From: a virus | Taxonomy: Duplodnaviria; Heunggongvirae; Uroviricota; Caudoviricetes | Length of the DNA: 40,270 bases | Strand: one strand, 5' to 3' | Virus record (IMG/VR): IMGVR_UViG_2740892440_000005 | Location: 1-40,270 of that record | Part shown: in pieces, positions 1 to 40,270 of the stretch | Layout of the letters: every line of letters begins with the position of its first letter | Position numbering within the stretch: the stretch's first letter is position 1 | Made by a program: the position numbers and the translations under genes | Notes under the pieces: model-generated | Told to the model about the DNA's origin: nothing | The model's input: only the letters and a program-made list of their open reading frames with translations | The model's database searches: none

Positions 1-192
1 TCAGGAGCATTTCTGATTAACGCCACCGTTAAGAATCCACCCTTCAACAGCTTCACGAAGGTATGATTTTGGGTGGGTTCTGACTGGCTTCGGAAATCCG
101 TGCCGTTTGGTATAGTTCCAGATTGTCTGACGTGATGAAACACCGAGCTTGTTCATCACTTCTTTCTCAGGAATCAGGCTGGTATCGGTCAT
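1..192 (-). CDS. xis: Excisionase / AlpA-family small DNA-binding protein (63 aa)
   Basis: ORF translation MTDTSLIPEKEV...TIWNYTKRHGFPKP resembles AlpA/Xis HTH proteins. Stop codon sits at 1-3, ATG at 190-192 with GGAGA RBS just upstream. Confidence 0.7.
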   Translation of the reverse strand: MTDTSLIPEKEVMNKLGVSSRQTIWNYTKRHGFPKPVRTHPKSYLREAVEGWILNGGVNQKCS

Positions 193-213
193 CTTAATTC
201 TCCAGGCAAAAAG

Positions 214-233
214 AAACCGCCATCAGGCGGTTT
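214..233. terminator. Hairpin AAACCGCC-ATCA-GGCGGTTT flanked by A/T runs (possible bidirectional terminator)
   Basis: Perfect 8-bp inverted repeat read directly; T-run follows on the minus strand. Confidence 0.45.
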
Positions 234-390
234 GGTGTTCTTTCAGTTCTTCAATTTGAATATTGGTTACTTCTGCATGTGCTATCTGCGCCCATATCAT
301 CCAGTGGTTATAGCAGTCATTGATGTCCTCTGCTTCGATAACTCTGTTGAATGGTTCTCCATTCCATTCACCTGTGACTCGGAAGTGCAT
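223..390 (-). CDS. Small hypothetical protein (55 aa)
   Basis: Hand-translated ORF not in the supplied track (MHFRVTGEWNGEPF...); GGAGA RBS 6 nt upstream of ATG; stop lies inside the hairpin. Confidence 0.3.
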   Translation of the reverse strand: MHFRVTGEWNGEPFNRVIEAEDINDCYNHWMIWAQIAHAEVTNIQIEELKEHQTA

Positions 391-577
391 TTATCATCTC
401 CATAAAACAAAACTCGCCGTAGCGAGTTCAGATAAAAGAAATCCCCGTCAGTGCGAGGATTGTTAGTTGCGCTCTGCTGCTGCCTTGGTCATTACCATAT
501 CCACCCAATTTCACCAGACATGATTCTCGCAATCACTATCATCACCAAAGTGATAATCACAACTTTAACTGGCGGCA

Positions 578-1144
578 TCATTCACCATCATGCTGCGGCG
601 GTTCTGGTAGCGGCATCCAGTGAGTTACGTCATCCAAGATATTTCCTGATAAATACGTGAAAGCTCTATATTTTTTGTAATCAATTGGATTTACAACCCA
701 GTTCCAATATGCGGCCACGATTTCACCTTGACTAAATGCCAGTAACATTTTGGTGTCTTCCGGCATTCGATCACTACAGCTTATCCAACTATCCGGAGTT
801 CCCGGAGTTGGTCCATCGAATTCGGGCATGTCAGGACCTTTTCTGATAGCTTTAGCCAGCTCCAGCGGGTCATCGTAAAGCCAGTCGCCAGTTTGTGGGT
901 GATTTGCTTCTGCAAGCTGCGCAGCCCATTCAAGACCATCTTTTTGACCTTGGAGATAATCAAGCGGCAACTCTTCATGATTACTTGCAGGTTCTGCACT
1001 ATCAGCTTCGCGCCGCTTCTGTAGCTCTGCTGCCATCGCTCTCACGACTTCAACTGGTGCCCTTGCAGCAAACTCTATGTTGGTGATTAGCTCATTAAGA
1101 TATTGCTCGCCTGGATACTGTTTCTTATCGGTTATAGTGGTCAT
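578..1144 (-). CDS. DUF551-type phage protein (189 aa)
   Basis: C-terminal ...VTHWMPLPEPP is the DUF551 hallmark as I recall it. Start taken at the internal MTTITDKK Met; its ATG is separated by 1 nt from the stop of the upstream gene. Confidence 0.65.
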   Translation of the reverse strand: MTTITDKKQYPGEQYLNELITNIEFAARAPVEVVRAMAAELQKRREADSAEPASNHEELPLDYLQGQKDGLEWAAQLAEANHPQTGDWLYDDPLELAKAIRKGPDMPEFDGPTPGTPDSWISCSDRMPEDTKMLLAFSQGEIVAAYWNWVVNPIDYKKYRAFTYLSGNILDDVTHWMPLPEPPQHDGE

Positions 1145-1145
1145 A

Positions 1146-1532
1146 TCACTCTCCTTTTTCCTGAAGCATAGCGGCACGGCAGGCGTTCCAGCCTCTCACC
1201 TCTGCAATAGCGGCAACAGCATCAACCGCGTACATGCTAAGAGGATTAGGCATTGGTTTTTCTTCCGGTACTACTGGAACGGGGGGGGCGGCGTAGACCT
1301 CAATAATTCCATTATCAATAGGCCATTCTCCATCCTTGATGTAGTCACTTGTGCCATCGACCTGCTGTTCTGCAATGTGGAAAGCACCTATTGGTTTTGC
1401 TTCCAGCGATGCCAGAGCAATTCGTGCCAGTTCTTCCGCTTCTTCTGCTGGCAGTACAACGTTGCTACCAGGTCCGTATGTTTCGCGCCACTGCTTGATT
1501 GTCAGTAGTCGCTCTTTGGTTATAGTGGTCAT
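1146..1532 (-). CDS. Hypothetical phage early protein (128 aa)
   Basis: Track ORF; ATGA start/stop overlap with the next gene upstream suggests translational coupling. Confidence 0.55.
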   Translation of the reverse strand: MTTITKERLLTIKQWRETYGPGSNVVLPAEEAEELARIALASLEAKPIGAFHIAEQQVDGTSDYIKDGEWPIDNGIIEVYAAPPVPVVPEEKPMPNPLSMYAVDAVAAIAEVRGWNACRAAMLQEKGE

Positions 1533-1738
1533 TTGTTAATCCTCAAAACTTTATGCCCAGGCGCAAAAGCACGTGTTTTGTCTTTGCTTATTCGCCAGCC
1601 ATCCTTACGCGCCTCTTTTGCACAACCAGCCCATGACGTACCGATATACTCTCCGAAGTCTGGCACTGGATATACACCTTCCGTACACTGGCGGCAGTCA
1701 CAATAGAGATGTATGGTGTAACTTGCGGCAATAGCCAT
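1529..1738 (-). CDS. Small Cys-rich hypothetical protein (69 aa)
   Basis: Start at internal Met MAIAASYT... with GGAGAG RBS; contains CDCRQC motif. Confidence 0.45.
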   Translation of the reverse strand: MAIAASYTIHLYCDCRQCTEGVYPVPDFGEYIGTSWAGCAKEARKDGWRISKDKTRAFAPGHKVLRINK

Positions 1739-1739
1739 A

Positions 1740-1928
1740 TCACTCTCCTTTAGTGCGCAAGTTGTTTTTCCAGCGGTTTTGCGCCGCGCTGGGCTTTTTG
1801 CAAAAACCACAATCCATCATCCCGTAATGTTTCATTAACCCCACCCGTCGGTTGCTGAGTCTCACCCACTGCCAGACGCCAGGAGCGTTTCTACGAACTA
1901 ACAGAATCTTTGCTTTACGGTTTTTCAT
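1740..1928 (-). CDS. Small basic hypothetical protein (62 aa)
   Basis: Track ORF; AGGAGAG RBS 8 nt upstream of ATG. Confidence 0.45.
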   Translation of the reverse strand: MKNRKAKILLVRRNAPGVWQWVRLSNRRVGLMKHYGMMDCGFCKKPSAAQNRWKNNLRTKGE

Positions 1929-2101
1929 CGTTTTGCTCTCCTGCGTTTCTTTGCTGCTCGTCGTGCCGATGCAATACCGGTATGGCGGCGCTTTGGTGCC
2001 GGGATGATGTTGTCAGCCATCAGGACATGCGGCTTTGCAATTAGCGCAGAAGCCCAAAAACGAGTCGGGTACGGTAACAAGCCGATACATGCCACACGCA
2101 T
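1925..2101 (-). CDS. Small basic hypothetical protein (58 aa)
   Basis: Hand-translated (MRVACIGLLPYPTRFW...KKRRRAKR); AAGGAGG RBS 6 nt upstream; stop overlaps next start (ATGA). Confidence 0.4.
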   Translation of the reverse strand: MRVACIGLLPYPTRFWASALIAKPHVLMADNIIPAPKRRHTGIASARRAAKKRRRAKR

Positions 2102-2364
2102 TACTCACCTCCTTTGATGCGAATGCCTGCGGCGCGGATTGCAGCGATGACTTCAGAAACTTTGTATGCCATTACCGTTTGGTAATCATCGTGAAAATCT
2201 GTTCGATGAAGCATGCTGCTACGTTCCGGGAGCGATATTTCCCGAGCATCCAGTTCCTTAACGCGTTCCTCCAGTTCGTAGACCCTGCATTGTTCTCTAT
2301 CATCAATCAGATATAACCCAAGACATTCGCTTTCTACCCAACCGCCAAAATCATGATCGTAACG

Positions 2365-2850
2365 CTAACATGAAAACTCACCGTCACCGTCCTTTGTTGG
2401 AATGGTGTAACTATCTAATGGGCCACCATATGTCGGCACATTTCCCAATGTTGGATGCTCAATCCACATGAAAAATGCACGTCCGGTTATTGGGCAAATA
2501 TCTGGCCGCCATTGGTTACGAACAGCCTTGGTTTCGGATAATTCTTCAGCGTGTTGTTTTACTTCCTCAAGCTCAACACGCAGCTTCCCTACCGTTAGCG
2601 CAATATCCTCGTTCTCCTGGTCGCGGCGTTTGATGTATTGCTGGTTTCTTTCCCGTTCATCCAGAAGCGCCAGCACGGTTTCTGGTCCGGCCAGAAATTT
2701 GAAGGCGTTGAGCGCATCAATATCCACACCGTAATCTTTAAGTTCCTGTTCACTTAACAAATCATCATCAGCTGGCAACATTAACAGGCGTTCCATTGCC
2801 GGGATTGCACGTTCTGCCGCCTCACGCAGTGCCTGATAGTCAATTGTCAT
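2365..2850 (-). CDS. Ead/Ea22-like phage protein (161 aa)
   Basis: N-terminus MTIDYQALREAAERA... matches my recollection of the Ea22-like family; AAGGA RBS 9 nt upstream of chosen ATG. Confidence 0.55.
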   Translation of the reverse strand: MTIDYQALREAAERAIPAMERLLMLPADDDLLSEQELKDYGVDIDALNAFKFLAGPETVLALLDERERNQQYIKRRDQENEDIALTVGKLRVELEEVKQHAEELSETKAVRNQWRPDICPITGRAFFMWIEHPTLGNVPTYGGPLDSYTIPTKDGDGEFSC

Positions 2851-3490
2851 TCTCGCCATCCTTCACAGTTGTAATCACTACAGCCTTCAAAATCATATGG
2901 CTGTACTGCCAGGTGATTTTTCCGCAATGCGGACAATTCCAACGCACCTTCCCGCTTCGCGACTTCTTTCTTCTGTTCTGATCTTTCAACCAGTCAGGCA
3001 TGACCAAACCTGCGCCCTGAACCATTGTTCTGCGGTTAAAGTTATTGATATTGAACGTCCGGCGCTTTGCTGCATCAGCAATGGGAAATGGCAACCAAAC
3101 TATTCCTGGTTCGTTTTTGTTGGCGACGCTAAAGATGGTCGCTTTACTGAAGTCATCTGTTGGCAATCCACCGTGTTGAAGCCAGTAAACATCGTTGCCG
3201 TTCCAGCTACCTTTTTTGTAGGCCACATACGCAGTGCAATCTGACTCAATCAGGCTTTCTGTAGGGATGTACTGGCAATCAACGTGCCACACTGCCATTG
3301 CATCCACGCTATCAGCGCAAACAGGCTGATCGATATCTCGACCACAATTCCAGGCTTTTTGGGCTTCTTCCAGCGTGTAAACATGGGCGCGATCGATATC
3401 AGAACTGTAACCATTGCCATTATGGCAATGGAATGAAGCGTTATTGCCCACAGTTTCACGCGAGCACATCATGTAAAAACGGTTAGTCAC
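2840..3490 (-). CDS. Hypothetical protein, Cys/His-rich (216 aa), GTG start
   Basis: GTG start preceded by AAGGAGG; GTGA overlap with upstream gene; CPHCG motif near C-terminus. Confidence 0.55.
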   Translation of the reverse strand: MTNRFYMMCSRETVGNNASFHCHNGNGYSSDIDRAHVYTLEEAQKAWNCGRDIDQPVCADSVDAMAVWHVDCQYIPTESLIESDCTAYVAYKKGSWNGNDVYWLQHGGLPTDDFSKATIFSVANKNEPGIVWLPFPIADAAKRRTFNINNFNRRTMVQGAGLVMPDWLKDQNRRKKSRSGKVRWNCPHCGKITWQYSHMILKAVVITTVKDGENDN

Positions 3491-3999
3491 TGGTTGCCTC
3501 CTTTGCGAAGCTCTGCGGCGAACTCGTTAAGTGATATGTAGCAATCTCCAAATGTTAACGAACCGCTCGACCGCATATGCTCCATAGCCATCTCAACGCC
3601 CTGCGCACGCACTTCAGCCAGGAAAGCGTCGGTGGCTGGGGTGTCTGATTGCAGAGACTTTGCGCGATAGTCATTCCACCCTCTTGCATACATGGGATTA
3701 ACTTGCACGCCATCTTTTACACAATATGCCTGCCCTCCACGGTTGATAACCTTGATTTCGTCCATAGCGCCAGACTTCATCCCCGCACTCTCCGATGCCA
3801 GCGCCGCGCACTTGGCCTCAAGGTTATCAATCGTGATTCCAGCAGAACGACACTCCCGCAACGCCGTTTCCAGTTTTGATTCAAGCTCACCGAACTTACG
3901 CACCAGATATTCAGCGTTTGTTTCGTTAACCTTTAAATCTCGTGGGATGCATTTACCTTTCAGAAAACCATCCATCTCAATTAGTGACATTTGTTTCAT
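3487..3999 (-). CDS. Hypothetical protein (170 aa)
   Basis: Track ORF with ATG and GGAGTGGG-like RBS; coupled to downstream gene. Confidence 0.55.
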
Positions 4000-4160
4000 T
4001 TCTTCCCACTCCGCAACATCGCATTCAGATATTTGTTTTGATTCACTGATGGAAAAGAATTTCTCTTAAGCAATTCCTCTCTCGATGGCATTGGCTTTAC
4101 TCGTTGGCGAATAATCATTTCTGCCGGAAGAATGCCGGGATTGTATGCAAGTCCTCTCAT
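3996..4160 (-). CDS. Small hypothetical protein (54 aa from internal Met)
   Basis: GAGGA RBS 7 nt upstream of internal Met MRGLAYNPG...; the longer track ORF start has no RBS. Confidence 0.3.
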
Positions 4161-4170
4161 GGTAAATTCC

Positions 4171-4464
4171 TCAGTCATTACTGATAGCGCCATAGCGTGA
4201 GCGGTAATTACGCAGGCGCGGGTCAATTTCAGGGAAGTGGGTATATGTGGCTTTGCGGAATGGTCGGATTGATGTCTGGTAAATTCGCTCGCGTTCTTCT
4301 TTCTCTGCAAGCCATATACAATGGCGAAATTCCTTTTCCTCTTTCGTTTCCTGCGGTAGCGACATTATCCGGTCGTAGTTTTTTCTGAATTTATCCAGCA
4401 CCTCCGATACGGAATTGCCGGAACAGCGGCGCGCGTCATCCGCACCATACAGAGGCGCTGGCAT
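4171..4464 (-). CDS. Hypothetical protein (97 aa)
   Basis: Track ORF; AGGAG RBS 6 nt upstream of ATG. Confidence 0.5.
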
Positions 4465-4480
4465 GGTTTTCTCCTGTTGA

Positions 4481-5029
4481 TTATTTAGCTAACTTTTTCC
4501 AGATCGCTGAAACGTATTTGGCTTGGTGAATGGCATCATCAAGCGCGTTGTGGCGAGTTCCTTTGAATGGCATATCTCGCTTAGGGTCGAATCCTATTAC
4601 CTTCCCAAGTTCGACGATTGTTCTTACGTCGCGGTCATTCCACCACTGCCACGGAACTGGCTGCCCTGTCAGCGAATAACTGTTTCGGAGAATAACGCAG
4701 TCAAATGATGCTCCATTCCCCCAAACCTGAACGAATTTGTGGTTAGCGTTCTTTATGATGAATTCAGATAACCATGAAAGAGCCGTTGAAAGCTCCTGAG
4801 TGTTGCTGGTTAGCGATTTTCTGGCTTCTTCACTCTGTTCCAGCCACCATAAAATCGTTGAAGCGTCAGGACGCGCCCGATATCGCATTGATGACTCAAG
4901 CGAGATATTTACCGAGAACTCTTCTCCTGTTTCTCCGGTATTCGGGTCAAAGAATACCGCCCCAATAGAAATAACTGGCGCGTATGGCCCGTTGCCCATT
5001 GTTTCAAGGTCAACCATCAAGTGATTCAT
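4481..5029 (-). CDS. DnaQ-like (DEDDh) 3'-5' exonuclease (182 aa)
   Basis: Motifs MVDLETMG (Exo I) and HNALDDA (Exo III) read in the translation; AAGGA RBS overlaps the ssb stop. Confidence 0.75.
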   Translation of the reverse strand: MNHLMVDLETMGNGPYAPVISIGAVFFDPNTGETGEEFSVNISLESSMRYRARPDASTILWWLEQSEEARKSLTSNTQELSTALSWLSEFIIKNANHKFVQVWGNGASFDCVILRNSYSLTGQPVPWQWWNDRDVRTIVELGKVIGFDPKRDMPFKGTRHNALDDAIHQAKYVSAIWKKLAK

Positions 5030-5037
5030 GTAAGTCC

Positions 5038-5553
5038 TTAAATTGCGTGAATAGCGTGACGAGGGAAGGGGAGAGTTACTGGTGCAAAGGGGGTATCGTC
5101 GTCAAAATCCATAGGTGGTTCGCTGTGATTTCCCTGCTGCTGAGGTTGCTGTCTTTGTTGCTGACCATTATTTCGCTGAGATGAAGACTGTTCATTGCCT
5201 CCTTGCTTGCCACCAAGCATTTGCATGGTTCCACCAACGCCCACGATGACTTCGGTAGTGAACCGATCCTGTCCGCTTTGATCCTGCCATTTTCTTGTCC
5301 GCAATTTGCCTTCAAGATAAACCTCAGAGCCTTTTCGCAGATATTCGCTGGCAATTTCTGCCAGTTTCCCGCTCATTACCACGCGGTGCCACTCCGTCTG
5401 CTCCTTTTGCTCTCCAGTTTTCTTATCACGCCATTGTTCTGACGTAGCAACGGTAAGGTTTGCAAATGCCGTTCCTGATGGTGAATATCTGATTTCTGGA
5501 TCATGCCCAAGGCGACCAATAATGATCACCTTATTTACGCCTCTGCTTGCCAT
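5038..5553 (-). CDS. ssb: Single-stranded DNA-binding protein with C-terminal extension (171 aa)
   Basis: N-terminus [16 protein letters not shown]...EQTEWHRVV and Gly/Gln-rich linker are classic SSB; the acidic tip MDFDDDTPF is followed by 15 more residues before TAA. Confidence 0.9.
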
Positions 5554-6261
5554 TTATGCCGCCTGTTTTAGTTCGTTAACTCTGATGTTCATTACCTGAA
5601 CGCATTTAGCCTGCGCCTCCTCGTTGCCAGCCATTAATTGCCAGTCACGCTGATAACGCTCGATGAGTTTTTTCTTGTCAGTTTCTGTCGCTGCATAATC
5701 GCTGAAGTCTTTCAGGATTTGTTCGCAGTCAACCGATGGAGATTTCTGGTTGGTATTTTCTGGTGATGGTTTGTTATCTGATGCCGGGATTGCCCATCCC
5801 GGCAGCGATGGAGGGAGCCAGTAGAATCCTGTTCCATCCTTGAGTTTTGCCCTGTGCCATCCCTGCTTTTTATCGAGAGATGTTTGTGCGAAACCTTCCT
5901 CAAGGTTATACAGATACCGACCGATTCCCCACTGAACGGCAGCACGCTTCATTGCACCGGAACGACCACCTTTGACGGCTTCTACCTGCGTGTTTTCAGC
6001 AGCATCCCATTTGGTTACCCATTCGGAATCAATCTTTATTGATATGCCGCATTCAACGCCGCCGTTGTTGGGAATATCGCGGTATTCATTGCGCCATCCT
6101 GCTTTGCCGCAAACATCGTCCAGGCGTTTCATGATTGCCCTGTTCGTGACATAAGCCAGCACCATAGCCCACACCTTTCCATCGCGTGTTTTACCGCTTT
6201 GCTGTATTCGCCATTCGATATCTTCAGGGCTGAATGGCTCATCGAATTTGTTCAAATCCAT
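5554..6261 (-). CDS. Rad52/Sak-type single-strand annealing protein (235 aa)
   Basis: Contains GIGRYLY-type core motif typical of Rad52-family phage annealing proteins; sits next to ssb and exonuclease. Confidence 0.7.
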   Translation of the reverse strand: MDLNKFDEPFSPEDIEWRIQQSGKTRDGKVWAMVLAYVTNRAIMKRLDDVCGKAGWRNEYRDIPNNGGVECGISIKIDSEWVTKWDAAENTQVEAVKGGRSGAMKRAAVQWGIGRYLYNLEEGFAQTSLDKKQGWHRAKLKDGTGFYWLPPSLPGWAIPASDNKPSPENTNQKSPSVDCEQILKDFSDYAATETDKKKLIERYQRDWQLMAGNEEAQAKCVQVMNIRVNELKQAA

Positions 6262-6269
6262 AATTCACC

Positions 6270-6458
6270 TCAGAATGGTAATTCGGATGGAGCGGAAAGA
6301 AATTCGCGCTCATTCATGCGCTCTCTTTGTGCCTGCCATAAACAAAGTTGTTTCTTTGATTTATCTCCCGCCTTACGCCAGTAACGAGCCTCAGCAATGT
6401 GATATTCTCTTTTTAATCGACTTAACTCTGGAGTTTTCGCCAGCTCTACCGGAATCAT
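6270..6458 (-). CDS. Small hypothetical protein (62 aa)
   Basis: Start at MIPVELAK with GGAGG RBS 5 nt upstream; ATGA overlap with upstream ORF. Confidence 0.45.
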   Translation of the reverse strand: MIPVELAKTPELSRLKREYHIAEARYWRKAGDKSKKQLCLWQAQRERMNEREFLSAPSELPF

Positions 6459-6658
6459 TTTGACCTCCATTTTCTGTAGGCTTCGACGGCCTCACGAAAC
6501 ATCTTTTCATCGCCAATAAAAGTGGCGATAGTGAATTTAGTCTGAATAGCCATAAGTGTTTTATCCATTTTTTGGAACTCCTGGCTGATTAAGTACGTCG
6601 ATGAGTCGTTTCCATCCGTCACGTAATTTACGGGTGATTCGTTCAAGTAAAGATTCAT
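6455..6658 (-). CDS. Small hypothetical protein (67 aa, or 37 aa from internal Met)
   Basis: Track ORF; only the internal Met (start 6568) has an AGGAG RBS, so the start is uncertain. Confidence 0.3.
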   Translation of the reverse strand: MNLYLNESPVNYVTDGNDSSTYLISQEFQKMDKTLMAIQTKFTIATFIGDEKMFREAVEAYRKWRSK

Positions 6659-6730
6659 TTAGTTGGAAGGCACCCATGCGAGCGCCTCCCGCGATTGCGT
6701 AAATCATGGGTGGTTCCTTATGTTGGTTTA

Positions 6731-7699
6731 TTAGTAGGTTATTTTTGTTGCGAATACTTCGCCTTTTACGATGGCTGTTATGATATTTTTAGCAACATCT
6801 TCTGATGCGCCAACCTTGATAAGGTCAGCAAGTATTTTGTTATTTACTTCTTTCCGGTGAGCTTTATCCTTTGCTCTGCGCTCTTCTTCGTCCTTGATTC
6901 TTTTTTCTTCTGCTATTCTGGCTTGCTCTTTTGCTTCAGCCTCGCGACGGATTCGTTCAGCATCCTCCTGTGCTTTTCGGCGTTCTGCTTCAATTGCCGC
7001 CTGCTTTTCTCTTTCAGCTCGTTCTGCTGCCTCTTTTGCTTCGCGCTGTGCTCGTTGCTCGGCTTCAATGCGTTCACGCTCTGCACGTTCCGCTGCGGCC
7101 TTAGCTTCTGCTTCTCGCCTTGCTGCTGCTTCAATTTCGGCTTTTGCCTTTGCTTCGGCTTCAGCTCTGGCTTTCTCTTCAGCTTCTTTTTTTAAGCGTT
7201 CTTCATGCTCTCGCTTTTCCTGCTCCGCTTTGAGTCTTGCCTCTTCTCTTTGGCGGTCAAATTCGCGATCCATCAAAATCGCTATTTCATGGTCAGACTC
7301 AATTTGCTTTGCGAGAGCTTCAGCTGCTGCCTTAGCTTCTTCTTCGGCTTTAATCCGCGCCTGTTCTTCCTCATAATCAGTAAGAGGCTGGCGTGCCTTG
7401 GCTTTCAGCTCATCAAGGCGATCACGCACTGTCTTGCGGTTGGCATCAATTAGCTTTGGAATTTCCTTCAGTTCAGCAACAAGGTCTTTTCCAAGACCAT
7501 CGAGATATGTTTTCGTCTGCGCAACTTTATACGCCAGAGAAGCGATCTCCTTTCTGCCCTTTGCCGTTGTGATATCAGGCACAAAGGACATAACTTCACG
7601 TTCAACCTTTTGAAGGATTTCTTCAATCTGGTCGGCAGACTGAAATACAGTCATTGCATTTGCTTTTTCAATAACAACTAAATCTGTTACTTCACTCAT
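6731..7699 (-). CDS. DUF1351-like phage protein with long charged helical segment (322 aa)
   Basis: N-terminal domain resembles DUF1351 as I recall it; GGAGG RBS 4 nt upstream of ATG. Confidence 0.6.
   Translation of the reverse strand: MSEVTDLVVIEKANAMTVFQSADQIEEILQKVEREVMSFVPDITTAKGRKEIASLAYKVAQTKTYLDGLGKDLVAELKEIPKLIDANRKTVRDRLDELKAKARQPLTDYEEEQARIKAEEEAKAAAEALAKQIESDHEIAILMDREFDRQREEARLKAEQEKREHEERLKKEAEEKARAEAEAKAKAEIEAAARREAEAKAAAERAERERIEAEQRAQREAKEAAERAEREKQAAIEAERRKAQEDAERIRREAEAKEQARIAEEKRIKDEEERRAKDKAHRKEVNNKILADLIKVGASEDVAKNIITAIVKGEVFATKITY
6877..7282 (-). repeat. Low-complexity E/A/R/K-rich coding segment (about 135 aa)
   Basis: Translation is almost entirely E, A, R, K (AEAEAKAKAEIEAAARREAEAK...), typical of a single alpha-helix or coiled coil; also generates spurious antisense ORFs. 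Confidence 0.6.
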
Positions 7700-7710
7700 A
7701 TATCCTCCGT

Positions 7711-7739
7711 CAAAAAATTGCCCTCACATTGGAGGGCAA
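7711..7739 (-). terminator. Intrinsic terminator-like hairpin (tL-like)
   Basis: 8-bp stem TTGCCCTC/GAGGGCAA with a T-run on the minus strand, just upstream of the DUF1351 gene RBS. Confidence 0.45.
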
Positions 7740-7856
7740 AGAAGATTTCCAATAATCAGAACAAGTCGGCTCCTGTTTAGTTACGAGCGACATTGCTCCG
7801 TGTATTCACTCGTTGGAATGAATACACAGTGCAGTGTTTATTCTGTTGTTTATGCC

Positions 7857-7882
7857 AAAAATAAAGGCCGACTATGCGGCCT
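7857..7882 (-). terminator. Intrinsic terminator-like hairpin (tL-like)
   Basis: Stem AGGCCG/CGGCCT followed on the minus strand by TTTATTTTT. Confidence 0.45.
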
Positions 7883-7915
7883 CGGAAGGAAGTCCAATCA
7901 TCTTATTCAAATCTT

Positions 7916-8542
7916 CTACCCGTAAAGCAGGAAGTGCTGCACTTGCTTTATCTGCTTCTTTTTGTAGTAACTCTTTGCTTTCAGGCCAAAATTCAATAAG
8001 TCGCTTATTGGTAGTAACTCTTTGCTTTCAGGCCAAACTTCAATAAGTCGCTTAACTGTTGTGACTGAGTTCAAAGCAGCCCATACATTTGATTCGATAT
8101 CCTTTTTCAAGGCATCAAGGTTTTGTTGCAATGCGCAGATTTCATCAAACCTTTTTGTTATTTCGTGTTCTGCGTCAAACATGCATTTATCTTTGGTTGG
8201 AGTAGGGAGCAATATATCTTCGCCGTTGCCGTCTTTCCCATATGAATGCCATCCAACCCTTCTGCCAGATACAGTCAGATAAATTGAAGTAGAACGAACA
8301 TCGTATGAGTAAAATGAACATCCCATCTTTCCAAGTTCTTCACTTATAGCTACCAACTTGGATGATAACTGATCCACTTCCTCAGTTTTCTTTTTACCGC
8401 CAAACGCAATAACTCTGGCGTCAAGTGCAAGCTGGTTCTTTAACTTTGTTACTTCTTCAAGTTCAGTGAAAACCCCAGACTTAATTAAAGCGTTACGAGC
8501 GATTTCCTCTTTCATTCTCGTAGTTAAGCGGATTGATGACAT
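7916..8542 (-). CDS. Hypothetical early-left protein (208 aa), 3' end altered by tandem duplication
   Basis: Start at MSSIRLTT with GAGG RBS; a 47-bp direct duplication lies inside the last about 30 codons. Confidence 0.5.
   Translation of the reverse strand: MSSIRLTTRMKEEIARNALIKSGVFTELEEVTKLKNQLALDARVIAFGGKKKTEEVDQLSSKLVAISEELGKMGCSFYSYDVRSTSIYLTVSGRRVGWHSYGKDGNGEDILLPTPTKDKCMFDAEHEITKRFDEICALQQNLDALKKDIESNVWAALNSVTTVKRLIEVWPESKELLPISDLLNFGLKAKSYYKKKQIKQVQHFLLYG
7961..8054. repeat. 47-bp tandem direct duplication (2 copies, 45/47 identical)
   Basis: Copies at 7961-8007 and 8008-8054 (core GTAGTAACTCTTTGCTTTCAGGCCAAA[A/C]TTCAATAAGTCGCTTA) read directly; 47 is not a multiple of 3. Confidence 0.85.
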
Positions 8543-8553
8543 ATTAATTCCTC

Positions 8554-8853
8554 TCAAATAAGTGGTTTGCTGCCTAATTTCATTTTCTGGCGACCAACAC
8601 AAGTCACACCCATTTCACTGCGTGGCTTGCGGTAGTAAATACGGTTCTGTTTACGCTCGACTTCTTCTGCCTTCTTGCAGCGAAGGCTTCCGAGTGATGC
8701 TGCTTTATCTGCTCTGACGCAACCAGAGAGCTTTAGCGCAATCTTTCGCGCCAGTCGCTGTTCTTGCATTGCCTGTTCACGTTGAGCCTGTCTGCGTGCT
8801 CTGCGGCGATTTCTGGCGTTATCGTCAGCCAGATATGTAATGACTACTGTCAT
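8554..8853 (-). CDS. N: N-type transcription antiterminator (99 aa)
   Basis: N-terminal arginine-rich motif NARNRRRARRQAQREQA; first gene downstream of pL/nutL; GGAGG RBS. Confidence 0.7.
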   Translation of the reverse strand: MTVVITYLADDNARNRRRARRQAQREQAMQEQRLARKIALKLSGCVRADKAASLGSLRCKKAEEVERKQNRIYYRKPRSEMGVTCVGRQKMKLGSKPLI

Positions 8854-8960
8854 GTTGACCTCCGATGATTGACTTTGGCGGTGACGCGCCGGGTGCTTAT
8901 CTTCCGGTTTCCGTCGTGCAGCTGCACTTCACGTCACCCCAAAGCCAACTACTCTTTGGT

Positions 8961-9001
8961 TCCCGCATTTCGGCGGGACAATCCCATCAATGTTAAAGAG
9001 C
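8961..9001 (-). promoter_or_regulatory. nutL (boxB hairpin 8961-8978, boxA-like 8993-9001)
   Basis: On the minus strand boxB reads TCCCGC-CGAAAT-GCGGGA, identical to the nutR boxB; boxA-like GCTCTTTA lies upstream. Confidence 0.6.
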
Positions 9002-9047
9002 CTGCCAATCTGTTCCGTTTGGCTACCAGCGTCCTGCTGATGGCTAA

Positions 9048-9089
9048 AGAATACTGTAGGTATTTTATTGTGTAAATACCCAAGGTATT
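9048..9089 (-). promoter_or_regulatory. pL promoter with OL operators
   Basis: Minus-strand -35 TTTACA and -10 TATTCT with 17-bp spacer; operators AATAC-N5-GTATT at 9050-9064 and 9075-9089; weaker third site at 9120-9134. Confidence 0.55.
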
Positions 9090-9221
9090 TATTTTTGGTG
9101 AAATAATGATAAGCAAATGAATACAAAGGATATTTATTTTTTTCGGTGTCTGCTTGTTCAGTGCTTTTTATGCGGGATATGTGAAGTGGATCCCGATAGC
9201 TATTGCTGCCGGGATTATAGG

Positions 9222-9590
9222 TTAGTCAGCGAAGGTTAAGACGAGAATTACCTTAATGATGTCTGCTACAACAGACACGGCCATAGATAAACCAAAGACG
9301 ATCCAAGCCACAGTGATGTCTTCACTACCATCGTATAGAGTTCCGTAATCACTGGTGTAAGGCGTAAATGTAGCGCCTTGATACAATAGGTATAAGCTTG
9401 ATCCATAGAGGATAAATGCAGATATCCCTTGTATTGCTATGACAACTAGAATCATGAAACGAGCTGATCTATGCGCCCAAGCCTGGCTTATTTTTTCTGA
9501 TAGAGATTTCGCAATAAAAGCATGCGCTAAGCCGTAAATTGTTGAGATTGACAACATCCCCAAAAAGCTTGCTATAGCGGTTCCAACCAT
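9222..9590 (-). CDS. Small polytopic membrane protein (122 aa) immediately downstream of cI
   Basis: Hydrophobic translation with several predicted TM segments; 18-nt gap from cI stop, same strand, so likely co-transcribed in the lysogen. Confidence 0.6.
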   Translation of the reverse strand: MVGTAIASFLGMLSISTIYGLAHAFIAKSLSEKISQAWAHRSARFMILVVIAIQGISAFILYGSSLYLLYQGATFTPYTSDYGTLYDGSEDITVAWIVFGLSMAVSVVADIIKVILVLTFAD

Positions 9591-9608
9591 AAGCGCCCCC
9601 TTGCGTGA

Positions 9609-10325
9609 TCAAACCAGTCTGAGTTTTGTCTCAATTGCAACGCCTATAATCTTGCAGTTTCCATTGATTGGCACGAGAGGCCATGCAGGATTAAGTCCCT
9701 TGAGGTATTTATTTCCGCCGTCGATTATCAGCTTCTTGAATGTTGCTTCGTTAGAGTCAGAAAGTTTTGCTATGACCAAGCTGCCGTTGATCGCCTCCCT
9801 TCCGGTATCGAAAAGAACGAATGTTCCCTCTGGAATGCTTAACCCAACCGGTGCCGTCATTGAATCACCTTCCACTTTAAGCCAAAACGCATTACCTTGA
9901 ATATGCGCGTCAGACTCAAGCCAAACATCTATGTCTTTAATGGTGTATGGTTCGCATGCTTCACACCACGAGCCAGCCTGGATACTGCTTAACACCGGAT
10001 ACCTCTTTCCTGCTCTGTATTCCCCTGCATACCTTACGTTGGCATCGCTCTTAAGGCTTTCTGCCTGTTCTGCAACCTTGGCAGCAATTGACTGGCTAAA
10101 ATCAGCAATTGAGACTTGCAACAATCGTGCAAAACCAGATGCAACCTCAACGTTTAGCGCGTTTCTGCCATTAAGATAATGCCCTACCGCTCCTTGGGTG
10201 ATACCCAGTTCATCAGCGATTGAGTATTGGGTTATTCCCAATTCTTTCTTTTTTGACTCATACAAAGCCTTAAGCCGCTTAGCGTCTTCGAGCTGTTCTG
10301 TCGTCAGTGATTTTTTATTTTCCAT
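9609..10325 (-). CDS. cI: CI-type prophage repressor (238 aa), HTH plus S24 autopeptidase domain
   Basis: N-terminus LTTEQLEDAKRLKALYESKKKELGITQ and C-terminal EGDSMTAP...TFKKLI are closely lambda-cI-like. Confidence 0.9.
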   Translation of the reverse strand: MENKKSLTTEQLEDAKRLKALYESKKKELGITQYSIADELGITQGAVGHYLNGRNALNVEVASGFARLLQVSIADFSQSIAAKVAEQAESLKSDANVRYAGEYRAGKRYPVLSSIQAGSWCEACEPYTIKDIDVWLESDAHIQGNAFWLKVEGDSMTAPVGLSIPEGTFVLFDTGREAINGSLVIAKLSDSNEATFKKLIIDGGNKYLKGLNPAWPLVPINGNCKIIGVAIETKLRLV

Positions 10326-10336
10326 AGCTTAATTCT

Positions 10337-10402
10337 AATAGCTAAGGTACTTAAACTAAAAATACCCTGAGTATTGATTGCTTTGAATACCTGTAGTATT
10401 CT
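10337..10402. promoter_or_regulatory. OR operators with overlapping pR (and presumably pRM)
   Basis: Three sites AATAC-N5-GTATT at 10337-10351 (imperfect), 10361-10375, 10386-10400, spaced 24-25 bp; pR -35 TTGATT (10374-10379) and -10 TATTCT (10397-10402). Confidence 0.6.
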
Positions 10403-10431
10403 TTGTTCATGGTTAATAACGGAGAGTGCAT

Positions 10432-10626
10432 ATGATTCGAATGACACTTGCCGATTACGCCAAAATCCATGGACAGGCTAAAGCAGCCAGTGACTTTGGT
10501 GTAATCCAGTGCGCTATCAGCAAGGCCATTCTGGCAGGCCGTAACATCATGGTTACGGTAAAGCCTGATGGCAGTGTGATTGGAGAGGAAGTTCGTCCTT
10601 TCCCAAGCAACAAGAAAAACAAATAG
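10432..10626 (+). CDS. cro: Cro repressor (64 aa)
   Basis: [15 protein letters not shown]...PFPSNKK closely parallels lambda Cro; GGAGAG RBS 5 nt upstream of ATG. Confidence 0.9.
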
Positions 10627-10632
10627 TAACAC

Positions 10633-10677
10633 CGCTCTTTAACAGTCATGGTCCTCATTCCCGCCGAAATGCGGGAA
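10633..10677 (+). promoter_or_regulatory. nutR (boxA CGCTCTTTA 10633-10641, boxB hairpin 10658-10677)
   Basis: boxA matches the consensus; boxB stem TTCCCGC/GCGGGAA with loop CGAAAT. Confidence 0.65.
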
Positions 10678-10734
10678 TACAACGCGCATAAGTTGATGCG
10701 CATAACTTCTTATTTGTTAAGGAAATACTTACAT

Positions 10735-11013
10735 ATGCAACTTACAAGTACTCGCAAGAAAGCGAATGCAATTACAAGCAACATCCTAAATCGAATTGCT
10801 GTACGTGGTCAGCGAAAGGTTGCCGACGCGTTAGGGATTAATGAATCGCAAATTTCGCGATGGAAAGACAGCTTCATCCCAAAAATGGGAATGCTTCTGG
10901 CTGTTCTTGAATGGGGTGTTGAAGACGAGGAGTTGGCGGAACTGGCTAAGAAAGTAGCCAGAATGCTGACAAAAGAAAAAGCCCCGAAAAACGGCGAATT
11001 CTTCGAGGCCTGA
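10735..11013 (+). CDS. cII: CII-type transcriptional activator (92 aa)
   Basis: ...ESQISRWKDSFIPKMGMLLAVLEWGV... closely matches lambda CII core; start chosen at ATG with AAGGA RBS. Confidence 0.8.
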   Translation: MQLTSTRKKANAITSNILNRIAVRGQRKVADALGINESQISRWKDSFIPKMGMLLAVLEWGVEDEELAELAKKVARMLTKEKAPKNGEFFEA

Positions 11014-11047
11014 TGTAGAAAGACTGGATCAATCCACAGGAGTAATT

Positions 11048-11209
11048 ATGACAAAACGTCGTAAGAAATACCAGGAAAAAGAAGAGATTCGACACCCTGA
11101 TTCACCTGAGGGATTAGTGGTAGCCGCAGCAAATAACAGGGCGTTCGCAGAGCGCCTTGTTGGTGTTTACAGACTAGCCAAAGCAGGAGTGAAACATGGG
11201 CGTCGTTAA
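11048..11209 (+). CDS. Small basic hypothetical protein (53 aa) between cII and the initiator gene
   Basis: Hand-translated (MTKRRKKYQEKEEIRHPDSPEG...); AGGAG RBS 5 nt upstream; overlaps the next gene start. Confidence 0.35.
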   Translation: MTKRRKKYQEKEEIRHPDSPEGLVVAAANNRAFAERLVGVYRLAKAGVKHGRR

Positions 11210-12026
11210 GTTAGCTGATTACAGGCCTCAACTGGAGGTCGTGGAGCATCGCGTGGCAGAACTCGAAGATGGCTACACTCGGACTGCAAACACACTGTTA
11301 GAAGCCGCCATGCTTTCTGGACTTACTCTACATCAGTTACTGATTGTTATGGCTGTGTGGCGCAAGACATACGGTTACAACAAAAAAATAGATTGGATCG
11401 GAAACGAACAGTTCGCTGAACTCACTGGCATGGCACCAACCAAATGCTCTACCGCCAAAAACGAGCTTATCAGAATGGGAGTTCTCATTCAGGTGGGGCG
11501 TCAAGTTGGTATGAATACAAACATTTCCGAGTGGAAAACGAAAGTTAACGGATTCGGTAAAACATTTACCAATTCGGTAAAACAAACCTTCACCAAATCG
11601 GTAAAAAGCAATTTACCGAATCAGTCAAACACAAAAGACAATATACAAAAGACAATAAATACAAATACCCCCTTACCCCCTAACGGGGGCGGCGATGGGC
11701 AGGTTAAACCTGAACGTCGCAAGGCAGAACGAATCGACTATGAATCCTTCCTGAACGCCTACAACACCGAAGTCGGTGACAGACTGCCACACGCTGTTGC
11801 GGTCAACGAGAAACGCAAACGCCGCCTGAAGAAAATCATCCCGCAACTGAAAACGCCAAACGTGGACGGTTTCAGAGCGTATGTCAGGGCGTTTGTGCAT
11901 CAGGCCAAGCCGTTTTACTTCGGAGACAACGACACGGGCTGGACGGCAGATTTTGATTACCTGCTGAGGGAAGACTCGTTAACGGGAGTTCGGGAAGGGA
12001 AGTTTGCAGACAGGGGGATTGCATGA
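11196..12026 (+). CDS. Replication initiator, lambda O / P22 gp18-type (276 aa)
   Basis: N-terminal domain [14 protein letters not shown]...[10 protein letters not shown] matches the O N-terminal domain; iterons are embedded in the gene. Confidence 0.8.
11553..11621. repeat. Origin iterons inside the initiator gene
   Basis: TTCGGTAAAACA at 11553 and 11573, ATCGGTAAAAAG at 11597, inverted TTTACCGAAT at 11612; followed by an A/T-rich tract at about 11625-11665. Confidence 0.65.
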
Positions 12027-13399
12027 GACAGGATATCGAAGCGAGCGTTATCGGTGGCCTGCTGATTGGTGGATTAACACCAACCGCCAGCGACGTTCTG
12101 GCAACGCTGGAGCCGGAAGCGTTTTCAATTCCGCTCTACCGGAAAGCCTTCGAGGTTATCCGCAAGCAGGCGAGAAACAGAAACCTAATCGACGCACTGA
12201 TGGTTGCCGAGGCGTGCGGAGATGAGCATTTCACGTCAATCCTGATGACCAGCAAAAACTGCCCGAGCGCCGCAAACCTGAAGGGATATGCCGGAATGGT
12301 CGCGGATAACTATCACCGCCGTCTGGTGCTGGAAATCATGGATGAAATGCGTGAACCAATTCAGAGCGGAACCATCGACGCATCGAGTCAGGCGATGGAT
12401 GAACTTGTAAAGCGTCTTTCAGCCATCAGAAAGCCCCGTGACGAGGTTAAACCTGTACGGTTAGGGGAAATCATTACTGACTACACTGACACGCTTGACA
12501 GGCGTCTGAGGAACGGAGAAGAGTCAGATACCCTGAAGACCGGAATCGAAGAACTTGATGCCATCACCGGAGGGATGAACGCGGAAGACCTGGTGATAAT
12601 CGCTGCTCGTCCTGGTATGGGGAAAACCGAGCTGGCGCTGAAGATTGCCGAAGGCGTTGCAAGCCGCGTTATTCCTGGTTCTGACGTCCGGCGCGGGGTA
12701 TTGATTTTCTCAATGGAAATGAGCGCATTGCAGATTGCAGAGCGAAGCATTGCCAACGCCGGGAGGATGTCGGTTAGCGTACTGCGAAATCCTGCATCGA
12801 TGGATGACGAAGGCTGGGCGCGTGTTGCTAACGGCATGAGTCAGCTTGCAGATTTGGATGTATGGGTAGTCGATGCCTCGCGGTTATCGGTCGAAGAAAT
12901 ACGCTCAATCGCAGAACGGCATAAACAGGAAAATCCAAACCTGTCTCTAATCATGGCGGATTATCTTGGCCTGATTGAGAAGCCGAAAGCAGACCGCAAC
13001 GACCTCGCAATTGCTCACATCTCCGGAAGCCTGAAGGCGATGGCGAAAGACCTGAAAACGCCTGTTATCTCCCTGAGTCAGCTTTCGCGCGATGTTGAGA
13101 AGCGACCAAACAAACGCCCGACAAACGCAGATTTGCGTGATTCAGGAAGCATTGAACAGGACGCAGACTCAATCATCATGCTCTATCGGGAAGCGGTATA
13201 TGACGAGAACAGTAGCGCCGCGCCATTTGCTGAAATCATCGTGACGAAAAACCGTTTTGGCTCACTTGGTACGGTTTACCAGCGGTTCTGCAACGGACAC
13301 TTTGTTGCATGTGACCAGGATGAAGCCAGACAGATTTGCACAGCATCAAATGCACCTGCTGCGCGTGGCAGACGATATGCACAAGGGGCTGACGTATGA
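12023..13399 (+). CDS. DnaB-family replicative helicase (458 aa)
   Basis: Walker [10 protein letters not shown], DnaB-like N- and C-terminal domains; ATGA overlap with the initiator gene. Confidence 0.9.
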
Positions 13400-13424
13400 C
13401 CATCTACATCACTGAGCTAATAAC

Positions 13425-13456
13425 AGGCCTGCTGGTAATCGCAGGCCTTTTTATTT
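13425..13456 (+). terminator. Intrinsic terminator-like hairpin after the helicase gene
   Basis: Stem AGGCCTGC/GCAGGCCT, 8-nt loop, then TTTTTATTT. The same sequence could instead encode a 27-aa hydrophobic peptide (13396-13479). Confidence 0.45.
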
Positions 13457-13471
13457 GGGGGAGGGTAAATC

Positions 13472-13678
13472 GTGGTTGAGTTGATTTTTTCTGCATTGAG
13501 GATTCTCGGTGCTATGTGGATGGTGGCGACGTTCATTGTGGTTGCCAGCAGTTTTGTCCGGTTGGTAGGCGAAGGTAAAGACCTGGTTGGTGTGCTTTTC
13601 GGTAGCATTTTTCTGTGGGCGATTATCGGTGTTATGCCTGTTGTCGTAGCAAAAGTGGCGTGGCGTTTTGTGAGTTAA
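13472..13678 (+). CDS. Small hydrophobic membrane protein (68 aa), GTG start
   Basis: GGAGGG RBS 7 nt upstream of GTG; translation has two hydrophobic segments. Confidence 0.45.
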   Translation: MVELIFSALRILGAMWMVATFIVVASSFVRLVGEGKDLVGVLFGSIFLWAIIGVMPVVVAKVAWRFVS

Positions 13679-13690
13679 TCGGAGGTTAAT

Positions 13691-14107
13691 TTGAGCAAGT
13701 GCCAAAAGTGCAATAACACAGGAATGTGTGATAGCGGAGGTTCTACTCCTTGGGGAGAGCCGATTTTTATTGAATGTGACTGCCTTATGAAAGATGACGA
13801 AAGCAGATGCCAGTTTGAAGAGAGTTGGTTACGACGTGGGGGCGAATCTTCAGACCTTATCCGTTACCCTGAAAATCACCATGAAATTGGCAGTGGTGAT
13901 ATTGGTGGTCAATACGTGATGGACGATGTTCAAGGCCACTGGCAAACGTGGCAGGCATCGAGAGCAGCTATTGAAATTGAGCTGCAAAAGCCAAAGAAAG
14001 GCCCACTTCCCGGTGATTATCACATTGGCTATGACTCAGGTGCAGAATCACAATACGAAAGCGATGTAGAGGCCATCCGCGCTGCTGGAGTTAAAGTGAA
14101 GGAGTGA
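13691..14107 (+). CDS. Hypothetical protein with N-terminal Cys cluster (138 aa), TTG start
   Basis: GGAGG RBS 5 nt upstream of TTG; CQKCNN...ECDC zinc-ribbon-like motif. Confidence 0.45.
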   Translation: MSKCQKCNNTGMCDSGGSTPWGEPIFIECDCLMKDDESRCQFEESWLRRGGESSDLIRYPENHHEIGSGDIGGQYVMDDVQGHWQTWQASRAAIEIELQKPKKGPLPGDYHIGYDSGAESQYESDVEAIRAAGVKVKE

Positions 14108-14109
14108 GT

Positions 14110-14250
14110 ATGAGACCGAAGATACTAGGCTGGCACATCTCGATATCATGGCAGCCGAAAACCAAGTGGGGGTATTTCTCGTTTTGGCATGATGGACCCA
14201 TGAGAGCATTCTGGATAGGCCACATCGTAATAGAGTGGTGGTGGCGATGA
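14110..14250 (+). CDS. Small Trp-rich hypothetical peptide (46 aa)
   Basis: Hand-translated; AAGGAG RBS 5 nt upstream; stop overlaps ninB start. Confidence 0.3.
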   Translation: MRPKILGWHISISWQPKTKWGYFSFWHDGPMRAFWIGHIVIEWWWR

Positions 14251-14657
14251 AGCAGACAATCTTCCTTCGAAGTAAGCAACAACAGCAAGCCGCAATCAAC
14301 GCCATCCTCGCAACTCCTCTCGATAAAGACAAGCCAGTCACCATCCGCATTACTGACTACAAGCGCAACCTTGACCAGAACGCAAAATTTCACGCGATGC
14401 TGGCGGATATCGCACGTCAGGTTCAATGGTGCGGCAAATGGTTAAAACCGAAACAATGGAAGGTTTTGTTGATCAGCGGTCATGCAGTGGCAACAAAACA
14501 GGAAGCTGATGTTTTGCCCGGCCTTGAAGGTGAATACGTCAACATTCGCGAAAGCAGCGCGCAGATGAGTGTGAAGCGTATGGCAAGTCTGATTGAGTAC
14601 ACGACAGCATGGGCTATTGGTCAGGGTGTCAGATTTACCGACAGGAGGTACGAATGA
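14247..14657 (+). CDS. ninB: NinB / Orf-family recombination mediator (136 aa)
   Basis: ...[27 protein letters not shown]... matches lambda NinB core. Confidence 0.8.
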
Positions 14658-14830
14658 GACGACAGCGACGAAGTTTCACCGATATCATCTGCGAAAACTG
14701 CAAATACCTTCCAACGAAACGCTCAAGAAATAAACGCAAGCCAATCCCAAAAGAATCTGACGTAAAAACCTTCAACTACACGGCTCACCTGTGGGATATC
14801 CGGTGGCTAAGACATCGTGCGAGGAAATGA
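14654..14830 (+). CDS. ninE: NinE-like small protein (58 aa)
   Basis: [29 protein letters not shown]...; AGGAGG RBS; ATGA overlap with ninB; nin-region position. Confidence 0.5.
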
Positions 14831-14832
14831 CA

Positions 14833-15207
14833 ATGGATTATTCACAGTTAAGTGATTTTGAAATTAACGTGGCGGTATTCGAAGCCATTCATAACGGATC
14901 ACCGGATTACAAAGAAGGTGAGAATGGCGATATGGTGTTTGTCTCATTTGAGGGAGACATTGTAAACGGAGACGCAGTTGAAGTAGAAGTTGAGCGCGGT
15001 TCCTTTAACCCATGCGCAAACCCAGCAGACGCATGGCCGATTATCATGGAAAACATGATCAGCGTATGTGCATACAAGCGAGCAAACCCTGGCATGAAAG
15101 CAGTGTCATGGTGGGAGGCTGATAGCTTTGGTGAGCATATTACTCTTGATGACAACCCTCTCCGCGCAGCCATGATTGTCTTTCTCATGATGCAGAGAAT
15201 CCAATAA
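14833..15207 (+). CDS. NinX-like (DUF2591-type) protein (124 aa)
   Basis: MDYSQLSDFEINVAVFEA... as recalled for NinX-family proteins; GAGGAAA RBS. Confidence 0.5.
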   Translation: MDYSQLSDFEINVAVFEAIHNGSPDYKEGENGDMVFVSFEGDIVNGDAVEVEVERGSFNPCANPADAWPIIMENMISVCAYKRANPGMKAVSWWEADSFGEHITLDDNPLRAAMIVFLMMQRIQ

Positions 15208-15383
15208 TGCTTAGCCCATCCCAATCCCTTCAATACCAGAAAGAAAGCGTCGAGCGAGCTTTAACGTGCGCTAACTGCGGTCAGAAGCTGCATGTGCTGG
15301 AAGTTCACGTGTGCTCCGATTGCTGCGCAGAACTGATGAGCGATCCGAATAGCTCAATGTACGAGGAAGAAGACGATGAATGA
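15207..15383 (+). CDS. ninF: NinF-like small Cys-containing protein (58 aa)
   Basis: Hand-translated MLSPSQSLQYQKESVERALTCANCGQKLHVLEVHVCSDCC..., resembling lambda NinF; TAATG overlap with upstream gene. Confidence 0.55.
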   Translation: MLSPSQSLQYQKESVERALTCANCGQKLHVLEVHVCSDCCAELMSDPNSSMYEEEDDE

Positions 15384-16098
15384 GTTAATAAATGGCAATG
15401 CCATCAAAATGACAAGCATTGAAATCGCTGAGTTGGTTGGTAAGCGTCATGACAATGTGAAACGTACCATCGAAACGCTGGCTAAAAATGGTGTTATCCG
15501 GCTTCCTCAAATTGAGGTTTCCGAAAGAATCAATAACTTAGGGTTCAATGTTCAGTACGAGCATTACGTCTTCGAAGGCGAACAAGGTAAGCGAGATAGT
15601 ATTGTTGTTGTTGCCCAGTTGTCGCCAGAGTTCACCGCTCGCCTTGTTGACCGTTGGCGAGAGCTTGAAGAAGCTGCGGTTAATATCCCAAAAACGCTAC
15701 CAGAAGCGTTGCGCCTTGCTGCTGACCTTGCTGAGCAGAAAATGCAACTGGAAAACCAGCTCGCAATTGCCGCACCTAAAGTTGAGTTTGCCGATCGCGT
15801 TGGCGAGGCCAGCGGAATTTTGATTGGAAACTTTGCAAAGGTTGTTGGAATTGGTCCAAACAAACTGTTTGCGTGGATGCGCGATCACAAAATCCTTATT
15901 GCTTCAGGTTCCCGGCGCAATGTACCAATGCAGGAATATATGGATCGCGGCTATTTCACCGTAAAAGAAACAGCGGTCAACACAAATCACGGAATACAGA
16001 TATCGTTCACCACAAAAATCACCGGGCGTGGCCAACAGTGGCTGACCAGAAAGCTGCTCGATAACGGAATGCTGAAAGTAACAGGGGAGGCTGCTTAA
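15376..16098 (+). CDS. Rha-family regulatory protein with C-terminal KilAC/antirepressor domain (240 aa)
   Basis: N-terminal Rha-like segment (TSIEIAELVGKRHDNVKRTIE) and C-terminal KilAC-like segment (GNFAKVVGIGPNKLFAWMRDHKIL). Confidence 0.75.
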   Translation: MNELINGNAIKMTSIEIAELVGKRHDNVKRTIETLAKNGVIRLPQIEVSERINNLGFNVQYEHYVFEGEQGKRDSIVVVAQLSPEFTARLVDRWRELEEAAVNIPKTLPEALRLAADLAEQKMQLENQLAIAAPKVEFADRVGEASGILIGNFAKVVGIGPNKLFAWMRDHKILIASGSRRNVPMQEYMDRGYFTVKETAVNTNHGIQISFTTKITGRGQQWLTRKLLDNGMLKVTGEAA

Positions 16099-16388
16099 TG
16101 GCTAATCTACGCAAAGAAGCGCGCGGCAGAGAATGCCAGGTACGTATTTACGGCGTATGCAATGGCAATCCTGAAACTACAGTTCTGGCACATTACCGGA
16201 TGGCTGGAATTTGCGGAACGGGGATGAAGCCTGACGACCTGATCGGCGCATGGGCTTGTAGCGACTGCCACGCGGAGATCGACCGACGCACCCATAACCT
16301 CGACAACAAAGACGCCAGACTTTACCACCTCGAAGGCGTGATCAGGACGCAGGCGATACTGCTGAAGGAGGGGAAGATTAAACCATGA
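16098..16388 (+). CDS. DUF1364 (YbcO-like) protein, putative nuclease (96 aa)
   Basis: MANLRKEARGRECQVRIYGVCNGNPETTVLAH...CSDCH matches my recollection of E. coli YbcO. Confidence 0.7.
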   Translation: MANLRKEARGRECQVRIYGVCNGNPETTVLAHYRMAGICGTGMKPDDLIGAWACSDCHAEIDRRTHNLDNKDARLYHLEGVIRTQAILLKEGKIKP

Positions 16389-16747
16389 ACGAATATCAGT
16401 TTGTGCTTCCATACCCGCCGTCGCTGAATACCTACTGGAGAAGACGGGGAAGCCAATACTACATCAGCGATAAAGGCCAGAAATACCGAAAAGACGTTCA
16501 GCAAATCATCCGCCAACTCAAGTTAGACATTTTCACCAAATCACGACTCCGTATCAAAGTCATCGCAGACGTTCCAGACTCCCGCCGCCGCGACCTCGAT
16601 AACATCCTGAAGGGTTTACTCGACTCCCTTATCCACGCCGGATTTGCGGAAGACGACGAGCAATTCGATGACATTCGCGTAATTCGTGGTGTGAAAGTAC
16701 CAGGCGGAAGGCTTGGAATAAAAATCACCGAACTGGAGAACGTATGA
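16385..16747 (+). CDS. rusA: RusA Holliday-junction resolvase (120 aa)
   Basis: ...DVPDSRRRDLDNILKGLLDSL... with the RusA catalytic Asp cluster. Confidence 0.85.
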   Translation: MNEYQFVLPYPPSLNTYWRRRGSQYYISDKGQKYRKDVQQIIRQLKLDIFTKSRLRIKVIADVPDSRRRDLDNILKGLLDSLIHAGFAEDDEQFDDIRVIRGVKVPGGRLGIKITELENV

Positions 16748-16932
16748 ACGCCACAATTCAAACGATACCAGAGCTTCTTATCCAGACACGAGGCAATCAG
16801 ACCGAAGTGGCAAGGATGCTTTCCTGTGCAAGAGGAACAGTGCTCAAGTACAACCGAGACAGCAAAGGCGAGCGTCACGTAATAGTTAACGGCGTCCTGA
16901 TGGTCACGCCAGGCAAAAAGGGAAGACGATGA
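16744..16932 (+). CDS. ninH: NinH-like protein (62 aa)
   Basis: ...GNQTEVARMLSCARGTVLKY... resembles lambda NinH. Confidence 0.6.
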   Translation: MNATIQTIPELLIQTRGNQTEVARMLSCARGTVLKYNRDSKGERHVIVNGVLMVTPGKKGRR

Positions 16933-28157: not shown

Positions 28158-29575
28158 TGCCGATTCAGCAACTTCCGCTTATGAAAGGTGTCGGCAAAGA
28201 CTTCCGAAACGCCGACTATATCGACTATCTGCCAGTGAATATGTTGGCTACACCAAAAGAAATCCTTAACAGCAGCGGATATCTTCGCTCATTCCCGGGC
28301 ATTGCCAAACGTTCTGATGTGAACGGCGTATCGCGTGGCGTCGAGTACAACATGGCGCAGAATGCTGTTTATCGCGTGTGTGGTGGCAAGCTGTACAAAG
28401 GCGAAAGTGAAGTCGGTGATGTTGCCGGAAGTGGTCGCGTATCAATGGCACATGGTCGGACATCACAGGCGGTAGGTGTTAACGGGCAACTGGTCGAATA
28501 CCGCTATGATGGCATGGTTAAAACCGTCTCAAACTGGCCTACAAACAGCGGATTCACGCAGTATGAGTTAGGTTCGGTTCGCGACATTACTCGTTTACGT
28601 GGGCGTTATGCGTGGTCAAAAGACGGCACTGATTCATGGTTTATCACTGACCTTGAAGACGAATCGCATCCTGACCGCTACAGCGCACAATATCGCGCAG
28701 AGTCTCAGCCTGACGGAATCATCGGCATCGGAACATGGCGAGACTTCATCGTCTGCTTTGGTTCATCGACGATTGAATATTTCTCCCTGACTGGTGCAAC
28801 CACAGTTGGTGCCGCTTTGTATGTCGCACAGCCATCGCTGATGGTGCAAAAAGGCATTGCCGGGACTTACTGCAAAACGCCGTTTGCTGATTCGTATGCG
28901 TTCATCAGCAATCCGGCAACAGGTGCGCCGTCTGTGTATATCATCGGCTCTGGTCAGGTATCACCAATCGCCAGCGCGAGCATTGAGAAAATACTACGCT
29001 CCTACACTGCTGATGAACTGGCTGATGGCGTGATGGAGTCTCTGCGATTTGATGCGCATGAGTTGCTGATTATCCATCTTCCGCGCCACGTACTCGTGTA
29101 CGACGCATCTTCAAGCGCCAATGGTCCGCAATGGTGTGTGCTGAAAACAGGCTTATATGACGATGTGTACCGCGCTATCGACTTCATTTACGAAGGCAAT
29201 CAGATAACGTGCGGCGATAAGCTGGAATCGGTTACTGGCAAATTGCAGTTCGATATCAGCAGCCAGTATGGGCTTCAACAGGAACACCTGCTGTTTACTC
29301 CACTGTTCAAAGCGGATAACGCCAGATGCTTCGATCTGGAGGTGGAATCATCCACTGGCGTAGCTCAGTACGCCGACCGCCTGTTCCTCTCTGCAACCAC
29401 TGACGGCATAAATTACGGACGTGAGCAGATGATTGAACAGAATGAACCGTTCGTTTACGACAAACGTGTTTTGTGGAAGCGAGTAGGGCGCATCAGGAAA
29501 AATGTCGGTTTCAAATTACGCGTTATCACGAAGTCACCTGTCACTCTGTCTGGCTGCCAGATAAGGATTGAGTAA
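28157..29575 (+). CDS. Packaged-DNA stabilisation protein, P22 gp10-type (472 aa)
   Basis: Position and length as in P22 gene 10; ATGA coupling. Confidence 0.8.
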
Positions 29576-30528
29576 TGGCTGATTCGAATCTCAATGAGCC
29601 AGTAATCATCCAGGCTACGCGGCTCGATACATCAGTCCTTCCACGCAATATCTTCTCTCAGTCGTATCTGCTTTACGTTATTGCACAGGGTACTGATGTT
29701 GGTAATGTGGCTAACAAGGCCAACGAAGCAGGGAAGGGGGCTTATGATGCACAGGTGAAGAATGATGAGCAGGATGTCACCCTTGCAGACCATGAATCCA
29801 GAATTGAAACTGCTGAAGCAACTCTCATCAATCATGAACATAGAATCTCAGCATCGGAAAGCACTCTTGCAGATCATGAAACAAGGATTACGGCTGCCGA
29901 AACAGAACTGGCTGATCACGAGACGCGAATTGCTGCCAATGAATCTGAGTTAGCAAACCATGATGCGCGAATAACTCAGAATACAACCGATATCAACGCA
30001 CTTGATACCAGGCTCACAGCGGCAGAGGGAAGTATTTCGACGCTACAAAGCACAGTTGGTGATCACTCAACAAGAATATCTGCGCTTGAGTATGCCACCA
30101 CACGCAAGAAATCAGAGGTTGTTTACTCAGGAGTATCGGTAAACATTCCAACAGCGCCGACCAACCTTGTTAGCCTGCTGAAAACGCTCACGCCGTCATC
30201 CGGGACGTTGGCACCATTCTTCGATACTGATAACAACAAGATGGTTGTTTTCAACGAGAACAAAACCCTGTTCTTCAAGCTGTCGATTGTCGGGACGTGG
30301 CCCAGCGGAACCGCAAACAGGTCAATGCAGCTAACCTTTTCCGGATCTGTTCCTGACACACTGGTAAGCAGTCGCAACTCGGCGACAACAACCGATAACA
30401 TACTGTTAGCTACGTTCTTCAGCGTGGATAAAGACGGCTTTCTTGCCACAAATGGCAGTACGTTAACCATCCAGTCAAATGGGGCGGCGTTTACTGCCAC
30501 AACCATCAAGATAATCGCGGAGCAGTGA
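29575..30528 (+). CDS. Tail needle, P22 gp26-type N-terminus with extended coiled coil and C-terminal knob (317 aa)
   Basis: [43 protein letters not shown] matches gp26 N-terminus; heptad repeats follow. Confidence 0.8.
29779..30085 (+). repeat. In-frame 42-bp (14-aa) repeats encoding [14 protein letters not shown] units
   Basis: At least six tandem units visible in the translation ([14 protein letters not shown] / [14 protein letters not shown] / [14 protein letters not shown] ...). Confidence 0.6.
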
Positions 30529-30983
30529 TGATTACATTCAAACCAACGCGAAACATAGACCTGATAGAAGCAGTCGGAAATCACCCTGACATTATTGCCG
30601 GGAGCAACAACGGTGATGGATACGACTACAAGCCTGAATGCCGTTACTTTGAGGTTAACGTGCACGGGCAGTTCGGCGGCATTGTTTACTATCAGGAGAT
30701 TCAGCCGCTGACATTCGATTGCCACGCCATGTACCTGCCAGAGGTTCGTGGATTCAGCAAGGAAATCGGGCTGGCGTTCTGGCGATACATTCTGACTAAC
30801 ACCACCGTTCAGTGCGTCACATCGTTCGCCGCACGCAAATTCCGCCACGGGCAGATTTACTGCGCAATGATTGGCCTTAAGCGTGTAGGAACCATCAAGA
30901 AATACTTCAAAGGCGTGGATGACGTGACGTTTTACAGCGCCACACGCGAAGAACTAATCGACTTCCTGAATCACGGGAGATAG
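30525..30983 (+). CDS. P22 gp14-position head-assembly protein (152 aa)
   Basis: Assigned by position between gp26 and gp7 and by size; sequence not independently recognised. Confidence 0.55.
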
Positions 30984-30985
30984 CC

Positions 30986-31678
30986 ATGTTATATGCATTT
31001 AAGCTGGGCAGAAAACTGCGCGGCGAGGAACCTTATTACCCTGAAAAAGGCGGGAAAGGTGGCAGCTCTGATAAAAGCGCAAAGTATGCAGCAGAATCTC
31101 AGAAGTATGCCGCAGACCTGCAAAATCAGCAGTGGCAGACGATCATGAAAAACCTTGCTCCGTTCACGCCGCTTGCGGAGCAGTATGTTAACCAGCTTCA
31201 GAACCTTTCCAGTTTAGAAAGTCAGGGGCAGGCACTTAATCAGTATTACAACTCTAAGCAGTATAAAGACCTTGCAGGTCAGGCTCGTTACCAGAGTCTT
31301 GCTTCTGCGGAGGCTACGGGAGGACTTGGTTCGACGGCCACAAGCAATCAACTGGCTACGATCGCGCCGACTCTCGGTCAGTCTTGGTTATCAAACCAGA
31401 TGAGCAATTACAACAATCTGGCAAACGTTGGGCTTGGTGCTCTGCAAGGTCAGGCAAACGCCGGGCAGACGTACGCCAACAACATGAGCAGCATTGCACA
31501 GCAAAGCGCAGCTCTTGCCGCTGCTAATGCCAACAAACCATCAAGTCTTCAGACAGCAATTAGTGGCGGAACGTCTGGTGCGATTGCCGGTGCAGGTCTT
31601 GCCAGCCTTTTGGGAACATCAACACCTTGGGGCGCTGGCATTGGTGCTGGTATCGGATTGCTTGGCTCGTTGTTTTAA
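30986..31678 (+). CDS. Ejection protein, P22 gp7-type (230 aa)
   Basis: Position and size; Ala/Gly/Gln-rich composition typical of P22 E-proteins. Confidence 0.75.
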   Translation: MLYAFKLGRKLRGEEPYYPEKGGKGGSSDKSAKYAAESQKYAADLQNQQWQTIMKNLAPFTPLAEQYVNQLQNLSSLESQGQALNQYYNSKQYKDLAGQARYQSLASAEATGGLGSTATSNQLATIAPTLGQSWLSNQMSNYNNLANVGLGALQGQANAGQTYANNMSSIAQQSAALAAANANKPSSLQTAISGGTSGAIAGAGLASLLGTSTPWGAGIGAGIGLLGSLF

Positions 31679-31687
31679 GGGGTAATC

Positions 31688-33076
31688 ATGGCTACTTGGC
31701 AAGGATCAAATGGCGGATTGTTAGCTGGTATCGGCGGCGTCAACTCAAACGCTCCGAGCGTAAATGACATCGGCAATACGCTTCAGTTTATCAGGCAGAA
31801 CAATGATATTGAGCGTTCAGGCGCTAACAATGTTGGGCTGACTGCTTTGCAAGGCCTTTCAGGTATTGCGGGGGTGTTTCAGCAGGAAAAGCAGGCTCAG
31901 CGGCAGAAAGAATTTCAGCAGGCATACGCTAATGCTTATGCGTCTGGTGATCGCGGTGCTTTGCGTCAGTTGGCTACTCAATATCCAGACCAGATTGAAT
32001 CCGTTCGTAAAGGCATGGGATTCATTGATGAAGATCAGCGTAATTCTATCGGCACCTTAGCGGCTGGCGCACGCCTTGCGTCATCGTCTCCAGAAGCAAT
32101 GCAATCATGGCTGCAAAACAACGCCAAGGAACTGACTCGCGTCGGTGTTGACCCTAACAGCGTTGCTCAGATGTATCAGCAGAACCCTTCAGGATTTGGT
32201 GAGTTTGTTGATCACCTCGGAATGGCTGCTCTTGGTCCGATTGATTACTTCAATGTTCAGGACAAGATGGCTGGTCGTGAGATTGACAGAGGCAGACTGG
32301 CAGAGACAATCCGCAGCAATCAGGCCGGAGAGGCGCTAACAGCACGAGGTCAGAGCATCACGATGCGCGGTCAGGATTTATCTGCTTCTACTGCGCGACG
32401 CGGGCAGGATTTGGCAATGCAGCGAGCGTCAACAAGAGGAACCGCTGGGAATGATGAGCGTACAGTTCAGTTATCAGATGGCAGAACTGTAACGGTAGGC
32501 GGGAAGCTTCACGGCGCTGGGGCTAATGCGTTCTACGAAGGCATCGACAACGAGGGGAATATGGTTCGCGTTCCTGCCAGTTCAATCGCAGCGCCTGCAA
32601 CATCGTCTGCATCAGCACAAAACTATGCCATGAAGAAGGATATCGACGCGATCGCAAATGCAGACGCTTCTGCTCTCGATTTCATGACAGGAATGACAGG
32701 CGGTGCAGGTAATCCAGCAATTGGTGCTGATGTTCGCAGCCGATTAACAGGAAAAGAGCAGCGCCAGTTATATAACTCAGCACAACGTATTCAGGGCAGA
32801 ATGCAGAATCAGGGTGTGGCGGCAGCAAGGGACATGGGTGCCAGTGGTATTAACACCGTTGCAGAAGCGAAGATGTATTTTCAGGGGATGCCGCAGGTTG
32901 ACTATTCGAGCCCGGAGGCTATGCAGCAGTCGATTCGTGAGATTCAGGAATACACCAACAATTACAACCAACAATATAACGTTAATGTTGGTAAATCTCA
33001 GCGGAAGCAATCTCAACCTGCACAGGTATCACAGCCAGCAGCCAGCAGTAACTTTTCTTCACTATGGGGTGATTAA
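31688..33076 (+). CDS. Ejection protein, P22 gp20-type (462 aa)
   Basis: Position and size in the conserved 7-20-16 order. Confidence 0.75.
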
Positions 33077-35073
33077 TGGCTAAAGCATGGAAAGATGTTA
33101 TCGCCTCTCCACAGTATCAGGCGTTAGCACCAGAACAAAAAGCGCAGGCTCAGGAGCAATACTTCAATGAAGTCGTTGCCCCGCAAGCTGGAGAAAATGC
33201 AGAGCAGGCTAAGCAAGCTTTCTATGCTGCCTATCCATTGCCATCTGTGCAGCCAGTGGAGACACAACAACCAGTATCACAGCAACAACCACAGCAAAGT
33301 GGATTTATGTCTGATCTTGGTGAAGCAGTAAAAGAGACTGGTCGCGGACTGGTGCAGGCTGGCGTGAACGTGGCAAACATACCTGCATCAGTTGCCGATG
33401 CTGTAACAAGCGCGGCGGCTTGGGCTGGCGGTAAACTCGGTATTGGCGATGGTACATATCAACCAGCACCACGAGTAACAACGCAGGGATTAGAGCAGGA
33501 CTTTGGCCTTCAGCAAGGTGCGCTGACTCCACAAACGACAGAGGGAAGGGTATTTGCTGAAGCATTGCCTTACCTCACTCCTGCTGGCATTGAGAGAGCG
33601 GCGGTACAGGCACCAACACTTGCTGGTCGAATTGCTCAGGGGGCAACTCGCCTTCTCGCAGAAAACGCAGTTGGATCACTTGCTGCAAACAGTATGAAAG
33701 ATGATGCGGAAGCACTCGCTACCGATTTAGGTGTTGGCGTTCTGGCAGGCGGCGCTATTAACGCTGCTGGACGTGGATTAGGTGCTGCTTATCGTGGCGT
33801 TCGCGGTGCTATTGCGCCAGAAACGCAGCAAGCTATCAGATTTGCAGAGCGTGAAGGAGTTCCTCTGCACACCACAGACCTGTTACAACCCACTTCCCGC
33901 GTCGGAAAAATGGCGCAGACTACAGCAGAAAATATCCCCATGGCTGGCACAAGCGGAATGAGAGCAACACAACAGGAAGCGAGAAGCCAGTTGGTACAGA
34001 GATTTGCCGATAAATTCGGTGAGTACGATCCAGCGGTTGTTATTGACAGCCTTAAAGCGAAAACATCAGGAATTCGTCGTGCTGCCGGTAATCGACTGGA
34101 GCAGGTTCAGAATGCTATGGCTGGAGTAAACATTCAGCCTGTGCGAGCAATTCAGCAGATTGATACTGAGATATCTAACCTGCAGAAGCTTGGTAAGGTC
34201 GCTGATAACGAGACGATTTCAAAACTTCAATCCTATCGTGATGAGCTTATTCGCAATGCTGGTCCTGATGGTCCGGTAAATCTGGATTTGAAGCAATTAA
34301 GCGATCTGCGCAGCCAGTTCAGAATGGACGTGAAGGGGGAACGACCAGTGTTACCAAACCGTTCCGATGCTGCCATTCAGCGCGTTTACAAGGCGATGAC
34401 AGACGATATCAATGGTGCCATTGGTCAGAATCTTGGCAATGATACTCTCCGTAAATATCAGCAGGCCAATGCCGTCTACGCTGACGAAGCGGCGAAACTA
34501 AAGAATACCAGGCTGAAGAATGTTCTCATGAAAGGCGACCTGACGCCGGAAGTTGTCAACAACATGCTATTCAGCAAGAACAAATCGGAAATTAAGACGC
34601 TGTATAACTCAGTTGGTCGTGTTGGCAGGGCGCAAATGCGCAATGGCATCATTGGAAAGGCGATGGAGAAATCTGGCGGATCCCCTGACCAGTTCCTTCG
34701 GCAGCTTAACATCCTGCAAAACCAGACTGGCATCACATTTAAGGGGCAGGACGCTGCTTATCTGAAAGGATTAAAAAACTATCTGCAATCCACGCAGCAG
34801 GCTGCAAAAGCGGCAGTAACAACACCCACAGGGCAGCAAACTATCCCGTTCATTATTGGGTATGGGACGGCAATGAACCCGGCGACAACTGGCGCAGCAG
34901 TAAGCTACGGACTTCTTACTCGCGCCTATGAGAGCGAGCTATTCAGAAATGCAATGCTCCGAATGGCAAACACCCCACGCGGATCGACAGCGTTTGAGAA
35001 AGCCATGCAGCAAGCGCAAAAAGCGATTAATGCACTGACGCAGGGTGCGAAGTCTGATTCGTTGTCAGAATAG
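33076..35073 (+). CDS. Ejection protein, P22 gp16-type (665 aa)
   Basis: Position and size in the conserved 7-20-16 order. Confidence 0.75.
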   Translation: MAKAWKDVIASPQYQALAPEQKAQAQEQYFNEVVAPQAGENAEQAKQAFYAAYPLPSVQPVETQQPVSQQQPQQSGFMSDLGEAVKETGRGLVQAGVNVANIPASVADAVTSAAAWAGGKLGIGDGTYQPAPRVTTQGLEQDFGLQQGALTPQTTEGRVFAEALPYLTPAGIERAAVQAPTLAGRIAQGATRLLAENAVGSLAANSMKDDAEALATDLGVGVLAGGAINAAGRGLGAAYRGVRGAIAPETQQAIRFAEREGVPLHTTDLLQPTSRVGKMAQTTAENIPMAGTSGMRATQQEARSQLVQRFADKFGEYDPAVVIDSLKAKTSGIRRAAGNRLEQVQNAMAGVNIQPVRAIQQIDTEISNLQKLGKVADNETISKLQSYRDELIRNAGPDGPVNLDLKQLSDLRSQFRMDVKGERPVLPNRSDAAIQRVYKAMTDDINGAIGQNLGNDTLRKYQQANAVYADEAAKLKNTRLKNVLMKGDLTPEVVNNMLFSKNKSEIKTLYNSVGRVGRAQMRNGIIGKAMEKSGGSPDQFLRQLNILQNQTGITFKGQDAAYLKGLKNYLQSTQQAAKAAVTTPTGQQTIPFIIGYGTAMNPATTGAAVSYGLLTRAYESELFRNAMLRMANTPRGSTAFEKAMQQAQKAINALTQGAKSDSLSE

Positions 35074-35280
35074 CCTTTCAAACACCAGGAACGTGCAAAA
35101 ACCAAATATGTAGAACGCGAGGTTTATCGTATCCCTCTGCATAGGCGATACCTTTGCTGATTGTTATCTGATGTTACTGCTACTGTTGCATGTTACCGTG
35201 TTTCCAAAACCTGAATTGCAGTTTGTATATGTGTCAACGCGTGTTGGGTAAGGTTGAGTTATAACAGGCTGGCGCGCTTT

Positions 35281-35538
35281 TTACTCGATCGCTTGCATTG
35301 TGTTTACAGCCTGATAATTCAATAAAGCCTGCTGGAATGCTTGGCTTTGTGCTATTTGTTGGGCTTGTTCTTGGCTTTGTAATTGAACATAAAGATTCTG
35401 AAGCTCAAGTCTTGCCTGTGCGTCACTTATCTTGCCTTCATCGACACCTTGCCCGAGCATCTTTGCAGCAAGGACATACAGCTTAGGTGTTGGTGCTGAT
35501 GCCATGCGTGAGTCGTTCTTCACACTGGCATCAAGCAA
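35281..35538 (-). CDS. Gln/Ala-rich coiled-coil ORF (85 aa from TTG, 74 aa from ATG), possibly the displaced C-terminus of the upstream lipoprotein
   Basis: No convincing RBS; begins 18 nt inside the lipoprotein ORF in another frame. Confidence 0.35.
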   Translation of the reverse strand: MLDASVKNDSRMASAPTPKLYVLAAKMLGQGVDEGKISDAQARLELQNLYVQLQSQEQAQQIAQSQAFQQALLNYQAVNTMQAIE

Positions 35539-35648
35539 TTAGCCATATCGCTAAGCTTTTGATAGCGTTGTTCGCAACTTGCTTGATAGTCACTTACTTT
35601 TGCGCATCCAACCAGCAGAAGCGGGATAATTAACAGTGATTTTTTCAT
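35520..35648 (-). CDS. Short lipoprotein (42 aa) with signal peptide MKKSLLIIPLLLVGC
   Basis: Hand-translated; AAGGAGAG RBS 10 nt upstream; lipobox LLVGC; ORF stops after only 27 mature residues. Confidence 0.45.
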   Translation of the reverse strand: MKKSLLIIPLLLVGCAKVSDYQASCEQRYQKLSDMANCLMPV

Positions 35649-35718
35649 ATGGTTAACTCTCCTTAGTTTTTCACAGGATAGCATGAAGGCAATGCCACTT
35701 TAGCCGGAAACTAGATTT

Positions 35719-35985
35719 CTATGTTTCCTTTTTATTATTGCTATACATGGTCTTAAGCGTTTCAAAAACCATTTTCTTAACCATATCAGATTGTTGTTCT
35801 GCCATACGCTCTGCATCGTCAATGTAAACGGATGCAGAGCTTTGTTTAGCCAACGATTCTTCAATCGCTGCAATTATCTCTGAGTTCAGCGATCTGTTAT
35901 TCATCTTCGCACGCTGCTTAATTTTCGCGTGGAGTTCATGCGGAAGTCTCAAGTGAAACTGCGCCTCGTCGTATTTGCTGTACAT
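35719..35985 (-). CDS. mnt: Mnt-like ribbon-helix-helix repressor (88 aa)
   Basis: ...FHLRLPHELHAKIKQRAKMNNRSLNSEIIAAIEESL...DDAERMAEQQSDMVKKMVFETLK parallels P22 Mnt. Confidence 0.75.
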   Translation of the reverse strand: MYSKYDEAQFHLRLPHELHAKIKQRAKMNNRSLNSEIIAAIEESLAKQSSASVYIDDAERMAEQQSDMVKKMVFETLKTMYSNNKKET

Positions 35986-36058
35986 CCTTGATGCCTCACC
36001 AGTTGGGTGGAATGGCATCGTAACCTACTGGATAAATACTCAATAGTACCATTTCGGT

Positions 36059-36081
36059 ATGCAATCACATCATGGTTGCAT
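36059..36081. promoter_or_regulatory. Palindrome ATGCAA-N11-TTGCAT between mnt and tailspike (candidate operator)
   Basis: Inverted repeat read directly in the divergent intergenic region. Confidence 0.3.
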
Positions 36082-36106
36082 CATATCATTCGTTTGGAGC
36101 AATGAA

Positions 36107-38584
36107 ATGCCAGATATCACCGCAAATGTTGTAGTGAGCATGCCTTCGCAACTCTTCACTATGGCCCGCTCTTTTAAAGCCGTAGCTAATGGCAAAATTT
36201 ATATCGGTAAAATTGACACTGACCCGGTAAATCCTGAAAACCGGATTCAGGTTTATGTAGAGAATGAAGACGGTTCTCACGTTCCTGTTTCTCAACCAAT
36301 CATCATTAACGCTGCCGGTTATCCGGTATATAACGGACGGATTGCCAAGTTCGTTACTGTGCAAGGGCATTCTATGGCTGTTTATGATGCGTATGGTGCA
36401 CAGCAGTTTTATTTCCCTAATGTACTGAAGTACGATCCAGATCAACTTCGACAAGATTTATCTATGGAGCATGGCTCCCTGTTGATTGGAGGGGTAATTG
36501 ATATATTTGATTCAGTTAAAAATTTAATAGACACATCCCCTGGCGGTGATAGGGTTATATATTGCCATGGTTTTTACAATAACGGTGATGGCGGTTGCGG
36601 AACGTGGATAAGAAAATCTGATTATGATGGTGGTGAATATACAGGTCTTCCCGTTATTTTGAATGGGAAAGTTATTATATTTACTAAAGACAGTCTTGCT
36701 TACGAGCTCCTTATTGAAGATGAGATAGATATAAGAAAACTAGGAGCAAATGAAGAGGAACCAATTGATTATGTATTTTCATTGGCTGCCGATGTATGTA
36801 GAATAAACAATATAGTTAACAAGATTGTTATATATGGCAAATATATCCATAAGAACCCTTTAATTATACCTCCTGGCGTTTTTGTAGATTACATAGATTA
36901 TGATTATTCATGGACTAAAAAAATCACAAATAATAAATCAGGACTACCAACATTAACTGGTTCATATGGCGGTGATCTTATTATGGATGTTGATGCATGC
37001 ATAATACTTGATCACGGATACGGGCACAGAATTGATAATTTCAACATAAAATGCGACGCACCAGTCAGCGTTGAACACGCTATCTATCATGGATTTACCA
37101 GAGAAACAAATATTGCACAGACCATAGGGAGAATTGGCGAGTCTGGATCAACTCTTAAGTACAAGCCTATGCACGGTATAACCGCACAGCAGGGGTTTGT
37201 GCATAACTATGGCAATATAACAGCTTTTACGCAAAAAGGAACGTGGAACTATATCTTCAACACGGCTGGAACAGGATGTAACCTTATTAAGGTACGCCAG
37301 TCTTGGAACTATGATTCAACAGAGACGGCAATACGTTTCCAAGGTTCTACTAACGTATCTCTCGGTCAACAGTATTGCGAACAAACAAAGCAACGTATTT
37401 ATGAGTTTTATGGTTGTACAGGTGGGGTTATTGATGTTCTTAGCATTGATAACCACGAATGCAATCAGGTCGCATCGGCCCTGTATACCAGAAACTCACA
37501 AATAACACTTGGAGCGCTTACTGTAAACGCAGTAACAGTTGCAACAGGCGTTTCTGCGAAATTCATTGAACATACAGTTGGTACTGGGATATACGGATGT
37601 TTGACAATCAATGGAATAACAGCAAGAACAATCCAGCTTAATGTCCCGAATCTGACAACAATTACAAAGGATAACGGAGGAGTTGGTAACAACTGTGTCA
37701 TTCGAGGAATGCCAATCCCGCCGATAGGCGCACTCGGTAATATAGGTGCAACAGATGCATCCACTGTTAGCCAAGAATCTGATACAGGTGTGGTGTCAAC
37801 GCCTCATTATCGTAGCGTTTCTTGTAGCTTTGGTTCGCAAGCATCCGGTGCGAGATCATCGGTAATTGATAGTTTTAGCTGCCATGCTGCCACAGAAGGT
37901 TCTACAGTTATCTCCAGCACAATAACCAAGTCGGCTGAGTCTTTCGAGGTCTGTGGAGGATATGGCGGAACAACTGTAGGCAACCCACTAACAGGAAATA
38001 GAAAGTGGTCCATATCTTCTTTGTACGGGACGATCAAAGCATCTGGAGCAATAACTAATGGGGCCAGTTTTGCTGATTATGCTGAGTACTTTGAGAACGC
38101 AGAATTGGGAGTTATTCCTCTTGGTACGCTTGTAGACCTAATTGGTGACAAGGTGGCGCCAGCTAATGGTGATGATTTTGTTGGCGTTGTTTCTGGAACT
38201 GCTGGTGTAATATTAAACTCAGCATCACTTGTATGGTCAGGCAAGTATTTGACTGGTGATCACGGAGAGCCAATCTATGAATACATAGATGGAGTGAAGG
38301 TTAGAAAAATAAATCCTGATTACTCTCCTGAAATGGTACTTGCTGGGTTTGACGATGAAGGAAATGAAGTTTACACAGAAAATTATATACCACGTGAAGA
38401 AAGACCAGATGAATGGTCATGCGTAGGTCTTATTGGTCAGGTTTACGTTAACGTCTCTTATGCTGTAAAGATTGGTGATTGGCTTACCGCAATTAATGGC
38501 GTTGGTGTTCCATCTGAAACTAAGACACGGCTCAGAGTTATGTCAATAGTATCTGAAGGTATAGCTAAGTGTATTATAAAATAG
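36107..38584 (+). CDS. Tailspike: P22 gp9-type head-binding N-terminus, divergent AT-rich receptor-binding domain, C-terminal chaperone-like domain (825 aa)
   Basis: [43 protein letters not shown] matches P22 gp9 residues 1 to about 115; GGAG RBS; composition turns AT-rich from about 36470; ...[11 protein letters not shown]... near the C-terminus. Confidence 0.85.
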
Positions 38585-39265
38585 TCAGAAGTGTATTTTA
38601 TCAATATGCTAGTTTGACCGTAAATTTACTATTCCAGTCATTATAAATCATACACACAAGTCTTTGCGATGGATTGCAAGGCTTTGTGCTCTTCGATAGT
38701 GGTTAAGGTGGGTCACTCCACCTTTTCATCAAGCCAGTCCGCCCACCACTGCATCATTTCTCTGCGCTTAACGTAGTTGATGCATCACTATCACCCTGTA
38801 ATGGCTTATTACTGGTTTGCAGACAGGTAGGCATGAACATATACCTGCGCATGAAGATGGGACTAGTCCGGATGCGATATTTTTGGTGATCACGTACATC
38901 ATCAACGAAGCGCGTTATGGTGAGTTTGATGACTACCCGCTGAAGTGAAAATTGTGTTGTGTACCAAATTGCGTACCAAACTAAAATCACAAATCATGAA
39001 ACCCTTGCTCATGGCGGTTCTCAGGGGTGTTGCGCGTAATCGTGAAACAAAAAGGTAGATTGTTGCTTACCGTCATTCATCATTAGGTTAAATCCGTTAT
39101 TTCTGCTGTCTGCCAGAGTATCAAATATCACCGTACTAATCAGCTTTAGCGCCACAAGATCATGTCAGATAAAAATGAGAGGGTAGTCACATTTTCTTGC
39201 ACTTTATTCCAGCCAGTTCATAAGTATTTCCGTAAAAAGAACAGCTATTTGAAACTCCTGAGGGT

Positions 39266-40270
39266 TTGCTGTTGAAACGCCGACTTATTATTGCTGCTTC
39301 TTTGTTCGTTTTTAACTTATCGTCTGGTTTTGCGGCGGAAAACATTCCTTTTTCACCTCAGCCTCCAGAGATTCATGCCGGGTCCTGGGTACTGATGGAT
39401 TACACCACCGGACAGATCCTCACCGCGGGTAATGAGCATCAACAGCGCAATCCCGCCAGCCTGACAAAGCTGATGACGGGTTATGTCGTGGATCGCGCTA
39501 TCGATAGTCATCGCATTACGCCAGACGATATTGTCACCGTGGGGCGCGATGCGTGGGCGAAAGATAATCCGGTGTTTGTCGGTTCTTCACTGATGTTTTT
39601 GAAAGAGGGCGATCGCGTATCGGTACGTGATTTAAGCCGTGGTTTAATTGTGGATTCCGGAAATGACGCTTGTGTTGCACTGGCTGACTATATTGCCGGT
39701 GGGCAACGGCAGTTTGTTGAAATGATGAACAACTATGCCGAGAAGCTGCATCTCAAGGATACGCATTTTGAAACAGTGCATGGTCTGGATGCACCTGGCC
39801 AGCATAGCTCGGCTTATGATTTAGCTGTGCTTTCTCGCGCTATCATCCACGGCGAGCCCGAGTTTTATCATATGTACAGTGAGAAAAGCCTCACCTGGAA
39901 CGGTATCACCCAGCAAAACCGTAACGGGTTATTGTGGGATAAAACCATGAATGTTGACGGCCTGAAAACGGGTCATACTTCTGGTGCCGGGTTTAATCTC
40001 ATTGCTTCGGCTGTAGATGGGCAGCGTCGTCTCATTGCAGTGGTAATGGGTGCTGACAGCGCAAAAGGTCGTGAGGAAGAGGCAAGAAAATTACTGCGTT
40101 GGGGGCAACAAAACTTTACTACGGTGCAAATTTTGCACCGTGGGAAAAAGGTCGGTACGGAACGCATCTGGTATGGCGATAAAGAAAATATCGCCCTGGG
40201 AACGGAACAAGAGTTCTGGATGGTGCTACCGAAAGCCGAAATTCCACATATCAAAGCCAAATATACTTGA
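39266..40270 (+). CDS. dacD: D-alanyl-D-alanine carboxypeptidase DacD (PBP6b), 3' partial at window end
   Basis: MLLKRRLIIAASLFVFNLSSGFAAENIPF... matches my recollection of E. coli DacD; TTG start; ORF runs to the window edge. Confidence 0.9.
   Translation: MLLKRRLIIAASLFVFNLSSGFAAENIPFSPQPPEIHAGSWVLMDYTTGQILTAGNEHQQRNPASLTKLMTGYVVDRAIDSHRITPDDIVTVGRDAWAKDNPVFVGSSLMFLKEGDRVSVRDLSRGLIVDSGNDACVALADYIAGGQRQFVEMMNNYAEKLHLKDTHFETVHGLDAPGQHSSAYDLAVLSRAIIHGEPEFYHMYSEKSLTWNGITQQNRNGLLWDKTMNVDGLKTGHTSGAGFNLIASAVDGQRRLIAVVMGADSAKGREEEARKLLRWGQQNFTTVQILHRGKKVGTERIWYGDKENIALGTEQEFWMVLPKAEIPHIKAKYT

Follow-up and report, generated by a model that had tools for sequence, protein, structure and literature searches.

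The window analysed here is the whole 40,270-nucleotide stretch of the viral record IMGVR_UViG_2740892440_000005, and its positions 1146–4464 are occupied by an unbroken train of minus-strand genes with strong ribosome-binding sites (RBSs) and overlapping stop and start codons. Judged from sequence comparison, the element that hosts the train is a P22-like E. coli prophage. Outside the train, the window aligns with complete P22-like phages, a CI-type repressor is encoded at 9609–10325, a weak N-like ORF lies at 8554–8853, and gene calling in a second (Logan) assembly of the same prophage gave Lambda_CIII and Lambda_Kil. With Erf, SSB, and a 3'-5' exonuclease encoded upstream of the train and xis downstream, a sequence-only reading of this DNA was right to place the genes early-left, between the recombination module and xis.

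From the upstream end, the minus-strand ORFs span 4171–4464, 3996–4160, 3487–3999, 2840–3490, 2365–2850/2859, 2101–2214, 1925–2101, 1740–1928, 1529–1738, and 1146–1532. The train is real as first described, but the fifth and sixth of these, an Ea22-like and a 37-aa ORF, belong to one gene, which reduces the count from ten genes to nine; in this assembly, two of these genes are damaged, the Ea22-like one by an amber codon and orf216 by a frameshift. The stop/start overlaps reported earlier were all seen (on the plus strand, tcat at 1529–1532 and 1925–1928, and tcac at 3487–3490), and two more were found beyond them, an ATGA at 3996–3999 and, at 2101, a TAATG in which stop and start share one base. 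Between abc2 and the DUF551 gene, the gaps from each gene to the next are, in order, +10, -4, -4, -11, (amber), -1, -4, +1, -4, and +1 nt. The RBSs proved as strong as had been claimed: an AGGAG-like site stands 5–10 nt upstream of 9/9 start codons of 1146–4464, exemplified by AAAGGAGG before the starts at 3490 and 2101 and by AAAGGAGAG before the start at 1738, and the DUF551 gene, whose start at 1144 lies just beyond this interval, also has such a site. Because each upstream gene contains, in its 3' end, the strong Shine-Dalgarno site of the gene after it, and stops overlap starts, translation of the train would be coupled from gene to gene.

Upon infection or induction, one antiterminated message would extend from the recombination module to two minus-strand, terminator-like hairpins at 410–461, downstream of the DUF551 gene. 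Consensus scanning, which returns pattern matches only, detected these hairpins but no terminator-like minus-strand site in 462–7482 and no promoter-like minus-strand site in 578–5166. Antisense transcription was considered and rejected, the sole plus-strand promoter-like match in 1146–4464, at 1499–1526, being within chance expectation, and Rfam returned no family across the whole window. The lambda/Stx-phage exo-xis region is PL-transcribed and dispensable (PMC10789677).

The first gene of the train, abc2 (4171–4464, minus strand), was not recognized in the sequence-only reading; homology identifies its 97-aa product as Abc2, the characterised anti-RecBCD protein of P22. The protein matches Pfam PF11043 over positions 1–97/97 (5.6e-63; 209.6 bits, cut-off 25), falls in phrog_656, and is 93% identical to P22 Abc2. 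The P22 protein binds RecC and alters RecBCD activity (Murphy 2000, as cited in PMC12373910), and at 93% identity the protein encoded here would bind RecC and redirect RecBCD as in P22. The following gene, orf54 (3996–4160, minus strand), encodes a 54-aa product that its match to PF10930 (3.4e-32) identifies as a DUF2737 protein and homologue of P22 orf56 (77% identical; 94% to HK446 gp28), and its stop overlaps the next start in the ATGA at 3996–3999.

That next gene, orf170 (3487–3999, minus strand; 170 aa), is assigned to the EaE/Oad2 family by homology and synteny with HK446 gp27 (Oad2). It has no Pfam match, is 55% identical to gp27 (E 9e-58), with the first 75 residues ~95% identical and both an LRKGGNQ motif and a 14-letter motif shared, and is 37% identical to P22 EaE (9e-8); its position is that of gp27 in HK446, directly after DUF2737 and downstream of abc2. 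Oad2, which is related to EaE, binds and inhibits P2 OLD, and an HK75 homologue, 54% identical, is reported to be unable to block P2 OLD (bioRxiv 10.64898/2026.07.10.737580). By aligned columns, orf170 lies nearer to the inactive HK75 homologue (74%) than to Oad2 (64%), and activity against P2 OLD therefore cannot be assumed. These resemblances make orf170 a candidate inhibitor of OLD-type defence, probably one that binds and inhibits an OLD-type abortive-infection nuclease sensing RecBCD interference, and it may be a variant within the Oad2 family that is adapted to a defence other than P2 OLD, either another OLD-family system or a related ABC-ATPase/TOPRIM one. The anti-RecBCD gene and the Oad2-family gene stand in one neighbourhood of the map. 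A gene of the HK446 Gp33 type, the OLD trigger, was sought upstream of erf in the window, and none was found. The proposal that the region holds host-takeover or anti-defence genes is thus partly supported, through two genes that the reading behind it had missed, abc2 and orf170.

The 'CPHCG' protein is encoded by orf216 (2840–3490, minus strand, GTG start), a member of the P7 Upf87.6/phrog_2457 family (full-length match to phrog_2457 at 1e-109) with 144 homologues at 47–99% identity. The family extends from Enterobacterales to prophages of Acinetobacter, Shewanella, Aeromonas, and Pseudomonas, and carries a C-terminal CxxC...Cx4C zinc ribbon in which C186, C189, and C204 are invariant and C209 is conserved in at least 90%. 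In the G-run at 2899–2900 (plus strand), the deletion of one base puts the last ~20 codons out of frame and removes C204 and C209, half of the four-cysteine ribbon; intact, the gene would encode 214 aa and stop at 2847, overlapping the start of its downstream neighbour as ATGA. Because the Logan assembly of the same prophage, otherwise with 0 mismatches in 8.5 kb, encodes the intact 214-aa protein, the deletion may be an assembly artefact, and programmed frameshifting was rejected on the ground that the frameshift differs between the two assemblies. The P7 annotation of Upf87.6 as a 'putative tyrosine phosphatase' is also without profile or fold support; a Pfam scan of 66 family members gave only scattered sub-threshold zinc-ribbon matches, and the confident structure model of the family has no fold neighbour in the PDB or BFVD. 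The basic zinc-ribbon tail weakly resembles ribosomal protein eL43 (E 0.03–0.5).

The Ead/Ea22-like gene (2101–2850, minus strand; 249 codons) is interrupted by an in-frame amber TAG at 2365–2367 and, as written, encodes a 161-aa product followed by an open 87-codon remainder that includes the 37-aa 'ORF' at 2101–2214; homology indicates that the two ORFs are one gene split by the amber. It matches PF13935 (2.4e-29, 103 bits against a cut-off of 27), with 54% identity to lambda Ea22 residues 4–84 and 71% to P22 EaD in the coil. Ea22/EaD-type coiled-coil proteins are reported to favour lysogeny. In Ea22, the N-terminus and coiled coil are conserved and the C-terminal domain is variable (PMC10834534); here the N-terminal segment and coiled coil are present, and the intact full-length protein with its C-terminal domain is not encoded. 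Codon 2365–2367 reads GAG in P7, pMB3176_1, and the Stx2c phage EH1904. The amber is found in both assemblies of this prophage, and the 161-aa product was also called in the Logan assembly; since this exact truncated product occurs on one contig only, the amber is recent and private, and programmed readthrough was rejected for a codon private to this strain.

These two lesions, together with other frameshifted Upf87.6 variants in the protein collection (P0009, P0006, P0026), might suggest that the region is decaying prophage DNA whose genes drift as pseudogenes of no current use. However, strong purifying selection acts on orf128 (pN/pS 0.06) and orf69 (0.10), the seven genes without a lesion span the full length of their families, and the window beyond the train still resembles complete P22-like phages. 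The lesions themselves point away from gradual erosion, one being missing from the second assembly and the other recent and private, and we regard decay as highly improbable.

Three genes for small proteins follow: orf58 (1925–2101, minus strand; 58 aa, phrog_13831 at 1e-41), orf62 (1740–1928, minus strand; 62 aa, phrog_1380 at 1.2e-38), and orf69 (1529–1738, minus strand; 69 aa, phrog_926). With pI values of 12.0, 11.6, and 9.0, respectively, and 11.0 for orf54, they bear out the initial mention of small basic proteins. The possibility that orf58, and perhaps orf62, is non-coding, chance-open spacer DNA carrying RBSs and recombination boundaries takes its force from a pN/pS of only 0.42 for each, with few variable sites and a lower value (0.20) in one alternative orf62 control frame, from the range of orf58 homologues (81–100% identity, E. 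coli phages only, none below 81%), from the pattern in orf62 of conserved termini alone, with cysteines not conserved and a variable middle that some variants read in another frame, and from plasmid pMB3176_1, where PGAP left the orf58 position unannotated. Yet none of the full-length ungapped copies (55 of orf58, 81 of orf62) contains an internal stop, match lengths imply an in-frame 21-nt deletion in an Stx-phage variant of orf58, and orf62 homologues at 49–90% identity, among them those at 49–76%, keep a length of ~62 aa. Both genes also have strong Shine-Dalgarno sites with ATGA/TAATG coupling, and each is a PHROG family annotated on >1000 contigs. A non-coding origin thus appears unlikely, and these alignments provide moderate coding evidence for both genes. 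The strongly basic character of both proteins, and the lack of a Pfam match for either, also make a toxin-antitoxin pairing of orf58 with orf62 unlikely. The 'CDCRQC' protein encoded by orf69 belongs to a large family of ~60–90-aa phage proteins that are probably zinc-binding; almost all of the best 150 of 433 representatives measure 38–157 aa, too short for a second domain, and one 697-aa match aligned to short repeated stretches only. For this family no fold match was found, and a Pfam scan of 74 members gave only scattered sub-threshold zinc-ribbon matches.

At the distal end, orf128 (1146–1532, minus strand) encodes an acidic 128-aa protein that matches phrog_5117 over its full length (1.8e-22) and has an EaA-like N-terminus, 39% identical to P22 EaA residues 1–78. 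The last gene of the train (578–1144, minus strand), just outside 1146–4464, encodes the 188-aa DUF551 protein ('Eaa protein'; PF04448, 3.7e-21), whose C-terminus is 37% identical to that of P22 EaA; MTTIT is encoded by the first codons of both genes. Every ORF of the train falls within a catalogued PHROG, and the earlier statement that only the Ea22-like and DUF551 proteins could be assigned was overstated in view of Abc2, orf170, the DUF2737 homologue of P22 orf56, and EaA-like orf128. The train is nonetheless not a set of housekeeping families, as orf216, orf69, orf62, orf58, orf128, and the DUF2737 protein are without known function. These six products have no fold neighbour in the PDB or BFVD, NCBIfam yielded sub-threshold matches only, and PDB sequence searches with orf69, orf62, intact orf216, orf170, and orf128, and with orf69 and Upf87.6 profiles, returned nothing significant apart from the weak eL43 trace.

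The region is mosaic. No phage or E. coli record covers at least 80% of window positions 1–5200; positions 1392–3501 are 97.7% identical to phage P7, and 1161–3501 are 97.1% identical to plasmid pMB3176_1. Different combinations of train genes occur among 80 viral contigs, and no neighbour of the Upf87.6 family is conserved over 52 genomes (Gammaproteobacteria). An exact 16-nt junction, CATATCACTCTCCTTT, at 1142–1157 is repeated at 1736–1751 (repeat family D3); on the minus strand it reads AAAGGAGAGTGATATG, which combines an RBS with the stop of the upstream gene and the start codon, and simple arithmetic puts the number of exact 16-mer pairs expected by chance in 5.2 kb at ~0.003. The repeat is likely module-boundary microhomology, and accessory modules would have been collected by recombination at such short conserved gene boundaries. 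As gene neighbours are not conserved, the genes are best read as independent modules, not one system, and the description of them as tightly coupled holds for translation (overlaps, RBSs) but not for function, since they come and go independently across the 80 contigs.

The stop/start overlaps, and the occurrence of orf58 with orf62 in 69/80 contigs within a commonest block of orf58-orf62-orf69-orf128, could instead be taken as signs that the genes form a single coherent system with cooperating parts, such as a machine for anti-defence or host shutoff. Against this, all other combinations occur, with orf69, orf128, orf216, the Ea22-like gene (Ea22L), and orf170 each often absent, and the overlaps include the RBS for the gene that follows and are found repeatedly as identical junctions, a pattern that modular exchange would be expected to produce. 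The unconserved surroundings of Upf87.6 and the shortness of the orf69 family also weigh against such a system, as does the outcome of a PADLOC scan of ten proteins, which identified no defence system and whose sole trace was a weak PglZ match (E 0.0015, 15 bits). A single cooperating system is thus very unlikely.

Positions 578–4464 most probably belong to the early-left (PL) operon of a temperate P22-like E. coli phage, as its distal and non-essential portion made up of independent accessory modules; on the same explanation, they would be equivalent to the 'ea' region in P22 and to the exo-xis region in lambda and Stx phages. So understood, the region is an ordinary mosaic block of optional early genes of P22-like and lambda-like phages and holds nothing surprising to a phage specialist. 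It is conceivable, if rather doubtful, that one or more of the unassigned modules is a new anti-defence or host-takeover effector, the best candidates being the Upf87.6 family (orf216) and orf170. The Upf87.6 and orf69 families are widespread, conserved, and without a fold match, and are therefore reasonable targets for anti-defence screens. More broadly, a block of 'hypothetical proteins' becomes a usable map, with two ORFs merged into one mutated gene and a probable assembly error flagged, and serves as another example of how the end of the early-left operon in lambdoid and P22-like phages gathers small, freely exchanged counter-defence and lysis-lysogeny modules, which also reach P1-like plasmid prophages.

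One close parallel is the 'ea' region of the P22 PL operon, abc2-orf56-eaE-orf45-eaF-eaD-eaI-eaA-eaG-eaC-xis, which shares position and strand with the train and whose EaE, EaD, and EaA proteins have relatives there in matching order, beside the Abc2 (93%) and orf56/DUF2737 (77%) identities. The two differ in that orf216, orf58, orf62, and orf69 lack a P22 counterpart, whereas BLASTP (E<=0.1) pairs none of eaF, eaI, eaG, eaC, and orf45 with a window ORF. Here orf128 carries the N-terminal and the DUF551 protein the C-terminal portion of the EaA-like sequence, and where P22 has abc1, the recombination module upstream of the train has SSB and an Rv2179c-like exonuclease. The lambda/Stx exo-xis ('bin') region (orf60a, orf63, orf61, orf73, ea22, ea8.5) also lies between the recombination genes and xis. 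The likeness to lambda extends to the Ea22-type N-terminus and coiled coil, with the C-terminal domain swapped as in Stx variants (PMC10834534), and to a 55-aa ORF adjoining xis, outside 1146–4464, that is 91% identical to lambda p35; in contrast, homologues of orf60a, orf61, orf63, and Ea8.5 are missing among the window ORFs (BLASTP, none below E 0.01 except p35), and lambda is without the Abc2 and Oad2-family genes of the train.

The train is collinear with the recombination-locus hotspot of phage HK446, which runs abc2-gp29-DUF2737-gp27 and holds Oad2 as an inhibitor of the abortive tRNase P2 OLD, and in both a 4-nt overlap joins DUF2737 to the gp27-family gene, but the middle and C-terminal segments of orf170 diverge from Oad2, and the window is without a Gp33 homologue. 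Finally, upf87.6 and upf88.3 of the P7/P1 'hea' operon form the same orf216-Ea22L gene pair, in a different host replicon and among different flanking genes. The P7 operon is annotated with a predicted C1 operator upstream and would therefore likewise be repressed in the prophage, and the P7 and pMB3176_1 copies of the pair are intact where the window carries the amber and the frameshift.

The minus strand of window 1-6261 carries its genes in one unbroken series. In the order of transcription, this series begins with erf (5554-6261, Rad52/22 family), ssb (5038-5553) and an Rv2179c-like 3'-5' exonuclease gene (4481-5029), continues through abc2 (4171-4464), orf54 (3996-4160), orf170 (3487-3999), orf216 (2840-3490, GTG start), an Ea22-like gene (2101-2850), orf58 (1925-2101), orf62 (1740-1928), orf69 (1529-1738), orf128 (1146-1532) and a DUF551 gene (578-1144), and ends with a 55-aa ORF (223-390) and xis (1-192). 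From abc2 to the DUF551 gene, successive genes are spaced by +10, -4, -4, -11, -1, -4, +1, -4 and +1 nt. The overlapping stop/start codons named in a sequence-only reading of this DNA (ATGA at 1529-1532 and 1925-1928, GTGA at 3487-3490) are present, and two further overlaps exist, ATGA at 3996-3999 and TAATG at 2101. An AGGAG-like site stands before every start, mostly within the final codons of the preceding gene, and several products therefore end in ...KGE or ...GGE. The gene train at 1146-4464 noticed in that reading is thus confirmed, with corrections: abc2 was missed, and an Ea22-like ORF and a 37-aa ORF prove to be one gene.

Abc2, which lies inside the interval yet went unrecognized, is identified by a PF11043 match (5.6e-63) and by 93% identity to P22 Abc2. 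The adjoining orf54 encodes a DUF2737 protein (3.4e-32) that is 77% identical to P22 orf56 and 94% identical to HK446 gp28, and its isoelectric point, like those of the small basic proteins encoded by orf58 and orf62, is 11-12. The Ea22-like product matches PF13935 (2.4e-29) as well as lambda Ea22 and P22 EaD, while the acidic orf128 protein resembles the N-terminal part of P22 EaA and the DUF551 protein its C-terminal part. No counterparts of orf216, orf69, orf62 or orf58 were found in lambda or P22; each belongs to a catalogued PHROG of unknown function. A PADLOC scan of 10 proteins gave no match to any defence model. The suggestion that this region holds host-takeover and anti-defence genes is supported for Abc2 and plausibly for orf170, and is a reasonable guess for the remaining genes.

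Beyond the stop codon of the Ea22-like gene, 87 codons remain open and in frame. Alignment with P7 upf88.3 (the Ea22-like gene of that phage), plasmid pMB3176_1 and one Stx2c phage, all three of which read GAG, reveals a single change, GAG to TAG, at 2365-2367 (minus) within almost identical surrounding DNA. Therefore, what had been listed as two separate ORFs, the Ea22-like one and the 37-aa one at 2101-2214, is one amber-mutated gene. The TAG is found in both assemblies of the prophage, the second being the Logan assembly of run SRR1599278, and the exact 161-aa truncated product was found on one contig only; the amber is thus a genuine mutation confined to this strain.

The second lesion affects orf216, where the GGG run of its relatives is shortened by one base to GG (2899-2900, plus strand). 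Through this frameshift the C-terminus ...WQYSPYDFEGCSDYNCEGWRE becomes ...WQYSHMILKAVVITTVKDGENDN and keeps only two of its four conserved cysteines, and the gene's overlap with the start of the Ea22-like gene (2850) grows from ATGA to 11 nt. Logan contig SRR1599278_110 carries the same prophage segment; it aligns to the window over 8480 bp without a mismatch, and three one-base indels separate the two, at 2899-2900, 4584 and 7880. The contig encodes an intact 214-aa orf216 product, and the indel at 4584 disrupts the exonuclease in the Logan contig but not in the window. Three one-base indels with no substitutions over 8.5 kb suggest homopolymer errors in both assemblies, and the orf216 frameshift is probably such an error or a very recent change. 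Several other representatives of the orf216 family (P0009, P0006 and P0026) also show frameshifts in the zinc-ribbon region, into the same alternative frame leading to ...KDGENDN; these may reflect repeated decay, errors in sequencing or some function. Exact protein matches assign the window to an E. coli contig with locus tags AAW07_10895 to AAW07_10920, among which 2 tags gave no matching protein in this look-up.

The orf216 product, the protein with the CPHCG motif, belongs to the P7 Upf87.6 family (phrog_2457), for which 144 homologues of about 214 aa were collected at 47-99% identity; it has no Pfam domain. Across 52 genome loci the family ranges over Enterobacterales, Acinetobacter, Shewanella, Aeromonas, Alteromonas, Pseudomonas and a few Betaproteobacteria, with no conserved neighbour, and its basic C-terminal ribbon bears a weak resemblance to eL43 (E 0.03-0.5). 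The orf69 product, the CDCRQC protein, belongs to a large family with 433 cluster representatives at E<=1e-3, and nearly all of the best 150 of these are 38-157 aa long. C13 and G47 are invariant in the broad family, and YCDCxxC ... GWRI ... APGH is conserved in the close subfamily; the predicted structure of orf69 is of only moderate quality (pLDDT 73.8), and the model gave no fold match. Homologues of orf62, traced down to 49% identity, keep their length and termini around a variable middle with unconserved cysteines. For orf58 only close relatives were found, all in E. coli phages, including one variant with an in-frame 21-nt deletion implied by match lengths. The pN/pS ratios of orf128 (0.06) and orf69 (0.10) clearly support coding; those of orf62 and orf58 (0.42 each, at few variable sites) support it weakly. 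The Upf87.6 and orf69 families are widespread phage proteins and, together with orf170, the main reason for interest in the region.

The orf170 protein is 37% identical to P22 EaE (9e-8) and matches HK446 gp27 more closely (55% identity, E 9e-58), with the first 75 residues almost identical and a 14-residue motif and a C-terminal LRKGGNQ motif in common. Both genes occupy the same position, directly after DUF2737. In a July 2026 preprint, the P2 abortive-infection nuclease OLD is described as a tRNase activated on RecBCD inhibition, and HK446 gp27, named Oad2, as binding OLD and blocking its activation (bioRxiv 10.64898/2026.07.10.737580). The preprint also relates Oad2 to P22 EaE and notes that some versions are fusions with HNH or EaD/Ea22 modules; an HK75 homologue 54% identical to Oad2 gave no protection (bioRxiv 10.64898/2026.07.10.737580). 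The HK446 GenBank numbering (gp33, Erf gp32, gp31, Abc2 gp30, gp27) is consistent with that preprint, and a search of the window for the HK446 trigger Gp33 gave no homologue. By aligned columns, orf170 is 74% identical to the HK75 protein versus 64% to Oad2, and we therefore assign it to the Oad2/EaE family, as a candidate inhibitor of an OLD-type defence. It offers a testable Oad2 variant.

No phage or E. coli record spans at least 80% of window 1-5200. Phage P7 shares 97.7% identity with window 1392-3501, and plasmid pMB3176_1 shares 97.1% with window 1161-3501. Among 80 IMG/VR contigs with orf62, gene order is always collinear and the combinations vary: 69 carry orf58, 54 carry orf69, 47 carry orf128 and 19 carry orf216. 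An exact 16-nt junction (RBS, stop and start) recurs at 1142-1157 and 1736-1751, and orf128 and the DUF551 gene have their first codons in common, a pattern that fits exchange at gene boundaries. Identical or near-identical sequence is seen at junctions or starts at 1142-1157 and 1736-1751, and at 1129-1145 and 1517-1533 (AAAGGAGAGTGATATG; ATGACCACTATAACC). Such repeated junctions probably mark where recombination exchanges modules. The description of these genes as tightly coupled would hold for translation, but the genes form independent modules rather than a single system.

For window 5200-30000 the matches are P22-like podophages, HZ41 and IME10 among them, with Salmonella P22-like phages more distant. 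A CI-type repressor is encoded at 9609-10325 and a weak N-like ORF lies at 8554-8853; Lambda_CIII and Lambda_Kil genes were called in the second assembly, between the CI/N-like/Nmad5 genes and erf. The repressor, the N-like ORF, CIII/Kil and the P22-like matches therefore locate the gene train to the distal part of the early-left operon. Pattern scans of the minus strand for consensus matches gave no promoter-like site within 578-5166, no terminator-like site within 462-7482, and two terminator-like hairpins at 410-461, right after the DUF551 gene. Early in the PL operon, directly downstream of the N-like ORF, lies a gene (7916-8542, minus) for a nucleotide modification associated domain 5 protein (Nmad5; strong PF18757 match, 5.8e-59). 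Between it and the CIII/Kil genes, a 322-aa protein (6731-7699, minus) of extreme Glu/Ala/Lys/Arg content has a coiled-coil-like sequence and no Pfam match.

The recombination module at 4481-5553 (minus) adds to Erf an SSB and an Rv2179c-like 3'-5' exoribonuclease-fold protein (PF16473, 2.9e-73), where P22 instead has abc1. The 55-aa ORF at 223-390 (minus), adjoining xis, shares 91% identity with lambda hypothetical protein p35 (NP_597778) and so represents a lambda-type module within a P22-like phage. In P7, the counterpart block lies in an operon annotated with a predicted C1 operator ahead of it. As the counterpart of the lambda exo-xis region, the gene train forms the accessory end, of an ordinary kind, of a P22-like PL operon. 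The lambda region is described as dispensable, transcribed from PL and capable of modulating the choice between lysis and lysogeny (PMC10789677, PMC7093339, PMC10834534).

Follow-up and report, generated by a model that had tools for sequence, protein, structure and literature searches.

The acidic C-terminal tip of bacterial SSBs is the recruiting site for over a dozen proteins of replication, repair, and recombination, and its free terminal Phe is treated as essential for this. The known SSB-binding pockets read the free carboxylate and the side chain of this last residue, and the complexes with ExoI, RecQ, and PriA show the same kind of pocket for the tip as that of chi. The locus studied here lies in a stretch of 40,270 nucleotides of Caudoviricetes DNA (the window, by which we mean the whole stretch that was analyzed) and encodes an SSB that does not end at this Phe, as 15 further residues follow the canonical tip. 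Is this extension an accident of one phage genome, or is it a selected part of the protein, and what would a docking tip be kept for when its Phe is buried?

A bacterial-type SSB with an internal tip

In the window, ssb is part of a tightly packed minus-strand module in which the genes follow one another in the order Rad52/Erf-like annealing protein, ssb, exonuclease, and abc2:

5554..6261, minus strand: Rad52/Erf-like single-strand annealing protein gene (Pfam PF04098, PHROG 1097), whose stop abuts the start of ssb
5038..5553, minus strand: ssb gene, 171 codons plus TAA, encoding an OB fold, a disordered Gln/Gly-rich linker, an acidic tip, and a 15-residue tail
5086..5112, minus strand: acidic tip MDFDDDTPF (residues 148 to 156, M148-F156), internal here and aligning to MDFDDDIPF-COOH of E. 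coli SSB
5041..5085, minus strand: 15-residue tail, or cap (A157-I171), first codon GCA, then 14 sense codons; kept in relatives
5035..5040, minus strand: overlap of the ssb TAA (5040-5038) with the Shine-Dalgarno-like AAGGA (5039-5035) of the exonuclease gene
4481..5029, minus strand: Rv2179c-like 3'-5' exonuclease gene (Pfam PF16473, E = 2.9e-73), ATG at 5029-5027
4171..4464, minus strand: abc2 anti-RecBCD gene (PHROG 656, E = 7.7e-55), last gene of the module

Residues 6 to 105 of the window SSB match Pfam PF00436 (E = 3.7e-38; 130.2 bits against a cut-off of 26), the protein is assigned to PHROG 44, and its best PDB match is E. coli SSB 1eqq over residues 1 to 140 (E = 9.5e-66); the PDB relatives listed for it were all deposited simply as SSB. 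W41, W55, H56, and W89, i.e., conserved Trp residues and the His of the tetramer interface (WHR motif), are invariant or nearly so in a 32-sequence alignment. By fold, key residues, linker, and tip, this is a bacterial-type SSB, except that the tip Phe is not terminal. A preliminary description of the locus had recognized a phage SSB with an internal canonical tip and 15 extra residues, and the ORF (5553..5038) and its PF00436 match bear this out.

The tip runs from the Met codon at 5112-5110 to the Phe codon (TTT) at 5088-5086, and the codon that follows is GCA, which confirms, as had also been pointed out, that the extension does not begin with a point-mutated stop. The span originally given for the feature, 5038-5110, cuts into the Met codon by two bases, a discrepancy of no consequence. 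The extension had further been said to cover the ribosome-binding site of the downstream gene; this holds only in part, since the exonuclease gene's AAGGA reaches into the ssb stop codon and occupies the three bases past it but stays clear of the extension's sense codons. We also considered programmed frameshifting or read-through and rejected it, as no stop to be read through stands directly past the Phe codon and we saw no classical slippery heptamer at CCC TTT GCA.

An AlphaFold2 model computed from the 32-sequence alignment has a mean pLDDT of 54.9, with the linker below 40 and the tail at about 50; within this low-confidence model, a weak strand is placed at residues 166 to 170. The tip carries a rare residue, Thr154 (DDDTPF; codon ACC at 5092-5094), at a position occupied by Ile in nearly all relatives. 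The exact window protein corresponds to KZO67604.1 from E. coli and is known from two contigs only; its sister alleles, found on hundreds of contigs, have Ile in the tip (DDDIPF), followed by the identical tail. Another rare allele has a DDDITF tip and resembles ssb-113, the classic Pro-to-Ser change. Outside the tip, residue 61 (5371-5373) is Ser both in the window SSB and in the family consensus; it is the equivalent of Phe60 of E. coli SSB, an aromatic DNA-stacking position.

Conservation of the tail and selection on its peptide

The tail is not a peculiarity of the window phage but marks a common allele class. The preliminary description had proposed an alignment with other prophage SSBs, and in such a comparison the extension is conserved: it is carried by about 115 of the 120 SSB cluster representatives that best match the window protein. 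These come from Escherichia, Klebsiella, Salmonella, Citrobacter, Enterobacter, and Phytobacter, with the consensus PPMDFDDD[IV]PF-[AS]P[VIL]TLPFPRH[ATV][IV][HY][AV][IL]. In these tail-bearing representatives the tip remains strongly conserved although it is internal. The 32-sequence alignment gives no consensus for the linker, and its tip and tail columns are invariant or nearly so.

At the DNA level, a survey of 5,426 complete genomes of E. coli found the tail in 408, and phages mEp235, mEpX2, epsilon34, g341c, HK75, ECP1, and HZ41 match the window through the tail. The annotated SSB of mEp235 includes it, as confirmed by translation; for epsilon34, the gene appears in the genome paper with no remark on it. 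Scanning viral contigs for the codons of PVTLPFPRH yielded at least 120 loci, and proportions taken from the 120 listed are rough; among these matches, the tail codons are fused to an SSB in 85 of 120. Two matches, in contigs L087 and L116, lie in an AT-rich unrelated context and were rejected as chance.

The probability that 15 codons lack a stop by chance is about 0.5, so that an open run of this length is not improbable in itself, and the case against chance is made by the conservation of the tail across genera. Among the matches listed by the viral-contig scan, in which the peptide was fixed, third-position variants occur at seven of the nine core tail codons. We therefore consider a second scan, of contigs from one genome per species, in which only DDDIPF plus Ala-Pro was fixed. 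Its listed matches include 16 different tails of 15 codons each, found in Proteus, Xenorhabdus, Trabulsiella, Tatumella, Lelliottia, Atlantibacter, Enterobacter, Kluyvera, Colwellia, and others, with the motif A-P-[IVM]-[GT]-L-[PQ]-[FY]-P-x-H-x-I-[HY]-x-[IL] and with pS = 0.71 versus pN = 0.33. The preliminary description had allowed for a common neutral variant; the tail is indeed common, but with synonymous sites near saturation while the motif persists, it is not neutral. Since the variation falls on the third positions of the ssb frame, the constraint is on the ssb reading frame. Judged by these substitution patterns, the 15-residue tail is a conserved, selected peptide feature of many prophage SSBs. 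It is read in frame with ssb, and it is a part of the SSB, not of the downstream gene.

These data bear directly on the simplest explanations of the extension, namely, that it is neutral read-through, a linker for recombination at the DNA level, or an artifact of sequencing or assembly. A linker shared in module exchange would account for the near identity of the tail DNA among E. coli phages whose ssb bodies are only 85 to 91% identical, and it would show mosaic boundaries at both tail ends, as observed. Across genera, however, the DNA diverges and the peptide is kept, which speaks against the linker as well as against neutral read-through. As to error, we saw no sign of the indel or misread base 3' of the Phe codon against which the preliminary description had cautioned; the exact protein has been recorded independently, and the allele is present in hundreds of genomes. 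From these comparisons, explanations of this group appear largely refuted, and we give them very little credence.

Mosaic boundaries and an HNH endonuclease cassette at the tip/tail junction

Overall, the window resembles E. coli P22-like and lambdoid phages, e.g., HZ41, IME10, and CUS-3, and the surroundings of ssb are mosaic. Between ssb and abc2, the exonuclease gene may be present or absent; among the viral matches listed, a tail-bearing ssb is followed by the exonuclease gene in 38 and directly by abc2 in 47. Two alternative downstream sequences start immediately past the ssb TAA, and both E. coli genome and phage matches end there; on the right-hand side, the ssb module has its mosaic boundary at this stop codon. 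The homology of the window with phages S135 and ES18 ends instead at the Phe codon.

Other rearrangements were seen around the same site. In Salmonella phage S135 (L003), a different endonuclease ORF (2742-3239; 166 aa, HNH_3-like by eye) sits between a tail-less ssb and abc2, and the 5' end of abc2 also differs; the ssb/abc2 junction looks like an insertion hot spot. Two viral contigs, L080 (~3440-3470) and L108 (~1300-1330), have unrelated DNA in place of ssb; the break falls within the last tip codons or immediately ahead of them, and what is left of the locus is the tail with the downstream gene, as a short orphan ORF. In a Rheinheimera MAG (L158, 5191-6726), the 3' end of ssb and a downstream gene for a 129-aa lipoprotein-like protein are duplicated in tandem (~548 bp), which leaves a second, orphan tip-plus-tail copy; an endonuclease insertion as the source of the two copies was considered and rejected.

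In Sf6 and Bas106, the Phe codon is followed directly by a 444-bp block and this, in turn, directly by the Ala codon:

2680-3123 of Sf6 (L001) and about 2180-2625 of Bas106 (L004): cassette; absent from the window, where the corresponding point lies between 5086 and 5085
5085..5086, minus strand: tip/tail junction, with the cassette-free allele in the window; elsewhere the cassette insertion point and a mosaic or rearrangement joint
5086..5182, minus strand: last ~100 bp of ssb, a dense patch of differences between the window and Bas106 in pairwise comparison

The cassette comprises a TAG stop, a spacer containing GGAG (ribosome-binding), and 144 endonuclease codons without a stop of their own. 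The SSBs of Sf6 and Bas106 have the canonical end ...MNFDDSDIPF-TAG, and the 159-codon ORF that follows has its last 14 residues encoded by the same DNA as the window tail, a coincidence on which the Sf6 annotators remarked without explaining it. The ORF belongs to PHROG 2340, a family that includes I-KsaII of Staphylococcus phage K. Both the PHROG 2340 profile and the homologues examined end short of the tail, for example with ...WHLNNDPVY-stop in Pectobacterium phage DU_PP_IV and with ...WHAENGEGKNAL-stop in Vibrio phage D288. This argues that the endonuclease ORF took the tail from ssb, not the reverse, and rules out the tail as the native C terminus of the endonuclease.

One could still suppose that the tail is what remained of an endonuclease C terminus after deletion of the endonuclease, with no role in the SSB. 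The shared end of the Sf6 and Bas106 ORFs would fit, and so would allele P0101, in which the cassette-linked tip MNFDDSDIPF is fused directly to the tail. Against this stand, besides the earlier ends of the homologous endonucleases and of the family profile, the presence, on SSBs from distant genera, of tails that belong to this motif family and the purifying selection on the tail in the SSB frame. Moreover, the cassette is present in 24 of 120 viral tail loci among the matches listed and in 98 of the 408 tail-bearing E. coli genomes, so that three quarters of these loci are cassette-free. A remnant without function is therefore hardly credible. The tail occurs, furthermore, in genera in which we saw no cassette, such as Proteus, Xenorhabdus, Tatumella, and Colwellia.

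Among the matches listed, all 20 cassette loci with a readable upstream SSB end have a tip of the form ...FDDSDIPF, with an extra Ser. Comparison of the window with Bas106 revealed 0 differences over 645 bp on the tail side and at least 16 in the last ~100 bp of ssb. The cassette thus shows the features of an element at a homing site, i.e., presence or absence at one exact position together with linked substitutions in the flank. The closest non-enterobacterial homologue of the endonuclease, that of Vibrio phage D288, likewise lies directly after an ssb gene. Taken together, these observations suggest an endonuclease lineage that targets the conserved tip-coding sequence, by putative homing. 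The annotation under the match in the listed E. coli genomes with the cassette names "ssb" alone, and the endonuclease ORF seems often to go unannotated.

The ssb tip of D288 itself is interrupted (L247, ~490-520): it has the sequence GACGAC CGGTCTTAG GACATCCCGTTCTAA and reads ...FDDDRS-stop, then in frame DIPF-stop. A 52.9% match identical to that of D288 is listed for ten sibling phages. This interruption could be a target-site change or an error.

For the SSB, the consequence of the cassette is plain. Its stop codon frees the canonical tip and moves the tail to the endonuclease ORF; the cap is accessory, not essential. Since the cassette-bearing phages Sf6 and Bas106 are viable with an SSB that has no cap, they can do without it, at least under laboratory conditions.

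Extensions after the tip in other lineages

The matches listed by the species-level scan also include short, lineage-specific extensions whose sequences differ from the enterobacterial tail. In Pseudomonas we found APLHHLAGA and relatives as well as APISRLLLNII, in Rhizobiales APEWR and APEVR, in Psychrobacter APHFDGQF, in Paenalcaligenes APLLARCEYVI, and in marine Gammaproteobacteria APIGLQYPALLxxM. Within such groups pN/pS is 0.20 to 0.44 in four and 0.76 in the small Psychrobacter group, the groups having been defined by motif, which pushes these ratios downwards. The loci that we inspected are prophage-like, lying near genes for RecT, an AAA_24 (Sak4-like) ATPase, ERF plus a lambda-type integrase, or an RNase_T-type exonuclease.

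How frequent capping is was estimated from two samples in which the sequence past the tip was left free. Among 150 SSB representatives at 50% identity, 67 stop at the tip and about 12 have a short extension. A fresh retrieval of 112 viral FDDDIPF loci contained, among the matches listed, 84 that stop at the tip and 27 that are extended by up to 30 residues, in addition to at least 8 tail-bearing viral loci that were listed again. Among the matches listed, therefore, roughly a quarter of viral FDDDIPF-tipped SSBs are capped. Ala-Pro opens 14 of the 27 viral extensions listed, and Ala opens 19. Neither in the window, where the first codon is GCA, nor in these is the extension a simple stop-codon loss, since no stop codon can turn into an Ala codon by a single mutation.

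Such proteins may be grouped as capped-tip prophage SSBs, with an extension of 4 to 16 residues immediately past the tip, usually starting with Ala-Pro, that is conserved within a host lineage and encoded in a prophage recombination module; the window SSB belongs to this proposed group. This leads to a broad proposal: capped tips would form a widespread class of mobile-element SSBs in which the tip is hidden from the host interactome or unmasked on demand by cleavage at the Phe/Ala junction and the lineage-specific cap serves as a second docking peptide, with an HNH endonuclease homing into the junction, uncapping the SSB, and taking the cap. We put this forward tentatively, as a somewhat doubtful possibility.

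What a capped tip may do

An indirect indication of what burying the Phe may entail comes from a laboratory mutant. An engineered E. coli SSB with one additional C-terminal Gly does not bind chi with an affinity that could be measured (Naue et al. 2011, PMC3045619), and it complements poorly, replacing wild-type SSB only under slow growth (PMC3045619). In the accompanying model, K124 and R128 of chi close on the carboxylate and the ring of the last Phe (PMC3045619). With a pocket that reads carboxylate and Phe, and with a single Gly abolishing chi binding, the cap should block the usual docking at the tip. The suggestion of the preliminary description that an internal tip could change partner binding agrees, by analogy, with this published loss of chi binding.

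Considering these data, we propose the following model. While intact, the cap would stop the phage SSB from docking to chi, and probably to ExoI, RecQ, and PriA. Single-stranded DNA under the phage SSB would be shielded from nucleases and helicases of the host and reserved for the annealing protein of the phage. The conserved hydrophobic and basic residues of the tail would probably act as a second docking peptide; the conservation of its distal residues argues for a specific partner. As a whole, i.e., a genuine selected cap that blocks docking of host partners, shields ssDNA, and provides a second docking peptide, this is the reading that we favor, if by a modest degree.

The model has to account for the tip itself. 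A tip that was merely switched off should decay, and its retention points to a sequence that is still used, that is cleaved free, or that makes contacts within the SSB; together with the tolerance of an uncapped SSB, it implies that the tip must still matter. The internal tip may thus be bound by a partner that needs no carboxylate, may be engaged in contacts within the SSB, or may be exposed by cleavage at the Phe/Ala junction.

Cleavage would make the window protein a precursor, a protease removing the tail between Phe156 and Ala157 to free the canonical ...PF-COOH, whereby the hub would be switched on posttranslationally. The extension always starts exactly past the canonical last residue, and lineages whose tails otherwise differ have the opening residue or two (Ala, in many cases Ala-Pro) in common, as would be expected of a cleavage site; it is this cross-lineage conservation that makes cleavage a serious rival. 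The conservation of the tip and the tolerance of the uncapped SSB in cassette-bearing phages are also what it would lead one to expect. On the other hand, no protease is encoded nearby, we know of no protease that removes such a tail, and residues distant from the junction are kept within each lineage as well, although a leaving group needs none of them. We consider this explanation quite unlikely.

Alternatively, the tail may chiefly be a positive docking motif, for the beta clamp or a cognate annealing protein, or a ClpX-type degradation tag, with masking of the tip incidental. The P-[IV]-x-L-x-[FY] of the tail resembles the QLxLxL clamp-binding hexamer, and its end, ...RHAIHAI, can be likened to the ClpX-type tag of MuA, ...RRKKAI. 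The hydrophobic and basic pattern is kept, the last residue is hydrophobic, and three sequence variants of the endonuclease ORF all keep the tail in frame, which would suit a portable element. The resemblances are, however, putative ones at the level of consensus motifs, and the APLHHLAGA and APEWR tails fit neither of the two.

With respect to annealing proteins, Sak4 of HK620 needs the tip of its cognate SSB (PMC5928155), and in Pseudomonas the type of tail tracks the annealing-protein family: the APIS type occurs with RecT in six of seven loci, and the APLHHLAGA type occurs with AAA_24 in six. Such an association could reflect cognate pairing or mere linkage. The enterobacterial tail, in contrast, spans three annealing-protein families (Rad52-like, AAA_24, and ERF), and related phages with the same Erf gene lack the tail (S135). 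A tail that is chiefly a docking motif or a degradation tag therefore seems unlikely to us, though it retains some weight, and we continue to prefer the model in which a selected cap blocks the tip and docks elsewhere.

Relation to known systems

Searches of full text by tail strings and by topic found no description of natural post-tip extensions of SSBs, although subscription journals could hold one. What appears to be new is the recognition of capped tips as a conserved class and of an endonuclease that splits them; the allele itself is common, and it is known under the annotation "ssb."

If our proposal is correct, a large natural class of SSBs with a buried Phe would mean that mobile elements tune or evade the SSB hub. 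That roughly a quarter of phage EcoSSB-like proteins, among the matches listed, bury the docking Phe is likely to surprise specialists. Phage annealing proteins depend on SSB tips, which makes the caps relevant to recombineering, and phage SSBs are common triggers of defense systems, which makes them relevant to phage-host conflict. For annotation, pipelines label capped proteins as plain "ssb," and matches that contain the cassette are listed without its endonuclease ORF. Capped and uncapped alleles in near-identical phages, such as those of the window and Bas106, offer ready natural experiments.

The closest structural comparison is the chromosomal SSB of E. coli (PDB 1eqq, 4mz9), which has the same OB fold, a disordered Gln/Gly/Pro linker, and a tip, PPMDFDDD(I/T)PF, that is identical apart from Thr154 of the window. 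The chromosomal protein ends at Phe, whereas the window SSB adds 15 conserved residues. The engineered SSB plus Gly (PMC3045619) likewise has its carboxylate moved off the Phe by sequence past the terminal residue, but it is a laboratory mutant with one glycine, while the window tail is natural, 15 residues long, and conserved. Gene 27 and gene 26 of Sf6 and their equivalents in Bas106 contain the same ssb module and the same tail DNA as the window; Bas106 is 98.4% identical to this region, yet its cassette parts the tip from the tail. The SSB of HK620, which works with Sak4, also belongs to a temperate-phage recombination module, and its C-terminal motif is used by the cognate annealing protein (PMC5928155); it is, however, a distant homologue, and its tip, NDYPPF, is at a free C terminus, unlike that of the window SSB. 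Finally, the Sf6 gp26-type endonuclease is homologous to the free-standing HNH homing endonucleases (I-KsaII, Staphylococcus phage K; ~35% identity) and has the signs of mobility seen in homing endonucleases, presence or absence plus linked flank substitutions. Unlike the I-KsaII family, it has no stop of its own and reads into the ssb tail, which in the window, where the endonuclease is absent, is joined directly to the tip.

Follow-up and report, generated by a model that had tools for sequence, protein, structure and literature searches.

The HK620-type immunity region of a P22-like phage: two sets of operators at pL and pR, and the probable place of the third left operator

Introduction

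The closest described counterpart of the locus considered here is the immunity region of coliphage HK620, the genome paper of which is reportedly that of Clark et al. 2001 (J Mol Biol 311:657). The HK620 record (GenBank AF335538 / NC_002730) already annotates the operators OL1-3 and OR1-3, the promoters pL and pR, the terminator tIMM, nutL, nutR, pRE and the cII site, and it carries no annotation of pRM. A search of the literature for binding, footprinting, EMSA or transcript mapping of the HK620-type immunity group, including the operators of HK620 and mEpX2, found none in the searchable papers. Regarding the recognition of operators by Cro proteins, an 'evolutionary code' has been described (Hall, Lefevre and Cordes 2005; PMC6649833), in which Gln at H1 is paired with A at +2, Ala at H3 with A at +5 and Lys at H6 with C at +6. 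In lambda Cro, moreover, Ser at H2 makes contact with base pairs 4 and 5, and Asn with base pair 3 (PMC6649833).

The window, that is, the whole stretch of 40,270 nucleotides that was analysed, had been given an initial annotation made from the letters alone, in which six operator-like AATAC-N5-GTATT sites around two promoters were taken to define the immunity specificity of the phage. Here, this region is compared with HK620, with phage lambda and with more distant relatives. The switch is already known and annotated, and the only new point is the probable place of its third left operator.

Results

Comparison with HK620

To begin with the closest records, positions 8500-11100 of the window were 98.3% identical to coliphage HK620 and similarly close to HK630, HK140, mEpX2, HF4s, HZ41, vB_EcoP-611R6, phi296, phi367 and two Stx2c phages. 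In particular, 441 nt comprising the start of cI, OR and cro were 100% identical to HK620, and the OL region was 96.9% identical, with every operator base unchanged. Furthermore, pL, pR, nutL, nutR, hkaS, N and cII were the same in both phages; the pL and pR ranges of the HK620 record mapped to window positions 9041-9076 and 10374-10409, and five of the six operators annotated in HK620 corresponded to sites of the initial annotation, extended to 17 bp. In contrast, outside this module, the window is a different P22-like mosaic, closest to IME10/HZ41 (virion and recombination genes), and the assignments of OL3 and tIMM in the HK620 record are at variance with the comparative data. The HK620-type immunity module was found in 146 of the 5,426 complete E. 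coli genomes.

As judged from these alignments, the window belongs to the immunity group of phage HK620. Comparison of the half-sites with the known lambdoid groups had been suggested from the start, and the repressor, Cro and operator sequences of the window turned out to be those of HK620. The immunity specificity sought at that time would thus be the HK620 one, which is presumably also carried by HK630, HK140, mEpX2, HF4s, HZ41 and some Stx2c phages.

As a separate observation, the record of Aeromonas phage AP1 (MT713136.1, 254 kb) ends with 149 nt (253511-253659) that are 100% identical to window positions 10492-10640, comprising the 3' end of cro and the boxA of nutR; an artefact of assembly or contamination in the AP1 record is the probable cause.

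Genes around the switch

The cI and cro genes are divergent and flank OR; N lies on their left and cII on their right, as follows:

8554-8853: N, left of OL
9222-9590, minus strand: hkaS (HK620 name), 122-aa hydrophobic membrane protein between cI and OL, in the position of rex
9609..10325, minus strand: cI repressor, 238 aa, with HTH_3 and Peptidase_S24
10432..10626, plus strand: cro, 64 aa, recognition helix QCAISK, Pfam Cro E 3.6e-26
10735-11013: cII, right of cro

The cI product was a full-length homologue of lambda cI (E 2.9e-52 against the lambda repressor 3bdn over residues 3-232), in which the parts involved in self-cleavage were present, with QAG, GDSMTAP and FKKL aligning with lambda Ala111-Gly112, Ser149 and Lys192, respectively. 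Cro, in turn, matched lambda Cro over residues 3-63 (E 4.7e-19). Since both proteins are homologous to those of lambda and the cleavage site and the Ser/Lys pair are in place, the locus is a true lambda-type switch and not a mere analogue.

The hkaS product matched no Pfam family above threshold, and in the relatives described below its place is either empty or holds up to about 3 kb of other genes. Both nutL (8955-9002) and nutR (10632-10680) have a boxA-like (G/C)GCTCTTTAACA and, after it, an identical boxB hairpin, TCCCGCCGAAATGCGGGA, in agreement with the HK620 annotation. Further to the left, an ORF of 322 aa on the minus strand (6731-7699) has a long, low-complexity central part rich in Glu, Ala, Lys and Arg.

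Promoters pL, pR and pRM

Three promoters were assigned in the region, the first of them by promoter scan and the other two from the sequence:

9041..9076, minus strand: pL, -35 TTTACA (9076..9071), 17-nt spacer, -10 TATTCT (9053..9048), predicted start A at 9041; the HK620 pL range
10374..10409, plus strand: pR, -35 TTGATT (10374-10379), 17-nt spacer, -10 TATTCT (10397-10402), predicted start A at 10409; the HK620 pR range
10337..10332 (element 10325..10337), minus strand: predicted pRM -10, TAGAAT, 6 nt upstream of the cI ATG (10325)

For pR, direct reading gave 8 of 12 hexamer matches, which is one below the cut-off of the promoter scan. At both pL and pR, O1 shares 4 bp with the -10, the first four bases of which (TATT) come from the outer half-site of O1, and O2 shares 2 bp with the -35, which begins in the last two bases of O2. 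Moreover, the initial transcribed sequence of pL, ATCAGCAGGACGC, is common to lambda pL, and the layout of pR parallels that of lambda pR. The shared TATTCT -10 and the overlap of the sites with the -35 and -10 elements, both proposed in the initial annotation, were therefore found as described, the overlap applying to O1 and O2 of each promoter, and the promoters that it named coincide with those of the HK620 GenBank record. Regarding pRM, a TA[G/C/A/T][A/T]AT element at the same distance from the cI ATG was present in most relatives, the exceptions being three prophage loci (L023, L024 and L038). As TAGAAT lies only 6 nt before the cI ATG, a leaderless cI mRNA is implied, as in lambda.

Operator-like sites

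On direct reading, all six strings of the initial annotation were present exactly where it had placed them. The exact motif AATAC-N5-GTATT occurred four times in the 40,270 bases (at 9050, 9075, 10361 and 10386), always at pL or pR, compared with 0.02 occurrences expected from dinucleotide-preserving shuffles of the window, on which the two further counts in the window are likewise based. Allowing one mismatch, five matches were obtained (0.87 expected), all of them within OL or OR, the fifth being 9120-9134. Allowing two mismatches, 20 matches were obtained against 14.9 expected, and since this class is near the shuffle level, OR3 is not significant by count alone. OR3 is backed by its position 24 bp from OR2 and by the presence there of a site with at most one mismatch in almost every relative.

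A position weight matrix was built from the relatives only (130 unique sites, with the window, HK620 and mEpX2 left out). With this matrix, the six sites took ranks 1-6 of 40,250 window positions (scores of 22.9, 22.5, 21.5, 20.3, 15.0 and 12.4, the seventh position scoring 5.2), although the matrix sites had been chosen with the same pattern, so that independent information comes only from outside the ten fixed bases. One independent position was thereby obtained, a pyrimidine after AATAC, giving the 17-bp consensus a-AATAC-Y-nnn-R-GTATT-t. The sites, none of which is assigned a strand, are the following:

9049..9065, no strand: OL1, 17-bp operator GAATACTGTAGGTATTT; core 9050-9064, AATACTGTAGGTATT, exact motif; overlaps the pL -10; matrix score 21.5; position of HK620 OL1
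9074..9090, no strand: OL2, 17-bp operator AAATACCCAAGGTATTT; core 9075-9089, AATACCCAAGGTATT, exact motif; overlaps the pL -35; matrix score 22.5; position of HK620 OL2
9119..9135, no strand: probable OL3, 17 bp, GAATACAAAGGATATTT; core 9120-9134, AATACAAAGGATATT, one mismatch; 45 bp from OL2; matrix score 15.0, rank 5 of 40,250
10336..10352, no strand: OR3, the weakest site, TAATAGCTAAGGTACTT; core 10337-10351, AATAGCTAAGGTACT, two mismatches; overlaps the pRM spacer and -10; matrix score 12.4, rank 6; position of HK620 OR3
10360..10376, no strand: OR2, 17 bp, AAATACCCTGAGTATTG; core 10361-10375, AATACCCTGAGTATT, exact motif; overlaps the pR -35 and borders the -35 region of pRM; matrix score 22.9; position of HK620 OR2
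10385..10401, no strand: OR1, 17 bp, GAATACCTGTAGTATTC; core 10386-10400, AATACCTGTAGTATT, exact motif; overlaps the pR -10; matrix score 20.3; position of HK620 OR1

The centre-to-centre spacing was 25 bp for OL1-OL2, 45 bp for OL2-OL3, 25 bp for OR1-OR2 and 24 bp for OR2-OR3. Overall, the six sites first proposed were confirmed by their exact positions, the four exact matches and the matrix ranks, while the accompanying spacing of about 25 bp held everywhere except for OL3.

Conservation in distant relatives

Low-stringency DNA searches retrieved three phages in which the cI-cro DNA was only 71-74% identical, namely Hafnia phage Pocitis76, Serratia phage vB_SspS_OS31 and Erwinia phage vB_EhrS_49. 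Furthermore, scanning genomes with the cI alignment gave 33 prophage loci (cI identity of 50-76%) in Lelliottia, Siccibacter, Enterobacter, Tatumella, Lonsdalea, Serratia, Pantoea, Providencia, Proteus, Yersinia, Pectobacterium, Morganella, Kluyvera, Photorhabdus and others (about 20 Enterobacterales genera). A total of 158 sites with at most one mismatch were present in 200 kb of these relatives, compared with 9.3 in shuffles, and nearly all of them fell in two clusters. One, immediately upstream of cI, comprised three sites spaced by 24-25 bp; the other, at pL, comprised two sites separated by 25 bp and, in most cases, another close by. The sequence and the positions of the half-sites were kept, whereas the spacers, central bases and flanks had diverged.

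Both the three phages and the prophages agreed with the window in the half-site, in the OR1-OR2-OR3 layout and in the recognition helix of cI, this helix (QGAVGHYLNGRN) being nearly invariant while the C-terminal half of cI diverges. Their Cro helix was IQCAISKAI or HQTAISKA(I/V/L). On the other hand, they differed from the window in the overall identity of cI, given above, and in the third left site, found at +21, +29/30 or +45 from OL2 or absent. OR3 was usually one mismatch off the motif in the relatives, and since it is imperfect there too, a weak OR3 is a conserved family trait. Taken together, homologues of lambda cI and Cro flanking OR and sites that appear to be conserved as operators in the relatives support the early reading of this stretch as an immunity region.

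A different Cro helix, TQ(M/I)AISKAL, was found in six of the loci (L018, L021-L024 and L033, with OR at about 2390-2500), in which OR1 was of the AATAC or ACTAC type and OR2 and OR3 were altered, with variants such as GCTACTACAAGTAGG and CAAACTAAAGGTATT. These loci may represent a sub-specificity. One of them, L033 (CACSKA010000001.1), lies on a contig labelled Chryseobacterium sp. and has an enterobacterial-type cI locus, 62% identical, so that its label or assembly is suspect.

Half-sites and recognition helices

For the Cro of the window (Q-C-A-I-S-K), the code predicts A2, A5 and C6, and the 17-bp register x-A-A-T-A-C gives all three. Compared with the lambda half-site TATCAC, that of the window (aAATAC) differs at positions 1, 3 and 4. 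As for the proteins, lambda Ser28 (H2) and Asn31 are replaced in Cro by Cys and Ser, respectively, while Gln44 and Asn55 of lambda cI are kept and Ser45 is replaced by Gly; in the lambda repressor, we take Gln44, Asn55 and Ser45 to be the residues that read half-site positions 2, 6 and 4. From these alignments, the changes in the half-site would go with changes in the residues reading that part (cI Ser45; Cro Ser28 and Asn31), and the residues reading positions 2, 5 and 6 appear to be kept. The altered sites of the TQ(M/I)AISKAL loci, where protein and site seem to change together, are a small further sign.

The third left operator

In the HK620 record, the third left operator is placed closer to OL2 than in the initial annotation:

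9096..9112, no strand: place of OL3 annotated in HK620, TGGTGAAATAATGATAA; 22 bp from OL2; unsupported as an operator

Variable positions of the third left site were observed in the relatives. It was found at +21 from OL2 in L005, L010, L014-L017 and L025; at +29 or +30 in L007, L008 and L035, with the Hafnia phage (L003) at +29; and at +45 in eight loci, several of which are related by descent (the window, L004, L011, L012, L013, L031, L032 and L036). Counting matches of up to one mismatch, no locus examined combined two of these offsets, and a third left site was missing from some relatives (L006 and L037).

An A/T block, GGATATTTATTTTTTT, was also observed at 9129-9144, about 88-103 bp upstream of the predicted pL start, overlapping the right half of 9120-9134. 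The distance of the block from pL was the same in all relatives and in lambda, where it reads ATGAATTTATTTTTTGC and lies to the right of OL3. By itself, the block gives a match to four of the five half-site bases. It may be the counterpart, by analogy, of the 'distant UP element' of lambda pL, reportedly described by Giladi et al. in 1998.

Alternative readings

Intergenic DNA is A/T-rich here and the two-mismatch class is at background level, as would be expected if the palindromes were chance or compositional features that bind no regulator. However, four exact matches against 0.02 expected, the excess of sites in relatives (158 vs. 9.3), confined to pL and pR, and the fit of the half-sites to the Cro code are opposed to this, and the shuffle statistics together with the conservation effectively refute it. 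A more specific question concerns the third left operator, which, following the HK620 record, would lie at about 9096-9112, leaving 9120-9134 either as the stem of tIMM, ending the cI-hkaS transcript, or as an A/T-rich upstream element of pL. Besides the annotation itself, this placement is favoured by its 22 bp from OL2, close to the 20 bp of lambda, by the seven relatives with a site at +21, and by the overlap of 9120-9134 with an A/T element conserved regardless of operator position, lambda included. Nevertheless, 9096-9112 matches only three of the ten defining bases (matrix score of -31, rank 11,681 of 40,250), and when scored in three registers with the relatives-only matrix, every register was far below background matches. 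Few positions of the region vary among imm-HK620 phages; two of these lie within 9096-9112, and the ten defining bases of 9120-9134 are invariant among these phages. As regards tIMM, which the HK620 record places at 9109-9139 (minus strand), covering the +45 stretch, the terminator scan gave no match to it; its hairpin, as read on the cI strand, consists of A-U pairs only, with a minimum free energy of -0.6 kcal/mol, which does not surpass that of shuffles (z of +0.9), and no U-run after the stem. Scanning for terminators and folding of both strands thus gave no support for 9120-9134 as a terminator stem. In addition, the relatives have a site of up to one mismatch at +21, +29/30 or +45 and never at two of them, those at +45 in L031 and L032 being perfect. 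The HK620 placement and the accompanying explanations of 9120-9134 are accordingly rated from very unlikely to, at best, doubtful.

It could also be that OL has only two functional operators, 9120-9134 being a by-product of the A/T element and a chance AATAC, as that conserved element supplies most of the right half of the site, two relatives (L006 and L037) have no third site, and phage 933W is said to have only two OL sites. Against this, 9120-9134 is the only one-mismatch site in 40 kb beyond the four perfect ones, and the same +45 offset recurs in eight loci, with a perfect site in two of them; this possibility is considered improbable.

The third left operator is therefore placed, with some preference, at 9120-9134, where the initial annotation put it: one mismatch, rank 5 and the recurrence at +45 speak for this placement, which on comparative grounds appears better than that of the HK620 record, whereas the disagreement with that record and the 45-bp spacing speak against it. 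More generally, OL3 would be a movable part in this repressor family (21, 29-30 or 45 bp from OL2), which in the HK620 group lies at +45, over the A/T element conserved in lambda, and not at the annotated place, a proposal to which we give slightly better than even odds.

Discussion

Overall, with a probability of roughly 0.9, the region is read as the switch between lysis and lysogeny of an E. coli phage or prophage that is P22-like and has the HK620 immunity module, with two sets of three 17-bp palindromic operators on pL and pR. By analogy with lambda, in the lysogen, cI dimers on O1 and O2 of pL and pR would occlude the -10 and -35 hexamers that these sites overlap, and cI at OR2, abutting the weak -35 of pRM, would activate the leaderless transcription of cI. 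OR3 extends over the spacer of pRM and into the first base of the -10; when occupied, whether by excess cI or, early in lytic growth, by Cro, it would turn pRM off. RecA-stimulated self-cleavage of cI at Ala117-Gly118 would lift the repression. This account of binding and its order, of cooperativity, of pRM activation and of looping is drawn by inference from lambda.

The likeness to lambda extends from the proteins, cI and Cro being homologous along their full length, to the layout of the sites. The divergent cI (HTH and S24) and cro flank an OR with three palindromes over pR and pRM, and cI has the Ala-Gly site and the Ser/Lys dyad. As in lambda, the operators are 17 bp long with a central base pair, three of them at OR and probably three at OL, and the -10 is covered by O1 and the -35 by O2; OR3 falls over pRM, the transcript of which would begin with the cI ATG, and the start sequence of pL and its upstream A/T element are conserved. 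In contrast, the half-site is aAATACY instead of TATCACC, and the recognition helices differ both in cI (QGAVGHYLNGRN vs. QSGVGALFNGIN in lambda) and in Cro (QCAISK vs. QSAINK). Moreover, the operator spacings are 25/24 bp, compared with 24/23 in lambda, the OL2-OL3 distance is 45 bp instead of 20, and rexAB is replaced by the small membrane protein hkaS. At OL, only OL1 and OL2 are clear over pL, the probable third site, 45 bp away, being at odds with the HK620 annotation.

The significance of these results beyond annotation is small. The assignment to the HK620 group tells which lysogens should be immune to the phage of the window, and the operators of the group could be recovered from sequence alone. 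Furthermore, the correction of OL3 and the doubt cast on tIMM would improve a reference annotation that has been copied by many records. The comparison of loci shows that the predicted placement of OL3 varies within one specificity family, and the about 35 related switches, with conserved half-sites and a variable OL3 geometry, could serve studies of repressor specificity or long-range looping. If OL3 helps to fill OR3 via an OL-OR loop, as in lambda, the family would be a natural series for examining how far such a loop tolerates changes in operator geometry.

Follow-up and report, generated by a model that had tools for sequence, protein, structure and literature searches.

HkaS, a small predicted membrane protein encoded directly downstream of cI in P22-like and lambda-like prophages, and its possible role in superinfection exclusion

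The interval between cI and N is described as a hotspot of mosaic diversity, and both rexAB and bstA reside there (PMC8585504). In lambda, the gene rexB lies downstream of cI and before OL and encodes a polytopic inner-membrane protein (RexB) of 144 amino acids with four transmembrane (TM) segments and both termini in the cytoplasm, which is made from pRM in lysogens and works with RexA (bioRxiv 10.1101/2021.04.19.439022). A second promoter of rexB, pLIT, is located within rexA, RexB interacts with CI in a two-hybrid assay and modulates the lambda switch, and the function of tIMM needs the 3′ end of rexB (bioRxiv 10.1101/2021.04.19.439022). The slot downstream of cI in the Salmonella prophage BTP1 is occupied by bstA, which is highly expressed in lysogens. 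The gene product (BstA) is a single-gene anti-phage system that is found at sites of phage DNA replication, acts by abortive infection and is accompanied by a DNA self-immunity element, aba (PMC8585504). P22 SieA blocks DNA delivery as a stand-alone protein of the inner membrane (PMC10883804). Other occupants of the post-cI slot include a PagP-annotated gene beside the repressor gene of phage Huey and a gene for a TPR protein in Erwinia phage 49. HK97 gp15 and T4 Imm are also stand-alone small inner-membrane proteins that block incoming phage DNA, and gp15, like SieA, is expressed from the prophage.

A gene of the HkaS family (hkaS) was identified downstream of cI in the window, which is the whole stretch of 40,270 nt of DNA that was analysed and belongs to a P22-like (Lederbergvirus-type) prophage or phage whose nearest relatives are HZ41, IME10, CUS-3 and mEpX2. 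The hkaS gene occupies positions 9222..9590 on the minus strand and, as read from the open reading frame (ORF) and its translation, starts with ATG, stops with TAA and encodes 122 amino acids. The cI repressor gene (9609..10325, minus strand) is the first gene of the putative pRM operon and was recognized by the Pfam domains HTH_3 (E = 8e-10) and Peptidase_S24 (E = 5e-24). It is 99.6-100% identical to cI of HK620 and mEpX2. The TGA stop codon of cI lies at 9611..9609, and the spacer between cI and hkaS is therefore exactly 18 nt (9591-9608), the same-strand distance reported in the initial annotation. This spacer measures 17-20 nt across all 80 scorable related loci. In the window, it contains a strong Shine-Dalgarno sequence for hkaS, AAGGGGG (9602..9596, minus strand; read from the sequence), 5 nt upstream of the ATG.

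The immunity region around these two genes is delimited by operators. The operator palindrome AATAC-N5-GTATT, searched with at most one mismatch, occurs at five sites in the 40-kb window against 0.87 expected by chance, and none of 100 shuffles reached five sites. All five flank the pair formed by cI and the ORF, two in OR and three in OL. The OR operators, OR1 (10386-10400), OR2 (10361-10375) and a degenerate OR3 (approximately 10338-10352), were assigned from the pattern search, the annotation of OR1-3 in HK620 and the sequence, whereas OL1 (9050-9064), OL2 (9075-9089) and a third site (9120-9134) were assigned from the pattern search and the HK620 annotation carried over through a 98%-identical alignment. 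The promoter pL (TTTACA-17-TATTCT; 9076..9048, minus strand) scored 9/12 in the promoter scan, coincides with pL of HK620 and overlaps OL1 and OL2. Further along are the boxB hairpin of nutL, CCCGCCGAAATGCGGG (8962-8977, minus strand; sequence and HK620 nutL annotation), and the gene for an N-like antiterminator (8554..8853, minus strand), which matches phrog_271 (E = 4.8e-37) and, below threshold, Pfam N_peptide; it is the first gene of the pL operon and forms the left boundary of the slot. Since all operator sites bracket cI and the ORF, cI and hkaS are the sole genes of the operator-bounded immunity core, and rexA is absent. The ORF had been placed between cI and pL/OL, in the slot of rex, and these positions bear that placement out.

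A candidate pRM (10332..10360, minus strand) with a -35 element TTTAGT (10360..10355), a 17-nt spacer and a -10 element TAGAAT (10337..10332) was found by a custom promoter scan (8/12). Its -35 element abuts OR2 and its end lies 7 nt before the ATG of cI, which implies that the cI mRNA would be leaderless, as in lambda. The promoter scan gave no promoter-grade match between cI and hkaS, and the sole internal match, within cI, is weak (8/12), so that no separate promoter is evident for hkaS. In the HK620 record, the terminator assigned to the cI transcript comes after hkaS; the HK620 annotators thus counted hkaS in that transcript. Co-transcription of hkaS with cI from pRM is well supported by this anatomy, in agreement with the earlier reading of the locus as a rex slot with a probable pRM operon.

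The HkaS protein of the window is 97% identical to HkaS of coliphage HK620 (NP_112052), and the DNA is 98% identical to that of HK620 over 0.8 kb, between the 3′ end of cI and the beginning of N. In HK620 the gene has the same position, after cI and before OL, pL, nutL and N, and shows no material difference from the window gene. HkaS matches phrog_6534 (unknown function) over residues 1-122 of 122 with E = 5.7e-78, and its gene lies, as expected of that family, directly 3′ of a cI-type repressor gene and before OL/pL. On sequence and position together, the ORF is assigned to the HkaS family (phrog_6534), whose members are named 'hypothetical protein' throughout the databases, in hundreds of genomes. 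The ORF had been ascribed to an unknown family. It is indeed uncharacterized, but its family was already catalogued, as phrog_6534 and as the near-identical HkaS of HK620. The hkaS sequence has been in databases since 2001 and is not new.

RexB and HkaS are both polytopic membrane proteins encoded 3′ of cI and before OL. HkaS differs from RexB in its length of 122 amino acids, its three predicted TM helices, its termini, which would lie on opposite sides of the membrane, and the lack of a partner gene and of a promoter in the 18-nt spacer, where RexB has RexA and pLIT. No sequence similarity between the two proteins was found by BLASTP (E = 5.5) or hhalign (probability 0.2%), and RexB belongs to a different PHROG (phrog_14878). 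Membership of HkaS in the RexB family was rejected on the grounds of similarity, topology and partner gene. The initial annotation had already set the ORF apart from RexB and reported no rexA partner, and both statements agree with these comparisons and with the gene content between OR and OL.

No function has been assigned to the HkaS family in GenBank, RefSeq, PHROGs, Pfam or NCBIfam, and no functional study of hkaS was found in the searchable literature under hkaS, the HK620 locus tags and accessions, mEpX2 or 'downstream of cI'. Pfam returned only sub-threshold matches that reflect TM composition; among them, Cation_ATPase_C (18.5 bits against a cut-off of 27.3) and TssN were dismissed as compositional. 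HkaS had no match in NCBIfam, none among the PADLOC-DB v2 defence-protein models at E ≤ 10, none in a sequence search of the PDB and, besides phrog_6534, none among the PHROGs at E < 0.08. Three fold searches were uninformative, those by Foldseek in BFVD and the PDB giving no match at E ≤ 0.001. A word-indexed homologue search recovered only 11 close relatives. An exhaustive HMM profile search of 1.84 billion cluster representatives recovered the family's own cluster, a 44-amino-acid fragment and an RHS/YD-repeat protein of 5949 amino acids. The last match involves a short Tyr/Gly-rich repeat resembling the periplasmic loop of HkaS and was judged to be due to chance. The remote homology check suggested with the initial annotation matched no family of known function. 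By these searches, the HkaS family is a genuine orphan confined to prophages of Enterobacterales, and its hosts are commensal and pathogenic E. coli, Salmonella, Enterobacter, Hafnia and Buttiauxella.

The hkaS gene was detected in 146 of 5426 complete E. coli genomes, always on the chromosome and with 95-99% identity. The cI gene, at 95% identity or more, was also detected in 146 E. coli genomes, and the two genes are linked in all 146. The same 16 records of a phage collection carry hkaS and cI (16/16). In IMG/VR, all 80 copies of hkaS are intact with 122 codons, and cI lies 17-19 nt upstream of hkaS in each of the 79 loci that extend upstream. The gene was never found outside a prophage immunity module. 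Its carriers include P22-like podoviruses, lambda-like siphoviruses (HK630, mEpX2 and HK140) and Stx2c phages; as they span several virion types, hkaS travels with the immunity module and not with the virion type.

Diverged alleles of hkaS occupy the same post-cI position in Salmonella (58% identity), in a Hafnia-type sequence (81%) and in an unassigned metagenome contig (54%). Between the E. coli and Hafnia-type alleles, the proportion of synonymous differences (pS) is 0.43 for hkaS and 0.48 for cI, and between E. coli and Salmonella it is about 0.8 for both genes. The equal synonymous divergence indicates that the two genes diverged together. At this equal synonymous divergence, non-synonymous change is 3-4 times higher in hkaS than in the adjacent cI (pN 0.28 vs 0.08), a pattern that would fit an interface following its targets as they change. 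The dN/dS ratio of hkaS (NG86) is 0.17-0.30 between species, with synonymous sites saturated between genera, and pN/pS among 33 alleles is 0.25; these values show that hkaS is under purifying selection. Alleles with 54-58% protein identity retain the reading frame and the 122-codon length, and segregating sites fall at the three codon positions in the numbers 12/3/18. Given dN/dS, pN/pS and the intact state of every IMG/VR copy, the ORF at 9222-9590 is a genuine gene, as opposed to an ORF that arose by chance.

In a Buttiauxella prophage, the N-terminal DNA-binding domain of cI is unrelated (20% identity) and cro is different, whereas the C-terminal domain of cI is 86% identical, and an hkaS allele with 55% identity follows 20 nt downstream. 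The gene thus stays with the C-terminal domain of cI across two immunity specificities. The link is not obligatory: cI proteins with 62-71% overall identity, or with 76-77% identity in the C-terminal domain, come without hkaS, and their slot holds other cargo or none. No diverged hkaS was found 3′ of the next-closest cI genes in Serratia OS31, Erwinia 49 and Cronobacter ENT39118, or in the E. coli entries Fostie, CharmingMan and ECONIH4. Position alone explains the tight linkage, because hkaS is enclosed by cI on one side and, on the other, by the OL sites that cI has to recognize, and its loss or replacement needs two crossovers in very short flanks.

HkaS has three hydrophobic spans in its hydropathy profile, at residues of about 3-27, 45-70 and 93-120, which correspond to three predicted TM helices. 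The loop at residues 28-44 is basic (K28, K33, R41 and R44), and the loop at residues 71-92 is rich in Tyr and Gly and acidic (D81, D87, E90 and D91), with no basic residue. By the positive-inside rule, these charges indicate that HkaS is probably inserted N-out/C-in, with loop 28-44 in the cytoplasm and loop 71-92 in the periplasm. The AlphaFold2 model, computed from an alignment of eight sequences, has a mean pLDDT of 90.9 and contains helices at residues 2-29, 31-38, 41-74 and 89-121, of which 31-38 would be a short cytoplasmic helix, and a small beta-hairpin in the second loop. Hydropathy, charge distribution and the AlphaFold2 model together predict a small three-helix protein of the cytoplasmic membrane. 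The initial annotation had proposed a small polytopic membrane protein, and the topology check, with three hydrophobic spans and three long helices, upholds this.

Hardly any variation is seen in either loop of HkaS or in the C-terminal half of TM3 (DIIKVILVLTFAD), and TM1 and TM2 are the most variable parts. The invariant residues form the pattern K-I-x-x-x-W-x-H-x-x-A-R-F in the cytoplasmic loop, YLLYQGATFxxYxSxYGxxYxG at the end of TM2 and in the periplasmic loop, and D110-I-x-K113-x-ILVLT-x-A in the C-terminal half of TM3. Other invariant positions are Q54 in TM2 and the small-residue motifs G3/A5/S8 and G100/A104. Between the alleles of E. coli and Salmonella, conservation is highest in the cytoplasmic loop (KIsQAWAHRxARF). 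Because the loops and half of TM3 are nearly invariant while TM1 and TM2 drift, the conservation pattern points to specific contacts, beyond mere insertion into the membrane.

Keeping other phages out is the most plausible single function of hkaS, at a probability of roughly 0.3, and HkaS is tentatively proposed to be a stand-alone superinfection-exclusion factor of the inner membrane. As the anatomy of the locus suggests, hkaS would be transcribed with cI from pRM, and additionally from pRE during establishment, and HkaS would be translated from its own strong Shine-Dalgarno sequence. With co-transcription and a Shine-Dalgarno sequence of its own, every lysogen would carry HkaS constitutively in its inner membrane. 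There, HkaS would hinder the entry of genomes of heteroimmune phages, either directly through the periplasmic hairpin or by occupying a component of the host inner membrane that incoming phages need. It would neither kill the cell nor need a partner protein. The ORF list, Pfam and the AlphaFold2 model indicate no soluble domain and no partner gene able to sense infection, and a protein that is constitutively co-expressed with cI must be non-toxic; a passive block of entry therefore fits better than a triggered killer. The proposal thus rests on a protein that would be harmless when made constitutively, that lacks a sensor and a partner, and that would expose a conserved acidic-aromatic hairpin to the periplasm. 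The slot itself, a recognized site of anti-phage cargo expressed from prophages (rexAB and bstA), may also be counted in favour of exclusion.

Among described exclusion proteins, SieA, gp15 and Imm are small membrane proteins without partners, as HkaS is, and by analogy with them HkaS may act on the entry of DNA. Unlike hkaS, their genes are located elsewhere in the genome and are tied to particular virion types; SieA, for example, is encoded close to the tail genes, in the ant moron, whereas HkaS is encoded in the immunity region. HkaS had no match to a PHROG exclusion family or in Pfam that would place it with SieA, gp15 or Imm. BstA shares the slot 3′ of cI, but HkaS differs in being a membrane protein and in having no PADLOC match. 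Sf6 gp38 and HK446 gp39 (phrog_2651) are small envelope-targeted proteins encoded in the same slot of P22-like phages by genes that abut the cI stop codon. In contrast to HkaS, they are exported soluble proteins with an N-terminal signal peptide and belong to an unrelated family. HkaS may possibly found a new family of single-gene, sensor-less anti-phage proteins of the inner membrane in the immunity modules of lambdoid and P22-like phages, which would defend lysogens against heteroimmune phages through a mechanism with no relation to those of Rex, Sie and BstA; this remains a tentative proposal. In a rarer variant of it, HkaS might tether or tune the repressor through the C-terminal domain of cI that always accompanies it.

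The initial annotation had listed a stand-alone exclusion, abortive-infection or membrane-remodelling factor as the candidate role, and the present analyses yielded no sign of a defence function. Several observations weigh against exclusion. Known entry blockers are virion-specific, whereas the carriers of hkaS span virion types, and its presence across P22-like, lambda-like and Stx phages implies no class of target. Conservation is as high in the cytoplasmic loop as in the periplasmic one, and a purely periplasmic mechanism does not account for this. The slot also holds cargo that is not obviously directed against phages, as in Huey, Sf6 and Erwinia phage 49.

A somewhat less probable alternative is that HkaS is a conversion factor for host fitness, unrelated to phages, which would act in envelope or stress tolerance, modulate a transporter or provide immunity to a membrane-active toxin or a pore-forming bacteriocin. 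Such a role would suit the envelope-directed cargo found in the slot elsewhere (the PagP-annotated gene of Huey and the exported protein of Sf6) and the wide occurrence of hkaS in commensal and pathogenic E. coli, Salmonella, Enterobacter, Hafnia and Buttiauxella. HkaS also resembles the colicin immunity proteins of the E1 type in size and in the layout of three TM segments. However, it matches no immunity, transporter or stress family in Pfam or NCBIfam, no toxin gene is linked to hkaS, and all occurrences of hkaS lie in prophage immunity modules. Assignment to the immunity proteins of pore-forming colicins (E1/Ia type) was rejected on domain layout and genome position and for want of a Pfam or NCBIfam match, the likeness being one of size and TM number. 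A class I holin was also considered and rejected. Class I holins (lambda S type) have three TM segments in the N-out/C-in orientation and a charged cytoplasmic C-terminal tail and are encoded in the lysis cassette. HkaS has a similar topology, but it ends two residues past TM3 (…LVLTFAD) and is tail-less, is encoded in the immunity region and has no holin match in Pfam or PHROGs.

It is rather unlikely that HkaS is an effector of abortive infection, that is, a latent membrane-depolarizing or lysis-timing protein similar in function to RexB or SieB, which would be triggered by an infection cue at the membrane (a holin, an ejection protein or the stress of DNA entry) and would kill or arrest the infected lysogen. 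HkaS occupies the slot, and presumably the promoter, of lambda rexAB, its gene evolves faster than cI, and invariant polar residues lie within its TM helices (Q54, S106, D110 and K113), as in a channel or a regulated oligomer. An effector of this type would nevertheless have to do without a RexA-like sensor, as cI is the sole other gene in the operon, and would have just about 17 cytoplasmic and 20 periplasmic loop residues for sensing. In addition, HkaS shows no similarity to RexB and no PADLOC match, and strong constitutive expression of a pore-former would be risky.

An equally improbable alternative is that HkaS modulates the lysogenic switch, its conserved cytoplasmic loop binding cI or another factor and thereby tuning repression, the induction threshold or FtsH/ClpXP, or acting on replication. 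Lambda offers a precedent in the two-hybrid interaction of RexB with CI and its effect on the switch (bioRxiv 10.1101/2021.04.19.439022). The perfect linkage of hkaS to cI in E. coli genomes (146/146), phage records (16/16) and IMG/VR loci (79/79) would agree with such a role, as would the strong conservation of the cytoplasmic loop between E. coli and Salmonella and the Buttiauxella prophage, in which hkaS was kept with the C-terminal domain of cI (86%) while the DNA-binding domain, cro and the operators had been exchanged for others. The linkage is, however, explained by the position of hkaS between cI and OL, cI proteins with 76-77% identity in the C-terminal domain or 62-71% overall occur without hkaS, and a loop of 17 residues is a small interface. 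That hkaS has no function of its own, and is a hitch-hiking ORF between cI and OL or acts in cis through spacing or termination of the pRM transcript, is very improbable, because the positional explanation of its linkage, the low pS of its last 30 codons (0.19 against 0.37-0.75 in the other four segments, E. coli vs Hafnia-type) and the need of lambda tIMM for the 3′ end of rexB are set against a dN/dS of 0.17-0.30 despite synonymous sites saturated between genera, a frame and 122-codon length kept at 54-58% identity, 80 intact copies of 80 and the 12/3/18 distribution of segregating sites.

The interval from cI to N of lambdoid prophages is among the few places where position alone predicts constitutive expression in the lysogen. 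It is already the source of RexAB and BstA, and HkaS is a compact conserved orphan there, carried by the laboratory-tractable K-12 phages mEpX2, HK630 and HK140, by HK620 and by Stx-converting phages. As it stands, hkaS is an ordinary 'hypothetical moron', an uncharacterized accessory gene in the repressor operon of temperate phages. If HkaS excludes phages, it would represent a minimal, membrane-only module of defence, and the host range of phages in E. coli and Salmonella would have a new determinant. If it has another role, it would be a factor of lysogenic conversion in roughly one in forty sequenced E. coli (about 2.7% of complete genomes).

Seven nucleotides after the hkaS stop codon begins a stable hairpin without a U-run (9215..9190, minus strand; RNA fold z = -2.1 for a stretch of 146 nt). 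A terminator scan of the minus strand and RNA folding gave no convincing intrinsic terminator between hkaS and pL/OL, and no Rfam match was found for the variable inserts of the N leader. The element named 'tIMM' in HK620 forms a hairpin of A and U only, at the same place as the third OL operator-like site (9120-9134). The boxB hairpin of nutL is repeated as nutR at 10660-10675.

A chimeric repressor and hkaS locus was found in the Buttiauxella sp. contig CBCPKK010000004.1 (related locus L019, 1833-2869). At 20% identity, the N-terminal DNA-binding domain of its repressor is unrelated to that of the window's cI, and the cro of this locus also differs from the window's cro; the C-terminal S24 domain shows 86% identity to the window's cI and is followed by an hkaS gene that is 55% identical. 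This locus is a case of domain-level recombination within cI, by which immunity is switched and the downstream cargo retained. The cargo adjoining cI in other phages (Sf6 and Huey) is likewise envelope-directed. In Sf6 it is gene 38 (L016, 1908-2312), the product of which (gp38) carries an N-terminal signal peptide, and in phage Huey (database match H162) an annotated PagP lipid-A acyltransferase gene adjoins the repressor. The slot beside cI is occupied by a TPR protein in Erwinia phage 49.

The periplasmic loop motif of HkaS was matched in nine repeat units of a 5949-aa RHS/YD-repeat-like protein (P0013; E=3e-7; residues about 4028-4055). Homology between these proteins was rejected and the match was judged to be a compositional likeness of Tyr/Gly-rich beta-hairpins.

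The last 30 codons of hkaS (9222-9311) have a synonymous divergence (pS) of 0.19, against 0.37-0.75 in the other four gene segments, in a small sample comparing the E. coli with the Hafnia-type allele. This low value could reflect recent recombination or a nucleotide-level constraint, e.g., on termination, a role that a study of lambda describes for the rexB 3' end (bioRxiv 10.1101/2021.04.19.439022). No convincing intrinsic terminator was found between the cI-hkaS unit and pL. The stretch called tIMM, a terminator according to the HK620 record, lies at 9109-9139 in the window (3451-3481 in the related locus L001), and a third operator-like site, AATACAAAGGATATT at 9120-9134, which departs from the operator palindrome by one mismatch, coincides with it. 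The same record annotates an OL3, at about 9097-9113 of the window, whose sequence does not fit the palindrome.

The N leader, which extends from the nutL boxB to the N start codon, is modular among the related prophages, unlike the hkaS-OL-pL-nutL part, which is unchanged across the related loci. The window contains the short, insert-free form (8854-8960), and a single locus (L021) has a leader 1 nt below this length. At least three different inserts occur in varying combinations in L022, L032, L040, L042, L048, L054 and L080 (about 2870-3700 in each), lengthening the leader by about 35 to 455 nt. They have a high GC content and seem to be structured; an Rfam search of those from two loci (L040 and L054) matched no family.

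Second in the pL operon is a gene (7916-8542, minus strand) that begins with an ATG at 8542, 11 nt past the N stop codon. Its product carries an Nmad5 domain ("nucleotide modification associated domain 5" in Pfam; E=8e-59) and belongs to phrog_1965 (unknown function). In HK620 the corresponding place is taken by another gene, hkaQ. The early-left operon also encodes a 322-aa protein (6731-7699, minus strand); long antisense ORFs over this gene were rejected as compositional artefacts. The middle of the 322-aa protein consists of E/A/K/R-rich, extremely charged low-complexity sequence that probably forms a single long helix or coiled coil.

Follow-up and report, generated by a model that had tools for sequence, protein, structure and literature searches.

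The ninA/tR2 block and a conserved small membrane-protein gene at the replication/nin junction of a P22-like lambdoid phage

We analyzed a region of a 40,270-nt phage DNA sequence (IMG/VR record IMGVR_UViG_2740892440_000005; referred to here, over its full length, as the window) in which a strong hairpin and two small hydrophobic open reading frames (ORFs) follow a helicase gene. Our data indicate that this locus is very probably the place where the replication genes meet the nin region in the early-right (pR) operon of a P22-like lambdoid phage. Since the hairpin is the terminator tR2, the 27-codon frame is ninA, and the 68-codon gene encodes a conserved small membrane protein, the locus is ordinary; tR2 and ninA were already known, ninA having been on lambda maps since 1982, and the locus has little discovery value. 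What our analysis adds is that, at a mosaic joint, the ninA/tR2 block plays the part of a conserved adapter and that the gene that follows it is real and conserved.

Results

Setting of the locus

The window is a P22-like (HK620/CUS-3-like) Escherichia coli phage whose best matches are HK620, CUS-3, and Kapi1-type Lederbergvirus phages. Its gene order is cro, cII, an O-like gene, the helicase gene, the ninA/tR2 block, ninB, and ninE. Thus, the locus maps where tR2 lies in lambda, at the point in the pR operon where the replication genes give way to the nin region. Both ORFs and the hairpin described by a first-pass annotation of this DNA are present where it placed them. That annotation did not recognize the 27-codon ORF as the named gene ninA, described in 1982. 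The features discussed below are as follows.

8554-8853, minus strand: N-like gene with an arginine-rich motif (Pfam N_peptide, 20.2 bits; curated threshold 27.9)
12023..13399, plus strand: DnaB-type replicative helicase gene, P22 gene 12 / HK97 P type (Pfam DnaB_C, 9.6e-78; DnaB, 4.6e-13)
13397-13399, plus strand: helicase stop codon TGA, inside the ninA start ATGA
13396..13479, plus strand: ninA, 27 codons, running through tR2 (phrog_5907, 1.3e-18; annotated as ninA in P22, HK620, Lahn2, and 933W)
13425..13456, plus strand: intrinsic terminator tR2, with an 8-bp stem (six G-C pairs), an 8-nt loop, and the U-tract TTTTTATTT
13457..13465, plus strand: Shine-Dalgarno stretch GGGGGAGGG, forming the right edge of the conserved block, with GGAGG at 13460-13464
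13472..13678, plus strand: gene for a 68-aa protein, phrog_1165, unnamed (2.9e-35, positions 1-68 of 68)
13691..14107, plus strand: next nin-region gene, 138 aa, TTG start, Sf6 gene 48-like, phrog_343 (context only)

The ninA/tR2 block is a conserved adapter

We found that the block at 13396-13463 (68 bp) is identical to lambda 40571-40638 (J02459) at 67 of 68 positions (98.5%), and ninA and tR2 are annotated at this block in Lahn2, P22, 933W, phage 21, and HK620. Roughly 2,000 E. coli genomes carry the block. The genes on either side of the block are exchanged. At least eight unrelated upstream genes end on the ninA start as ATGA, TGATG, or TAA-ATG, and the starts of at least nine unrelated downstream genes precede the ninA end by 4, 8, or 14 nt, with TTTGGGGGAG kept ahead of at least nine different downstream genes. 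Our sample of related loci is biased by its seeding and counts variants rather than independent events. Mosaic joints flank the block, on the left at the ATG and on the right at GGGGGAG. The 68-bp block therefore behaves as a conserved adapter, which supplies a stop to any preceding replication gene and a ribosome-binding site and overlap to any following nin gene.

In a few loci the coupling or the frame is broken: the U-tract has gained a T, 1 nt is missing before ninB, ninA is fused in frame (locus L182), or W21 has become a stop codon. Coupling is therefore not indispensable. A scan of contigs with a degenerate pattern was set aside as a source of further loci, as most matches were exact lambda sequence in non-enteric assemblies (i.e., contamination) or chance; the genuine matches came from Escherichia, E. 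albertii, and Shimwellia only.

The hairpin is tR2

Among intrinsic terminators, tR2 is one of the most thoroughly studied. In the window, the hairpin at 13425-13448 reads AGGCCTGC-TGGTAATC-GCAGGCCT and is followed by TTTTATTT. The hairpin alone folds at -15.7 kcal/mol (z = -4.1), and none of 200 shuffles folds as well. Scanning all 40 kb of the window for terminators under stringent settings returned two sites only, the tR2 hairpin and one at 27411, while 30 dinucleotide shuffles of the window, searched on both strands, gave none. The first-pass annotation had offered a tR2-like terminator as its fallback reading of the hairpin, and this reading is correct: hairpin and U-tract are identical to lambda tR2 (J02459), and the terminator is annotated as tR2 in AM072972, AF335538, Y10775, and OL657228.

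The hairpin is also conserved. An identical 22-nt hairpin occurs in 120 of 145 loci that were seeded on the 5' end of ninA. Of four point changes in the stem, three remain paired as G.U, and two of these three are synonymous in ninA; the L182 version carries a compensatory change from T-A to C-G. In the HK97-type version, a different hairpin followed by T6 (z = -2.5) occupies the same codon positions, so that terminator and frame are both kept.

In lambda reporters carrying the natural sequence, the efficiency of tR2 is approximately 0.8 when the upstream stop codon lies 18 bp away and approximately 0.9 at 30 bp or more (PMC4824070). The distance from the upstream stop to the hairpin in the window is 25 nt, and by extrapolation from these reporter plasmids, which carry the identical lambda sequence, termination in the window may be approximately 80-90%.

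A short ORF that begins 30 nt before a terminator and continues through it could encode a leader peptide. Read-through of tR2 would then depend on its translation, or on ribosomes stalling at its Ile/Thr-rich or rare CUA-AUA codons, in the manner of attenuation or of the pyrBI leader. Codons 2-10 of ninA do contain three Ile and three Thr codons, with the rare pair CTA ATA just before the stem, and in lambda a ribosome close to the polymerase represses tR2 if the stop codon lies within a few bp (PMC4824070). However, for RNA reaching from the AUG to the U-tract, the terminator is the only structure obtained on folding, with the first 23 nt unpaired, and the candidate was rejected as an attenuator because no competing antiterminator structure appeared. 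Furthermore, silencing the ninA start shifts tR2 efficiency by only approximately 10% (PMC4824070), and the rare codons are not conserved, CTA ATA often being replaced by CTT GTA, CTG GTA, or TTG GTA. We consider this role for ninA most unlikely.

The ninA frame shows codon-level constraint

The 27-aa product aligns from residue 1 to residue 26 with positions 1-26 of 27 in the phrog_5907 profile. The ninA start and the helicase stop overlap as ATGA (13396-13399), and the ninA stop codon, TGA at 13477-13479, lies 5 nt inside the 68-aa gene, producing an 8-nt overlap, GTGGTTGA, at 13472-13479. Among the distinct variants found in codons 2-10 in a hairpin-seeded sample, 7 of 12 are synonymous (P = 0.02, computed with the observed numbers of transitions and of transversions held fixed), and the non-synonymous ones are all conservative (I/V, I/M, T/S, and T/A). 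This pattern shows that codons 2-10 are under codon-level constraint, measurable despite the absence of ninA from the RefSeq lambda and PGAP annotations, and translation of the ORF is predicted. Conservation analysis had been proposed as a check on both small ORFs, and both are kept with synonymous-site variation. Experiments in lambda point in the same direction. The ninA initiation site "is not weak" in a reporter (Li et al. 2016, PMC4824070), where it lowers tR2 efficiency by only approximately 10%, and Li et al. cite ribosome profiling of lambda (Liu et al. 2013) for the ninA start.

We asked whether the open frame could instead be accidental, a by-product of a conserved terminator and of a 'linker' for homologous recombination between phage modules, with ninA not being a gene at all. 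The block is nearly invariant in nucleotides and lies exactly at mosaic joints, RefSeq lambda and PGAP omit ninA, and in variants with an HNH insertion, in which a 203-aa gene separates tR2 from the ninA start, the hairpin persists without that start. Yet the excess of synonymous changes and the codon periodicity in codons 2-10 would not be expected of an accidental frame, nor would the preservation of stop/start overlaps with at least eight upstream and at least nine downstream partners or the retention of the frame in the HK97-type replacement hairpin. The activity of the start in reporters, together with the profiling that Li et al. (PMC4824070) cite, also speaks for a gene. An accidental frame is therefore very improbable.

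A different possibility is that NinA is a functional single-span membrane micro-protein, either a regulator of host membrane proteins or a toxin, with which the terminator merely shares sequence. In three unrelated 3' halves, the conserved MTIYITELI(T/A)G is followed by an unbroken run of hydrophobic residues, namely LLVIAGLFIW in the lambda type, AIYTVALFYW in the HK97 type, and LSLLMVLTVYIIKYIL in the HNH-insertion type, whose ninA contains no hairpin at all (fold z = +0.15). The constraint in codons 2-10 agrees with such a protein, and, read from the sequence, the other two frames of the hairpin would give a stop or a polar peptide. In contrast, U-tracts and AT-rich DNA encode hydrophobic residues anyway. 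The C-terminus varies with the downstream gene (GKS, VNRG, GK, VIGGFKK, GKCG, or GEK), L13Q, a mid-helix and non-conservative change in the hairpin loop, is tolerated in eight loci, W21 varies to L, C, or stop, and frameshifted and fused forms exist. NinA lacks homology to toxin or defense families, no NinA phenotype has been reported, and the nin5 deletion, which removes ninA, is viable (PMC3349717). We regard a functional micro-protein as doubtful, although a real possibility.

In the three types, the hydrophobic second half of NinA has been rebuilt three times from unrelated DNA. We tentatively raise the idea, which we think unlikely, that NinA is selected as a single-span membrane micro-protein and that, with the 68-aa protein, it could make up an uncharacterized pair of early membrane effectors in the lambdoid phages. 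Linked to this is the idea that early phage expression could be tied to host tmRNA by the non-stop ninA frame, which is obligatory on tR2-terminated RNA.

The 68-aa gene is conserved and predicted to encode a two-helix membrane hairpin

The first-pass annotation had described a 68-aa ORF with a good ribosome-binding site and two hydrophobic spans, and our data agree. Its GTG start lies 7 nt after GGAGG (13460-13464), and the C subtype of the gene has ATG at the position of this GTG, which confirms the start position. AlphaFold (AF2) predicts two helices, at residues 2-33 and 38-67, with a mean pLDDT of 92. Subtypes A, B, and C all have 68 codons, as do 26 of 26 unique gene copies; dN/dS is 0.16-0.5, and the frame is open while the other two frames carry 3-5 stops. 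Distant relatives are 63-66 aa long, so that family length is always 63-68 aa, and W16, W49, G53, K61, and W64 are invariant at 30-38% identity. The protein is represented by 192 clusters, all labeled 'hypothetical'. As a prophage gene, it is found in 534 of 5426 complete E. coli genomes (approximately 10%, at 80% coverage or more). Therefore, the gene is real and conserved, and it is predicted to encode a two-helix membrane hairpin. A gene present in about one-tenth of complete E. coli genomes has remained unnamed and been missed in curated records such as that of HK620.

A distant 63-aa relative occupies the same place in another lambdoid prophage (locus L196), with the O and loader genes ahead of it and NinX and NinF behind. 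We looked for a terminator ahead of this relative and found none, which indicates that the association of tR2 with the 68-aa gene is not obligatory. A search for structural kin of the 68-aa model (Foldseek against PDB and BFVD) returned generic helical hairpins only, all with E > 1, and none was retained. These hairpins included ATP synthase c subunits and designed transmembrane proteins, from which we drew no inference.

Neither small protein matches a known toxin or holin family

Small hydrophobic proteins at this position had been proposed as membrane-active toxins or regulators. This proposal found no backing in our searches: Pfam, NCBIfam, and PADLOC, searched with E values as high as 1 allowed, gave no hit of any kind for either peptide, and no sigma-70-like site from which an antisense RNA might start occurs on either strand at 12800-14400, which is a weak test of antisense RNA. 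Rfam, searched over 9000-16000, gave no match in the region and one chance-level match elsewhere. For the 27-aa peptide, the changing tail and the tolerated L13Q also argue against the proposal. Type I toxins (Hok, Ldr, TisB, Ibs, and similar) were rejected as candidates, as the locus lacks both an antisense promoter and toxin-family homology.

The 68-aa protein could be a membrane protein for lysis or a toxic one (a class II holin, a pinholin, or a type I toxin), since its size and two-helix layout are like those of class II holins of 68-71 aa and it contains a GxxxG-like G40-G44. However, its gene belongs to the early-right nin region, where it precedes ninB and Q and is not next to the endolysin gene; lysis genes follow Q further downstream. 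In addition, the protein ends in the 8-residue KVAWRFVS rather than in a charged C-terminal tail, it matches no holin or toxin family, no antisense promoter accompanies it, and it is carried as a prophage gene by the 534 E. coli genomes counted above. Given the location in the early-right operon, the lack of a charged tail, and the absence of a holin family match, class II holins and pinholins were rejected as candidates. Overall, there is little likelihood that this protein serves in lysis or as a toxin.

Discussion

Our data are best explained by a replication/nin junction at which one conserved block combines translational coupling with transcription termination. The first four bases of the block, ATGA, hold both the stop of the helicase gene and the start of ninA. 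Thirty bases on, the RNA would fold into the tR2 hairpin and U-tract, where polymerase that has not been modified by an N-type antiterminator would stop. Transcripts terminated at tR2 would carry a ninA frame without a stop codon, and ribosomes on them would need rescue by tmRNA. In lambda reporters, non-stop ninA on tR2-terminated RNA halves the expression of the upstream reporter (PMC4824070), and a similar cost may apply in the window phage.

On antiterminated read-through RNA, ribosomes would translate ninA through the hairpin and stop at the UGA at 13477-13479. Since this stop falls within the stretch from which the next gene is started (GGAGG, 7 nt, and GUG at 13472), translation would probably be passed on. 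Such a hand-over would correspond to the 'chain of interlinked genes' of the nin region, where ATGA chaining is described in PMC8022706 with citation of Kroger & Hobom 1982. If the 68-aa gene is expressed only from tR2 read-through transcripts, its protein would be made only after N acts, and we infer such N-dependence for the window phage. The protein would presumably insert into the inner membrane, with an N-in/C-in topology predicted because of conserved basic residues at positions 10 and 61. We take it to be a non-essential accessory membrane protein that may act on the host envelope.

Comparison with known systems

The closest known system is lambda tR2/ninA (40571-40648; Kroger & Hobom 1982). 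From the ATG to GGGGGAG the two sequences agree at 67 of 68 positions, with hairpin and U-tract identical, and lambda has the same ATGA overlap with the upstream gene and the same place between the replication and nin genes. The partners differ: upstream, the window has a DnaB-type helicase gene (P22 gene 12 type) while lambda has ren, and downstream, the window has the 68-aa membrane-protein gene while lambda has ninB. Because of the different downstream partner, the peptide ends in RVNRG (27 aa) in the window instead of RGKS (26 aa), and the ninA stop overlaps a GTG start by 8 nt in the window whereas the joint in lambda is ATGA.

HK620 (AF335538 12302-12385), which also has a P22-like genome, shares the 27-aa form of ninA, which likewise overlaps a 68-aa gene (B subtype) by 8 nt; it differs in helicase type and in its TGATG joint, and the 68-aa ORF is unannotated in its record. 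In P22 (AB426868 34610-34690), helicase gene and ninA meet at an ATGA joint as in the window, but ninB follows directly. HK97 gp56 (32 aa) begins with the same 11 codons and also follows a DnaB-type helicase gene; its ORF likewise encloses an intrinsic terminator and shares an overlap with the gene after it, although its hairpin (GGGCTATT-TACAC-AGTAGCCC, then T6), second half, and tail are unrelated. Within PHROG 1165, the window copy is an ordinary member of the A subtype, 96% identical to the commonest form in E. coli prophages.

ninA and tR2 at the helicase junction

The first-pass annotation had described two small hydrophobic ORFs after the helicase gene, one overlapping the helicase stop and containing a hairpin, the other preceded by a good ribosome-binding site. 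We found all three features in place:

12023-13399, + strand: DnaB-type replicative helicase gene (Pfam DnaB_C, 9.6e-78)
13396-13479, + strand: 27-codon ORF, ninA (ORF call)
13425-13448, + strand: tR2 hairpin inside ninA, AGGCCTGC-TGGTAATC-GCAGGCCT, then TTTTATTT
13472-13678, + strand: 68-aa gene, phrog_1165, GTG start, GGAGG 7 nt before the GTG

The ninA ATG and the helicase TGA stop have three bases in common, as ATGA, and a Pfam search of the window identified the gene preceding the helicase as a Phage_rep_O gene. With 13390-13482 as the query, the 68-bp ninA/tR2 block was recovered in 421 phage records, including lambda, P22, HK620, 933W and other Stx phages, phage 21, and ST64T, and most of these matches began exactly at the ATG and ended at GGGGGAG. 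In lambda (J02459) the same sequence lies between ren and ninB and is identical to the window block at 67/68 positions, the sole difference being synonymous (ATC/ATT). Curated records label the ORF ninA and the hairpin tR2 (Lahn2 AM072972, P22 AB426868, phage 21, and HK620 AF335538), while 933W (Y10775) carries the labels "homologous to ninA gene" and "rho-independent terminator". Furthermore, the 27-aa peptide matches phrog_5907 (1.3e-18), and the window carries cI, cro, cII, and an N-like gene with an arginine-rich motif, with ninB and ninE downstream; its closest relatives overall are P22-like phages of the HK620, CUS-3, and Kapi1 type. The ORF is therefore ninA and the hairpin is tR2 itself, so that the earlier alternative of a "tR2-like" terminator was right and can be taken further.

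RefSeq lambda (NC_001416 40571-40648; locus L197) leaves ninA without annotation, and PGAP-annotated E. coli genomes usually omit it. Exact lambda ren-ninA-tR2-ninB is also present in assemblies of Pseudomonas, Oceanobacillus, Bradyrhizobium, Psychrobacter, Shewanella, Nocardioides, and others (genome-contig loci L130, L141, L143, L144, L147, L148, L150-L152, L154, L155, and L164-L166). Most of these contigs have low coverage and one is 48,442 bp; they seem to reflect contamination with lambda DNA. Lambda is also matched, at lambda-like coordinates, by the record "Campylobacter phage CJLB-4" (MW057783, 48,361 bp). In phage TL-2011a (JQ011316; locus L002 207-2600), the orthologue of the window helicase has 797 aa versus 458 aa, owing to an insert of approximately 339 aa directly after the Walker-A "GMGK" that ends "...VTHN" before "TELALK"; from its sequence, this insert looks like an intein within a phage DnaB-type helicase.

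The terminator

The tR2 hairpin alone folds at -15.7 kcal/mol (z = -4.1), and 0/200 shuffles folded equally well. A stringent terminator scan required a stem of 7 or more bp without mismatches, 5 or more of the pairs being G-C, and 7 or more T within the 9 nt that follow. Only two sites in the 40-kb window passed, tR2 and the one below, and 30 dinucleotide-shuffled versions scanned on both strands gave none:

27411-27437, + strand: intrinsic-terminator-like site, AGGGAGC-TTCG-GCTCCCT, then TTTTTTATC

We considered attenuation by ninA/tR2, and RNA folding argues against it: between the AUG and the U-tract, the terminator is the only predicted fold of the nascent RNA, and nothing competes with it.

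A joint between unrelated genes

Related loci were collected by two scans, one seeded on the 22-nt hairpin and the other on synonymous spellings of ninA codons 1-8. Among these loci, eight or more upstream genes, unrelated to one another, terminate on the ninA start (ATGA in six, TGATG in one, and TAA-ATG in one); they include ren, two types of helicase gene, a gene with a 633-aa frame, and an 89-aa phrog_2239 gene. On the right, nine or more downstream genes, likewise unrelated, start 4, 8, or 14 nt before the ninA end; partners are ninB, the 68-aa gene in three subtypes (A, B, and C), genes of 108, 92, 71, and 65 aa, and HK97 gp60. Since the downstream gene differs, the NinA C-terminal tail changes in step (GKS, VNRG, GK, VIGGFKK, GKCG, GEK).

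The 27-codon ORF is conserved, with synonymous-site variation. In the hairpin-seeded sample, 7 of the 12 distinct variants in codons 2-10 are synonymous (P = 0.02, with the numbers of transitions and of transversions kept as observed), and the other five are I/V, I/M, T/S, and T/A. Of four point changes in the tR2 stem, three replace C by T with a G.U pair retained, and two of the three are synonymous; the fourth, C to A in two loci, breaks its pair. The loop carries a T to A change in eight loci (L13Q), W21 is free to vary among related loci, and frameshifts or fusions of ninA are confined to rare loci. This pattern, together with the tail changes, suggests that the 5' third of ninA is constrained as codons, the middle as RNA structure, and the tail only by ending on the next start.

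How the locus probably works

Li et al. (2016) assayed lambda tR2 in vivo with its natural upstream sequence and found termination of approximately 0.8 with an upstream stop at 18 bp and approximately 0.9 at 30 bp or more (PMC4824070); in the window, 25 nt separate the helicase stop from the tR2 stem. The lambda NinA initiation site "is not weak", and silencing it raised termination by only about 10% (PMC4824070). RNAs terminated at tR2 leave the ninA frame without a stop and so require trans-translation, and non-stop ninA cut upstream reporter expression by half (PMC4824070). The nin genes of lambdoid phages are described as chained by ATGA (PMC8022706, with reference to Kroger & Hobom 1982 and to Cheng et al. 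1995). By this scheme, tR2 would halt unmodified polymerase and the terminated messages would be non-stop for ninA, both as shown for lambda, while on N-modified read-through RNA ribosomes would read ninA through the hairpin and be released on the start of the next gene. For this phage, we infer both the ribosome hand-over and the N-dependence.

The 68-aa gene

The 68-codon ORF overlaps the end of ninA by 8 nt, and its product matches phrog_1165 across its whole length. A word-indexed search gave 192 clusters at 90% identity, the best 120 of which come from Salmonella and from Escherichia (E. coli, E. albertii, E. marmotae), with "hypothetical protein" as the only name given; ninA and the 68-aa gene occur together in at least 534 of 5426 complete E. 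coli genomes. The window copy is of the A subtype. Subtypes A, B, and C differ by up to approximately 50% over the first 47 residues, yet each has exactly 68 codons; with the window copy as reference, dN/dS ranges over 0.16-0.5, and neither alternative frame stays open. Its start is fixed because the C subtype has ATG at the position of the GTG. The ORF, whose conservation had been proposed as a check, is thus a real gene. It would be expressed only past tR2. The HK620 record (AF335538, 12378-12584; locus L194 1879-2085) annotates ninA and tR2 and leaves out this gene, there of the B subtype.

An exhaustive HMMER search added relatives of 63-66 aa with 30-38% identity; in these W16, W49, G53, K61, and W64 are invariant and position 10 is always basic. 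One distant relative lies in another lambdoid prophage, with O and loader genes before it and NinX and NinF after, and has no terminator in front. AlphaFold places helices at 2-33 and 38-67 (mean pLDDT 92), and the protein is predicted to be a small two-helix membrane hairpin. Structure searches with this model returned nothing specific, and the protein had no match in Pfam, NCBIfam, or PADLOC. The suggestion that the small hydrophobic ORFs encode toxins or regulators is unsupported. Our guess, from only the architecture and the dispensability of nin genes, is that the 68-aa protein acts on the host envelope in an accessory role.

Two other ORFs of the window were also recorded:

13691-14107, + strand: 138-aa gene, phrog_343, Sf6 gene 48-like, following the 68-aa gene
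9222-9590, - strand: very hydrophobic 122-aa ORF between the N-like gene (8554-8853) and cI (9609-10325)

The 138-aa gene starts with TTG in the window versus GTG in phage phiv205-1, and the N-terminus of its product is Cys-rich (CxxC...CxC). The 122-aa ORF had no Pfam family above threshold; in lambdoid phages, exclusion genes often lie between the N-like gene and cI.

Comparison with other versions of the block

The first 11 ninA codons are retained in HK97 gp56; after these it differs, with another terminator hairpin followed by T6 (fold z = -2.5) over an equal number of codons, and its second half is again a hydrophobic peptide. In a relative of this version (locus L182, 993-1090), the stem carries a compensatory T-A to C-G change, and a U-tract shorter by one T fuses ninA in frame with the downstream gene. 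Phage 1717 (NC_011357; locus L128 1893-2560) and some prophages have a 203-aa HNH endonuclease gene placed exactly between approximately codon 10 of ninA and the hairpin, an arrangement seen at loci L012 6334-7079, L084, and L112 too. Here tR2 is intact directly after the endonuclease stop, and the remnant, a chimeric ninA' of 34 aa, lacks the hairpin and is still hydrophobic. The most conserved block of lambdoid phages seems to be a homing site. Since the hydrophobic half of NinA has been rebuilt three times from unrelated DNA, the peptide itself may matter, a prospect we regard as rather unlikely. Overall, ninA and tR2 are known from textbooks, and the 68-aa gene is unremarkable within its phage family, which is known but uncharacterized; the least ordinary point of the locus is this repeated rebuilding.

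Follow-up and report, generated by a model that had tools for sequence, protein, structure and literature searches.

The roi-ybcO-rusA segment of a P22-like coliphage or prophage as a commonplace form of the phage nin region

Which genes stand between ninF and ninH in this phage, and do they make up an unusual regulatory arrangement? In the initial annotation of the window (the whole 40,270-nt stretch of DNA analyzed here), a 240-aa protein with Rha and KilAC domains and a YbcO-like DUF1364 protein were assigned to the place where lambda and P22 carry ninG. It was suggested that an antirepressor-type regulator at this position might affect the lysis-lysogeny decision or cross-talk with co-resident prophages. 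Judged by its matches, the window represents a mosaic, P22-like coliphage or prophage: the early half is similar to HZ41, CUS-3, HK620-type phages, and Stx phages, and the late half to IME10 and further phages of the Lederbergvirus type. The locus is, with high confidence, the known roi / gp66 (HkbD, YbcO-like) / rusA nin segment of HK022-, HK97-, and HK620-type phages, with Roi as a DNA-binding regulator of the known type.

Both flagged reading frames were present in the ORF list, at 15376-16098 (+, 240 aa) and 16098-16388 (+, 96 aa), each starting with ATG. The surrounding genes were assigned by Pfam, and the order ninB-ninE-ninX-ninF-roi-ybcO-rusA-ninH-Q forms one translationally coupled nin operon. 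Upstream of the pair lie ninB (14235-14657), ninE (14609-14830), ninX (14791-15207), and ninF (15207-15383, +; NinF, 8.2e-14), the last of which overlaps the start of roi by 8 nt, as read from the sequence. Downstream follow the Holliday-junction resolvase gene rusA (16385-16747, +; RusA, 2.4e-16; PHROG 34 at 3.5e-53), ninH (16744-16932, +; Phage_NinH, 5.3e-23), and, at the downstream end of the operon, the gene for a 172-aa Q antiterminator of the HK75/HK629/CUS-3 type (16929-17447, +; Phage_antitermQ, 1.3e-25; PHROG 943 at 2.6e-93). Start and stop codons are shared as TAATG at the roi/ybcO junction and as ATGA at each of the ybcO/rusA, rusA/ninH, and ninH/Q junctions. The neighbors named in the initial annotation (ninB, ninE, a ninX-like gene, ninF, rusA, ninH, and Q) were therefore all recovered by Pfam.

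The placement of the two genes in a delayed-early operon also proved correct, since roi and ybcO sit between a tR2-like terminator and pR'. The upstream boundary is an intrinsic terminator predicted by consensus scan at 13425-13448 (+), 3' of the DnaB-type P gene, with an 8-bp stem that includes six G-C pairs and is followed by a T-run. In HK620, tR2 is annotated at the equivalent place. Beyond Q, a pR'-like promoter (17425-17454, +) agrees with the consensus at 11 of 12 positions, and a tR'-like hairpin terminator lies at 17495-17515 (+); HK629 has a promoter and a terminator annotated in the DNA that matches this part of the window (17425-17515). Within the nin operon, the search for internal promoters gave seven matches compared to 6.7 expected in shuffles, the sole strong one being pR' after Q. 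One-mismatch matches to the LexA box numbered 16 compared to 14.5 expected, and none of them fell in the nin operon (13.4-17.4 kb). The Rfam scan of the window gave no match at gathering scores. Between the tR2-like terminator and ninB (13472-14107, +) there are two reading frames without a Pfam match, one of 68 aa, apparently hydrophobic, and one of 138 aa with a Cys-rich N-terminus.

Downstream of the operon, a homing-endonuclease-like gene with HNH_3 and AP2 domains (17642-18154, +) has been inserted after the pR'/tR' late leader and before the holin gene, at the position occupied in Stx phages by the toxin genes. Among 50,697 phage records, the full insertion was common only to HK629 (two records). 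The lambda-R-type lysozyme gene (18949-19425) lacks one nucleotide of a G-run at ~19319-19320, ATCTGGGCTT becoming ATCTGGCTT in comparison with HK620 and HK022. As a result, the reading frame ends in an altered C-terminal tail at 19374 and not at ~19425, where it would overlap the start of Rz (19421). This deletion is either a homopolymer sequencing error or a real defect of a decaying prophage. The tailspike (36059-38584, +) combines a P22-type head-binding domain with a C-terminal Peptidase_G2 intramolecular-chaperone autocleavage domain, and its receptor-binding part is unlike those of P22 and HK620.

By its similarity to named proteins, the 240-aa gene is the already-named gene roi (15376-16098, +; PHROG 63). 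The Roi references used were those of coliphages HK022, HK97, and HK620 (GenBank records AAK28878, AAF31140, AUM59832). [quoted passage not shown] The whole protein matches phrog_63, 'anti-repressor Ant', at 9.8e-100. A sequence search of the PDB with Roi gave no match at E <= 1.

Over 240 aa, Roi of the window is 99% identical to that of HK620, 88% to that of HK97, and 89% to that of HK022; Roi of Stx phage 2851 shares 82% identity with it. The KilAC/ANT domain is near-invariant across the four Roi proteins of the window, HK620, HK97, and HK022, and the differences from HK97 and HK022 are all confined to residues 22-63. The corresponding block (15439-15564, +) is mosaic, being of the HK620 type as opposed to the HK022/HK97 type. 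At the nucleotide level, identity to HK022 roi is 100% in nt 1-62 but 57% in nt 63-150. This pattern suggests that DNA-binding specificity has been exchanged by recombination within the gene, in codons 22-63. Repeats in roi were considered as a candidate Roi operator, but they amounted to short matches (10-15 nt) of the kind that chance produces, and none was assigned as an operator. At least three versions of codons 22-63, which include the putative recognition helix, were seen between near-identical flanks: that of HK620 and the window, that of HK022 and HK97, and that of Stx phages.

The second gene (16098-16388, +), the counterpart of HK97 gp66 and HK620 HkbD, encodes a 96-aa putative nuclease of the His-Me finger (HNH-type) kind. 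The family PF07102, 'Putative nuclease YbcO' (formerly DUF1364), spans the whole protein at 147.2 bits compared to a cut-off of 29.9 (1.4e-43), and phrog_131, 'HNH endonuclease', is matched at 4.6e-49. All three domain calls of the initial annotation (Rha, KilAC, and DUF1364) were thus supported by domain searches, with scores above the cut-offs. The protein shares 100% of its residues with HK97 gp66 and 99% with HK620 HkbD. Its identity to phage 82 orf96 is 69.5%, and ~30% of its residues differ from the YbcO proteins of DLP12 and phage 82. The crystal structure of YbcO from the DLP12 prophage (PDB 3g27) was matched at 2.9e-38 with conservation of C13, C21, H32, C54, C57, H58, and D62; this set includes four Cys together with His residues, that is, the zinc-binding Cys and the His of the His-Me finger. 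DUF1364/YbcO has been classed as group 7 of the His-Me finger families, with RusA, Q, and an antirepressor as its typical neighbors and a proposed role in recombination (PMC5714182). The Pfam label reads 'putative nuclease', and no biochemical demonstration of YbcO nuclease activity was found in the literature.

The initial annotation implied that this arrangement was unusual. Comparison of nin regions showed the opposite: it is the standard form in HK022, HK97, HK620, and many lambdoid and P22-like coliphages. The annotated records of HK620, HK97, and HK022 share the order ninE-ninF-roi-gp66/HkbD-rusA-ninH-Q. With a 301-nt probe across the roi-ybcO junction, the intact junction was found in 34 phage records. 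Its carriers include HK022, HK97, HK620, HK75, HK140, HK542, HK629, HK633, mEpX1, mEpX2, and mEp506, and further CUS-3, Kapi1, N7, JEP4, E212, HZ41, Gally, a Klebsiella phage, and two Stx phages. The entire segment from ninF to rusA was found at >=80% coverage in 556 of the 5426 complete E. coli genomes (~10%), and lambda-type ninG, taken for comparison, in 1108 of the same 5426; both forms are therefore common alternatives. Judged by this comparison, the arrangement is an ordinary and already known variant of the phage nin region. The genes, their names, order, and distribution are already contained in public records and in papers of 1996 to 2017.

The order that had been expected from P22 and lambda also needs correction with respect to rusA. 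Between ninF and ninH, lambda carries ninG and P22 carries ninG-ninY, and the orders ninF-ninG-ninH and ninF-ninG-ninY-ninH place rusA outside both. In the window, the same interval holds three genes: roi, the ybcO-like gene, and rusA. The view that roi and ybcO together take the ninG slot was right in one respect, since the window carries no detectable ninG: the best tblastn match to the NinG proteins of lambda and P22 had an E of 1.9, and none of the ten nin-region proteins matched NinG (PF05766) in Pfam. It was wrong with regard to roi, which immediately precedes ninG in 185 phage records, most of them of Stx phages; the alternative to ninG is ybcO-rusA. Stx phage 2851 has antB-roi-ninG-pphA-Q without ybcO or rusA. 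Phage 82 has orf96 (YbcO)-rus-orf45-Q without roi, and mEp043 matches just the ybcO half of the junction probe. Taken together, the occurrence of ybcO without roi in phage 82 and mEp043 and the roi-ninG junctions indicate that ybcO-rusA is a cassette alternating with ninG and that roi is a separate module, which assorts independently and precedes either. This explicit split of roi from the alternation of ybcO-rusA with ninG is mildly new. The alternation makes functional sense because recombination junctions are acted on by NinG (Rap) as well as by RusA and because DUF1364, like NinG, is a His-Me finger family. YbcO as a diverged fragment of NinG was also considered and rejected, as the two proteins show no similarity (E 8.6).

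Inside roi, at 15528-15540 (+), the IHF consensus AATCAATAACTTA lies over the codons for I-N-N-L. It is a perfect match to WATCAANNNNTTR, one of only two such matches in the 40-kb window. A consensus match is located at the same codons of roi in the window, HK620, HK97, and HK022; it falls where the gene has diverged most and yet is retained in all four. The consensus is absent from the Stx-type roi of phage 2851. This site is likely the counterpart of the IHF site in HK022 roi. Since it overlaps a conserved peptide motif (I-N-N/D-L-G), its conservation may partly be at the protein level. However, given the peptide and the codon usage of the window, the chance of the consensus arising is ~0.05, which makes selection at the DNA level likely. 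The proteins encoded by roi and P22 rha are only 40% identical where the 13-nt consensus that they share encodes I-N-N-L. In P22 rha, the identical AATCAATAACTTA is located at 4336-4348 of the P22 record, at the homologous peptide motif K-I-N-N-L-G. The identity of this consensus at the DNA level between roi and P22 rha is the other mildly new point.

Along the lines of the initial annotation, Roi could also be a true antirepressor that binds and inactivates the cI repressor of its phage or those of co-resident prophages, tipping the lysis-lysogeny decision towards lysis. Domains of the KilAC/ANT and Rha types are found in annotated antirepressors, PHROG 63 bears the label 'anti-repressor Ant', and Roi of HK97 and HK620 is often annotated as 'anti-repressor'. 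However, this is a homology label, and it is unclear what exactly these domains do (PMC9043618). The control of the gene argues against it as well. Functional antirepressors (P22 Ant, P1 Ant1, and the Gifsy type) have their own control through an immI-type Mnt/Arc system or a LexA box, whereas roi overlaps ninF, is embedded in the pR operon, and has neither a LexA box (13.4-17.4 kb) nor a promoter better than chance. Consequently, Roi would be made only once cI repression has already been lifted. Induction would need no antirepressor either, since the cI of the window (9609-10325, minus strand) is a self-cleaving repressor with HTH_3 and a Peptidase_S24 autocleavage domain, cleavable in SOS. 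Furthermore, in the passages of PMC3430580 and PMC4587872 that cite Clerget & Boccard 1996, HK022 Roi is treated as a DNA-binding protein linked to lytic growth in IHF mutants, and not as a demonstrated antirepressor. AntB, the neighbor of Roi in Stx phages, shows negligible similarity to it. On this evidence, we regard a true antirepressor as very improbable. Two related candidates were rejected: AntB as a paralogue of Roi, by the same negligible similarity, and an SOS-controlled antirepressor, as no LexA box occurs in the nin operon.

By analogy with AriS of Listeria, Roi might instead be a dual regulator whose Rha domain acts on phage genes and whose KilAC domain damps host RecA/SOS during lytic development; such a protein would have indirect effects on other SOS-inducible prophages of the same cell. 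Overexpression of the ANT/KilAC domain of AriS inhibits SOS, and pRha with KilAC, exactly the composition of Roi, is one of the three AriS-like architectures (PMC9043618). However, this precedent concerns distant homologues in Firmicutes, overexpression was needed for the effect, and native levels left SOS gene transcription unaltered (PMC9043618). An AriS-like function would also leave the IHF-linked phenotype unexplained, and we consider it quite improbable. The two lines could be combined: the IHF site kept at the DNA level in roi and P22 rha may act in cis to let IHF restrain Roi/Rha (or read-through to Q), while KilAC damps RecA/SOS as AriS does. This combination is unlikely, but if it were true, roi, a common nin-region gene, would truly take part in cross-talk between co-resident prophages. 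If such cross-talk is real, AriS, the closest experimental precedent (PMC9043618), points to damping of SOS by KilAC and not to repressor binding.

The preferred explanation remains the known nin segment with Roi as a DNA-binding regulator. The genes roi, ybcO, and rusA would be transcribed from pR within the N-antiterminated delayed-early operon, roi and ybcO being translationally coupled with ninF upstream and rusA-ninH-Q downstream. Roi would be a two-domain DNA-binding regulator with an N-terminal Rha-type helix-turn-helix and a C-terminal KilAC domain. As in HK022, it would bind inside its own gene by the IHF site and inhibit lytic growth when host IHF is lacking. In the work of Clerget & Boccard of 1996 (J Bacteriol 178:4077), Roi is said to bind a site in its own gene adjoining the IHF site, and point mutations in roi reportedly permit growth on IHF-deficient hosts.

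From the observed gene identities, order, coupling, distribution, and site conservation, we infer biochemical activities for the two remaining genes. The YbcO-like gp66 is probably a small zinc-containing nuclease of the His-Me finger kind. Together with RusA, it would supply the processing of branched DNA and Holliday junctions that NinG (Rap) gives lambda and P22; the linkage of the two genes suggests that YbcO and RusA are a functional pair. Both would work beside the Rad52-type annealase, SSB, and NinB/Orf of the phage, and the annealase, SSB, NinB/Orf, YbcO, and RusA could together represent a complete recombination toolkit. In the early-left operon (4481-6261, -), genes for an Rv2179c-like 3'-5' exoribonuclease-domain protein (2.9e-73), SSB, and a Rad52/22-type annealase stand consecutively, forming a recombination module complementary to NinB, YbcO, and RusA. 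The pL operon also encodes a 228-aa protein (7916-8602, -) with Nmad5, 'nucleotide modification associated domain 5' (7.8e-59), whose gene overlaps the end of a weak N-like reading frame (8554-8853).

With named genes in a standard arrangement, the locus carries little weight for discovery. The useful outcome is a corrected picture of nin-region mosaicism, in which ybcO-rusA and ninG are alternative cassettes for junction processing and roi precedes either of them. The database tag 'anti-repressor' on Roi is based on homology and should not be taken as a demonstrated function.

Among known systems, Roi proteins of HK022, HK97, and HK620 correspond to that of the window in length (within one residue), in the position between ninF and gp66/HkbD, and in the intragenic IHF consensus. 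In residues 22-63, which contain the putative recognition helix, Roi of the window is of the HK620 type, unlike the experimentally studied Roi of HK022, and its DNA-site specificity could therefore differ. Phage 82 orf96 lies directly upstream of rusA, as does ybcO in the window. NinG (Rap) of lambda and P22 occupies the same ninF-ninH interval as roi-ybcO-rusA, but it is one 204-aa protein compared to a pair of 96 and 120 aa. It resembles YbcO in belonging to a His-Me finger family and RusA in acting on recombination junctions (PMC5714182). P22 Rha shares the Rha-type N-terminal domain with Roi (40% identity over 43 aa), but it gave no KilAC match in the pairwise comparison with Roi, and its gene lies downstream of the lysis genes, outside the nin region. 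The Rha products of P22 and phi80 reportedly inhibit phage growth in IHF mutants (Henthorn & Friedman, 1995), and presumably they belong to the same class of IHF-linked phenotype as Roi. AriS of Listeria phage phi10403S is more remote, having an AntA/AntB N-terminal domain, a Gram-positive host, and distant homology to Roi (PMC9043618).

Follow-up and report, generated by a model that had tools for sequence, protein, structure and literature searches.

An ant moron with an intact mnt gene and a decayed lipoprotein gene in front of the tailspike gene of a P22-like prophage

The 1-kb region upstream of the tailspike gene raises three connected questions: how much of the P22 immI locus is left in it, whether two adjacent open reading frames (ORFs) read leftward represent two genes or the halves of one, and whether the palindrome in front of the tailspike gene has anything to do with the Mnt repressor. 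The window (the whole stretch of viral DNA that was analysed, 40,270 nucleotides) is a P22-like (Lederbergvirus) prophage, and the interval between its gene-16 homologue and its tailspike gene is the "ant moron", a name given to this interval by Villafane et al. (2008; PMC2629481), who described ten types in sixteen genomes, including that of E. coli B7A. The original prediction, made from the letters of the window, was of an immI-like locus at 35281-36106 with a Mnt homologue, a 42-codon lipoprotein ORF, a Gln/Ala-rich ORF and a palindrome. All of these elements are present in the sequence, but the left end of the locus was set too far to the right; the broken gene runs 117 bp further, to position 35164. 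The explanation developed below is that the interval is a two-gene ant moron in which mnt is intact and the lipoprotein gene is dead, and that the palindrome is a leader RNA hairpin and not a Mnt site. Taken as a whole we consider this explanation likely.

The interval between the ejection gene and the tailspike gene

The left border of the ant moron is a P22 gene-16-type DNA ejection protein gene (33076..35073, + strand, 665 aa), which is annotated in relatives as a DNA transfer protein and is preceded by a gp20-type gene at 31688-33076 (Pfam Inj_translocase, the gp20 family). On the right lies the tailspike gene (36107..38584, + strand, 825 aa, with GGAG at 36096-36099), whose product carries a Pfam Head_binding domain at residues 1-113 (E 8e-66) and, at its C-terminus, the autoproteolytic domain Peptidase_G2 (residues 599-816). 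The stretch between the two is read on the opposite strand: mnt and the lipoprotein gene both run leftward, against the late operon, with gaps of 70 bp from the lipoprotein ORF to mnt and of 121 bp from mnt to the tailspike gene. The neighbouring late genes form an unbroken, tightly packed chain of ORFs of ~14 kb. Non-morphogenetic genes thus lie between the gene-16 and gene-9 homologues, and the contents of the interval vary between phages, as seen among VSe13, 720R6, Sf101, HS, Brookers and the Y. ruckeri and Morganella prophages, which is what defines an ant moron.

The genes arc and ant and the sar RNA are absent here, and a functional immI (mnt-arc-ant) locus is not present. P22 Ant, Arc, SieA and orf59a and three other antirepressor-like proteins found no tblastn match in the whole 40-kb window, no Rfam family, the sar antisense RNA included, was matched within 34900-36400, and the 121-bp spacer in front of the tailspike gene leaves no room for arc and ant. 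The predicted reduction of an immI-like locus to mnt is borne out by the lack of arc and ant matches and of space in the gaps. In DNA searches the same region was found in 439 E. coli chromosomal records and a few phages. E. coli B7A matches it with 100% coverage and 96.9% identity, and the two-gene form (mnt plus the lipoprotein gene) is already known from B7A, with over 100 further complete E. coli genomes having it too.

The broken lipoprotein gene and its intact relatives

The first of the two leftward ORFs (35520..35648, - strand) opens with ATG at 35648, 8 nt downstream of the Shine-Dalgarno sequence AAGGAGAG at 35657-35664, and stops at 35520-35522. Its 42 codons specify the signal peptide MKKSLLIIPLLLVG, Cys15 of the lipobox LVGC, and 27 further residues. 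The Gln/Ala-rich ORF in the -1 frame extends from 35538 (85 aa) or from an ATG at 35505 (74 aa) to 35281, also on the - strand. Both are fragments of a pseudogene at 35164..35648 (- strand), derived from a 161-aa lipoprotein moron gene (phrog_6067, WP_000749291 family) and aligning from end to end with the 486-nt genes of ZY22049, VSe13 and 720R6. E. coli ZY22049 and the phages VSe13, 720R6 and Gally have uninterrupted 486-nt versions that encode 161 aa; the protein, WP_000749291.1, is annotated as a "hypothetical protein". Of the two structures proposed originally, a single lipoprotein gene of about 120 aa broken by a frameshift or a coupled gene pair, these relatives therefore uphold the former and rule out a conserved pair, although the intact protein is considerably longer than was estimated.

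Two lesions separate the window gene from its intact form. Lesion 1 is the loss of one C from TGC CTT in codons 38-39 (35534..35535, - strand), which shifts the reading frame, and lesion 2 is a CAA to TAA nonsense change in codon 123 (35281..35283, - strand), which ends the 74/85-aa ORF; the predicted frameshift is real, but it is not the sole lesion. Restoring the deleted base gives the ZY22049 protein with no change other than the stop at codon 123, and the repaired gene differs from that of ZY22049 at three positions, two of them disabling and the third synonymous. Short lesion-centred queries detected lesion 1 in none of 122, and lesion 2 in none of 174, complete E. coli genomes carrying the respective segment (all matched at 98.4%, none exactly), and both lesions are therefore private to this genome. 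Public genomes hold other broken alleles of the lipoprotein gene (frameshifts, fusions and truncations), so that decay of this gene recurs. In this genome the gene is dead and at most a 42-residue prolipoprotein stub is left. Lesion 1, being a 1-nt indel in a CC run, could if taken alone be a sequencing error.

The lesions are taken as real because the ~14-kb chain of late-gene ORFs is unbroken. That both are sequencing or assembly errors, and that the gene is intact in the organism, is an unlikely reading: the loss of a single base from a CC dinucleotide and the absence of both lesions from any other genome would agree with it, but lesion 2 is a substitution, atypical of indel error, the rest of the late region is without broken ORFs, and truncated or frameshifted alleles elsewhere in public genomes point to recurrent decay. 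Hardly credible at all is the idea of a gene pair coupled in translation, or of two ORFs read as one through programmed -1 frameshifting. The 42-codon ORF does overlap the next one by 19 nt and the shift required is indeed -1, yet every relative has one continuous ORF with one extra base, the 19-nt overlap is devoid of an X XXY YYZ slippery site, the downstream nonsense codon would in any case truncate the product at residue 122, and dN/dS across the junction is ~0.04 in relatives. We thus retain the single gene inactivated by two mutations.

Among the intact orthologues dN/dS is 0.037-0.047, and the gene is therefore a real, constrained protein gene under strong purifying selection. A word-indexed search gave 94 homologues of 153-162 aa, all from Enterobacterales (Escherichia, Citrobacter, Serratia, Cronobacter, Klebsiella aerogenes, Pectobacterium, Yersinia, Morganella, Providencia, Tatumella and others). 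In every context examined the gene is flanked by homologues of gp16 and of the tailspike gene and is read from the strand opposite to theirs. Its start is 17 nt beyond mnt in Proteus phage Brookers, while in the Yersinia ruckeri and Morganella prophages it occurs alone, without mnt, and is therefore an independent moron gene. An exhaustive profile search extended the family to 242 representatives, mostly lipoproteins of ~129 aa that have the same helical domain at the N-terminus and Cys pair at the C-terminus but no Gln-rich insert; Pfam gave no family for ten of these representatives, and the one member with an informative contig is in a chromosomal, non-phage context.

In the alignment of 29 homologues, Cys15 of the lipobox is invariant, Gly14 is conserved in at least 90% and position +2 is Ala; four further Cys are invariant, two of them in the N-terminal domain, and a variable Gln-rich segment is followed by a C-terminal T-x-C...G-x...C-x-S motif. 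A lipoprotein is predicted from the signal peptide and lipobox, MKKSLLIIPLLLVG-C; by the +2 rule, the Ala at +2 would sort the intact protein to the outer membrane, and the two conserved Cys pairs suggest periplasmic disulfides. The predicted architecture of the mature protein (147 aa) comprises a helical bundle at residues 18-96, a Gln-rich helix and a small C-terminal hairpin, in a fold model of moderate confidence (pLDDT 62.6) with no specific structural match.

Searches of Pfam with both fragments and the 29 full-length members, and of NCBIfam, PADLOC and PDB profiles, returned nothing meaningful. The name "GspK", which one source gives to a Cronobacter homologue, was rejected: it stems from the Gln-rich helix, and the NCBIfam score is 18.9 bits against a cut-off of 130. 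The Braun lipoprotein Lpp forms a trimeric coiled coil of ~58 residues and has a C-terminal Lys for murein attachment. The suggested likeness to Lpp was not sustained, there being no Lpp family among the Pfam matches of the 29 members at E <= 1 and the C-terminus of the mature protein being Arg/Tyr after a disulfide-type Cys pair, not Lys.

The intact protein may conceivably be an envelope factor expressed by the prophage that, within the periplasm, interferes with superinfecting phages of the P22 type; this proposal is a tentative one, the position of the gene being its sole basis. Somewhat more speculative still is the specific form of it, in which the phrog_6067 lipoprotein would be a new superinfection-exclusion factor of P22-like prophages, unrelated to SieA, attached to the outer membrane on the side of the periplasm, where it would block the ejection conduit or a receptor step of related phages. 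If true, the lipoprotein would prevent the gp7/gp20/gp16 ejection conduit from assembling or passing, or would block a secondary receptor step, it would be the periplasmic counterpart of the inner-membrane SieA at the same locus, and the repeated decay of its gene would reflect a cost or a changing phage pressure. A strongly constrained lipoprotein family at the sieA position in many enterobacterial P22-like prophages is in any event a candidate for SieA-type exclusion assays.

Mnt, its candidate operator and the tailspike-leader hairpin

The mnt gene (35719..35985, - strand) is intact and encodes an 88-aa Mnt-type ribbon-helix-helix repressor with the Pfam domains Arc and Repressor_Mnt. In the minus-strand ORF 35719..36018, Arc is matched with E 1.1e-14 (54.4 bits, cut-off 20.4) and Repressor_Mnt, the C-terminal tetramerisation helix, with E 3.9e-12 (46.1 bits, cut-off 20.9). 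Translation most likely begins at the ATG of position 35985, which aligns with the start of P22 Mnt and with its Shine-Dalgarno sequence. A start at 36018, giving 99 aa, was rejected: in relatives the 11-codon extension has only non-synonymous changes or a frame break. The protein is identical to Mnt of ZY22049. The first 48 codons differ from the HS allele by 22 synonymous and 10 non-synonymous changes, and the Mnt DNA-binding domain is therefore under selection even without ant.

The P22 mnt operator, A-GGTCC-ACGGT-GGACC-T, is adjacent to a conserved CTCAAT, the -35 of Pmnt. At the homologous position there is A-AGACC-ACAGT-GGTCT-C in 720R6, AAGACC-ACCGT-GGTCTT in phage L and A-GTACC-ATTTC-GGTAT-G in the window (36045..36061), and all four dyads fit xxxCC-N5-GGxxx. 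The form GTACC-N5-GGTAT is kept in all five genomes with a matching Mnt N-terminus (the window, P276M, ETEC1748, HS and VSe13), the match extending as far as the end of the beta-strand (MYSKYDEAQFHLRL) and residue 15 being either Pro or Thr, while in P22, 720R6 and L, where the recognition residues differ, other dyads of the general form are found. The dyad thus covaries with the DNA-binding residues of Mnt, and on this ground the probable operator is assigned to 36045-36061; from the comparison, Mnt most likely binds there. The candidate operator is only partly symmetric (TACC-N5-GGTA). A second copy of it was not found near the antirepressor-like genes of VSe13 or HS.

Weak divergent promoter-like hexamers are predicted at the positions of P22 Pant and Pmnt (36012..36043). 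The rightward pair, ATGGCA-17-AATACT (36012-36040), has 8 of 12 consensus bases as compared with 11 of 12 in the P22 original, and the leftward pair, TTGAGT-15-TACGAT (36043-36017), has 8 of 12 as compared with 10 of 12. A standard scan called no + strand promoter at the locus, and the same scan recovers Pant and Pmnt of P22. Because the candidate operator overlies these Pant/Pmnt remnants at the P22 operator position, Mnt would be expected at least to autoregulate.

The palindrome ATGCAATCA-N5-TGGTTGCAT (36059..36081, + strand) abuts the candidate operator and ends 25 nt before the tailspike ATG. Its arms are complementary at 8 of 9 positions as DNA and at all nine as RNA with one U.G pair, giving a hairpin of 9 bp with a 5-nt loop in the tailspike-sense RNA (-8.5 kcal/mol). 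The DNA inverted repeat is weakly beyond chance (an equal repeat arose in 8.7% of shuffles of the 121-bp spacer), the score of the RNA hairpin was reached by 0.5% of shuffles of the 75-nt leader, and folding of the whole spacer as RNA gave z-scores of -0.5 to -1.5, which are not significant. No further copies beyond chance were found in the window, including the immC region. In P276M, ETEC1748, HS and VSe13 the palindrome is missing and a P22-type gene-9 leader hairpin, CCGUAGC-CAU-GCUGCGG, is present instead.

For each of 16 tailspike genes the preceding 75 nt were scanned, with shuffles, for the hairpin with the best perfect stem. The hairpin ended 23-27 nt before the ATG in 12 of the 16 leaders, several of which are related by descent: the window, P22, epsilon34, P276M, ETEC1748, HS, VSe13, 720R6, Brookers, the Y. 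ruckeri and Morganella prophages, and Sf6. Among these 12 the stem sequences are of six or more unrelated kinds. G.U pairs, present in most of the stems, make 9 of 11 variants more stable as tailspike-sense RNA. The hairpin is found in Sf6, which lacks a moron, and in the Yersinia and Morganella prophages, which lack mnt; it is therefore independent of Mnt. RNAalifold on a MAFFT alignment of 11 leaders yielded no consensus structure, because stems and loops of differing length were misaligned. A search for intrinsic terminators gave none in 35050-36200, and CATATCATTCG, which comes after the stem, has no U run, so that the hairpin is not an intrinsic terminator. The leader hairpin is not annotated in the P22 and L records. 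On this positional evidence the palindrome is probably the form that a tailspike-leader RNA hairpin of P22-like phages takes in this phage, and such a hairpin would probably act on the stability, processing or translation of the tailspike mRNA.

Two roles for Mnt in front of the tailspike gene have to be weighed against this assignment. In the original prediction the palindrome, seen as ATGCAA-N11-TTGCAT, was itself the Mnt site through which tailspike transcription might be controlled. The dyad does stand between mnt and the tailspike gene and is the sole such site in the window, but we consider it very improbable as an operator: P276M, ETEC1748, HS and VSe13 agree with the window in the DNA-binding residues of Mnt and share GTACC-N5-GGTAT and not the palindrome, the spacing of its arms misfits the xxxCC-N5-GGxxx of the P22, 720R6 and L operators, phages devoid of mnt have equivalent hairpins, and its one mismatched position forms a U.G pair, which RNA accepts and a DNA dyad does not. 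Control of the tailspike gene by Mnt bound at 36045-36061, through repression of a residual Pant-type promoter or a block to upstream late transcripts, has more in its favour and is possible, if doubtful. With the loss of arc and ant the operator comes to lie ~45 nt upstream of the tailspike start, the hexamers ATGGCA-17-AATACT are exactly at the Pant position, mnt is under purifying selection despite having no ant to control, and read-through into gene 9 may, as has been noted, be influenced by the moron and its repressors (PMC2629481). Against it, the rightward hexamers agree with the consensus at 8 of 12 positions only, they are not kept in ETEC1748, VSe13 and HS despite the same Mnt DNA-binding region, and the scan that recovers Pant and Pmnt of P22 finds no + strand promoter. 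We therefore keep to the reading in which the operator is the dyad at 36045-36061 and the palindrome is an RNA element of the tailspike leader.

The persistence of mnt under selection in many prophages without ant keeps alive the old question of what Mnt does there, and the operator assignment makes that role testable. The leader hairpin is a small, apparently unannotated feature that could bear on how tailspike dosage is set.

Comparison with known systems

T5 Llp, Cor of phi80 and N15, and Ltp of Streptococcus phage TP-J34 are phage-encoded exclusion lipoproteins, all of them small and phage-borne. To none of these, nor to Lpp, does the lipoprotein described here have a family-level match in Pfam, NCBIfam, PADLOC or PDB. 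The comparison with SieA of P22 is one of place: the lipoprotein gene has the same locus and orientation, its product is of similar length (161 vs 164 aa) and, like SieA, it is presumably expressed from the prophage. According to Leavitt et al. 2024 (PMC10883804), sieA is carried by 22 of the 66 P22-like phages that have been sequenced, and SieA is polytopic in the inner membrane. SieA has the motif FxRYPxEAxxFNK, whereas the protein here is a predicted lipoprotein with a cleavable signal peptide and a probable anchor in the outer membrane. The lipoprotein alignment lacks the motif, BLASTP produced no alignment between the two proteins at E <= 100, and they belong to different families (phrog_6067 vs phrog_7745).

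In common with P22 immI, the locus has a Mnt with both Pfam domains and a dyad at the operator position next to CTCAAT. It differs from immI in having no arc, ant or sar RNA, in promoters that are both much weaker by consensus, and in a different operator, with the Mnt recognition residues Q-F-H-L-R in place of H-F-N-F-R.

The closest likeness is to the published ant morons of B7A and of the mnt-only phages ST64T, ST104 and L, which have the same position between genes 16 and 9 and genes directed against the late operon. Versions with mnt only and a gene whose function is not known have been described (PMC2629481), and a comparable layout in phage L led to the question of whether mnt has a new function there or is a remnant (PMC8022706). 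The gene that accompanies mnt in ST64T and L, orf62, is another one and lies on the other strand; in Sf101 and IME10 mnt stands alone, with the same spacer as here. The architecture of the locus is thus already known and the pseudogene is an ordinary one, so that what the window adds is only a decayed copy: like the published forms it consists of mnt and one gene of unknown function, without arc, ant or sieA, and it differs from them in that this second gene has been inactivated by two private mutations.

Tailspike start codon and leader hairpin

The true start of the tailspike gene is at position 36107. The ATG that opens the palindrome ATGCAA-N11-TTGCAT shares the reading frame of the tailspike ORF (window 36059-36106), and a mechanical ORF call therefore gives a product of 841 aa; this longer ORF was rejected. 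The 36107 start is preceded at 7 nt by GGAG, and from it the Head_binding match runs from residue 1. Sixteen P22-like leaders were scanned, including that of the window (hairpin at 36059-36081), and in 12 of them an RNA hairpin was found with its 3' end 23-27 nt before the tailspike start codon. The loci considered for this hairpin include the window, P22, Sf6, Brookers, Y. ruckeri, Morganella, epsilon34 and L. The stems of the different types show no sequence kinship, and the G.U pairs within them favour the sense strand. Sf6, which is without the ant moron (the variable interval between the gene 16 and tailspike homologues), still has the leader hairpin. Neither the P22 record nor the L record annotates the hairpin, and Rfam holds no match to it.

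Gene flux in the ant moron

P22 carries two copies of AAAATTCACCGTAGCCA(C/T)GCT (record L005 1600-1720, corresponding to P22 record 16040-16160), the first shortly past the ant terminator, the second shortly ahead of gene 9; the pair encloses about 90 bp and looks like an insertion scar in the tailspike leader. The interval from the lipoprotein gene to mnt holds, in 720R6, a second predicted lipoprotein of 139 aa (MKRIIGVVAGAILLSGC..., record L003 3209-3628) not related to the 161-aa moron lipoprotein, and in VSe13 an antirepressor-like fragment of 96 aa (record L002 3143-3433); both are further cases of ant-moron flux. Lipoproteins of about 129 aa form a wider, unannotated family found outside Enterobacterales (profile-search representatives P0099-P0236; record L014), with a lipobox, a C-E...C helical domain and a T-x-C...C motif at the C-terminus. 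One or more members lie in a chromosomal, non-phage context, and the phage 161-aa lipoprotein gene may be derived from this family.

Integration site and the tailspike-to-att segment

The prophage is integrated in the 5' end of sbcB, adjoining dacD, whose start is at 39266. On the minus strand, 39021-39155 encodes the N-terminus of SbcB, MMNDGKQQSTFLFHDY, after which comes foreign sequence. The 13-bp att core CGTAATCGTGAAA (39037-39049) is the same as that reported for the att site of Sf101 and phage 2851 (PMC4159516). No intact gene was found in the approximately 450 bp from the tailspike stop to the att core (window 38585-39036). A minus-strand frame near 38715-38775 looks like an integrase remnant, encoding ...YVKRREMMQWWADWLDEKV, which we take to be the C-terminus of IntS-type integrases. 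The segment 38652-39300 was found again beside dacD, adjoining other elements, in 491 complete E. coli genomes. Sf101 carries oacB at the position where the window phage has no O-antigen modification gene.

Follow-up and report, generated by a model that had tools for sequence, protein, structure and literature searches.

A probable mosaic tailspike of a P22-like prophage with a rare beta-helix receptor domain and a predicted self-removing Peptidase_G2-type chaperone

The gene at positions 36107-38584 (plus strand) of the window, i.e. of the whole stretch of 40,270 nucleotides of viral DNA analysed here, is real and encodes a protein of 825 amino acids. We consider with good confidence that it is the tailspike gene of a P22-like prophage and that its product consists of exchangeable modules: a docking dome, a beta-helix, a stalk and a chaperone of the Peptidase_G2 type which would remove itself. 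The features of the locus are as follows.

36096..36099, plus strand: Shine-Dalgarno motif GGAG, with a spacing of 7 nt to the ATG at 36107, read in the sequence
36107..36445, plus strand: P22-type head-binding (tail-hub docking) domain, residues 1-113 (PF09008, identity to Sf6)
36446..37741, plus strand: receptor-binding domain, residues 114-545, with the beta-helix modelled confidently at ~130-540
36452..36910, plus strand: AT-rich orphan sub-segment of the receptor domain, about residues 116-268, GC 0.33-0.34, with the window minimum inside it
36911..38574, plus strand: segment common to unrelated lytic-type phages (blastn, ~90-91% DNA identity)
37799..38074, plus strand: putative trimeric stalk preceding the cleavage site, residues 565-656 (phmmer, PHROG 4775)
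38072..38077, plus strand: predicted autocleavage site Ala656/Asp657 (NGASFA/DYAEYFEN), from the alignment with phi29 gp12 and Dpo31
38075..38581, plus strand: predicted C-terminal intramolecular chaperone/autoprotease of Peptidase_G2 type, residues 657-825, 18.4 kDa (PF11962)
38585..38770, plus strand: downstream 186 nt travelling together with the gene in other prophages (99% identity to the copies L002 and L001)

The enclosing open reading frame spans 36059-38584. The true start is placed at the ATG at 36107, not at 36059, because spike residue 1 pairs with residue 1 of both Sf6 gp14 and the Pfam Head_binding profile, the GGAG motif lies just upstream and the DNA match to a further copy of the gene starts at 36101. 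The gene closes the late-gene series of a Lederbergvirus (P22-like) prophage adjoining E. coli dacD. It is preceded by the genes for an Inj_translocase (PF16928, 31688-33076) and a DNA transfer protein (PHROG 770, 33076-35073) and then by mnt, and this location at the end of the late operon, behind P22-type ejection-protein genes, is the one expected of a P22-like tailspike. The backbone up to 36100 shows 95% identity to Lederbergvirus IME10 and to phage HZ41. A promoter and terminator scan around the gene gave no signal above chance.

Residues 1-113 match PF09008 over the full profile (E 7.7e-66, 219.9 bits vs. a gathering cut-off of 24), and the YDPDQ hinge (residues 109-113) marks the end of the head-binding domain. 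The identity of this domain is 87% to Sf6 gp14 (residues 1-119) and about 70-74% to P22 gp9, in agreement with the earlier note on this DNA, which had likened residues 1 to about 115 to the P22 gp9 head-binding domain. The DNA of the gene is 88-94% identical to the tailspike genes of HK620, Sf6, CUS-3 and other phages only up to nucleotide ~338-358, and past residue ~115 the spike has no sequence similarity to the tailspikes of P22, Sf6 and HK620. As had been proposed, the protein stops resembling P22 and an unrelated receptor domain is joined at the YDPDQ hinge.

The hinge is followed by a parallel beta-helix domain, as in P22-like tailspikes. The monomer AF2 model predicts with confidence that the helix is right-handed and extends over about residues 130-540; because the full-length model is poor outside this region, the head-binding and chaperone assignments rest on sequence homology. 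Since the central domain shares no sequence similarity with P22 gp9, the spike very likely recognises a receptor different from the P22 O-antigen. The O-antigen cluster falls outside the window. The best structural matches of the beta-helix are enzymatically active tailspike depolymerases, and because its identity to solved structures is at most 13%, its class (hydrolase, lyase, esterase or binding only) is not readable from these matches. A helix that merely binds the glycan, or strips a substituent such as acetyl and leaves the backbone uncut, seems unlikely in view of the matches to active depolymerases and of several acidic and histidine residues of the receptor part that do not vary within the family (D294, D296, D302, H303, E333, E425 and D448). 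A beta-helix that probably cuts the polysaccharide it binds is the reading we prefer.

The family of this beta-helix is tiny, with 8 clusters at 50% identity among 1.84 billion proteins. The helix was not found in any cultured enterobacterial phage record searched, and no relatives were detected in 185,579 GTDB species-representative genomes, the latter being a weak negative obtained with a pattern-based method. The NCBIfam search of the protein returned no family at E<=0.1. The central beta-helix is a rare, uncharacterised domain with a predicted role in sugar binding. Specificity for colanic acid was considered and rejected: PHROG 8280, the top match of the whole protein, disappeared when residues 116-656 were scanned alone, so that no similarity of the receptor part beyond the head-binding domain was found.

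The base composition indicates a further boundary inside the receptor domain. The GC content of the whole gene is 0.408, that of the window 0.478, and GC3 is 0.31 in the spike gene vs. 0.44-0.58 in the neighbouring late genes. Residues 116-315 (36452-37051) are encoded with a GC content of 0.34, the lowest 300-nt value of the entire window (0.30, ~4 SD under the mean) starts at 36651, and GC is back to 0.40-0.47 past about 37050. The AT-richness from about 36470 described in the earlier note is thus a real dip, but a bounded one which comprises only the first ~460 nt of the foreign part; the DNA string quoted there as an example occurs at 36554-36583 with one base wrong (the first is G, not A). 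The protein identity of the AT-rich segment to its nearest relatives is just 36-53%, and no DNA match to it was found among 50,697 phage records. It is present only in L001 and L002, the two other copies of the same gene, and the dip is absent at this position from the L003 and L005 homologues. The AT-rich piece is a separate orphan mosaic piece.

The rest of the gene has a different distribution. By blastn, gene nucleotides 805-2468, which take in the remaining beta-helix, the stalk and the chaperone, match L003 and L004 in a siphovirus-like context and L005 and L006 in an N4-like context. The protein identity is 95-100% at residues 316-500, and the N-terminal adaptors of the tailspikes of the N4-like podovirus and the siphovirus-like phage differ from that of the spike. 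Different N-termini precede the receptor-plus-chaperone module in an N4-like phage, a siphovirus-like phage, a ~130-kb phage, Providencia prophages and a Vibrio phage. The chaperone is also swappable separately from the beta-helix, as documented by the homologue P0005 with a near-identical helix and a chaperone only 53-68% identical. Window positions 36101-38770 are 99% identical to L002 and L001, and the sequence 5' of 36101 is different. These DNA and protein identities demonstrate that unrelated phages have exchanged the receptor-binding module, and the suggestion that a swapped receptor module sits on a P22-type head-binding part has held up, the same module being found in unrelated phages. 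The gene was probably built by at least two recombinations, one at the hinge and another near gene nucleotide 805, where the AT-rich orphan N-terminal receptor part meets a part ~90% DNA-identical in several unrelated coliphage-type genomes. This is ordinary phage module swapping, although the combination is uncommon.

The C-terminal part of the spike is homologous to proteins that release their own chaperone. In the phmmer search, the stalk (residues 565-656) pairs with residues 594-691 of phi29 gp12 and residues 579-663 of Dpo31; these homologous parts are the final ~100 residues of mature phi29 gp12* and of Dpo31 domain D3. PHROG 4775 matches spike positions 607-698. The C-terminal third is modelled poorly as a monomer. 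The pLDDT of the stalk is low in this model, as would be expected of an intertwined trimer. PF11962 matches residues 599-816 of the whole protein (E 1.4e-46, 159.2 bits vs. a gathering cut-off of 25) and also residues 657-825 alone (E 3.8e-35, 121.8 bits). The C-terminal domain gives E 2.5e-31 with Dpo31 D4 and E 3e-18 with the C-terminal fragment of phi29 gp12. A search of a word-indexed protein set for which only the chaperone was used as query returned nothing but short fragments and missed even known full-length relatives, and the literature search on Peptidase_G2 in tails and tailspikes yielded nothing relevant.

The predicted cleavage site is defined by the alignment. The released fragment of phi29 gp12 (3gqh, DFAEYFES) and Dpo31 D4 both begin at the residue aligned to Asp657, so that A656/D657-Y-A-E660-Y-F-E of the spike corresponds to S691/D692-F-A-E695 of phi29 and A663/D664-Y-A-E of Dpo31. 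The protein thus carries the cleavage/catalytic motif x/D-[FY]-A-E-[YF]-F-E with Asp at P1' and Glu three residues on. The 11-residue string near the C-terminus singled out in the earlier note was located at residues 653-663, and the DYAEYFE within it is this G2 motif; the domain, estimated there at about 170 residues, measures 169 (657-825). In 12 homologues, D657, A659, E660, F662, E663 and N664 are invariant. In 3suc, the pre-mature crystal form of phi29, DFAQYF stands in place of the wild-type DFAEYF, the change being at the position of spike Glu660. The G2-like domain could instead stay uncleaved in the mature spike and serve for distal trimerisation or receptor contact, as the P22 C-terminal domain does, and the P1 residue Ala, vs. 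Ser in phi29 and the Providencia homologues, would fit such a role. We find this improbable since Dpo31 is cleaved at the same A/DYAEYFEN site, and since the motif Asp and Glu are invariant across 12 homologues otherwise diverging to 47% identity, which is hard to explain without catalysis.

It is still less probable that the gene is a decaying remnant of a defective prophage from which a functional spike is no longer made. The sole complete E. coli genome carrying the gene has a copy broken by an IS3 element, there is no integrase beside the spike in the window, and the neighbouring gene at 35281-35684 is apparently split. Against this, the 825-codon frame is intact and differs from the independent copy L002 in 20 nt, only 4 of them protein-changing, and the entire upstream P22-type late operon is present as long open reading frames 95% identical to viable phages.

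The earlier note had rightly seen a likeness to self-cleaving intramolecular chaperones, but its assignment to the peptidase S74 type (endosialidases and tail fibres), a type that includes the T5 tail fibre and cleaves with a Ser-Lys dyad, is already refuted at the sequence level: the C-terminal position in a trimeric spike, the generally similar function and the precedent of P22-like CUS-3, an endosialidase spike with a P22-type N-terminal domain, speak for it, whereas PF13884 (Peptidase_S74) gave no match at E<=1 when the protein was scanned whole, nor at E<=10 with its separated parts, a regular-expression search did not find S-[DE]-x-R-x-K (the motif of the dyad at the S74 cleavage site, derived from endoNF) in the protein, and the strong matches are instead to PF11962, phi29 gp12 and Dpo31. 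By these matches, the C-terminal domain is a homologue of Peptidase_G2-type chaperones.

With the chaperone assigned to this type, the spike would work as follows. Residues 1-113 would form a trimeric head-binding dome that docks the spike on the tail hub in the P22/Sf6 manner; the tailspikes of P22-like phages are homotrimers, of which the tail hub of a virion carries six. The beta-helix (~130-540) would recognise a host surface polysaccharide, O-antigen or capsule, thereby setting the host range, and would probably depolymerise it once bound. Residues 565-656 would form the trimeric stalk. The chaperone (residues 657-825) would nucleate the trimerisation and the folding of the beta-helix before removing itself by autoproteolysis at Ala656/Asp657. 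The 89-kDa precursor would thus give a mature spike of ~70.6 kDa and an 18.4-kDa fragment, which is not expected in the virion.

A wider interpretation is offered tentatively. The central beta-helix could represent a previously uncharacterised depolymerase family whose specificity might be directed to a rare E. coli surface glycan. Together with the G2 autochaperone, it could have been transferred recently (~90% DNA identity) among temperate P22-like, N4-like, siphovirus-like and ~130-kb phages, and the AT-rich piece (~116-268) may be a lineage-specific neck that grafts the module onto the P22 head-binding dome. Most known examples of the phi29-type G2 auto-chaperone come from phages that infect Gram-positive or marine bacteria, and to our knowledge none has yet been described from an enterobacterial phage; the present spike suggests that P22-type spikes of Enterobacteriaceae make use of it as well. 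In practical terms, the protein is a candidate for a depolymerase, or for a typing reagent, directed at an E. coli surface polysaccharide which none of the characterised tailspikes recognises. Its expression can be guided by the predicted cleavage site: residues 657-825 should be kept in the construct and a 70.6-kDa product expected. The locus also appears to provide a clean, datable case in which a receptor module has passed between temperate and lytic phages that differ in morphotype. The understanding of how tailspikes work is unchanged by this spike.

The spike shares with P22 gp9, Sf6 gp14 and HK620 gp9 the head-binding domain, the YDPDQ hinge, the location at the end of the late operon and the right-handed beta-helix. 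It differs from them in having no similarity past residue ~115 and in the separable, predicted G2 autoprotease which follows the stalk only in the present spike; the C-terminal domain of the P22 tailspike is described as kept in the mature protein. CUS-3 shows the same overall logic, a P22-type N-terminal domain on a foreign receptor module. In the K1F endosialidase, which shares its catalytic domain with CUS-3, the C-terminal chaperone is reported to be cut off after folding. The chaperone of CUS-3 and K1F is of the S74 type vs. G2 in the spike, and their catalytic domain is a beta-propeller sialidase vs. a beta-helix.

The closest functional parallels are phi29 gp12, for which the facts were drawn from the PDB sequences (3gq7, 3gqh and 3suc) and secondary papers, and Dpo31. 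The C-terminal ~260 residues are homologous to phi29 gp12, the pre-neck appendage protein of a Bacillus phage (E 1e-26); the order beta-helix, trimeric stalk, chaperone and the motif D-[FY]-A-E-Y-F-E at the start of the released auto-chaperone are common to both. According to the secondary accounts, the autocatalytic C-terminal release of phi29 gp12 has been demonstrated and mature gp12* ends at residue 691. ATP dependence and an ATP-binding pocket in the chaperone are likewise reported there for phi29, and the pocket is said to be conserved in Dpo31. The phi29 protein differs in its coiled-coil-arm N-terminus, in a beta-helix unrelated in sequence and in the P1 residue (Ser vs. Ala in the spike), as does the phage in its Gram-positive host and teichoic-acid receptor. 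Dpo31, the EPS depolymerase tailspike of Cobetia phage Carin-1 (PDB 28lx and 28nb), is the best solved-structure match to residues 440-805 of the spike (E 3e-35) and has an A/DYAEYFEN site identical to that of the spike. The chains of Dpo31 run to residue 663, and Asp664 is where D4 begins; D4 is lost on expression, and constructs without D4 are insoluble (PMC13317679). Its N-terminus is a beta-sandwich with a coiled-coil vs. the P22 head-binding domain in the spike, its helix is left-handed with 17 turns and an Ig-like insert, and the overall identity to the spike is ~31%.

The same beta-helix and G2 combination occurs at 55-83% identity in functionally uncharacterised homologues from a Providencia prophage (P0009), Vibrio phage 1.144.O (P0012) and metagenomic N4-like and siphovirus-like spikes (P0002-P0005). 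P0009 is annotated as 'phage tailspike protein' and P0012 as 'coil containing protein'. The N-terminal adaptors of the homologues differ, being PF18668 (Tail_spike_N) or none recognised, and the closest of them lack the AT-rich variant of residues ~116-268. The Providencia prophage protein also has the P22 head-binding domain, and its overall architecture is equal to that of the spike.

The tailspike gene is the final gene of a P22-like late operon. Its open reading frame spans 36059-38584 on the plus strand, but translation is placed at the ATG at 36107, because residue 1 counted from there pairs with the first residue of Sf6 gp14 and the first position of the Pfam Head_binding profile, because GGAG lies 7 nt 5' of this ATG, and because an independent copy of the gene matches the window DNA from 36101 onward. 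The product has 825 amino acids (89.1 kDa). An earlier note made from the sequence alone had likened residues 1 to about 115 to the head-binding domain of P22 gp9, which was borne out by a PF09008 match over residues 1-113 (E 7.7e-66); the domain shares 87% of its residues with Sf6 gp14 and about 70-74% with P22 gp9. Other P22-group tailspike genes resemble the window gene in DNA only as far as gene nt ~338-358 (residues 113-119), where the YDPDQ hinge lies; a string of 16 residues directly after this hinge opens the foreign part. Of the 20 nucleotide differences that separate the window gene from the copy in L002 (one of two other copies of the gene), 15 fall in the first 63 nt (36107-36169), which suggests a micro-recombination tract at the extreme start of the head-binding domain.

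A self-cleaving intramolecular chaperone was expected at the C-terminus, and in concept this holds: a domain of this kind is predicted by homology. It is not, however, of the proposed peptidase S74 type. Peptidase_S74 remained unmatched even at E ≤ 10 on isolated parts, whereas Pfam Peptidase_G2 (PF11962, 'IMC autoproteolytic cleavage domain') matched residues 599-816 (E 1.4e-46). The 11-residue string quoted in support is present at residues 653-663, and the spike protein contains no S-[DE]-x-R-x-K motif. When the C-terminal 290 residues were compared with solved structures, three entries matched:

Dpo31, EPS depolymerase tailspike of Cobetia phage Carin-1, E 9e-36
isolated 'chaperon domain D4' of Dpo31, E 2.5e-31
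phi29 pre-neck appendage protein gp12, E 1e-26

The alignments with gp12 and Dpo31 fix the predicted processing site at Ala656|Asp657 (...NGASFA656|D657YAEYFEN), where we infer that the spike is cleaved. The released fragment of gp12 (3gqh) begins DFAEYFES, residue 691 being the last of mature gp12*; Dpo31 chains stop at residue 663 and D4 begins at Asp664, in ...YA|DYAEYFEN. Across 12 homologues, in which identity otherwise falls to 47%, D657, A659, E660, F662, E663 and N664 never vary, and the P1 residue is Ala or Ser. The uncleaved 'pre-mature' crystal form of the phi29 protein (3suc) has Gln where the motif has Glu, which points to this Glu (Glu660 in the spike) being necessary for cleavage. 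By homology, residues 657-825 (18.4 kDa) would serve as a trimerisation and folding template and would then excise themselves, leaving a mature spike of 70.6 kDa, a predicted size near that of P22's 666 residues. Phi29 and K1F spikes made without the C-terminal domain aggregate; most Dpo31 constructs without D4 were insoluble, and an 18-kDa band was always released (PMC13317679). The helix core of P0005, a metagenomic homologue, is 99-100% identical to that of the window protein, whereas its chaperone (residues 657-825) is only 53-68% identical; the G2 chaperone itself is therefore exchangeable, apparently independently of the helix it folds.

Scanned alone against Pfam and PHROG, residues 116-656 matched no family except a gp12-like stalk directly before the cleavage site. 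'Colanic acid degradation', the top PHROG of the whole protein, was gone when these residues were scanned alone and is an artefact of the common head-binding domain. The fold of the receptor domain and its general role in surface-glycan recognition, probably depolymerisation, are well supported. HMMER, run exhaustively on 1.84 billion cluster representatives, returned eight relatives of the central domain, and a word-indexed search of 5.8 billion sequences returned 14; in IMG/VR, the receptor-binding domain occurs at three low-GC loci (GC 0.36-0.38; 56-59% identity), and no relative turned up in 185,579 species-representative genomes scanned by pattern. The head-binding DNA occurs in 1,082 of 5,426 complete E. 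coli genomes and the rest of the spike gene in one, that copy being interrupted by an IS3 element. Relatives of residues 116-825 within a set of 50,697 phage records come from phages that infect Staphylococcus, Bacillus, Cobetia, Clostridium, Vibrio and some further hosts, and none from phages of Escherichia, Salmonella or Shigella. Something new could come only from the specificity of this very rare beta-helix family.

The DNA had also been described as AT-rich from about 36470. The low GC content is real but confined to roughly 36452-37050:

whole window, GC 0.478
whole spike gene, GC 0.408; GC3 0.31, against 0.44-0.58 in neighbouring late genes
36452-37051 (residues 116-315), GC 0.34
300 nt starting at 36651, GC 0.30, the lowest in the whole window, about 4 SD under the mean
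downstream of ~37050, GC 0.40-0.47

The 30-mer quoted as an example is present at 36554-36583, with its first base given wrongly. The AT-rich mosaic piece comprises ~460 nt (36452-36910) directly after the hinge. It is present only in the two other copies of the spike gene and had no DNA match in the phage collection searched; its protein is just 36-53% identical to the nearest relatives, and the homologous genes of L003 (siphovirus-like) and L005 (N4-like) have no GC dip at the equivalent position. By sequence comparison, the AT-rich region is a separate, orphan mosaic piece. In L001 (E. coli GPEC79-13-647, the second of the other copies and the single one from the 5,426 complete E. coli genomes) an IS3-family element (L001 6734-7962) lies within this segment, at a position corresponding to approximately 36824-36829 of the window; the flanking gene pieces share a 6-nt overlap (gene nt 718-723), which would fit a target-site duplication.

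Gene nt 805-2468 show 90-91% DNA identity to spike genes in two other contexts, one siphovirus-like (L003/L004, N-terminus PF18668) and one N4-like (L005/L006, with N4 gp1/gp2 and SU10-type portal genes), and a ~130-kb phage contig encodes a protein 79% identical. A different P22-like prophage, at the argW/intS site, carries the entire cassette (36101-38770) at 99% identity; its upstream gene set differs (arc-ant). In the window, the genes upstream of the spike include:

31688-33076, injectosome translocase (PF16928)
33076-35073, DNA transfer protein (PHROG 770)
35719-36018, minus strand, Mnt-type repressor (Mnt/Arc-type; Arc domain and Mnt C-terminal motif)

The prophage backbone is ~95% identical to Lederbergvirus phages IME10 and HZ41 as far as 36100 and, since the window continues downstream into E. 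coli dacD, the spike gene lies at the right end of a prophage. The Mnt-type repressor is the sole immI-region gene before the spike, whereas in L001 and L002 its place is taken by arc family genes and ant; the spike cassette therefore sits in differing immI contexts. Two overlapping ORFs of 54 and 85 amino acids (35281-35684, minus strand) between the ejection-protein genes and mnt match consecutive positions 1-39 and 39-122 of the phrog_6067 profile (unknown function), the first with a lipoprotein-like signal (LLLVGC); they look like one gene broken by a frameshift. Opposite-strand ORFs of 92-122 amino acids within the spike gene (36086-36454, 37465-37764 and 37496-37774), none with supporting evidence, are most simply chance frames. 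No integrase is present beside the spike. A 119-bp stretch (38652-38770) recurs in two contexts: at the tailspike-intS junction of argW-site P22-like prophages (L001/L002), where the last ~58 nt of intS belong to it, and in strain JBEHAAB-19-0176 (L007), in the flank next to dacD behind a lambdoid prophage. Recombination may have left it as a scar, or it may be the remnant of an old prophage at the dacD integration hot spot. Directly upstream of dacD, at about 38764-38948, lies an 'S24 family peptidase' pseudogene, frameshifted and truncated at its N-terminus, called by correspondence with the RefSeq annotation of L007; 571 complete E. coli genomes match at least 80% of the surrounding 38585-40270.

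The finding of the earlier note is real and its logic largely sound, with the chaperone family to be changed from S74 to G2; its interest is modest overall. The same architecture is already in databases under automatic names, such as a Providencia 'phage tailspike protein' (PF09008 and PF11962) and an E. coli 'peptidase G2 autoproteolytic cleavage domain-containing protein'. A literature search found no description of a P22-type spike with a G2 chaperone, which is weak evidence given its incomplete coverage. That tailspikes swap their receptor domains while keeping a conserved P22-type N-terminus is textbook knowledge, with CUS-3, HK620, Sf6 and P22 as the standard example, and two families of self-cleaving C-terminal chaperones are known, S74 (K1F) and G2 (phi29). 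The spike is an uncommon yet mechanistically ordinary combination of these known module types.
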